The translations under genes and the position numbers were made by a program. This document shows, in pieces, positions 1 through 31,605 of a DNA stretch of 31,605 nucleotides. This DNA comes from a virus (Duplodnaviria; Caudoviricetes), in IMG/VR virus record IMGVR_UViG_3300032212_000110, positions 1-31,605 of that record, one strand, 5' to 3'. The first letter of the stretch is position 1, and the number at the start of each line of letters is the position of its first letter. Below the pieces are notes generated by a model that ran no database searches, was not told where the DNA came from, and saw only the letters and a program-made list of their open reading frames with translations.

Positions 1-127
1 AGCCGCCCCACCGCGGGGCGGTTTCGCTAGGTGATAATATTAAAAAAATATTATTTTTTACTTTCTTGCTTGCCTTCTTTCTTGCTTTCTTTCTTTGGCT
101 TAATTTTATCTTGCAGTTCTTTCATGT
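1..127. repeat. Terminal direct repeat (copy 1), 127 bp, identical to 31479-31605
   Basis: The first 127 nt (agccgccccacc...ttctttcatgt) recur exactly at the window end. 127 is a common assembler k-mer, and gene order is continuous across the junction. Confidence 0.95.
2..23 (-). terminator. Rho-independent terminator-like hairpin between the post-capsid gene and the head-closure gene (also at ~31472-31502)
   Basis: The minus strand reads AAACCGCCCC-GCGGT-GGGGCGGC followed by TTTGTTTT; the U-tract is visible in the end copy. Confidence 0.65.
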
Positions 128-356
128 CGTCCATGTTCTTTTTGGTGCAAAGCTCGGCTTTCTTAATATCGATCAGCGTCTTTGCGTCTTTGATACTAAT
201 ATCACCATCTTGCGTGTGCTCGTCGGTGTCAATTTTCAGCATGTCGCCGGGTGCTGCCGTGGCGCGCTGGCCTTTCGTGCCTTTTTGTATGCGCTGGTGT
301 TGCGTTGCGCGTGTCACTAGCACGTGAGTAATTAATTTAATGCCTTTATGTTCCAT
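51..356 (-). CDS. Small Lys-rich protein directly after the major capsid gene (possible head accessory or packaging factor)
   Basis: The ORF track gives 51..389, but ATG at 356 is preceded by an AGGA-type RBS. Function is inferred from position only. Confidence 0.6.
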   Translation of the reverse strand: MEHKGIKLITHVLVTRATQHQRIQKGTKGQRATAAPGDMLKIDTDEHTQDGDISIKDAKTLIDIKKAELCTKKNMDDMKELQDKIKPKKESKKEGKQESKK

Positions 357-401
357 TGTTCCTATTCCTTCCCAGCATATAGCTGGCATTTATGACAAAT
401 T

Positions 402-431
402 AAAAAGAAACGGCGGGCAAAATGCCCGCCG
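402..431 (-). terminator. Rho-independent terminator after the major capsid gene
   Basis: Perfect 9-bp stem CGGCGGGCA/TGCCCGCCG (411-419/423-431) followed by TTTCTTTTT on the minus strand. Confidence 0.85.
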
Positions 432-491
432 CCCAATGCGGTGGAATAACCACCGATCAATACAGCCTTATTTTTATGACCTGCTAACGGC

Positions 492-2447
492 TTACGCTGT
501 TAGTAAATCTTGTGTGGCTGCAAAACTTTCGACGTGGCGTAAACCCACATCAACATCTTGGAACACACGGATCACGGTGCCGCCTGAATCGCCAAGCGTG
601 GTTTCATCGACTTTAATATCAACGCCGCCCCACATGCCGATAATAAGATCCGCAAAGTTACCGAAAATGGCCGCCGAACAAATTGCGCCACTGGTGCCTT
701 TAACCAAGTTACTTGGTACGTTCTGGCTAGTGAAAGCAGGGAAACCATTAACTTCACCATCTTCCATAATGAATCGGGCGGTGTTAGCAGCTTTTTCGGT
801 GGTTTTCATCTTGCCGCGTGCTTGCGCCGTGGTTAGATAAGCTAAATTGCCCATGTCGGCATTGTCTACCGCTACTTCGGTTTCTAGCCCAACAACATTT
901 GGCCACGTTGGTGCCAAGCCGTTTGTTCCGCCCGGAACATCACCAATGCCGGTGGCGTTCAAGATACCCAAAGGCTGGCCACTTGCGCCGCTGCCGTTAA
1001 TGGCTGCAGCATCAATGCCCACACCAATGCCCGCGATCATGTCGCCACGCAATAACGCTTCAATACCCGGCGCGCTTTGCATCATCAAGCGGCGAGATAC
1101 GTCCATACGGCCACTGATTGTTTTGGGCGTCAATAATACTTGGCCAAAAGTTGCATCACTTTCAGTCGTGCCGCCTGCTTCATCAACCCAATAGAAAGCG
1201 GTTCCGCCTGTTTGCGTTGGTATGTCAACATTACCAACAAGACCCGGCAAAACTAACGCGCCAAGGTTCGCTACCATGCTGCGGTTGCGTAGCAATTCAA
1301 CAAACATGCTTGCCATGTGTTCCGTGCCAACCAAATGGCCGCCCGCCGAATCGGTGCCAACCGATAGATCACGCTGCGCCATGCCTTCAAACATGCCGCG
1401 TGCCATTACATCAAGTGGCACGATCATGCCGCGTGCATCTTTGCCGGTGCGGGCCGCAATTTCATCGGACAATTCACGAGCAAAACCGATCTTGCTGTGA
1501 TCGCCTGATTTCAGACCGCGCACAACGTCCATAACAGAATATTGTTCAAGTTCACGATCATTCAGACCAAGCGCCGCTGGTGGTGCATCTTGCGCCAATG
1601 GCTTGGCTTTTAGTACGCGTTCTAGTACAAGTTCACGGAATTGATCCGCGCTCTTACCATCACGCACGTATTCAGCCGCCACGCTTGCAATATCTTCATC
1701 ACGTTCGCCAACTTGGCCAGCCATTGCGTTAATTTCACGGATTCGCACCGTTTCGCCTTCGCTTGCTTTGCGTACTGCTTCGGCTGTCGCGTTTTGCAGT
1801 GTTAACGCATCGGCTTTGCGTTTTTCTTCTTTTTGTTCTGGTGTTAAATCATCCATAGGGGTAATACCTCTTGTTTTTTGTTGTTCAAAAATGGTGGTTT
1901 CAAATTCGAGATCGTCGCCAGTACGGCCAACGCCAACCGAATGATCGGCGGGTATTGATAAAATACTGATCTCGTATGGTTCCCAATCAAAAACCCGGTA
2001 AATGTCCGGGCCTGATTCGTTTACTGTTTCAAGCATTTTCTTATAAATCCGATAGCCAACCGAAACATGCGATCGAATACCGTCTACAATGTCCTGCAAT
2101 ATTTCGCTGGCGCGCGCACTGTTTCCAAACCTTACGATCGCCCTTCCAATTCCCGCTTGGCTGTCGATTTGTACAGACTCAATCACACCCACGTGATCAC
2201 TGCTGTTATGGTCAACCAATAGCGGCGCTTTATCGGTAAGCCTTCCAAGGCGTACCGATTCTTGCCCGTGATCCAATATTTCCACACCATCCCAGCGTTC
2301 AACCTGATCGGTTTCGCTAGAAAAAGCCAACTCAACGGTGCGGTTTTCTTGGTCAATGGATCCGCGCTCAAAGATTGCGGATCGACTTATTAAACCTGTT
2401 TTTATTTTTCGCGCTTCCATACCTTTTGTGTTTATTTTATTTTTCAT
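492..2447 (-). CDS. Fused prohead protease (HK97-type) - scaffold - major capsid protein
   Basis: N-terminal protease motifs (RTVELAFSSE, LLVDHN, VSVGY, WEPYEISILSIPAD), a helical linker, then HK97-fold capsid motifs (GGHLVGTE, LTPKTISG, FGNFADLIIGMWGG, DVGLRH). Confidence 0.95.
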   Translation of the reverse strand: MKNKINTKGMEARKIKTGLISRSAIFERGSIDQENRTVELAFSSETDQVERWDGVEILDHGQESVRLGRLTDKAPLLVDHNSSDHVGVIESVQIDSQAGIGRAIVRFGNSARASEILQDIVDGIRSHVSVGYRIYKKMLETVNESGPDIYRVFDWEPYEISILSIPADHSVGVGRTGDDLEFETTIFEQQKTRGITPMDDLTPEQKEEKRKADALTLQNATAEAVRKASEGETVRIREINAMAGQVGERDEDIASVAAEYVRDGKSADQFRELVLERVLKAKPLAQDAPPAALGLNDRELEQYSVMDVVRGLKSGDHSKIGFARELSDEIAARTGKDARGMIVPLDVMARGMFEGMAQRDLSVGTDSAGGHLVGTEHMASMFVELLRNRSMVANLGALVLPGLVGNVDIPTQTGGTAFYWVDEAGGTTESDATFGQVLLTPKTISGRMDVSRRLMMQSAPGIEALLRGDMIAGIGVGIDAAAINGSGASGQPLGILNATGIGDVPGGTNGLAPTWPNVVGLETEVAVDNADMGNLAYLTTAQARGKMKTTEKAANTARFIMEDGEVNGFPAFTSQNVPSNLVKGTSGAICSAAIFGNFADLIIGMWGGVDIKVDETTLGDSGGTVIRVFQDVDVGLRHVESFAATQDLLTA

Positions 2448-3954
2448 CGTTGGTGGCCTCTTTCGTGCTTTCGCTCATAATTGCGCCCAAATCTTCGGCG
2501 CTGCCTAAAGTTATTCCTTTGCTTTTTATTAGTTCTTGTTCTTCCGCCATTTCTTCCCAAACGTCATAAGGATCAAAACCAAGTTCACGGATCACTTGGC
2601 TGCGCGTTTTTATGCCCGACTCAATGGCCGCGATCTCTGCTTTAATATCCTTAACCGGATCAAACCACTTCCAGCGGCGTGGCTGCCACGTGGCGGCGTT
2701 CAATTTATTAAACTGGCTAAAGTTAATCTCTAGCTGACCACTCAAAAGTGCCATTTCAAGCCATGCCGAAAATATTTGATCGTGAAAGCTTGACGCCATC
2801 CACGTTTGCAGCATTTTCCAGTTTTCGCGTTCTTCCATTACACCTAAACGACCACCGGCATAACTCAAGCCATCAAGATCGTTGGCTAAGTTGCTGTAAG
2901 CCATGCCCGCACCTGCAGCAATGCCGCGCAATGCCGCGCGGGTAAAGTCGTTAAATTGTTCGTGCGGGTATTTTGGATCCCATGTCTCTAGCTTGTAACC
3001 ATTCGGCAAATTATCAAATTCACCGGGTGTGGCTTCCATGATCTGTGGCGCTTCGCTGTCCTCTGGATCTTCGTTCTCGTCCGCCTCGTAATCATCGCCG
3101 GGGCCACTAAAGAAACCCATTTTTGCCGCACCAACTCTGGCCGCAACGATCGCCGCTTCCACGTAACCGCCTAAATGATTAAGGCCAACCATTGACGCAT
3201 GAAGCCACGGCACCCCTGTGGCGGCACCTGTCCGCCAAGGCATAAAGCCGTGTATGATTTCGCTACCGGGGATCCGCTGGTAAGCCTTGCCACCCTGAAA
3301 CCTTGCGCCGGGTGTGTTCTTGCTGCAGCCTATCCAGAAAGCCGCCACCCGATCCCATTCGCCAAACTCAACGCCCATCGAAACATAGTTTTTATCGTCA
3401 ATCTGAAAACAAAGATCATGATCAAGGCGATCAATATCGATCATTTCTATGGCAAATCTAAAACTATTATCAAAGCCCGGTAATTTACGCACCAAGATCC
3501 CGCCATCACGCGCCACGGCTTCTAGGTACATGGTTTCTAATTCGTGGAATGTATAGCGCCCGCTAGCATCACACTGGCCGCGCTTACCCCAACGGCGCCA
3601 AGCATCTTCCACTAGCCGGTTGTATGTTTTGGCTGGCTTGCCTTCCGGTGTTTTACTGCGGTTTTGTAATATAAAGCCATCAGGCCCAACTACGTTGGTT
3701 TTGCACTTGGTGAAAAAGTTTTTTGCATATTCGTTATTGTTGGCTAGATCACGTGATCGCGCTCTCAATGCTGGCAAATGAAATTTTATTTCTTCATTGG
3801 CTGACATAACACGGGTAAACCAACTAGCTGTTAGCCGGTTGACTCTGGCCGCCGCAAAATCCCGCTTGCTTGTTCTCTTGTTGGCGCCGCGCTTACTGCT
3901 TTGGCTGGCGCCGCCCATTAAGTGCAACACACCGCGTTTAATTAAACTTTGCAT
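2437..3954 (-). CDS. Portal protein, lambda gpB family
   Basis: Motifs LRARSRDLANNN, GVEFGEWDR, GVPWLH, W.PRRWKWFDPVKD and KTRSQVIRELG.D; 505 aa; lies between the gpW-like gene and the capsid gene. Confidence 0.95.
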   Translation of the reverse strand: MQSLIKRGVLHLMGGASQSSKRGANKRTSKRDFAAARVNRLTASWFTRVMSANEEIKFHLPALRARSRDLANNNEYAKNFFTKCKTNVVGPDGFILQNRSKTPEGKPAKTYNRLVEDAWRRWGKRGQCDASGRYTFHELETMYLEAVARDGGILVRKLPGFDNSFRFAIEMIDIDRLDHDLCFQIDDKNYVSMGVEFGEWDRVAAFWIGCSKNTPGARFQGGKAYQRIPGSEIIHGFMPWRTGAATGVPWLHASMVGLNHLGGYVEAAIVAARVGAAKMGFFSGPGDDYEADENEDPEDSEAPQIMEATPGEFDNLPNGYKLETWDPKYPHEQFNDFTRAALRGIAAGAGMAYSNLANDLDGLSYAGGRLGVMEERENWKMLQTWMASSFHDQIFSAWLEMALLSGQLEINFSQFNKLNAATWQPRRWKWFDPVKDIKAEIAAIESGIKTRSQVIRELGFDPYDVWEEMAEEQELIKSKGITLGSAEDLGAIMSESTKEATNDEK

Positions 3955-4514
3955 TAAAATTGCACCCCAAGCTTTCCACGGTGGCCTTTGCCGTTTTTGT
4001 TTCTAGTCTTGCGGTTCTCCATAGCCACTAACCCCATGTAAAACCGTTTGGCTTCGATCAGTTCGCCCCATGAATACCGGGAAAGGCTGCGGCCTTCGAT
4101 TGCATAATTAGATTGATCTTTGGTTGCCTTGCCTTCCAGCATTGCGTTAATAGCCGCTAATGTTTTACGTGCATGGCTGCGATCGTCTTTTGTTGCTGCT
4201 TGTGCAAAGTCCGCCAACACCGTGGCCGCGCCGCTGTCGATCAAGTAACGATCATCGTCCTTGGCTGCAGTTGCCTGCCAATCGTAACGACCCGCCGACC
4301 ATGCCGCCGTGACGGTCGCCGCCGCGTTTACAAGATGATCGTCACCGTCTGCCGTTGTGGTAATCGTGATCTTGCCATCTGCGTTAATAAACACATAAGA
4401 CAACACCCACCCGGCACTGGCCGGAAAATCACCAAGCGATCGTTTCCACTTTACCGTGGCGCCAGCTTGGATCTGTTCTGGTTCTGCTTCCGGTATTTCG
4501 TTTGGATCTATCAT
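3954..4514 (-). CDS. Head-tail joining protein, gpW-like C-terminus with an extra N-terminal domain
   Basis: C-terminal LAAINAMLEG..QSNYAIEGRSLSRY...EL motif resembles gpW-like adaptors; position between terL and portal. Confidence 0.75.
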   Translation of the reverse strand: MIDPNEIPEAEPEQIQAGATVKWKRSLGDFPASAGWVLSYVFINADGKITITTTADGDDHLVNAAATVTAAWSAGRYDWQATAAKDDDRYLIDSGAATVLADFAQAATKDDRSHARKTLAAINAMLEGKATKDQSNYAIEGRSLSRYSWGELIEAKRFYMGLVAMENRKTRNKNGKGHRGKLGVQF

Positions 4515-4521
4515 TCAGGGA

Positions 4522-6432
4522 TCACCAATTTTTTACCCACCCGCTACGCTTGCGCCCGGTGCGTTTCTTTTTTGTTTTTTTCTTTTCGGTATTTTCGGCG
4601 TCTGTAGATCCTGGTGCTTCTTCCGCCGCCGCGTTTTGTACTGGGTTTTCTTTTGCTTCTATTGCTCTTGCTTCAATGCCGCGCGCTAACTTATGCAACG
4701 AACGGCTAACGAGTTCGTAAACTGCACGAACATAAACGCGTATGTCCAAAGCTTCATTTCTACGGCCAGCCGACTTCAAAACCCACGCCATTGTTGCGCG
4801 TCCGCGCGTGTATTTCGTGATCAGTTTTTCCGCCGTCAACTGATCAAAAAAATCACCGTCATAATGATCAGGGAAATGACAATAACCCGGCCCCGGCTCC
4901 GCGATCTTTAAGTTGCTGTTTACAAGTTCCTTGCCTGTATCAACGCCGACCGAAAACAGCCGCACGCGCTTGGCGTTGTTTCTGCTGGGCTTATTAATTA
5001 ACGGCTTACCAAAACCGCCTACACCCTTTAAAGCAAAAACGCGGCGCTTCCATCTGCTTTTGCAAAAATCATAAACCTGTTGTGTGAAGTGGCCGCCGGT
5101 ATCAATGCCCGTGGCATAAATTCGCACCGCCGCGCCCGTTTCATGTTGGAAACTTTGCAATAAATAATCATCAAGCTGATCCCATAAATCAATATTACCG
5201 GGATCACCATGTAACACCGTGTAATCAATGCCCCATGTTTCTTTATGCTTACCAAAGGCCACGGTTTCAATTTCTAGCCGATCGTCTTGAACGTCGACGC
5301 CCGCGATCAGCATCACTGCACCATCAGGCACGGGGGCCGCGTAAACTTCACGGCGATCGCTTAATGCGCCATCATCCATGCCCCCGCCTTTTTCTTCCCA
5401 CGTTTGTGCGAGCGCGGTATTAACCCACGTTTTTAAAAGCTCGGGGTGATCTTTAACTTCCAAAAAGCCTTGGGCCAATTCTGCAAAACTTGACCACGGG
5501 CTGTAAATTTCGCAAATATGAAAACCGGCGATCAGGCTTCCCGGTTTTTCTGCGCGCCATTCACCGGCGGCCACCATTGCGTTTTTGTCTTTTTCTTCAA
5601 TAACACAACCGTTATGGCGGCATGTATAAAAAGCATCTGCGGGCCGACCTTCTGGCCACTTTAAATATTCAAATTCTAGGATCTGGTGTTCGCCACAATG
5701 CGGGCATGGCACGTGCCACCGCTGCATGTTGCTTATGTTGTATTCCCGTTCCACTGGCGAAAGATCCTTAATCGTTGGCGTGCTAACTCGGATCCTTTTT
5801 CTATTCCAAAACGTCTGTGTTCGTTTATCTGCCAGCTTTATGGGATCACCTTCCGCGCCTGCGCTTGGCGGAAAGCGATCTATTTCGTCCTGAATAACCA
5901 CACGCACCGGGCGGCTAGCCAAACTCGCCGGGCTGTTTGCCCCTGCGATCGTGATATGTCCACCCGGAAAGGTTTTATGCAATAACGTGTTGCCACTGTC
6001 TCTGGCTTTTGCATCTTTCACTTTTCCGTGAAGTGCTGGCGTATCTCTCAACATCGGCGCCAGCCGGTCTTTACTCCACGCGTGGCCTATTTCCAGTGTT
6101 GGCATAACGGCCAGCATAGGGCTGGGATCTTGATCTATGTAATACCCGATCACGTTGTTTAACACTTCCGTGCCACCAACCTGCGCGGATTTCATAAATA
6201 CAACCGTCTGAACCTGTGGATCGCTTACCGCATCCATGATCCCGCGTAGCGGCTCAAATCTTGCGGTATTCCATTGGCCAGTTTCCGCGCTACTTTCTGC
6301 GCTTAACTTTCTTTTTTTGTCGGCCCACTGGCTTATCGTTAGTTTTGGCGGTGGCCTGAACCTCTGCAGTGTTTCCGCTAACTTCGCATAAAGCTGCTGG
6401 GTTGATTGTTCCAAGTTCTTCGAGTGCATCAC
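4522..6432 (-). CDS. terL: Terminase large subunit, lambda gpA family
   Basis: Walker A-like KSAQVGGTE, Walker B VIQDEID, STPT, CPHCG zinc motif, and nuclease motifs GVDVQ and NEALD. The exact start codon is uncertain. Confidence 0.97.
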   Translation of the reverse strand: MMHSKNLEQSTQQLYAKLAETLQRFRPPPKLTISQWADKKRKLSAESSAETGQWNTARFEPLRGIMDAVSDPQVQTVVFMKSAQVGGTEVLNNVIGYYIDQDPSPMLAVMPTLEIGHAWSKDRLAPMLRDTPALHGKVKDAKARDSGNTLLHKTFPGGHITIAGANSPASLASRPVRVVIQDEIDRFPPSAGAEGDPIKLADKRTQTFWNRKRIRVSTPTIKDLSPVEREYNISNMQRWHVPCPHCGEHQILEFEYLKWPEGRPADAFYTCRHNGCVIEEKDKNAMVAAGEWRAEKPGSLIAGFHICEIYSPWSSFAELAQGFLEVKDHPELLKTWVNTALAQTWEEKGGGMDDGALSDRREVYAAPVPDGAVMLIAGVDVQDDRLEIETVAFGKHKETWGIDYTVLHGDPGNIDLWDQLDDYLLQSFQHETGAAVRIYATGIDTGGHFTQQVYDFCKSRWKRRVFALKGVGGFGKPLINKPSRNNAKRVRLFSVGVDTGKELVNSNLKIAEPGPGYCHFPDHYDGDFFDQLTAEKLITKYTRGRATMAWVLKSAGRRNEALDIRVYVRAVYELVSRSLHKLARGIEARAIEAKENPVQNAAAEEAPGSTDAENTEKKKTKKKRTGRKRSGWVKNW

Positions 6433-6859
6433 GGATCAGTGTGTCCAGTTCGCCTTCGGCTTGTGGCATGGTTTTAAGCCCAACCAATGACCGGGCGCCC
6501 TTTTTCGGTATAGCCAAAATCCTCTGGCGTATAGCCAGTATTGTTTTTTCTAAAACCAACATAGCCGGGGCGACCTCAATCGTTTCGCCACGCGCCAGAT
6601 CGTTTTCCATTTCTGCCTTGTCGGCCCGCTCTTTTGCCAGCCTTGCTTGTTGTTCAAACAAATCCAGCTTGGCATCTGTGCCGCCCGTTTCTGACGCCTT
6701 GTTTATACGATTTTTTATCACTTCGCGTATGTCGTAAAAAACCGCGCGCCCCTTTTTTTCTAGGGATTCTATGCGCCACTGGCTAAACGCTTGCACGCTT
6801 ACACCCATGATCGCGGCGGTGTCTTTTGTGTTGAATTTAAAGCGGTCCAAATCTGTCAT
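6290..6859 (-). CDS. terS: Terminase small subunit, Nu1-like
   Basis: N-terminal winged HTH (AAIMGVSVQAFSQW...FYD) and coiled segment QARLAKERADKAEMEN..ARGE; overlaps the terL 5' end. Confidence 0.9.
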   Translation of the reverse strand: MTDLDRFKFNTKDTAAIMGVSVQAFSQWRIESLEKKGRAVFYDIREVIKNRINKASETGGTDAKLDLFEQQARLAKERADKAEMENDLARGETIEVAPAMLVLEKTILAIRQRILAIPKKGARSLVGLKTMPQAEGELDTLIRDALEELGTINPAALCEVSGNTAEVQATAKTNDKPVGRQKKKVKRRK

Positions 6860-6903
6860 TAAAACAACAACCTATAGCGGTGCCCGTGACTAAAAAAATA
6901 ATG

Positions 6904-6945
6904 TGCTTCGAATTACCCGCAAACGAGCAAGGCCCGGGAGTACCT
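6904..6945 (-). promoter_or_regulatory. Putative cos site (cosQ-like AGGTACT and cosN-like TGC-GGGTAATTCGAA-GCA)
   Basis: Lies just upstream of terS. A 12-nt core starting GGG is flanked by symmetric TGC/GCA, 20 nt after a heptamer resembling lambda cosQ (GGGTCCT). Confidence 0.6.
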
Positions 6946-6956
6946 TTTTTATTTTT

Positions 6957-7631
6957 TTATTTCGACGTAGCCAAGGCATGTTTTATATTCTCATTAAAAA
7001 GTTTACTGAAATTTCTTTTTGATACTGACAAGATAACCTTGTTAAACGGGAATCTTTTTCTATAATTTGGGGCGCTACCTTCAATCAAGAAAGGCACAAC
7101 CGATCGCTTGCTCTGCCTTTCCATGATTATTACCCGCCCCCCTTTCCTTATAACAAAATACTTTTTCTTTGTGTTTTTTGTATTCTGTGCCGGATCGCGC
7201 TGGTAGCCTGTATCTGATAACGCTTTAGCTATTCGGCCCGGTGTTAAGTTTCCGTATTTATTTAGCTTGGCACTTTTGCCGGGGTAAAGATAAGCACCAA
7301 ATCGTTGTTCCACCCGCTTCATGCGGCGGGTACCCCCGTAAACGTGGGGGCTGGTCATTGTCCTGCCCGGTATGCCCTTAGCTGCAAAATCATCAAGCCC
7401 CACCTTAGCGGCAAGAATCCTCTTGCTTGCTTTTTGGTATCTAACCGATCTTAAAACCCACGGCGTTGGTTTATTAAAAACCTGCTTCATGGTTTTAACT
7501 GTCTTTTCCCTAGCCTTAAATGCTATTTGGTTAAGCGTTAACGCTGTGGCAAAAGGGATCTGATCGCGGGCCAGTGAATCAAATGACTTCGTAATATTCT
7601 TTATTTCCGACTTTAAAGATAGATCAATCAT
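6957..7631 (-). CDS. Basic phage protein, probable tail-completion/neck protein (gpZ or HK97 gp10-like)
   Basis: QIPFATALTLN..A and F..PTPW motifs, very Lys/Arg-rich; no other gpZ-like gene is present in the tail module. Confidence 0.55.
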   Translation of the reverse strand: MIDLSLKSEIKNITKSFDSLARDQIPFATALTLNQIAFKAREKTVKTMKQVFNKPTPWVLRSVRYQKASKRILAAKVGLDDFAAKGIPGRTMTSPHVYGGTRRMKRVEQRFGAYLYPGKSAKLNKYGNLTPGRIAKALSDTGYQRDPAQNTKNTKKKYFVIRKGGRVIIMERQSKRSVVPFLIEGSAPNYRKRFPFNKVILSVSKRNFSKLFNENIKHALATSK

Positions 7632-7721
7632 CTTGGCGGCCCATTGTGTTGGCTTTCCAACGGCTGCGCCTATTGAAGCGGGGCCGGTTTTGTTGTTTTA
7701 TATAAGCCTTGCATACAGCAA

Positions 7722-8072
7722 ATGGAGAAGATCATTAAAAAGTTAATTCTGCTAGCCGTTCTATTTAGCCAATCAGCACTGGCCGCCGACTGCTTGACCG
7801 TCGATCGCGTTGCTGGGCGGCTTACTTCATCCGGTGAAATAGCCGTTATATTTTCTTGGCTTGCTACTGTGTCCAATTCTTGTGGCCATGAGCAAGGTGC
7901 GGCCATATATGCTGACGCTTTAGACCCTGCCGGGTTCTCGCTTGGTTTTGATATTGATACCGGCAAGGTGCCCGCCTATGGTTCTAGTGACTTTCGCGGC
8001 ATCATTAGTGTTTCACCCGAACACAAGGATCAGGTGTCCAGCTTCACCGCCAAGGCAAACGCAAGGCAATAA
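7722..8072 (+). CDS. Secreted/periplasmic beta-rich protein (moron), opposite to the late operon
   Basis: Signal peptide MEKIIKKLILLAVLFSQSALA with an A-L-A cleavage motif; two Cys in the mature part; followed by a hairpin. Confidence 0.75.
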   Translation: MEKIIKKLILLAVLFSQSALAADCLTVDRVAGRLTSSGEIAVIFSWLATVSNSCGHEQGAAIYADALDPAGFSLGFDIDTGKVPAYGSSDFRGIISVSPEHKDQVSSFTAKANARQ

Positions 8073-8095
8073 AAAACCGGCTGGTGGGCCGGTTT
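8071..8095. terminator. Bidirectional terminator; tR'-like on the minus strand
   Basis: AAACCGGC-TGGTGG-GCCGGTTT stem with a 6-T tract on the minus strand. Confidence 0.8.
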
Positions 8096-8123
8096 AGTGG
8101 GTAGTTCTGCAAATTACACCAAA

Positions 8124-8152
8124 ATAGTAATTATAAGGGCGCCCCGTGTCAA
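8124..8152 (-). promoter_or_regulatory. Strong sigma70 promoter, pR'-like late promoter
   Basis: TTGACA (8152-8147), 17-nt spacer, TACTAT (8129-8124); about 30 nt upstream of a terminator; a Q-like gene is present. Confidence 0.8.
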
Positions 8153-8155
8153 CAC

Positions 8156-8611
8156 TTAATCTAAACACCAAAACACCGCCCGCCTGTCCTTGGTATATGG
8201 CTGGGCGTGGCCGTGCTGTAATAACAAATCATTAAGGCTTTGGCCATCCAGTAACACACGCCCCAAATAGCTGGGTAATTTGTCGCCTGCTTCGTCTTTA
8301 GCCCTGCTCGCATAGGTGCCAAGGCGCAACCCACTAACCTGCACGCGCTGGGCTTTGGTTATCTTTTCAAGCGTAAAGGCGGCGGCTTCGCCTGCTTTTA
8401 CCTTTTCACATGCTGGCACCTTGCGCCGTGACGTGCCGCGCTTCTCGGGTGTGTCAATCTGATCCAACCTTACCGTGGCACTAACTTGCTGGCCCGGTAG
8501 TGTATAAATATTAAATAAGACAGTATCACCATCAATAACCCGCAATAAATCGGCATCATAATGCGCCAAACATAAAGAAGGCATAAACATTAATAGTATT
8601 ATTTTAATCAC
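8156..8611 (-). CDS. Thermonuclease (SNase-like) family protein with a probable signal peptide
   Basis: RVIDGDT, VRLDQIDTPE and LNDLLLQHGHA motifs; hydrophobic N-terminus IILLMFMPSLCLA. Confidence 0.9.
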   Translation of the reverse strand: MIKIILLMFMPSLCLAHYDADLLRVIDGDTVLFNIYTLPGQQVSATVRLDQIDTPEKRGTSRRKVPACEKVKAGEAAAFTLEKITKAQRVQVSGLRLGTYASRAKDEAGDKLPSYLGRVLLDGQSLNDLLLQHGHAQPYTKDRRAVFWCLD

Positions 8612-8739
8612 CCCTTACCCCTTTGCGCTTCCCGCTCTTGCCTTGCAAAATCATAAAAGAAAAACGATCGCAACGGCCTACCGGATTGATCGGCACACCA
8701 CGCAAGCCACCTAAAATATTTATATACATGCTCATTCAT
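8608..8739 (-). CDS. Small hypothetical protein (43 aa, MNEHVYKYFRWLAWC...), not in the ORF track
   Basis: AAGGGG RBS before the ATG; its TGA overlaps the GTG start of the nuclease gene. Confidence 0.6.
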   Translation of the reverse strand: MNEHVYKYFRWLAWCADQSGRPLRSFFFYDFARQEREAQRGKG

Positions 8740-8751
8740 TAAAGCGCCCCT

Positions 8752-9195
8752 TTATTGGTTTACTTTTACAGGCAACAAGCTTGGCTTGCCGTTGGTGTAA
8801 ATTGGTATCAATACCGCGTCAAATTCCTGCGCGGCAATATTCCACCGGGCACGAACTGAACCGGCACCGGGTACTTTAATCGGGAAATTAATATATTTAC
8901 CTTGCACGCCATTAACGGCCAAGGCGTTATTTAATAACCGCTCTTTGTTTTCATTGAACACCGCCAGTGCTTTTACTTTCTTCTCATTTAAATCCATTCT
9001 TTTGCTATCCTCTTGTTCTTGCCACGTTTGCATTTCTTCATGCGCCACTATTTCTGGATCCACGTCTAGGTATTCAATATCAGAAAGCCATGCACATGCT
9101 AGGTGCCAAAAGCGGCGTGGCTCAAATCGATCGGCTATCAATGACAGATGAAATATAAATCTAATCTGCCAAGCCAATGTTTTTATGCGGATCAT
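8752..9195 (-). CDS. Hypothetical protein (RWNI-motif)
   Basis: The ORF track gives 8752..9291, but ATG at 9195 has a GAGG/AGGA RBS. There is a possible second in-frame start at 8997. Confidence 0.7.
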   Translation of the reverse strand: MIRIKTLAWQIRFIFHLSLIADRFEPRRFWHLACAWLSDIEYLDVDPEIVAHEEMQTWQEQEDSKRMDLNEKKVKALAVFNENKERLLNNALAVNGVQGKYINFPIKVPGAGSVRARWNIAAQEFDAVLIPIYTNGKPSLLPVKVNQ

Positions 9196-9211
9196 AGTCC
9201 TACCTCGTTTA

Positions 9212-9436
9212 TCACTTGTTGTGTCTGCGGTACTTCTTGCCCCACGGCTTATGCTGTTTTTTATCTGGTGTGATTGCTGGCATTTCATCAATAATATTAA
9301 ACATTAATAATTCGCTAACAGGCTCAACCAAAGAACCTTCGCTATCAATTTCTATGCCTTCATCGTTAAGCGCAGATTGTAACTCTATCGACAACCCCGG
9401 CGCGGGCGCCGTTATCATTAATGTTTTATACTTCAT
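9212..9436 (-). CDS. Hypothetical protein
   Basis: 74-aa ORF co-oriented with the operon, with a basic C-terminus. Confidence 0.65.
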   Translation of the reverse strand: MKYKTLMITAPAPGLSIELQSALNDEGIEIDSEGSLVEPVSELLMFNIIDEMPAITPDKKQHKPWGKKYRRHNK

Positions 9437-9472
9437 TGCTTTAACCCGCTAATCTAAAAAGTTATAAAGTTA

Positions 9473-9540
9473 TATGGCGAGTAACCACACGGGGTACGGA
9501 TTGCATCAGGGGAGATTGCAAAACCGTGCGGCCACTCATA
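9473..9540 (-). ncRNA. Candidate structured RNA element in an intergenic gap
   Basis: 14-bp stem 9479-9492/9524-9537 whose three mismatches are all G-U pairs on the minus strand; inner UUGCA/UGCAA hairpin. Confidence 0.45.
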
Positions 9541-9542
9541 AT

Positions 9543-9863
9543 TTATTTAATCGCGTTCTGTTTGTATTCTGGCATCGGATAACCTGTATAAATAATATTA
9601 AATGAATAGTGATCGCCTTTCGTGATGTCTCGCTTGCCTAGCCCTAATTCATCAAAACGCTGTTCTTTAATATTCCACCTAAACTGACAAAAGCCGCCGC
9701 GCAGTGAATAAATTCCATGATAAACATGCTTAGTGTTTCGCCCGGCCTTTGCTTCTTTATATTTAACCATTCGCGTGTATAACCGCTGTGACACATTAAA
9801 ATCACGCATTGCAAATATTATGCGCCGCGCTGGCGTGTCGTTACCCGGATCACCGGGGATCAA
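9543..9863 (-). CDS. Hypothetical protein (RWNI-motif)
   Basis: 106-aa ORF whose start overlaps the stop of the Q-like gene. Confidence 0.65.
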   Translation of the reverse strand: MIPGDPGNDTPARRIIFAMRDFNVSQRLYTRMVKYKEAKAGRNTKHVYHGIYSLRGGFCQFRWNIKEQRFDELGLGKRDITKGDHYSFNIIYTGYPMPEYKQNAIK

Positions 9864-10255
9864 TTTTCTCGCCTTAATTCATCGATCCCAATCTCTGCAG
9901 CTAGGTGCGGTGACATAATCACACCATCAAGCCAATGGTGGCCCGCGTCTATTCGTTTTTTTAATGTCGTTACACTGGTGCCAAGGTAGGCCGCCGCCAC
10001 TTTATCTGATCCGCCGCTTCTAACGTATTTGGCAATGATTGTTTTTTTAATAAGGTGATCAGGCATCGACGCAACCAAACGATCCATTTGTTCGCCCGCC
10101 TTTTCGTTAACAGCATGATCCACGCCACCGCTAAACGCTGTGTTAATAGCTTGCGGGCTAATACAAGATCCTGGTCTTTTTGGCCCAACGGTTCCGCCTT
10201 CGCTGTTAAGCCACTGCGCCCACGTGTTCAACAATTCGTCTATGTGCTGTAACAA
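9860..10255 (-). CDS. Late antiterminator Q-like protein
   Basis: IDELLNTWAQW N-terminus and C-terminal HTH (KVAAAYLGTSVTTLKKRI..G..WLDG); located after VRR-NUC and upstream of the late promoter. Confidence 0.8.
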   Translation of the reverse strand: MLQHIDELLNTWAQWLNSEGGTVGPKRPGSCISPQAINTAFSGGVDHAVNEKAGEQMDRLVASMPDHLIKKTIIAKYVRSGGSDKVAAAYLGTSVTTLKKRIDAGHHWLDGVIMSPHLAAEIGIDELRREN

Positions 10256-10629
10256 TCATCACCCCCGAATATTCGATCTATGTCGTCAACCGATCGCGCC
10301 ACGCCTGCGCGCCCGCCGTTATTGTTAACCGTTTCCATAAATGCCTTTTGATCATCTGTCGGCCCTTCACCCTTTGGCCGTTTGGCTTCAATCGCTAAAA
10401 ACGTGCCATCTTTAAATTGGCCAATAATGTCTGACATGCCGGGAAAGCCAAAACGAACAAAGCGGGCCTTGCCTTTGGCGTCTTTAAATTTTGCGGCGCC
10501 CGTGTTCATCCTTGCGGCCCATGCAACTAACGGGTGAAACTGCAACGCCTCTAATATAGCCGCCTGCACGTCTTTTTCTAGCGGGTTTAAATAATCCGCT
10601 ACCGTGGGCGGCTTTTTATTTCTGGCCAT
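10240..10629 (-). CDS. VRR-NUC domain nuclease (probable Holliday junction resolvase)
   Basis: E..VQ..I, GFPGMSDI, AIEAKR and PTDDQKAF...GG..GVARSVDD motifs; likely start is MARNKK at 10629. Confidence 0.92.
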   Translation of the reverse strand: MARNKKPPTVADYLNPLEKDVQAAILEALQFHPLVAWAARMNTGAAKFKDAKGKARFVRFGFPGMSDIIGQFKDGTFLAIEAKRPKGEGPTDDQKAFMETVNNNGGRAGVARSVDDIDRIFGGDDCYST

Positions 10630-10849
10630 CTTTGTACCAATCGTCCACACCCACCTTGCTGCCATTAACACCCGTTTGGCCGATTTCTAGCGCGGCGTAT
10701 TCTCTAACAAGATCCTGCGCGTCCTTTAGCTTAACCTTGGCGATTTCTTTATGGCTTTGACCGTCCGCTAATAATTCGACTTCATCACAAGCCGCTTGCA
10801 GTGCATCATTAGCGCGGCGCGCCCAATCACTTAATAATTCATAATCCAT
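10616..10849 (-). CDS. Hypothetical helical protein
   Basis: 77 aa; start/stop overlaps with neighbours. Confidence 0.7.
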   Translation of the reverse strand: MDYELLSDWARRANDALQAACDEVELLADGQSHKEIAKVKLKDAQDLVREYAALEIGQTGVNGSKVGVDDWYKDGQK

Positions 10850-11094
10850 TATCCTGCTACCGGGCGAAGTGTCACACCGTCGATGCTGCTCGCATCACGC
10901 GCAAGACCACCGAAAAAAGCGGGCTGGTTGTCTTTGCTTCTTTTTAATTCCGTGCTTATTGCATCGGTTAAAATATCGTGATGATGCTTATAAATGGCCA
11001 CGCTTTTAACCCGCTTGCCTGTGGCTGTCTGTATTGTCTTTATGTTATGGCGTATCATTTCGATCACTGTTAATGCGTTTTTATTTAATAACAT
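10849..11094 (-). CDS. Hypothetical protein
   Basis: 81 aa; GAGG RBS upstream. Confidence 0.7.
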   Translation of the reverse strand: MLLNKNALTVIEMIRHNIKTIQTATGKRVKSVAIYKHHHDILTDAISTELKRSKDNQPAFFGGLARDASSIDGVTLRPVAG

Positions 11095-11107
11095 ATTAAA
11101 ACCCTCT

Positions 11108-11135
11108 TTTTAAAATAGCCCCAATAAAGGGGCTG
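11108..11135 (-). terminator. Terminator-like hairpin within the early operon
   Basis: AGCCCC-AATAAA-GGGGCT stem followed by ATTTT on the minus strand. Confidence 0.55.
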
Positions 11136-11140
11136 CATTA

Positions 11141-11326
11141 TTAATCAGCCAAAATAATTGAATTTTGATCCCACCATTGTGTTACCGCAACACCGTTGGC
11201 CTGCTTGTACTCAATATAATAAGAATTAGCCGCGTTAACGTATTCCGCGCGTCCTTTGATTATTCCCGTTTCACCACTAGCGATTATTTTCACTTCATTA
11301 TCAAGATCAAATGTAAATCCACCCAT
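11141..11326 (-). CDS. Small beta-rich phage protein
   Basis: GETG.I.GRAEY...Y...Y...G.....WW pattern recurrent in temperate phages; GAGG RBS. Confidence 0.75.
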   Translation of the reverse strand: MGGFTFDLDNEVKIIASGETGIIKGRAEYVNAANSYYIEYKQANGVAVTQWWDQNSIILAD

Positions 11327-11353
11327 AATAAAAACCTCTTTAGTTAATGTTCT

Positions 11354-11542
11354 TTATCGCTTCCAGTTCTTTGCACACGATGTGCAAAAATCCCAACGCG
11401 ATCCGTTTTTCACAACTCTAACAACCATTAGCCCCATGCCTTTTGCTGTGCGGCGGGCCTCGGGTATGCTTTCAAAATCGTCCGTAACAATTCCCTTTCC
11501 GCATTGATCACAATTTACTGTTATTGTTCTGTATGCAGTCAT
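11354..11542 (-). CDS. Small zinc-finger protein
   Basis: CDQCG ... DFCTSC. Confidence 0.75.
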   Translation of the reverse strand: MTAYRTITVNCDQCGKGIVTDDFESIPEARRTAKGMGLMVVRVVKNGSRWDFCTSCAKNWKR

Positions 11543-12132
11543 TGAATAATTAACTCACTAGAAAACCCGATCAGGCTTTCCACTCTTTCAACATCAAACG
11601 CGTTCAACTCGCCGCGCTTGCCTGCTATCTCTAAAAAACAAAGCCGCGCCCGGTGTGCAATTAAATTGCGGGCTGTTTCCCAAAGGTATGTTTTAAACTC
11701 CCGGCCATGCCACTTGCTTGCGATCGTTTTCCGGTGATGGTTACAAACGGGCAAGGCCAGCCAAGTTAGTTCTAATTGTTTTGGCTTCAAACCTGCGGGC
11801 GGTAAAGGTCTAATATAATTATCTGCGCGCATAAAGCCGCCGGGGTTGGTTTTCTCGAACTGGCAAACGGTGGCGGGTATGTGATCAAAAAAACCTTTGC
11901 GATCCACGTGAGCAATACATGACATTTTTAAAATGCGTTGGTGGTGATCTTCTGGCGTTAATATTCCGCAACGGTTTAACGCTTCCCACAATGCTGGCTG
12001 GTGAAAATACCCGGCAATATTAAGCTGGTGTAAAAACAAACGATCGGCGCGGCGCTGGTTCTTTTGTTCCACGTGTAACTTTTTCACACCTTTAGTGGGC
12101 TTTAGCGTGGTGATATTGTCGCGGATAATCAT
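11539..12132 (-). CDS. Hypothetical protein, possible degenerate HNH/DUF968-like
   Basis: SCIAH...VC...LALPVCNHH resembles the C-terminal motif of nin-region HNH-like proteins; weak similarity. Confidence 0.55.
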   Translation of the reverse strand: MIIRDNITTLKPTKGVKKLHVEQKNQRRADRLFLHQLNIAGYFHQPALWEALNRCGILTPEDHHQRILKMSCIAHVDRKGFFDHIPATVCQFEKTNPGGFMRADNYIRPLPPAGLKPKQLELTWLALPVCNHHRKTIASKWHGREFKTYLWETARNLIAHRARLCFLEIAGKRGELNAFDVERVESLIGFSSELIIQ

Positions 12133-12134
12133 GA

Positions 12135-12374
12135 TCAGACCTTGGCCGCTATGGCTTCACACGTTTTTATAATGTCCTGACAAGTGATCCATGCCTCAAC
12201 CTGCAGATCGTCGATCACTATGTCGCCTAAGCTGCTTTCTAACTCCATTACCAATTCTATTAAGTCCAAACTATCCAGCCCTAAATGTTCCAGCGTGTCC
12301 GCTGGCGTTACTTCAATACCGCCTTGCTGCTCACTGATAACGCTTAAAACGCGTTCTTGTATTTCTTCCACCAT
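12135..12374 (-). CDS. acpP: Acyl carrier protein homolog
   Basis: 79 aa, acidic, with the phosphopantetheine motif LGLDSLDLIELVMELE and N-terminal IQERVLSVISEQ. Confidence 0.9.
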   Translation of the reverse strand: MVEEIQERVLSVISEQQGGIEVTPADTLEHLGLDSLDLIELVMELESSLGDIVIDDLQVEAWITCQDIIKTCEAIAAKV

Positions 12375-12409
12375 AGTGATTGCCTTTTGTTGAATTAATG
12401 ACGCGCCGT

Positions 12410-12727
12410 TTAGCTTTCTGTGTAGGTTTCCAAATACGCACGCCCTAGCGGCGTCAATCTTTTTGGCACGCCCTTGCCCGCGTTTACTAAAAACCCCCCG
12501 TCAACTGCTATATGGTAAGCGGTATGGCCAGACCAAAAACCCTCAACCTGATCACGCAATGTTTTTGCTATTTGTTTCCTTTTTCGTTTCACGCAATTAT
12601 TTGTAGCCTCACCAAAGTTAGAGCCACTAAAAAGATTATTTATATAATCATCTGAAACTATGCTTATTCGTTCTGGTTTCATTTTAATTGCCTGCCTTAA
12701 AAAATCGCGATCAACGAATCCCGCCAA
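12410..12727 (-). CDS. Hypothetical protein (possible winged-helix, LTPLGR C-terminus)
   Basis: 105-aa ORF in the operon; the true start may be MKPER at ~12682. Confidence 0.65.
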   Translation of the reverse strand: MAGFVDRDFLRQAIKMKPERISIVSDDYINNLFSGSNFGEATNNCVKRKRKQIAKTLRDQVEGFWSGHTAYHIAVDGGFLVNAGKGVPKRLTPLGRAYLETYTES

Positions 12728-12903
12728 TCTTCAAAAGTTAAAATACTGCCTATATGCTCAACCTGTGCATGTGGTCGGCTTTTAATATCCCAGCCATCCG
12801 TTATCATGTCGGGCTTATGCGAATAGGCCCATACTTCGCCACTGGCATCTACCGCCGTGTAATTAGCCCACGGCGGGATCGTTAATAAATTTTTGCTTGC
12901 CAT
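12697..12903 (-). CDS. Small phage protein
   Basis: P.WANY.AVD..GEVWAY..KP ... DWRDSL pattern common in proteobacterial phages. Confidence 0.75.
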   Translation of the reverse strand: MASKNLLTIPPWANYTAVDASGEVWAYSHKPDMITDGWDIKSRPHAQVEHIGSILTFEDWRDSLIAIF

Positions 12904-13145
12904 GTCGCGTTTAGTAATTCAACCGGGGCCGAAAAGAAACCGCCCCAAATTAATAATGTAAAAACTAAAGCCGTGGTGATTGTGTCGGCGGCTATTTCTC
13001 TATTGTCTTTTGCCCTGCGGCCACTAGCCCAATAACCAAAACAACTAATGCCAAGCTGGGCCAATAAAGCCCCGGCAACGATTAAGTGGGGTAAGAACAT
13101 GCTGACCACTTCCCAAAAAGTTAAAATAGTGCTGGTTGTTCCCAT
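12882..13145 (-). CDS. Small membrane protein (two predicted TM segments)
   Basis: Two hydrophobic stretches and an LLIWGGFF motif. Confidence 0.7.
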   Translation of the reverse strand: MGTTSTILTFWEVVSMFLPHLIVAGALLAQLGISCFGYWASGRRAKDNREIAADTITTALVFTLLIWGGFFSAPVELLNATWQAKIY

Positions 13146-13450
13146 GCTTCGTGCCTCTGGTATTGGTTATCTAAATATTCGTTTTTAATTCTTACCGGCG
13201 TCACCTTCTTTGTGCTTATCGGGCACCGCACCTTTTCGCCTGCTTCTTCTAACATTCCCACGCTGTGAACTAATTTGTTAACACGCCCGGCCACCGCGCT
13301 GGGTTCTATTCCTGTAAGCCTTGAGATTTGGCGGCGGGTGAAATATTGCCCCGCACGCATCACCGCAAGAATTTTGCCGATCTCTGTTGCGTGCGTGCCT
13401 TCCGCTTCGCCTTCTCGATATGCCAACTTGCTTGCGTGCGCCACTGCCAT
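13121..13450 (-). CDS. Winged-helix DNA-binding protein
   Basis: TRRQISRLTGIEPSAVAGRVNKLV..G...RCPIS. Confidence 0.8.
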   Translation of the reverse strand: MAVAHASKLAYREGEAEGTHATEIGKILAVMRAGQYFTRRQISRLTGIEPSAVAGRVNKLVHSVGMLEEAGEKVRCPISTKKVTPVRIKNEYLDNQYQRHEAWEQPALF

Positions 13451-13461
13451 AAATCACCCCG

Positions 13462-14055
13462 CTAAAAAGCTTGTTTTTTTATCCCTTCTTTCATTGCTTC
13501 TTGAACTGAATATAAAACCGGATCGAAAACGACGATCACACTAGGGAATGGTGCCGGGTGTTCTGCGCCTTCAAATTTAATGCGGCCCTTATAAAAACGA
13601 ATATCTATACCTTGTCGCGGGCCGTTCGTTTCTTCATCCCATATGAACGAATGAAAATACCCTGTATCTGTTCTTGACGGTAAAAGCGCCACTGTTTTGC
13701 ATCCACGCGTGATCATTTCGTTGGCGGCCTTTTCCACCCAATCAGTGATCCCCGGTATATATTTTCTGTTGTGGTGGCCACGTTCCGCGCATTTTTTCTT
13801 TTTGCAATTCTTCTTGCATGGGTGCTCTGGATCTCCATATGGCGGATTCATCCAGTTAGCGCCCTTCTTATTCCAGTCTTGCTTTAACCCGTTTTCCCGG
13901 CGGTTAAAATATTTGGGCGTTTTGGCGTTGGCACTGGTGGCGCATACGTCCAGTGTAAAATTAAACTCCTTATGCAATGAATCAAAAACCTTCTTTGGTG
14001 TAGCCCAATCTATGCGGGCACTGCTGTGCATTGCTTCTCTTGTTGTTTTTTTCAT
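13462..14055 (-). CDS. DNA N6-adenine methyltransferase (phage Dam family)
   Basis: DWATP, FTLDVCA, MNPPYG, LLPSRTDT, GRIKF and APFPS motifs. Confidence 0.95.
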   Translation of the reverse strand: MKKTTREAMHSSARIDWATPKKVFDSLHKEFNFTLDVCATSANAKTPKYFNRRENGLKQDWNKKGANWMNPPYGDPEHPCKKNCKKKKCAERGHHNRKYIPGITDWVEKAANEMITRGCKTVALLPSRTDTGYFHSFIWDEETNGPRQGIDIRFYKGRIKFEGAEHPAPFPSVIVVFDPVLYSVQEAMKEGIKKQAF

Positions 14056-14366
14056 CGTGCGGCCAATTCCTTATTTCGTTTTTGTTGTTGTTCGCGTATC
14101 TGTTCAAGTTCTTTCAGTACCGCTGCGCCGTTTTTTTGTTCTTGCTGTACTTCCCAATCTCTGCGGCGCTGGTGATGCTCTGCACAACGCCACACGCCAC
14201 CGTGTAAAAACTGCCCCGGCTGGCCACATTTGCATTGCGTGGTTTTCTTGCCTGCCTTTGGCGCCGCGTTTTTAACCCAACCACACCCGCATTTTTCAGC
14301 ACCGGGGAAAAGCGGCGTTTTACAATCTTCACATTTAAGCGATACGTCATTACTCACTAAACACAC
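14052..14366 (-). CDS. Zinc-ribbon protein downstream of the replication initiator
   Basis: CEDC...CGCG and CKCG...CAEH; occupies the position of lambda P-like loaders. Confidence 0.7.
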   Translation of the reverse strand: MCLVSNDVSLKCEDCKTPLFPGAEKCGCGWVKNAAPKAGKKTTQCKCGQPGQFLHGGVWRCAEHHQRRRDWEVQQEQKNGAAVLKELEQIREQQQKRNKELAAR

Positions 14367-15121
14367 TCCGCTGCGTAGTTCTCAAAATATTCAGGGTTAA
14401 ATAATGTTTTTGGTGCCAGCCATTCCGATCGTTTTGGATCGGTTAACCATGTGCGGCACTTTCTGGCAATCACTTGGCGCATGGTGTCGGTGGTATAGCC
14501 TCGCTCTAACAAATTTAATACGGCTAGGCTTGCGAAGCTGGGATCCAGTTCTTCACCGATCGGGTAAAGCCGTTCCGTCTTTTCATTCAAGAAAGCGATC
14601 ACGTCTGCAGCATCTAAAAACAGATTTTCACCCGCGCCCCTTTTGTTGGCGTCCTCTTTGACGTCCTCTAATGAAGAACTACTGTGATCCTGTGTCACCA
14701 CCTTAGTGTCGTTAGGATCACCACCTTGTGACAGAAGATCACCACCTTGTGACAGAGGATCACCACCTTGTGACACACGATCACCAGCATCTGGTGACAG
14801 ACGATCACTAGCTGGGATTGTTGCGGTGTAATTATTGCGGCGCCATTTATTGCCGCCTTGGTGTTCTTTTCGTATTGATAGCCACCCGCTTTGTGTGGCC
14901 TTTTTTATGTGCCTTAATATTGTGCGGCGTGCCAGCTTCGTTTCTTTTTCTAACGTGGTGATCGATGGGAAACACGATCCGCCCTTCTCGTTCATGTGAA
15001 GCGATAAGGTCAACAAAACATGGCGTGTTGTTGGTTCGCTTGGCCCTTCATCACTAGCAACCATTCCGCGCCAACTAAAAAGCGGGTTAAGTGTTCTTTG
15101 TGTTTTGTTCTTATTAGCCAT
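14357..15121 (-). CDS. Replication initiator protein (O-like; N-terminal HTH, conserved phage C-terminal domain)
   Basis: CFPSITTLEKETKLARRTI....L...GWL HTH, internal iterons, and C-terminal VI.FLNEKT...WLAPKTLFNP..FENY. Confidence 0.9.
   Translation of the reverse strand: MANKNKTQRTLNPLFSWRGMVASDEGPSEPTTRHVLLTLSLHMNEKGGSCFPSITTLEKETKLARRTILRHIKKATQSGWLSIRKEHQGGNKWRRNNYTATIPASDRLSPDAGDRVSQGGDPLSQGGDLLSQGGDPNDTKVVTQDHSSSSLEDVKEDANKRGAGENLFLDAADVIAFLNEKTERLYPIGEELDPSFASLAVLNLLERGYTTDTMRQVIARKCRTWLTDPKRSEWLAPKTLFNPEYFENYAAECV
14716..14808. repeat. Iterons (replication origin) inside the initiator gene
   Basis: GATCACCACCTTGTGACA units start at 14716, 14737 and 14758 (21-bp period), with degenerate copies at 14779 and 14803. 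Confidence 0.85.
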
Positions 15122-15309
15122 TAACGTGCCTTTATATCCGGGCCGCCTTGTTCGCGGTTTTCGATCTGCAGTTCTTGGGCTATTTCTACGCCGTGATCGC
15201 CAAGGTCTTTGGCTGGCTCTGAATTAAAAAAGCAACCGCCGCATTTTTTCTGGCAATTGCAAGTTGGCGAATCCTTGCCAACGGGAGAGTTCTTTTTATT
15301 CGCGCACAT
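15121..15309 (-). CDS. Small Cys-rich hypothetical protein
   Basis: CNCQKKCGGC; tightly packed between the CII-like and initiator genes. Confidence 0.6.
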   Translation of the reverse strand: MCANKKNSPVGKDSPTCNCQKKCGGCFFNSEPAKDLGDHGVEIAQELQIENREQGGPDIKAR

Positions 15310-15310
15310 A

Positions 15311-15874
15311 TTATTTGGTGCCTTCGTTTATGCGCTCAATCAAACCGTGAGCCGCCGCGATAACATCAATTAATTGTTTTTTAGTGTTGCCCGCTAAGTG
15401 GCGATCTTCCGGGCCGATACCGCCGCCGGTTTCCATCATTTCCCCAACCGCCTGCACTGCTTCGCCTGTTTCGCGCATTAAATCAGCAATGGATTTGTGA
15501 TCATGTATTGCGCCCGATTTAGGTATTAATACCGGCATGGTGCCAACGCGAATATGAAGATCACGAAAACAGTCAGTTTTATAAGGCTCTAACATGCAGG
15601 CCAGCCAAGTTTCTTCAACATCGATCGGCATACGGCCATTGCTTGCCGCTGCGTCCTCACTTAGCCAGCGTTCAATTCGGCGGGTGTTCGCTGTTACGTC
15701 TGCGATCAGATTCCCGGTGTCTTTGAATTGATAGCCGCCCGGCGGCACCATCGTGGGGTGTGCTTCCATTAACCGCAAAGCCAGCTTTTCTGTGGTGTCG
15801 CTGGTAGCGTGAAGCATTGCGCGGGTGTGTCTAAACACCGTTTGCGATCTTGTTTCTTTTTGTTGGATTTTCAA
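15311..15874 (-). CDS. CII/YdaT-like regulatory protein
   Basis: Follows cro; has ..N.RRIERWL, MPIDVEETWL..M.EPY and a C-terminal helical pair (LMRETGEAVQA ... LIDVIAAA). Confidence 0.6.
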   Translation of the reverse strand: MKIQQKETRSQTVFRHTRAMLHATSDTTEKLALRLMEAHPTMVPPGGYQFKDTGNLIADVTANTRRIERWLSEDAAASNGRMPIDVEETWLACMLEPYKTDCFRDLHIRVGTMPVLIPKSGAIHDHKSIADLMRETGEAVQAVGEMMETGGGIGPEDRHLAGNTKKQLIDVIAAAHGLIERINEGTK

Positions 15875-15939
15875 CGCTCTGTTTCTCCACTTTTTGTGTA
15901 ACTCTTAAATCAATGAATACTCAACAACAAAACAGCCTT

Positions 15940-16179
15940 TTAAGCCGCTTTTTCAGGTTCGGGGAAAACGTCCGGGTTAAGTTCGTGCGGCTGGTAGACT
16001 TTGCCGCTCGTTTTTTTAATGAAGTCGATAAACGCGATCACACGAATAGCAGGAACGCGATCAGCGTCGATCCACTTATAAACACTGGTATGCGAGCCAA
16101 AATCAAAGAATTTGGCCACTGCGGCCACTCCATCCGCATCCTTAACCGCACTTTTTACAATCTTTTTATTTTTAAGCAT
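15940..16179 (-). CDS. cro: Cro-like repressor (YdaS-like HTH)
   Basis: G.AAVAK.F....TSVYKW...RVPA.R...PHELNPDVF; divergent from the cI-like gene. Confidence 0.9.
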   Translation of the reverse strand: MLKNKKIVKSAVKDADGVAAVAKFFDFGSHTSVYKWIDADRVPAIRVIAFIDFIKKTSGKVYQPHELNPDVFPEPEKAA

Positions 16180-16185
16180 GGGGCT

Positions 16186-16215
16186 ATACTCTTACACTAG
16201 AGGTGTAAAAGTCAA
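16186..16215 (-). promoter_or_regulatory. pR-like promoter with an embedded operator TTACAC-TAGAG-GTGTAA (16192-16208)
   Basis: TTGACT (16215-16210), 18-nt spacer, GAGTAT (16191-16186); the operator palindrome fills the spacer. Confidence 0.7.
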
Positions 16216-16281
16216 TAGTTTTTTATACTTCCATGTCACTTTTTCACTAAAACATTGTAATGGCTGGTTTTTTGTATTGGT

Positions 16282-16298
16282 TTACACTTATGGTGCGG
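16282..16298. promoter_or_regulatory. Operator copy upstream of the cI-like gene
   Basis: TTACAC-TTATG-GTGCGG; the first 15 nt are identical to 17241-17255. Confidence 0.7.
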
Positions 16299-16327
16299 CT
16301 TCGTAAGCCGTTATTTACAAGGAAAAA

Positions 16328-16798
16328 TTGATCATGGCTACAGAATCAAGATTAACCAAGGCGTTTGGCGCGCGGCTTAAAGCAGAAATGATGAAACAAG
16401 GCTATATTGCCCCCCGCTCTGCGCTGGGCGCGGACGCGGAACAATTAAAAAAAGCCGTTGGGGTTTCTTCTTTAAACACTGCGCGGCGCTATTTGAAAGG
16501 TGAAACAATGGCACGCCCTGAACATATGGAAAAAATAGCGCAATGGCTGGGCGTCCGGGTGCAATGGCTTCGTGATGGTGAAATGCCTAAAAACGAGAAT
16601 GACCCCGATCACGGCGTGGATCATGCTGTCTTGGCCGAGGCGCTGGCCGAGGTTCAAAACGCGGCGGCCTCTTTCGATAATGAGATCACCCCCGACATGC
16701 TAGCCCGCGCCACTAGCCTGCTATATGCCGATCTTGTGCGCGGCATCCCTGCCGAAAAAAAGCGTATATATGACATATTTAGTGTTTTAGCCCTTTAA
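16328..16798 (+). CDS. CI-like immunity repressor (XRE HTH, no S24 peptidase domain)
   Basis: FGARLK...LKKAVGVSSLNTARRYLKGETM..P.....IAQWLGVRVQWLRDG; short helical C-terminus. Confidence 0.88.
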   Translation: MIMATESRLTKAFGARLKAEMMKQGYIAPRSALGADAEQLKKAVGVSSLNTARRYLKGETMARPEHMEKIAQWLGVRVQWLRDGEMPKNENDPDHGVDHAVLAEALAEVQNAAASFDNEITPDMLARATSLLYADLVRGIPAEKKRIYDIFSVLAL

Positions 16799-16884
16799 AA
16801 TACTTACGTATTATTATTAGACTTGATCTATCATAAAAACCGGCTATTTTTTTACCTCACAAAAACAACACATGGGGTGGGGAA

Positions 16885-17199
16885 ATGTCGGAAATGGAAA
16901 GGCTAGCCAAGCGTTACATTATCAATGGATTGACGCCAGCAAATCAGCAAAACACTGTTTATTTTTTAAAGGTATGCGCAATGGTGGCTGCTATCGCCTG
17001 CGTGGCGTTTGCTAGCGGCCAAATGTCTGCCAATAAACATCAAGCTGGCGATCTAAAGTTTCAAACCATTAACGCGCTGCAGGAACAAATAAGCCAAATT
17101 AAAGCCGAGCAACACCGAATAAAAATAGAACAACACGAAATAAAAACGGAACAATTGGCGCGCACGCCGCGTGTATATTCGATCGGCCTTAGCCAGTAA
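16885..17199 (+). CDS. Membrane-anchored coiled-coil protein next to the repressor (possible lysogen-expressed exclusion factor)
   Basis: One hydrophobic segment followed by IK.EQ heptads; GGGG RBS. Confidence 0.65.
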   Translation: MSEMERLAKRYIINGLTPANQQNTVYFLKVCAMVAAIACVAFASGQMSANKHQAGDLKFQTINALQEQISQIKAEQHRIKIEQHEIKTEQLARTPRVYSIGLSQ

Positions 17200-17234
17200 C
17201 GCCCGATCAATTGAAAATTAATTAACATATTTAC

Positions 17235-17279
17235 TTGAAATTACACTTATGGTGCATTAGTCTTGCACCTAATGTGTAA
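17235..17279 (+). promoter_or_regulatory. pL-like promoter with two tandem operators
   Basis: TTGAAA (17235-17240), 17-nt spacer, TAGTCT (17258-17263); operators TTACAC-TTATG-GTGCAT (17241-17257) and TTGCAC-CTAAT-GTGTAA (17263-17279). Confidence 0.8.
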
Positions 17280-17391
17280 TTTTATAAAAAAACAAGCGGC
17301 GCATTTACCCGGGTTTATCTTTTTCTTGGTGGTGTTACTTGCGGGCGCCCTTCCCGATCTGTTTGGCGAATTGCCAGCGGTGATCAAGTGA
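17272..17391 (+). CDS. Small membrane peptide (39 aa, MCNFIKKQAAHLPGFIFFLVVLLAGALP...), not in the ORF track
   Basis: First ORF after the pL-like promoter; its TGA overlaps the GTG of the next gene. Confidence 0.6.
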   Translation: MCNFIKKQAAHLPGFIFFLVVLLAGALPDLFGELPAVIK

Positions 17392-17627
17392 GAGCGATCC
17401 CACTAACCTGCGAGCATGTGGCCGATCTGCCTTCTTGCTCTGGTTGCGATAACCACGCGGCGGTGTTGCTCGATTCCCAGCCATTTTGCTTGCATTGCGC
17501 TGGCGGTCTTGCTGTTAATTTCTTAATTCAAAAAACGGCGGCCACCAACAAACCACCAGCCAGTTTTGTTTCAAGCTATAACGATCGCCCCCGTTCCTTT
17601 CTTGAACCGGCAAAGGCGGCCCGATGA
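17388..17627 (+). CDS. Small zinc-finger protein
   Basis: CSGC ... FCLHCA. Confidence 0.7.
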   Translation: MRAIPLTCEHVADLPSCSGCDNHAAVLLDSQPFCLHCAGGLAVNFLIQKTAATNKPPASFVSSYNDRPRSFLEPAKAAR

Positions 17628-17755
17628 TAGCGCCCGCTCACCGTGATCTGATTAAATTATTAGCCCGTGACGCTGCAGCGGAACACATAAAGAAAAACAC
17701 CCGCGCAAAAAACAAAAACGACAAAGGCCAAGCCGTTGCTGCGCCTTCTCGATAA
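17624..17755 (+). CDS. Small basic protein (43 aa, MIAPAHRDLIKLLARDAA...), not in the ORF track
   Basis: ATGA overlap with the upstream stop codon. Confidence 0.55.
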   Translation: MIAPAHRDLIKLLARDAAAEHIKKNTRAKNKNDKGQAVAAPSR

Positions 17756-17777
17756 CACGCACAACATAAAGCCGGTT

Positions 17778-17981
17778 ATGCCCGTGCTTTATTTCCTAAC
17801 CTGTGAGCAATGCGGCCACGAACACAAACACCTGAAAGGCTGGGCTATTGATTGTCGCCCGGGTTACAACGGCGGCCCCATTCCTATGGAGTTTATTAAA
17901 AAGTGGGCCTGTATAACGTGCGCGCCAACCAAGCAAGACGCGGCGGCAATATTTAACCACGGGGGAAGGCCCACCACGTGA
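17778..17981 (+). CDS. Small zinc-finger protein
   Basis: CEQCG ... ACITC; the ORF track starts at 17736, but ATG at 17778 seems more likely. Confidence 0.6.
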   Translation: MPVLYFLTCEQCGHEHKHLKGWAIDCRPGYNGGPIPMEFIKKWACITCAPTKQDAAAIFNHGGRPTT

Positions 17982-18088
17982 GCCTTAAATTAATTATGAT
18001 TGCATTTGTACTTTATATGGCGTTAATGGCTTCCGATATACAGATCCCACCCGCCCCCGTGCCACCTGTTAATATTGATTGTGAATAA
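17978..18088 (+). CDS. Small hydrophobic, Pro-rich peptide (36 aa), not in the ORF track
   Basis: GTGA overlap and GGGGA RBS; sequence MSLKLIMIAFVLYMALMASDIQIPPAPVPP... Confidence 0.55.
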   Translation: MSLKLIMIAFVLYMALMASDIQIPPAPVPPVNIDCE

Positions 18089-18100
18089 CAAGGATCAAGC

Positions 18101-18286
18101 ATGTTTGAAATTTACCTTTTATGGCTAATCGAAACAGAGCGGCCCACCTTGCTGGCCACATACGAAACCCCCGTGCAATGCCTCGAAAATAGAGCGATCG
18201 CGGCTAAACAATCCACCAACACCGATCGGCATTTTATCTGCTTGCCTTCCAGTCAAACCATAAAATATATACCCAAGCTAAAATAA
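18101..18286 (+). CDS. Small hypothetical protein (C...C.P motif)
   Basis: AAGGA RBS; Y.T..QC......FICLP pattern. Confidence 0.7.
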   Translation: MFEIYLLWLIETERPTLLATYETPVQCLENRAIAAKQSTNTDRHFICLPSSQTIKYIPKLK

Positions 18287-18350
18287 CCACTGGATCGGTT
18301 CGCCGTTATATGAATAATAGAAACCACCCAACACACCAAAGGTGTAACCC

Positions 18351-20018
18351 ATGACCACCGCCGCCATATATGCCCGCTTTTCATCTTCCAATCAGCGTGA
18401 TGCGTCAATAGCCGATCAGGTTCGTAACTGCCAAAAATGGGCCGACCGGCACGGGGCCAAAATAATTGCCACCTACGAGGATCAAGCTGTTTCGGGTGTT
18501 CGCCAAGATCGTGCCGGTTATAACGCCATAATGGACGCCGCGATCGTTGGTGCATTTAATGTGCTGCTAGTAGACGATCTCTCGCGCCTTGGCCGTGACA
18601 TGCCTGAACGTGAAAAAGCGATCCGCCGCCTAGAAATAAACGGGGTGCGTTTAATCGGTATATCGGACGGTTACGACTCAAGCCAAGGCGAAATGGCGCG
18701 GCGCCTGCAGCGTGGCGCCAAGGGGTTAATGGATGAATTGTATTTAGTGGATCTCGCCGCTAAAACACACCGTGGGCTTGCTGGCCAAGTGTTACAGGGA
18801 AACAGTGCCGGTGGCCGTGCTTATGGCTATATCTCCAAACCAATCGAACACGCTACAAAATTGGACGCTTACGGGCGGCCATTGGTTGTTGGCGCCCGAA
18901 AAGTTATCAACCAAGATCAAGCCGAATGGGTGCAGTGGATTTTCGAACAATACGCGGCTGGCCGTTCCTGTATGTGGATCGCTTCAACTCTCAATGAAAA
19001 AGGGATCAAAACATTGCGGGGCGGCACGTGGTCAAGATCGACTTTATACGGTGACAAAAAAAGACCGGGGATCGGCCTGCTTAATAACAAATTATATATA
19101 GGCTTATATGTCTGGAACCAAAGCAAATGGATCCGCGATCCTGATACTGGCAAACGCCGCCGCATTGAGCGGCCACAAGATGAATGGGAAACACAAGAAA
19201 TGCCCGATCTAAGGATAATTGATCAGGCTTTATGGGATGCGGTAAAAGATAGGCAGATTAAAAGCTATATCCCCCACACCGTTAAAAGAGGCGGGCGGCC
19301 AAATCAGGCAAAATACTTGTTTTCTGGCATGTTGAAGTGTGATCAGTGCGGATCGTCTTATGTGATGATAAGTAAATATAGTTATGGATGCTCGGGGGCC
19401 AGAAACCGTGGCAAGGCGCATTGCACAAACAAAACCGCGATCCCTCGAAAAACAATAGAAAACACCCTGCTTGCGGGCATAAAAAAAGACCTTTCAAACA
19501 AAGAAAGCTTGGATCTATTTATTAAAGAAACCCGGCTGGCCATTACTGAAATGCAGGCACAAGACGGGCGGGGCGCGCTTGAAACGGAACTGGTGGCAGT
19601 GAACAAAAAACTCGAGAATTTAACCGCCGCCATAATGGACGGATTAAGGACAGAAACCACCCTAACGGCCTTAGAGAAGCTAGAAAGCCACAAAACAGAA
19701 ATACAGGAAAGCATCAGCGAATTGGAAGATCTGCCCTCTGTGTCCGCCATGCTTCCGCGTGCTGCTGACATTTACCGCAAGAAAGTGGCCGATCTAGGCA
19801 ATAATCTAAATGATATACCCGCCGCACAACAAGCGATCAGGGATCTGGTGGGTGATGAAATAAGGCTTAAAAATAGTGAAAATGGGCTAGTTGCCCTGAT
19901 AAGTTCGGCCCCCTTTAGTGCTTTACCTCTGGCGGGTAAAACGGGGGGCAAAACGCTGGTGGTAGCGGGGGCGCGCTTTGGCCAGCGTTTGCATAGGCCA
20001 ATAAAACTGGCCGGGTAG
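18351..20018 (+). CDS. int: Large serine recombinase (integrase)
   Basis: AAIYARFSS catalytic motif, DDLSRLGR, recombinase domain, YLFSGMLKCDQCG zinc ribbon and coiled coil. Confidence 0.97.
   Translation: MTTAAIYARFSSSNQRDASIADQVRNCQKWADRHGAKIIATYEDQAVSGVRQDRAGYNAIMDAAIVGAFNVLLVDDLSRLGRDMPEREKAIRRLEINGVRLIGISDGYDSSQGEMARRLQRGAKGLMDELYLVDLAAKTHRGLAGQVLQGNSAGGRAYGYISKPIEHATKLDAYGRPLVVGARKVINQDQAEWVQWIFEQYAAGRSCMWIASTLNEKGIKTLRGGTWSRSTLYGDKKRPGIGLLNNKLYIGLYVWNQSKWIRDPDTGKRRRIERPQDEWETQEMPDLRIIDQALWDAVKDRQIKSYIPHTVKRGGRPNQAKYLFSGMLKCDQCGSSYVMISKYSYGCSGARNRGKAHCTNKTAIPRKTIENTLLAGIKKDLSNKESLDLFIKETRLAITEMQAQDGRGALETELVAVNKKLENLTAAIMDGLRTETTLTALEKLESHKTEIQESISELEDLPSVSAMLPRAADIYRKKVADLGNNLNDIPAAQQAIRDLVGDEIRLKNSENGLVALISSAPFSALPLAGKTGGKTLVVAGARFGQRLHRPIKLAG
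19960..19980 (-). other. Candidate attP core resembling the 3' end of tRNA-fMet
   Basis: Minus strand CAAAGCGCGCCCCCGCTACCA versus the E. coli tRNA-fMet 3' end CAAATCCGGCCCCCGCAACCA (recalled). Confidence 0.6.
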
Positions 20019-20038
20019 TTATTCCTTATATATGTATA

Positions 20039-20641
20039 TCAGGCAGTCAATAAACCAACCGCATTGGCCAACCTGCCCGCCATATATTGACCCCAACCAG
20101 CACAAACCAACCCACCGGCAAGGTGTGGCAATATATTGCTGTGGCCGGGGGCGTCAATAAAAGGCGTGTAGCCTATTGTGTTTATATTGGTAACACGGCG
20201 ATCGGTGCCGATAAAACCAACCCGCCCCATTTTCCCCCACGGATGGTTAAACCATAACAGGCTGGCCCAAAATACGGCCCAATCCTTTTTATTATAGTAA
20301 ACATCAATATGCTGCATCGACCGTGCAAAAATACGATCCTTGTCCATAGCCGGGGCAATGGCGGCGTGGGCTAGAATGTTGGCGCCAAACTTAGCCGCCG
20401 CATTATCACAAATCAGGTTTCCGTTACTATGTGCAACCGTGACACACTCGCGGCCATTTAATATGCGCGCTAATTCTTTGGCCGGGGCGTCATTATTAAA
20501 GCGAACATCAAACAAACCCCAATCACCATAATCAAAATTTAATATTTCAAAACCGGCGGCTTTCAGGTACGGAATAACAAGATCGATCGATCCCTTGCCT
20601 TTATCCGAATCATTGAAGCCGTGAACAACAACGGCAAGCAT
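20039..20641 (-). CDS. Alpha/beta hydrolase (lipase/esterase-like)
   Basis: VVVHGF oxyanion motif, AHSNG nucleophile elbow, D.AV and GHS catalytic His. Confidence 0.88.
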   Translation of the reverse strand: MLAVVVHGFNDSDKGKGSIDLVIPYLKAAGFEILNFDYGDWGLFDVRFNNDAPAKELARILNGRECVTVAHSNGNLICDNAAAKFGANILAHAAIAPAMDKDRIFARSMQHIDVYYNKKDWAVFWASLLWFNHPWGKMGRVGFIGTDRRVTNINTIGYTPFIDAPGHSNILPHLAGGLVCAGWGQYMAGRLANAVGLLTA

Positions 20642-21177
20642 TAATAGTGCCCCTCAGTCTTTTTGTTTTTGTCTTTAATTAAGTGATCGTAAACCCGCAT
20701 TAATAAATCAGCGTCAAGCATGGCCCCGTGGTGTGTTCGGTGGCTTCGATCTATACCATAGCGATCGCATAATGAATCAAGACTGTGACCGCCGCGCGGG
20801 TGTATTTCTTTTGCCAGCTTTAATGTGCATTGAATAGGCGCGTAAGCCTCTAGCCGATCATAACCTGCGCGTTTTAATTCCATACTTAAAAATTCATCAT
20901 CAAACGGTGAGTTATGGATCTGCAGTTCTGTGCCTGAAATAAAACTAATTAGACGCGGGGCAATTTCAGAAAATAGCGGCATACCTTCTAGCATGGCGTT
21001 ACTGATACCATGAACACAAAAGGCGCCTTCGTTTATTTGCCTTTGCGGATCTATCCTTTCATAAAACCGATCAACCTCTACACCATCCACAACCTTTATG
21101 GCGCCAATCTCAATTATTCGATCACCGCGCTGCACTTCCAAGCCGGTGGTTTCTGTGTCCAAAAATGTAACATTCAT
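20641..21177 (-). CDS. dnaQ: DnaQ/epsilon-like DEDDh 3'-5' exonuclease (catalytic domain only)
   Basis: FLDTETTG, RIIEIG, IHNSPFD, SLDSLCDRYGID and HGAMLDA motifs. Confidence 0.95.
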   Translation of the reverse strand: MNVTFLDTETTGLEVQRGDRIIEIGAIKVVDGVEVDRFYERIDPQRQINEGAFCVHGISNAMLEGMPLFSEIAPRLISFISGTELQIHNSPFDDEFLSMELKRAGYDRLEAYAPIQCTLKLAKEIHPRGGHSLDSLCDRYGIDRSHRTHHGAMLDADLLMRVYDHLIKDKNKKTEGHY

Positions 21178-21256
21178 TGAATACCCTTTTTATTGTTAAG
21201 CGTGCCACGCTCTCAAGCTTTCCTATACCTTTAAGATAATTCGAGCATGAGTCATT

Positions 21257-21283
21257 ACACCGGGCGCGGGCCGGTGTTTTTTT
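21257..21283 (+). terminator. Rho-independent terminator oriented on the plus strand (antisense to flanking genes)
   Basis: ACACCGG-GCGCGGG-CCGGTGT followed by six further T. Confidence 0.65.
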
Positions 21284-21306
21284 GCCGGGAGGAGTCGCCC
21301 GCAAAT

Positions 21307-21516
21307 CTAAAAAATATTATTTTTTGGATCGGTGGTTTTCAGATCCTGGTACTTGGCGCCGCTGCATTCTACATTAACAATAGTGGGCCGCGTTATTACT
21401 GTGGGGCTTGTTACCGTTGGCGCTATTTCGTTTTTAGGTAAAATATTACACCCTGTTAAAATCGCCGTAAAACAAAAACCAACGCAAAGCAAAAGCATAA
21501 CTTTTTGTATTCTCAT
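21307..21516 (-). CDS. Small lipoprotein (possible o-spanin/Rz1-like)
   Basis: Start at 21516 overlaps the endolysin stop (ATGA); lipobox LTG-C; Pro/Thr-rich mature part. Confidence 0.7.
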   Translation of the reverse strand: MRIQKVMLLLCVGFCFTAILTGCNILPKNEIAPTVTSPTVITRPTIVNVECSGAKYQDLKTTDPKNNIF

Positions 21517-22031
21517 AACGTGGCCGCCGCTTGTTCGTGTATTAAATCGCGCCAAGATAATCCGGGCGCCTGCATGTGTGGGTATTCTTTAAATCGCCGC
21601 CAATCCCCTGCCCATTCCAGCCCGGCTAGCTTGCCCGCCTTGCCGTACTGCAACCAAAGATCGCGATCCTCTTGACGCTTCGCACCCCAAACCGGCTTAC
21701 CTTCACGCAATGGCACGCCATCAAATGCCAGCTTGTAATTGTGAAACGACTGGCCCGGCGCGGCATTAGTTACCCGGCGGCCATGCTGCGCACCAACACC
21801 GATCAAAATATCAGCCAGATCCGGGCGAGAATAAAGGCGATCAAGTTCGCCCGCTTTTTGCTTTATTGTTTTAAGTGATCGCCCGCGTCGATAAAGGCGC
21901 GCTTGTTCTTCATATGATCGGTGGGTGCAATAGATTAAAACATCAAGACCATTGGCGGCGGCAAATTTTACAAAGCTATGCGCCATGTCCTGCATTCTAG
22001 GTGCAAGATCTGTAATTAATCGGCTGGCCAT
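21513..22031 (-). CDS. Endolysin, peptidase M15 family (L-Ala-D-Glu endopeptidase-like)
   Basis: RS.EEQARLY..GR, VTNA.PGQSFHNY.LAFD, GLEWAGDW and EYPHMQ motifs. Confidence 0.93.
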   Translation of the reverse strand: MASRLITDLAPRMQDMAHSFVKFAAANGLDVLIYCTHRSYEEQARLYRRGRSLKTIKQKAGELDRLYSRPDLADILIGVGAQHGRRVTNAAPGQSFHNYKLAFDGVPLREGKPVWGAKRQEDRDLWLQYGKAGKLAGLEWAGDWRRFKEYPHMQAPGLSWRDLIHEQAAATL

Positions 22032-22405
22032 CAGTTAAATAATAGATCCGCAATTTCTTTGGCCGTGTCCTTTAGATAATGCCACGCCATTGCAAGACCC
22101 CCTGATATTATACTGAAATATGCGGCCAACTTGCCGCCCACTTTGGCAACCGTTACAACACTGCCGCCCGTGTTCCATGCCGACACTAAACCGGCTGTGT
22201 TTTCTTTTATCGCTTCAAGTGTTTTTGAATTTGTCGAGTTTAAACCAGCATTAACCAAGATCGCTTCTTCCATCCGATCCATTCTATGATTTTGCGTTTC
22301 TGCGTGCTCCTGTAAAGCTTTAACCGATTGCGCCAATAACGCCAGATCAACCGCTGACGCTCGGCGCTCTCTTTGCTCATGCTCTGCCACGATCTTACCC
22401 CGCAA
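22031..22405 (-). CDS. Putative holin (coiled coil plus C-terminal TM)
   Basis: Immediately upstream of the endolysin; ERR motif, coiled coil and one hydrophobic segment. Confidence 0.6.
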   Translation of the reverse strand: MRGKIVAEHEQRERRASAVDLALLAQSVKALQEHAETQNHRMDRMEEAILVNAGLNSTNSKTLEAIKENTAGLVSAWNTGGSVVTVAKVGGKLAAYFSIISGGLAMAWHYLKDTAKEIADLLFN

Positions 22406-22412
22406 TTATTTA

Positions 22413-22838
22413 TTAATATGTTTTTGCGTCTGCCGGGGCGATCCCCATTAATGTTAGGGCTGCATTGGCTGTGCTTTTTATCTCGGCATAGGCGGCGGGG
22501 TTACTTGATAATAAAGTTAATAATTTTTTGTTTTCAACTATTACATGGCTTGTGAGTACGACATTGCCAGCGAGTAACGCGGCATAATGGATCGCCACCT
22601 TTTCTGTTTTTATATAATTGCCATGATCATCTTTTTCTACCGTGTCGCCTGCTGATAGGTTTCCATCACCATTATAATGCGCCACCAAATAAACACCCGT
22701 GATCAGCCATTCATCAGCCTGCTGGGCTTCCTGCGTTACAACATCAACCGGCGTGGCGGCTTTTCGTGCTGCGGTGGCTTGGTTAAATCCTGATAGTGAC
22801 AAACATAAAACCACTAGTGTTAAAATATAGTTTTTCAT
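22413..22838 (-). CDS. Signal-peptide protein in the tail-fibre-assembly gene position
   Basis: MKNYILTLVVLCLSLSGFNQATA, with an A-T-A cleavage motif; directly follows the fibre gene. Confidence 0.75.
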   Translation of the reverse strand: MKNYILTLVVLCLSLSGFNQATAARKAATPVDVVTQEAQQADEWLITGVYLVAHYNGDGNLSAGDTVEKDDHGNYIKTEKVAIHYAALLAGNVVLTSHVIVENKKLLTLLSSNPAAYAEIKSTANAALTLMGIAPADAKTY

Positions 22839-22856
22839 TTTTATTATTTCCCCGTT

Positions 22857-25559
22857 TTAGTTCGGTATTCTTAAACACTTAAAACCTGTACCGCATGAAT
22901 CTGCCGCGCCTACTGTTACGCGGCCCAATGCCGCGTTGTCAACATCATAAATAGAAAGCGCAGTGTTGCCCGCTGTGGCGGTATCATCTAGCTGGAACCT
23001 CTGCACGTTGGCGAGATACAAGCGAAACTGATCCAATGCTCTCTGATACACAAAATAATCTTGCGAGTCATAATTTATATTTGGGTTGGCGCCATTCATA
23101 AACATTTTAAAATTGGCATCACCGCCGAAACTAGCGCCGCCCGACATGGTTCCCAATGCCTCTACACCGTCATAATGTAATTTTACAGATGGAGTGGCGC
23201 CACCGACTTCCACGCCGGTTTTATATGTTCCTACGCTATTTTTAGATCCCAAATAAACTAAACCAGAATTGCTATTAGCTCTTATATTAAAATTACCCGT
23301 TATATTGAATAAAAACGCCGATGATCCATTGTGGTAAAACTCCATGTCGTTACCGGCACCAAGGTAAACAGACTGGTTATCCCCAAGGTTTAAATTTCCG
23401 CCAAATGTCGCCGCCGTATCTGTAATTGTGAACTGGTTGGTGGTGGCGTTATCATCGATCCCGGTACTTGTAAACGTGGAAACGGTGGCCGCCGCCGGTG
23501 TCGTTGCGCCAATAACAGTGCCATCAATATTGCCGCCTGTGATTGCTACCGCCGATTCGTCATAAGCCGTGCCCGCGCTGGTTGTCTCAATCCATACCGC
23601 CGCTGTGCTGGTCGCATCTAAACACGTGTAAGCCTTATCCGCTGTTACATCAAACCAATACGATCCAACGGAATAACCAGCCCCCGTGTCGTCTGTTGCG
23701 GTGGGCACCGTGGTGGCGGTTAAGTTTTGTTTTAAATTTGGAACATTACCAAGGTTAACTTGCGTGGCTGTTACTGCGTGCGGGTTCGCGGTGTCGCTGG
23801 TGTGCGTGGTTAAGGCTGAATTGGTCGCCGCATCAACTGCAGCGATCTTGCTTGCACTCCACAATTCTGTGGCAGCCGTGCCCGCGTCATTGATTAAACG
23901 GTGTTTGGTGTCGTCGGCTATATGGGTGTCAATTTGTGTATGGGTGTTGGTGCCCGCGCCTGAAATATTTTGGTGGACGATCGCGGCTTCCGCTACGTCC
24001 AGATCTATTTCATTATTTGCGGCGTCATTCGTAACCGTTAAACGCGCACTGCCGGTATTAATGTTTTTGAATTGCAGATCTTCGGCGGCTTTCGTGTCAA
24101 AAACACCCACACCACCGGCGCCGGTGTTGCTGGCCGTGTTAACTTCACCCGATCCGCCCGCGCTGGTTGTCTCAATCCATACCGCTGCTGTGCTGGTCGC
24201 ATCTAAGCACGTGTAAGCCTTATCCGCCGTTGTATCAAACCAGTAAGATCCGACCGCGTAACCTGCGCCCGTGTCGTCTGTTGCGGTGGGCGCTGTGGTG
24301 GCGATTAAGTTTTGTTTTAAATTCGGAACATTGCCAAGGTTAATTTGTGCGGCTGTTACTGTGTGCGGGTTCGCGGTGTCGCTGGTGTGCGTGGTTAATG
24401 CTGAATTGGTCGCCGCATCAACTGCAGTGATCTTGCTTGCACTCCACAATTCTGTGGCAGCCGTGCCCGCGTCATTGATTAAACGGTGTTTGGTGTCGTC
24501 GCTGGTGTGCGTGGTTAATGCTGAATTGGTCGCCGCATCAACTGCAGCGATCTTGCTTGCACTCCACAATTCTGTGGCAGCCGTGCCCGCGTCATTGATC
24601 AAACGGTGTTTGGTGTCGTCGCCTATATGGGTGTCAATTTGTGCATGGGCGTTGGTGCCCGCGCCTGAAATATTTTGGTGGACGATCGCGGCTTCCGCTA
24701 CGTCCAGATCTATTTCATTATTTGCGGCGTCATTCGTAACCGTTAAACGTGCACTGCCAGTGTTAATGCTTCGCAATTCATGGCCGCCCGCCGTGGCGCC
24801 ATCAACAACCGAAACACCACCCACGCCAGCATTGGCCAGCGTCACTGTGTGCGGGTTCGCTGTGTCGCCCGTGTGCGTGGTTAAGGCTGAATTGGTCGCC
24901 GCATCAACTGCAGCGATCTTGCTAGCACTCCACAATTCCGTGGCACTCGTGCCCGCATCATTGATTAAACGGTGTTTGGTGTCATCTGCCAAGTGCGAAT
25001 CTTGCGCGGCACCATCTGTGGAAATGTCTCGCCCATCAACGGTGCCCGCTGTGGCCATATTTCCTGAATCATCAATAGTGATCGCGCTATTTTCTGCCAG
25101 CTTGCCGCCGGTGCCGCTAAAGCGTGCGATCGCGTTATCTGTTGAAAGCGCCGGGCCTTCGATTTTTTCATCAAGTAAAGACTGGATCGGGGTTGTTGCG
25201 GGTACGCCAAGGCCAAGGATAAAACCAAGATCGGCGGCTGTGCCTTCGGTTACGGTTACTTTGGTGCCAAGCGTTACCCGCTTGCCATCCGGGTATGTGA
25301 TCTTTATGTCATAAGTGCCAGCCTGAACCGATAAACTATAAGTGCCTGACGCGTCCAGCGTTGTGCTGGCGCTTGCGCCACGAGGCAACCCGGTGGCGCC
25401 GCCTGTTGTTGTTCGCGCCTTAAATGATAAAACGGCTGAATCCAAGCCCACACCATAAGGATCAACCAATGCGCCCGTGATCGTTCTTGCGGCCTGAACC
25501 TGCAGAGAAACCGCAAGCAATAAAAAAGCCGCAAAAGCGGCCAGTTTCTTAAATAGCAT
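22857..25559 (-). CDS. Tail fibre-like protein with an N-terminal Sec signal peptide and modular internal repeats
   Basis: After MLFKKLAAFAAFLLLAVSLQVQA comes a lambda Stf N-terminal-like domain (ITGALVDPYG...G.YSLSVQAG.Y.I), His-containing fibre repeats (H..DTANPH.VT), AITGGNIDGTVIG and a beta-rich tip. Confidence 0.85.
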   Translation of the reverse strand: MLFKKLAAFAAFLLLAVSLQVQAARTITGALVDPYGVGLDSAVLSFKARTTTGGATGLPRGASASTTLDASGTYSLSVQAGTYDIKITYPDGKRVTLGTKVTVTEGTAADLGFILGLGVPATTPIQSLLDEKIEGPALSTDNAIARFSGTGGKLAENSAITIDDSGNMATAGTVDGRDISTDGAAQDSHLADDTKHRLINDAGTSATELWSASKIAAVDAATNSALTTHTGDTANPHTVTLANAGVGGVSVVDGATAGGHELRSINTGSARLTVTNDAANNEIDLDVAEAAIVHQNISGAGTNAHAQIDTHIGDDTKHRLINDAGTAATELWSASKIAAVDAATNSALTTHTSDDTKHRLINDAGTAATELWSASKITAVDAATNSALTTHTSDTANPHTVTAAQINLGNVPNLKQNLIATTAPTATDDTGAGYAVGSYWFDTTADKAYTCLDATSTAAVWIETTSAGGSGEVNTASNTGAGGVGVFDTKAAEDLQFKNINTGSARLTVTNDAANNEIDLDVAEAAIVHQNISGAGTNTHTQIDTHIADDTKHRLINDAGTAATELWSASKIAAVDAATNSALTTHTSDTANPHAVTATQVNLGNVPNLKQNLTATTVPTATDDTGAGYSVGSYWFDVTADKAYTCLDATSTAAVWIETTSAGTAYDESAVAITGGNIDGTVIGATTPAAATVSTFTSTGIDDNATTNQFTITDTAATFGGNLNLGDNQSVYLGAGNDMEFYHNGSSAFLFNITGNFNIRANSNSGLVYLGSKNSVGTYKTGVEVGGATPSVKLHYDGVEALGTMSGGASFGGDANFKMFMNGANPNINYDSQDYFVYQRALDQFRLYLANVQRFQLDDTATAGNTALSIYDVDNAALGRVTVGAADSCGTGFKCLRIPN
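23571..24985. repeat. Nested near-identical coding repeats in the fibre gene
   Basis: 23571-24063 is repeated at 24156-24768 with an extra tandem 120-bp unit (~24378-24620); a fourth copy of that unit lies at ~24871-24985. Confidence 0.92.
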
Positions 25560-25580
25560 TATATTAAAACCTCTTTTATT

Positions 25581-27848
25581 TTAAGCCACTGTTTCTATAG
25601 ATAGCCGCACTTGATCGGGCCTTCCGCCGGGGCCGCTTCCCGGTATAAGATGGGTTTCCATCACTTCGCATTTTTTCGACACAATGCCGCCGCCAATGTC
25701 GTGCGTGTATTCAACAACATCACCGCGCTGCAAATCCGCATTACCCAAATGCGTTAAAAATTCATAAACGTCCTGCGGATCTTTAAAGTGCGAAATAATA
25801 CCGGCGGCGCTATTCGCCACCGTGGCCGCATCATTAACCTGTGAAAAAACCACCGTGCGCGAAGCATCCCGCGTGCCATAACTTGCAACCGATCCCGCAT
25901 CTTCTTGCCGCTCTGTTTTAATATACTTTTTCAGATCTTCCCGGTAGTCGTATGGCGCATCAATTTTGTTAATTATTTGCCTGCGCTGTGTTTTCTTCAT
26001 TGAAAGCGAATTGATCACCGTGTCGTTTTTTGTGATCGCTCTAACGCTGGCCGTGGCTGTGGTAGGTAAAACAGTTAGCATGGCCTTGCCTGAATCCCAA
26101 AAGAAACGCGCAAGGCTTTGCCATGCGATCGATCTGCATAGCTTGGTAACTTCAATCTGTTTGGTGATTGAAAAACCCACTTTGGTGCCAACGGGAAAAC
26201 CGGGATCGGCTGTTATGCTGGCATCAAGATCGCCCACCACAACATTGTTGGCGTGGTTTAATAAAATATGCTCGATCACTGCGTGCGGCGTTTCTATGTT
26301 ATGGCCCACAAGATCGCATGATATAACCTCGCCCAACGCCGTTTCGGCCACGCTGTTACCATCAAGATCGATCGCCCCTGCCCTATACGCATTGGATGAT
26401 GATGCTGAGATCGTGCCATCCTCTGTGTAGGAAACGCTTAACGGCGTAACCTCATAAAGCCTTGTATAGATTGACCCATAACCAACGCCGTTTTTTATTG
26501 ATATAGCCATACTGGCAACATCGGCCCAATCATTTATAGAAATATCTTTTGTTACTGTAAAATCATTTTGCGCGGTAAATTCATTAGCATAAGCCAAAAC
26601 CTGAAAGCCCCAACTTATATAGCCGTTACCTGTTGAGGTTCCGCCGGACGATTCCGTATAAAAAAGGGCGCGGATCCTTATGCTTAATTTATGCGGATCC
26701 TTTCCTGACGTACTAGAATTATAAGTAGTAAAAACATTAACAGGGTTCGAGGCCGTATTAGATCCCGAGCCTGTAAGCGTGATCTGTGTTTCGTCGTTTC
26801 CATCTATTATGTTGTTACATAATGAACCCGAACACCCTGTGACGGTTAACCCGATCCCGCCTGACGCGCTAGAATCATGCGTATGGCTTCCATTTTCTAC
26901 GGTTAAAGAATCCGCGATCGTCAAGCTTGCTTCATGCTCAAAGTATGGGCGAGCATCAAACCGCAAAAACGCGGCGCCGCCTTCGCTTAAAACCTTAGTA
27001 AACCCGGAAACAATACGAACGCCATCTATATAAACATCACCAATGGATTGCACCGGGTGATCTGCTACAAGGTATTCGTATTCGGCCTGTATCTCAATAA
27101 CCTGCGTGCCAATATCGTGCCCTGTGGCGGGTGTACTGTTTGCCCCTCGCGTGCAACCTGTTAACGTGTTGCCGGTTTTCCCTGTGTAGGTGATTTCCTC
27201 TCGATCCATTCGCACGGTGCCGCTTGACGGGAAAAAAGCCGCGTTTGTTAGTTCGATCGATGTATCCATACTTACAACATAATCAACCGCCGTGGATATG
27301 CCGCCCACATCAACCGGCTGGCACACATGCCCGCTAACTGAACCATAAACGATCGGCTTCATTTTTCCGATAGCATCAGGATCCGCACCGGCGTATTCAT
27401 CCGCCGTTAACAATTCGCCCACCATTGCGTTTTTTTGCGCTTCAATTCCTGAAACAGAAAAGGTGGCTTTTTCTAATGTGATCAATATCGGATCACTTAT
27501 CACCCCGGCAAACACTTGCTCGCGGTCGGACGCTGTTAGCCCTTCCCCATCTATAAATAGATAAATGCGGATCACACTGTCCATTTTAACAAGGCTTGAA
27601 ATATCGCTAGGCAACTGCGAAGTAGTTAGGCGGGTTTTATTAACAACGCCGCCACCACTAATGCGATCAGTGATAGCGCCAAGGCTTCCCCATTCCACGA
27701 TCCTTGGTTCGTAAGCTTGCCCGCCAACCGTGATGACATGATCAGACCAATAATACGTTGATCCGCCTGCGTCCAATTCAACTAAAAAGACCGGCTTGCT
27801 TGACGTTTTCGCCAACGCGGTGGCCATACCCGCTGTGGTTGTCCTCAC
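25581..27848 (-). CDS. Tail tip/baseplate hub protein with inserted domains
   Basis: Follows the distal tail gene; PIVYG motif, SVASYG.R and LQRGDVV C-terminal hub motifs. Confidence 0.8.
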   Translation of the reverse strand: MRTTTAGMATALAKTSSKPVFLVELDAGGSTYYWSDHVITVGGQAYEPRIVEWGSLGAITDRISGGGVVNKTRLTTSQLPSDISSLVKMDSVIRIYLFIDGEGLTASDREQVFAGVISDPILITLEKATFSVSGIEAQKNAMVGELLTADEYAGADPDAIGKMKPIVYGSVSGHVCQPVDVGGISTAVDYVVSMDTSIELTNAAFFPSSGTVRMDREEITYTGKTGNTLTGCTRGANSTPATGHDIGTQVIEIQAEYEYLVADHPVQSIGDVYIDGVRIVSGFTKVLSEGGAAFLRFDARPYFEHEASLTIADSLTVENGSHTHDSSASGGIGLTVTGCSGSLCNNIIDGNDETQITLTGSGSNTASNPVNVFTTYNSSTSGKDPHKLSIRIRALFYTESSGGTSTGNGYISWGFQVLAYANEFTAQNDFTVTKDISINDWADVASMAISIKNGVGYGSIYTRLYEVTPLSVSYTEDGTISASSSNAYRAGAIDLDGNSVAETALGEVISCDLVGHNIETPHAVIEHILLNHANNVVVGDLDASITADPGFPVGTKVGFSITKQIEVTKLCRSIAWQSLARFFWDSGKAMLTVLPTTATASVRAITKNDTVINSLSMKKTQRRQIINKIDAPYDYREDLKKYIKTERQEDAGSVASYGTRDASRTVVFSQVNDAATVANSAAGIISHFKDPQDVYEFLTHLGNADLQRGDVVEYTHDIGGGIVSKKCEVMETHLIPGSGPGGRPDQVRLSIETVA

Positions 27849-28237
27849 GCGTCCGCCTCAAGTTCAAAGCTTACGGTGTAATGCTTACCTGTTTTGTGCT
27901 GGGCTATTCTGTCGCGGATCGTGTTGTGATTAAATCGCACATCGTCGATCGTGCTTCCGCTGGGTAGTGCCACACTAAACGTGTTTTGCATAGCCACGGC
28001 TTGCGTTTCAAAAAAAGACACAAACGCATCAAAAACCGCTTGGCTAGTGATAACAAAATCACCTTTGTAATAGCGCTTATTAACACCCTTGCCATACACG
28101 AAACGCTGGCCGCCATCGGTTAAAAAGCTATTGTCATTAGACTGAAAGCCACCCGGCACCCAACCGGCGCGCGGCGAAGGTAAAACCAACGTAGTGGTGG
28201 GCGTTACCGCATCGGGATAATAGAAAGTGACAGGCAT
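27845..28237 (-). CDS. Distal tail protein (Dit/gpM-like)
   Basis: 130 aa directly after the tape measure gene; F.SFF....A....F, VRF and Y.VSFELE pattern. Confidence 0.75.
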   Translation of the reverse strand: MPVTFYYPDAVTPTTTLVLPSPRAGWVPGGFQSNDNSFLTDGGQRFVYGKGVNKRYYKGDFVITSQAVFDAFVSFFETQAVAMQNTFSVALPSGSTIDDVRFNHNTIRDRIAQHKTGKHYTVSFELEADA

Positions 28238-28238
28238 T

Positions 28239-29519
28239 TTATAAAAATCCGCCTTGCTCGGTTCCGGTGATAACAGGCTGATCGATCACGGTGATCCCGC
28301 CTATTCTTTGCGGATCATCATCTGCGCGCGTTGAATTGGCAACCACTCCGCCAGTGAAACCACCCACCACCGCGCCAACGGCTGCACCTGCTGGGCCAAA
28401 TAATGCGCCAACCTTTGCGCCACCGGCGGCGCCTGCCAAAATGCCTAAAATTTCCCGGTTTTCGCTTACCCAATTTGAGAGCCTTGTGAGGTTATCCACT
28501 GTGCTTGACACTGCACTAGAAAATGTCTCCCATGCAGCAGACAAGGTGCCATTCTCAATAGCCGTGGCCACTCTCACAACCGCATTGGCCACAATGTTGA
28601 GCCATTTATCAAGCTTTGTCTTGATCAGCCCTTCGTTGGCTTTCACCCATGCGGTTAACTCTCGCACCATCGGGATCAATACTTTCTCAATGAACGGCGC
28701 CAGTGCTTCGGTTAATGGCTTGCCCACCGTTTCAGCTAATGTGGTTAGGCTGGCATTAAGGCTGGCAACCTTGCCCTGATAGGTTTCTGTTAATTCTGCA
28801 GCGTTACCCTGAAAGGCGCTAGCTTCTTGTAAAATACCAGTATAGATCGCCGTTTTCTTTTCCGCCTCGCTCAACTGGCCCACCGTCTTGCCTATGCTGG
28901 CCGCATATTCTTTTTGCAAAACACTTAAATTTTTAGTGATACCGGCATTGTCCACCAATATACTGTTTTCGTTTTTAATCCCTTCCGTGGCGCTTATCAC
29001 CGCTTCACCAAATGAAAGCGCGCCTTGCCTGCCAAATGCGGCGGCGTCTTTAGTGGCATTAATGAGATCGATTGACTCATTAAGACCGAAACCGGAAAGC
29101 AAAAGGTTTTTTAATGCGCTGGCTGCATCTGATACGGTTAAAAGCCCATCTTCTGCCAAATCAATGGCGGCGGCCTTGGCTAGATTTGCGTTAACTACTA
29201 AACTTTCTCCGGCTTCGCTAACCACGGTGGATAAACGATCCGCCACGGCGCTTAACCCCCTTAACGCACTATCGGCTTTGTTAAATTTACCGATCGCGGC
29301 ATCAATTAGCCGCGTAGCGCCCCATGCAGTTAAAAAGCCCGTCACTAACGTGGGTAGATTAAAAAGCGTTTTTCTTAACCCGCTTAAAACCTTACCAACA
29401 CCGCGCACGCTTTTGCTTGCGCGCTTGTTGAATTTTTTAAAGCCATTGCCGACCTTGCCTAACACAAGGCTGGCTTTATCTACTGCGGCGATCACAAATG
29501 AAACCTGCTTATTGTTCAT
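28239..29519 (-). CDS. Tail tape measure protein (short, 426 aa)
   Basis: I.AVDKAS N-terminus, Ala-rich helices, GIKNENSILVDNAGITKN motif and Gly-rich C-terminal hydrophobic segment. Confidence 0.9.
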   Translation of the reverse strand: MNNKQVSFVIAAVDKASLVLGKVGNGFKKFNKRASKSVRGVGKVLSGLRKTLFNLPTLVTGFLTAWGATRLIDAAIGKFNKADSALRGLSAVADRLSTVVSEAGESLVVNANLAKAAAIDLAEDGLLTVSDAASALKNLLLSGFGLNESIDLINATKDAAAFGRQGALSFGEAVISATEGIKNENSILVDNAGITKNLSVLQKEYAASIGKTVGQLSEAEKKTAIYTGILQEASAFQGNAAELTETYQGKVASLNASLTTLAETVGKPLTEALAPFIEKVLIPMVRELTAWVKANEGLIKTKLDKWLNIVANAVVRVATAIENGTLSAAWETFSSAVSSTVDNLTRLSNWVSENREILGILAGAAGGAKVGALFGPAGAAVGAVVGGFTGGVVANSTRADDDPQRIGGITVIDQPVITGTEQGGFL

Positions 29520-29832
29520 TGTCTTGTTTTTGCCTTTGTATAATTAAGTTATCAATTAAACGCATTAGCTCGATATAAACACCGGGCTGATCGGCGTAGG
29601 TGCCGGGATTAAAAAGCCGCCCCGCTTTCCAATGGCTATATTCTCTTAAAACCGGCTCAACCTTTGCGCCAAGCCTTACCGGGCATGTATTAGAATAATC
29701 GCCCGTGACTAACAGAGTTGGAAGCTTTGCCCCGCCGTGGCACCCTCTTAGCTTTTGTTCTTCTTTGCTGCAATCGTCACAATTCCAGACAGTGCCGCCC
29801 ATTTCGACGGGGATCGACACTGCCGCTATTAG
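29509..29832 (-). CDS. Tail assembly chaperone, frameshifted (gpT-like) portion
   Basis: Lies in the -1 frame relative to the upstream ORF from the A-AAA-AAC site; CDDC..C..CP and PG...DQP motifs. Confidence 0.8.
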   Translation of the reverse strand, partial: LIAAVSIPVEMGGTVWNCDDCSKEEQKLRGCHGGAKLPTLLVTGDYSNTCPVRLGAKVEPVLREYSHWKAGRLFNPGTYADQPGVYIELMRLIDNLIIQRQKQDNEQ

Positions 29833-30293
29833 TTTTTTGTGTCGTCCTCTGTGACTTTGTTAAATGTCATCACATGATCGGATAACTCGGCCATGACGCC
29901 CCATGCGCTGATCATGTTCATTACATCATCAGGCACCACGCGTGGCGTTCCTGTTCGCTTAAATTCCAAGCCATCTAGGTTTTTAATGTCAACAACACCG
30001 TGGCGGACAAACTCAACCGCCGACAAATACGGCGTGACTTGGATCACCCTTTCACTGGCTGGGCCTGCGTTTACACCCTTCACGGCGCCATCTTGTATGC
30101 GCGCCAAATGTCGATAGGGGATCAGGCCAATTTCAAAGCGCGTGGGATCCTGGTCTTTTTTAAAAACCAAGTGGCTTTCATCAAGCGTGGCTTTGTATAG
30201 CGGCCAATTACACTGTTCAGAATCAAGATCGATCGCTGGATCGGTTTCAACAATAATGGTTATGGTGTGCTTTGCGTCAATTTTAGAAAGCAA
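29829..30293 (-). CDS. Tail assembly chaperone (gpG-like)
   Basis: Between the tail tube and tape measure genes; ends ACA AAA AAC TAA. Confidence 0.8.
   Translation of the reverse strand: MLSKIDAKHTITIIVETDPAIDLDSEQCNWPLYKATLDESHLVFKKDQDPTRFEIGLIPYRHLARIQDGAVKGVNAGPASERVIQVTPYLSAVEFVRHGVVDIKNLDGLEFKRTGTPRVVPDDVMNMISAWGVMAELSDHVMTFNKVTEDDTKN
29832..29838 (-). other. Programmed -1 ribosomal frameshift heptamer A AAA AAC
   Basis: A -1 slip continues CTA ATA GCG GCA GTG TCG into the downstream ORF. Confidence 0.85.
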
Positions 30294-30683
30294 TTAGATC
30301 ACCGTGCTAACAGTTAACGCACCGTTACCTTGTAAAGTTGCGGACGCCTCGACCATGCCGCTAAATTCGCCCTTGCGTTCAATATTAATAATAGTAGCGG
30401 TGCCTGTGTAATACTCCGATCCCGTGTCCGCGCCTTCTGGCATTATGTCAACAACGACACTGGATCCGTTCGTGATCTCGTCTTGTCCTGCATCCGCCTT
30501 ATCCCAGTACAAATTGGCTTGCGCTTCCCAGCTGTTTTGCGTTGCTTCGTGCGTCATATCGTCATCATCCATCGTGGTACTGTCTGCCGTTTCTGTCGAC
30601 TGACTTAAAGACCAATCACGAATATGTGCAACCACTACACCATCCAATCGAACCTTGCCGCCCTTACCTTTTCTTTTAGCCAT
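30294..30683 (-). CDS. Tail tube (major tail) protein
   Basis: 129 aa; WSLS...ETADST.M.D, W.A...L.WD, Y.G.A.I and TLQGNGALT motifs. Confidence 0.88.
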   Translation of the reverse strand: MAKRKGKGGKVRLDGVVVAHIRDWSLSQSTETADSTTMDDDDMTHEATQNSWEAQANLYWDKADAGQDEITNGSSVVVDIMPEGADTGSEYYTGTATIINIERKGEFSGMVEASATLQGNGALTVSTVI

Positions 30684-30695
30684 GCTCTTTGCCTC

Positions 30696-31154
30696 TTAAA
30701 TAATTGCCGTTTGTGGATCGTTTTCTTTCACGTAATAATCAGCGTTAAATCTTAAAGTTGTAATATGTAGCTCGGTTTCACCGCTGTTAATTTGTTCCGT
30801 TTCTGTTGTTGCGTATTCACAATCAACTACAATGGAATAAAGATCTAAATTCGTATCTGTTAATTTTTCTTCAATGGCTGCGGCGATCCCGTCTATTAGT
30901 TCCGGTTCGCCATCGTCAATCTGTGACACTATCTGGATCGACACTTCGACCGTGCGGCTATGTTGGCGGATCCCTTCTTCATCTGAGCTTATGCTTTCCG
31001 CGCGCGTTTCTTGGTTCGTGTAAACCAATACCGCTGGCCATTTGCTTTGATCGATAGGTAATGCGCGGGCATTAAAAACTTTTTCCTCTACTTCTTCGAG
31101 TGAGCCGCTTAACGCCTCAACCACTGCCGCTCTGATCTGCGCTCTTACGTGCAT
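30696..31154 (-). CDS. Tail terminator protein (gpU-like)
   Basis: HVRAQIRAAVV..L, VF..R, PAVLVYT..E and D.IAA.IE motifs; acidic; precedes the tail tube gene. Confidence 0.82.
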   Translation of the reverse strand: MHVRAQIRAAVVEALSGSLEEVEEKVFNARALPIDQSKWPAVLVYTNQETRAESISSDEEGIRQHSRTVEVSIQIVSQIDDGEPELIDGIAAAIEEKLTDTNLDLYSIVVDCEYATTETEQINSGETELHITTLRFNADYYVKENDPQTAII

Positions 31155-31157
31155 AGC

Positions 31158-31460
31158 CTATGCCTTTTGTTTTTTTAGTCTGACCTTGGCCAGCCTGCCG
31201 GTGCCATCTTGCTTAATGCTGCTTATTAAATAACTTGCGTTTTCAATTACGATCGCCTTGTCAACTGCGTGCATTGGAAGATCGTTGTATTCACATATAA
31301 AAACAATCTCGTTAACTGTCACATCGACAAAGCCCGCCGTAACATCAACATAGTTATGATCAATAATCCCATTTACTGTGGTTACGTTATCGATCACGGC
31401 GGCAACGCCGAACCCGTCCGCTGTGTCAAAAAATTCTGAAAGATCTTCTTCAAATGCCAT
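31158..31460 (-). CDS. Head closure/head-tail joining protein (gpFII-like)
   Basis: F.EDL..FFD..DGFG, GI.D..Y and DGTG....L motifs. Confidence 0.82.
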   Translation of the reverse strand: MAFEEDLSEFFDTADGFGVAAVIDNVTTVNGIIDHNYVDVTAGFVDVTVNEIVFICEYNDLPMHAVDKAIVIENASYLISSIKQDGTGRLAKVRLKKQKA

Positions 31461-31478
31461 GCTAAAACCTCAAAACAA

Positions 31479-31605
31479 AGCCGCCCCACCGCGGGGCGGT
31501 TTCGCTAGGTGATAATATTAAAAAAATATTATTTTTTACTTTCTTGCTTGCCTTCTTTCTTGCTTTCTTTCTTTGGCTTAATTTTATCTTGCAGTTCTTT
31601 CATGT
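31479..31605. repeat. Terminal direct repeat (copy 2)
   Basis: Identical to 1-127. Confidence 0.95.

Follow-up and report, generated by a model that had tools for sequence, protein, structure and literature searches.

In a small lambda-like temperate siphophage, the gene of a tail fibre and the small gene directly behind it both encode N-terminal leaders of the Sec type, which score far above chance. We propose that the fibre and the partner of its tip have switched as a unit, and repeatedly, from the cytoplasmic to a Sec-exported route with disulfide maturation and attachment at lysis, the leader possibly stemming from terminator DNA; taken as a whole, we hold this scenario to be evenly poised between right and wrong. 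Its parts differ in strength. Judged from sequence, Sec export of the fibre and its partner is very probable, and we lean slightly towards a reading in which both are then cleaved, folded in the periplasm and docked on finished tails at lysis.

In the proposed route, fibre and partner would be expressed late and exported via Sec, and cleavage after Ala23 would restore the ancestral N-terminus (ARTITG). The fibre trimer would fold in the periplasm, with the partner serving as a folding helper or cap at the tip; acting there, the partner would have had to follow the fibre out, and a Cys889-Cys895 disulfide would form at the same place. Once lysis opens the inner membrane, both would dock outside finished tails, the anchor domains encircling the tube/tip junction in a closed collar like that of Ur-lambda, at a time after the holin has triggered and before the outer membrane ruptures. 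In extracts, finished particles are able to take up fibres and spikes (T4, P22). The usual view is that assembly of tailed-phage particles is wholly cytoplasmic. Were fibres exported and then attached at lysis, receptor-binding parts would gain periplasmic oxidative folding, lysis would become an assembly step and tailed phages would have a second assembly compartment, the switch being seen on a lambda Stf-type collar with a structurally known docking site. Because the structure of the anchor's counterpart in Ur-lambda, which is external and dispensable, has been solved, and leaderless versions of both fibre and partner serve as natural controls, the route should be testable with lambda itself. 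In annotation pipelines, such fibres may end up classed as secreted host-type proteins.

The window (the whole stretch of 31,605 nt that was analysed) is a complete circular phage genome of 31.5 kb with a 127-nt terminal repeat, the circle being closed by a Logan contig. Family searches identified a lambda-type terminase, portal, tube and terminator, a Q-like gene and a serine integrase, from which the phage is taken to be temperate. The late genes follow each other on the minus strand in the order tape measure, 130-aa gene, 755-aa gene in the hub position, 900-aa fibre, 141-aa partner, holin-like gene, M15 endolysin and lipobox protein (Table 1); the 755-aa gene has no family match at E<=0.01. 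The capsid is nearest to those of proteobacterial phages (about 41%) and DnaQ is nearest to dnaQ_proteo, below the cut-off, which points to a proteobacterial host, presumably with a periplasm. A capsid search returned one viral-contig locus without tail genes and nothing in genomes. Close relatives of the phage were found neither in viral-contig nor in genome or metagenome searches, so that conservation of the leader, or selection on it, cannot be demonstrated. The only run listed as containing this phage is labelled microbial mat, and no RNA run is listed for it.

Table 1. Features of the fibre-partner region and its neighbours in the window.
Feature	Position	Strand	Remarks
755-aa gene in tail hub/central-fibre position	25581..27848	-	no leader; function from position only
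AGAGG, ribosome-binding-like site	25570..25574	-	10 nt 5' of fibre ATG
Fibre ORF	22857-25559	-	900 aa; start MLFKKLAAFAAFLLLAVSLQVQA, cut, then ARTITG
Fibre leader, codons 1-23	25491..25559	-	predicted Sec/SPI signal peptide, cut after VQA; heuristic
Terminator-like hairpin and U-run within leader-coding DNA (codons about 6-13)	25521..25542	-	dG -10.6
gpStf-N-like anchor domain, residues 24 to about 117	25209..25490	-	PHROG, profile and structure matches
Stalk with recent internal duplications	23571..24989	-	585-nt and 120-nt spacings, copies 89-97% identical
C-terminal tip module ending GAADSCGTGFKCLRIPN	22857..23030	-	Cys889 and Cys895 in place of usual Gly and Val
Partner ORF	22413-22838	-	141 aa; start MKNYILTLVVLCLSLSGFNQATA, cut, then ARKAATP
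Partner leader, codons 1-23	22770..22838	-	predicted Sec/SPI signal peptide; heuristic
Mature partner, 118 aa	22413..22769	-	weak homology to leaderless genes behind same-tip fibres (L045/L094, L084)
Lysis cassette	21307..22405	-	holin-like gene, M15 endolysin and lipobox protein
Holin-like gene	22031-22405	-	by position; weak hydrophobicity; 124 aa
M15 endolysin	21513-22031	-	
Lipobox protein	21307-21516	-	

Leaders were scored with a heuristic of our own for n-, h- and c-regions, different from SignalP and run with nulls. In both proteins it recognizes a basic n-region, an uncharged hydrophobic h-region and small residues at -3/-1. The fibre (4.83) and the partner (4.24) rank first and second among the 49 listed ORFs, in agreement with the initial annotation, which had described a Sec-type leader on each. 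Scores of at least 4.2 were reached by 3 of 311 Met-started open 40-codon stretches in the six frames, namely the fibre, the partner and a small ORF at 7722-8072 (plus strand). Random 22-codon leaders attained at least 4.8 once in 9,000 trials, and when the leader residues were shuffled 2,000 times, a score as high as the real one came up in 1.15% of trials for the fibre and 0.05% for the partner. The remark that no other structural protein bears such a leader holds for the head and tail proteins, all of which score <=2.7; leaders are also present on non-structural genes (nuclease, 8156-8611; the ORF at 7722-8072; lipoprotein, 21307-21516). The predicted fibre start is equally as annotated, with the AGAGG site in place and no alternative Met nearby: the ATG lies 21 nt past the hub stop, the second Met is residue 168, and ATG, GTG and TTG are absent from codons 15-30. 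Over the whole fibre leader, the window agrees letter for letter with a Logan contig of run X1, possibly the source sample, ruling out an assembly artefact.

The anchor domain begins right at the predicted cut, as had been noted for an Stf-like domain. It has PHROG tail-fibre matches, and its structure matches in the Atlas are PF08400 clusters (TM 0.60-0.64) and also CarboxypepD-type domains; in Pfam it stays below the curated cut-off of PF08400 (18.5 bits vs 26.6) and below that of CarboxypepD_reg (30.8 vs 32.3). A 22-sequence anchor profile retrieved the PDB chains 9e7m_Ta ('tail fiber protein', E 2.5e-11) and 7kjk_A3 ('collar spike protein', E 6.7e-11), which we take to be from lambda and Vibrio XM1, respectively; given its 94-aa length and its sequence, the former is presumably gpStfN. 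According to the available text of PMC12617516, residues 1-94 of gpStf form a 12-copy collar outside the gpV/gpM junction in Ur-lambda, and lambda side fibres are non-essential, plaque counts being unchanged without them. An external, dispensable collar of this kind would make late docking feasible. The window fibre further resembles Ur-lambda gpStf in its position after the tail tip, in the small gene right behind it and in the accompanying lambda-like tube and terminator (PMC12617516, same text; PF08400). It is lambda Stf-like and falls outside Stf on leader, tip and partner: lambda Stf begins at Met1 of the domain, whereas here a 23-aa leader comes first, and lambda Stf has a T4 gp37-like tip and Tfa, whereas here tip and stalk come from other families and a gene other than Tfa follows. 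Neither the window's tip nor its partner has a Pfam or PHROG match to a T4 gp37-like tip or to Tfa.

Searching 1.84 billion representatives with the anchor yielded 147 non-self matches, 30 of them with a single N-terminal copy; the leader count is confined to these and excludes the 117 multi-stretch matches, which are repeat-rich, bacterial-type proteins. All but one of the 30 start leaderless at most 9 residues from the domain, as read from protein records, where truncated gene calls are possible; the exception (P0141) resembles a secreted bacterial-type protein. After its Met, P0022 (MARTITG) begins with the same ARTITG that is predicted for the mature fibre. Among cultured phages, the marine Paraglaciecola Antarctic JLT virus 2 (MW805362) has the anchor (profile E 2e-11) in gp26, near the end of its tail module; unlike the window fibre, gp26 starts at the domain (MASITLAG) and overlaps the upstream stop, which leaves no room for a leader. 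Homologues beginning at the domain had been named beforehand as evidence against a genuine leader, and this is the pattern of 29 of the 30 and of gp26; a conserved leader is not borne out, and no other result weighs more strongly against a conserved system. Because the homologues start in this way, we read the fibre leader as a probable lineage-specific gain, neither a conserved family trait nor a false leader.

The fibre tip allowed a comparison among phages. A pattern of the last 17 fibre residues, left open at both cysteine positions, identified 81 viral loci; 74 are complete and 60 non-redundant, five of the latter being leader-bearing, where non-redundancy means clustering at 60% identity only and the fibres counted are not fully independent. 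Co-occurrence of leaders in both genes, which had been proposed as a check, was seen in this set: among fibres followed by a gene at most 60 nt away, that gene is leader-bearing in 2 of 5 cases behind leader-bearing fibres vs 0 of 38 behind leaderless ones (Fisher p 0.011). Behind the other three leader-bearing fibres, the next gene is holin- or terminase-like and has no leader. For the two leader-bearing next genes (of L032 and L022), no leaderless homologue was found among the tip loci.

The partner itself had been placed in the usual slot of the Tfa chaperone; lacking any Pfam, PHROG or NCBIfam match, it is not a Tfa-family protein. Its best non-self matches among 2,379 ORFs are genes directly behind leaderless same-tip fibres (L045/L094, E 0.007), and the next gene of L084 is matched at E 0.59 (phmmer). 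A profile of these next genes matches the partner at E 0.0013, the homology being weak (26% over 110 aa). In-frame stops just 5' of the L045/L094 and L084 genes rule out hidden leaders on them. Since its relatives are leaderless genes behind leaderless same-tip fibres, the partner is likely to form a set with this tip and to have changed compartment together with the fibre. A leader-bearing homologue of the partner was not found in word-indexed, viral-contig, genome or metagenome searches: the first returned the partner itself, the viral-contig scan and the genomes contained no relative, and the metagenome search gave the window's own contig and one 20-aa match. A pattern search retrieved only the three contigs behind the pattern and is thus circular.

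The tip cysteine pair of the window recurs in 1 of the 81 loci (L081), which is leader-bearing and without other Cys. The corresponding test, set before it was run and resting on one independent locus, counted the pair in 1/5 leader-bearing vs 0/55 leaderless fibres (p 0.083; 0.008 with the window included). As the tip of L081 is not the nearest to that of the window (31/45 vs 34/45), this hints at convergence of the pair in the two fibres, on too few residues for proof. The leaderless hub contains 7 Cys, and the available text of PMC10811340 describes virion disulfides in Milano; cysteines therefore need no export. PDB searches with the tip and partner profiles returned nothing, and single-sequence fold confidence was low (pLDDT 39.7 for the partner, 34.5 for the tip). 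Taken together, the partner relatives, the next-gene leaders and the tip Cys pair suggest that the fibre leader works. They also lend comparative support to the initially proposed export of both proteins, fibre and next-gene leaders co-occurring and the Cys pair being present only with a leader.

The stalk adds a further sign that the gain works. Of its 136 relatives, the best 120 were considered, self included, and leader scores of at least 3.6 were found in 9 of the 119 thus examined, 7 being clear by eye. One leader-bearing relative (P0200) and a leaderless one (P0193) are 50% identical over 432 columns, starting from residues 24 and 2, respectively; the N-domain of P0200 was not accepted as StfN, its profile match reaching only E 0.04. 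The mature fibre contains 0.46% Cys, near its leaderless relatives (median 0.42%) and below the leader-bearing ones (0.77%), and stalk Cys are present in leaderless relatives too. A whole-fibre scan of viral contigs gave two loci with one repeat in common. No relative was detected by viral-contig scans with the hub and with fibre residues 744-900, and a word-indexed search with residues 24-135 returned self only. Trimeric autotransporters (Eib/YadA) possess a C-terminal beta-barrel anchor; the fibre was rejected as one of them, with no Pfam match, its end in the tip motif and no membrane anchor or second hydrophobic segment.

Might the fibre leader be intergenic or terminator DNA read through, so that the protein remains in the cytoplasm, is begun further downstream, or goes astray and is in effect lost like the broken stf of laboratory lambda? 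The DNA of codons 6-13 (AAFAAFL) can form a GC hairpin followed by a U-run that only 1.1% of 1,500 synonymous recodings match, none of the anchor-domain homologues has the leader, and 44 nt of it (25487-25530) match, with 5 differences, a separate 24-kb contig of run X1 whose flanks are unrelated, so that the leader DNA may come from elsewhere. However, the hairpin test was done after the hairpin had been seen, the genome has 17 terminator-like sites against 12.6 +/- 3.6 in shuffles, and a longer fold favours a pairing that competes with the leader hairpin. The good ribosome-binding site at codon 1, the lack of a usable start at codons 15-30, the complete n-, h- and c-regions, the unrelated and hairpin-free leader of the partner, the tip cysteine pair and the intact 900-codon frame also speak against a non-working leader, which we regard as quite improbable. 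Hairpin and 44-nt match may record a non-coding origin of a working leader or be incidental. A flank of the 44-nt match looked hairpin-like by eye; a CRISPR origin was rejected by eye, the two flanks being different. Alternatively, both proteins might be exported yet never be bound to virions, and be freed at lysis as decoys or bridging adhesins in the mat, or serve in the lysogen envelope, in the manner of Bdellovibrio MAT fibres or of tail proteins domesticated by the host, such as RbmB. A signal peptide, a beta-rich N-domain and a trimeric, phage-like fibre whose tip varies make up the MAT layout in the available part of PMC10769870 (a trimer is itself presumed for the window fibre), one stalk match (P0262) is MAT-like by eye, and CarboxypepD-type domains, as found in secreted bacterial proteins, have a fold similar to that of the anchor as well. 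RbmB, which carries a leader, has leaderless relatives among prophage tail proteins (bioRxiv 2024.08.19.608685, accessible portion), and a non-virion role would suit a temperate phage with dispensable Stf-type fibres (PMC12617516, as above). We consider this reading unlikely, as both genes are embedded in the late operon, flanked by hub and lysis genes, our scan showed no promoter-like site immediately ahead of them, the anchor is intact and of phage type, the StfN profile does not match P0262 at E<=1, and neither protein has a membrane anchor or barrel. In the same part of PMC10769870, MAT fibres are chromosomal bacterial cell-surface adhesins with an N-domain lacking PDB homologues; the window fibre stands apart on both counts, with an anchor that matches a virion collar domain and a gene in a phage tail operon.

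The partner might instead be a periplasmic lysis regulator at the head of the lysis cassette, the two leaders being unrelated. T4 antiholin RI offers a parallel for an exported lysis regulator (PMC8385771, available text), and the partner shares with it the leader. As its only relatives are leaderless and sit behind same-tip fibres, with no holin next in L045/L094 or L084, and as a large periplasmic domain is missing from the C-terminus of the 124-aa holin candidate, an RI-type antiholin was rejected and a regulatory role appears very improbable.

We found no description of Sec-exported tailed-phage tail fibres in full-text searches that cover few subscription journals, and no passage on leader-bearing fibres in the available portions of the Tunturi, JC1, huge-phage and pilus-phage papers (PMC10811340, PMC11924767, PMC9144972 and two 2026 preprints being covered). 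GenBank records of cultured phages do provide precedents for leader-bearing fibres or structural genes. In Cellulophaga phage phi18:3 (KC821620), the adjacent gp085-gp087 have leader-like starts (3.55, 4.53 and 3.99) and are recorded as 'structural' from MS/MS, which on a preparation does not prove stoichiometric attachment; the seven other structural proteins scored have no such starts. The host belongs to the Bacteroidota, and the likeness noted is that of the leader-like starts. Although it comes from another phage group and has another N-terminal domain, gp49 of Burkholderia phage Bcep781 (NP_705672) is recorded as 'possible tail fiber; possible signal peptide domain', with a leader score of 4.43 and 15 Cys.

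A stretch of 44 nt of the fibre leader (25487-25530 in the window) aligns, with 5 differences, to another contig of 24,226 nt (depth 15) from run X1, the sequencing run that also holds a contig identical across this leader. The flanks of the match are unrelated between the window and the 24,226-nt contig, which possibly represents a donor or non-coding source of the leader. The leader-coding DNA also contains a terminator-like hairpin, and the c-region DNA offers an alternative pairing that competes with it. This hairpin could restrict read-through to the fibre and lysis genes.

Other genes of the window encode leader-bearing products (see the table; scores are from the n/h/c-region heuristic). 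The 116-aa ORF, whose product has 2 Cys residues in its mature part and no match in a family search, is predicted to code for a moron-like exported protein. The lipobox protein is solitary, with no obvious i-spanin gene beside its own.

Features of the window and of comparison loci L004 and L103
Feature	Position	Strand	Remarks
116-aa ORF	7722-8072	(+)	Opposite to operon direction; strong leader, score 4.38
SNase-family nuclease	8156-8611	(-)	Leader-like start, score 3.46
Acyl carrier protein, phage-borne	12135-12374	(-)
DnaQ-like exonuclease domain, phage-borne	20641-21177	(-)
Lipobox protein	21307-21516	(-)	After endolysin gene
Terminator-like hairpin	25521-25542	(-)	Within the putatively translated fibre leader
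Tape measure, 426 aa	28239-29519	(-)	Glycine zipper at C-terminus
Stand-alone Stf-N-like domain gene, 108 aa	L004 4953-5279		Vibrio phage D456; portal gene directly after
Fibre with tip motif	L103 1237-3126		Pseudomonas phage D14O; leaderless; after gpJ; motif at end

In the 77-kb contig L032, leader-bearing genes form a run around the fibre. One of them, short and lipoprotein-like, has as its C-terminal end a second copy of the tip motif (the pattern for the last 17 residues of the window's fibre). The L103 fibre places this motif in a D3-like phage record as well. The search for homologues of the anchor domain yielded several further stand-alone Stf-N-like versions of 90-110 aa. In the window, the short tape measure implies a short tail.
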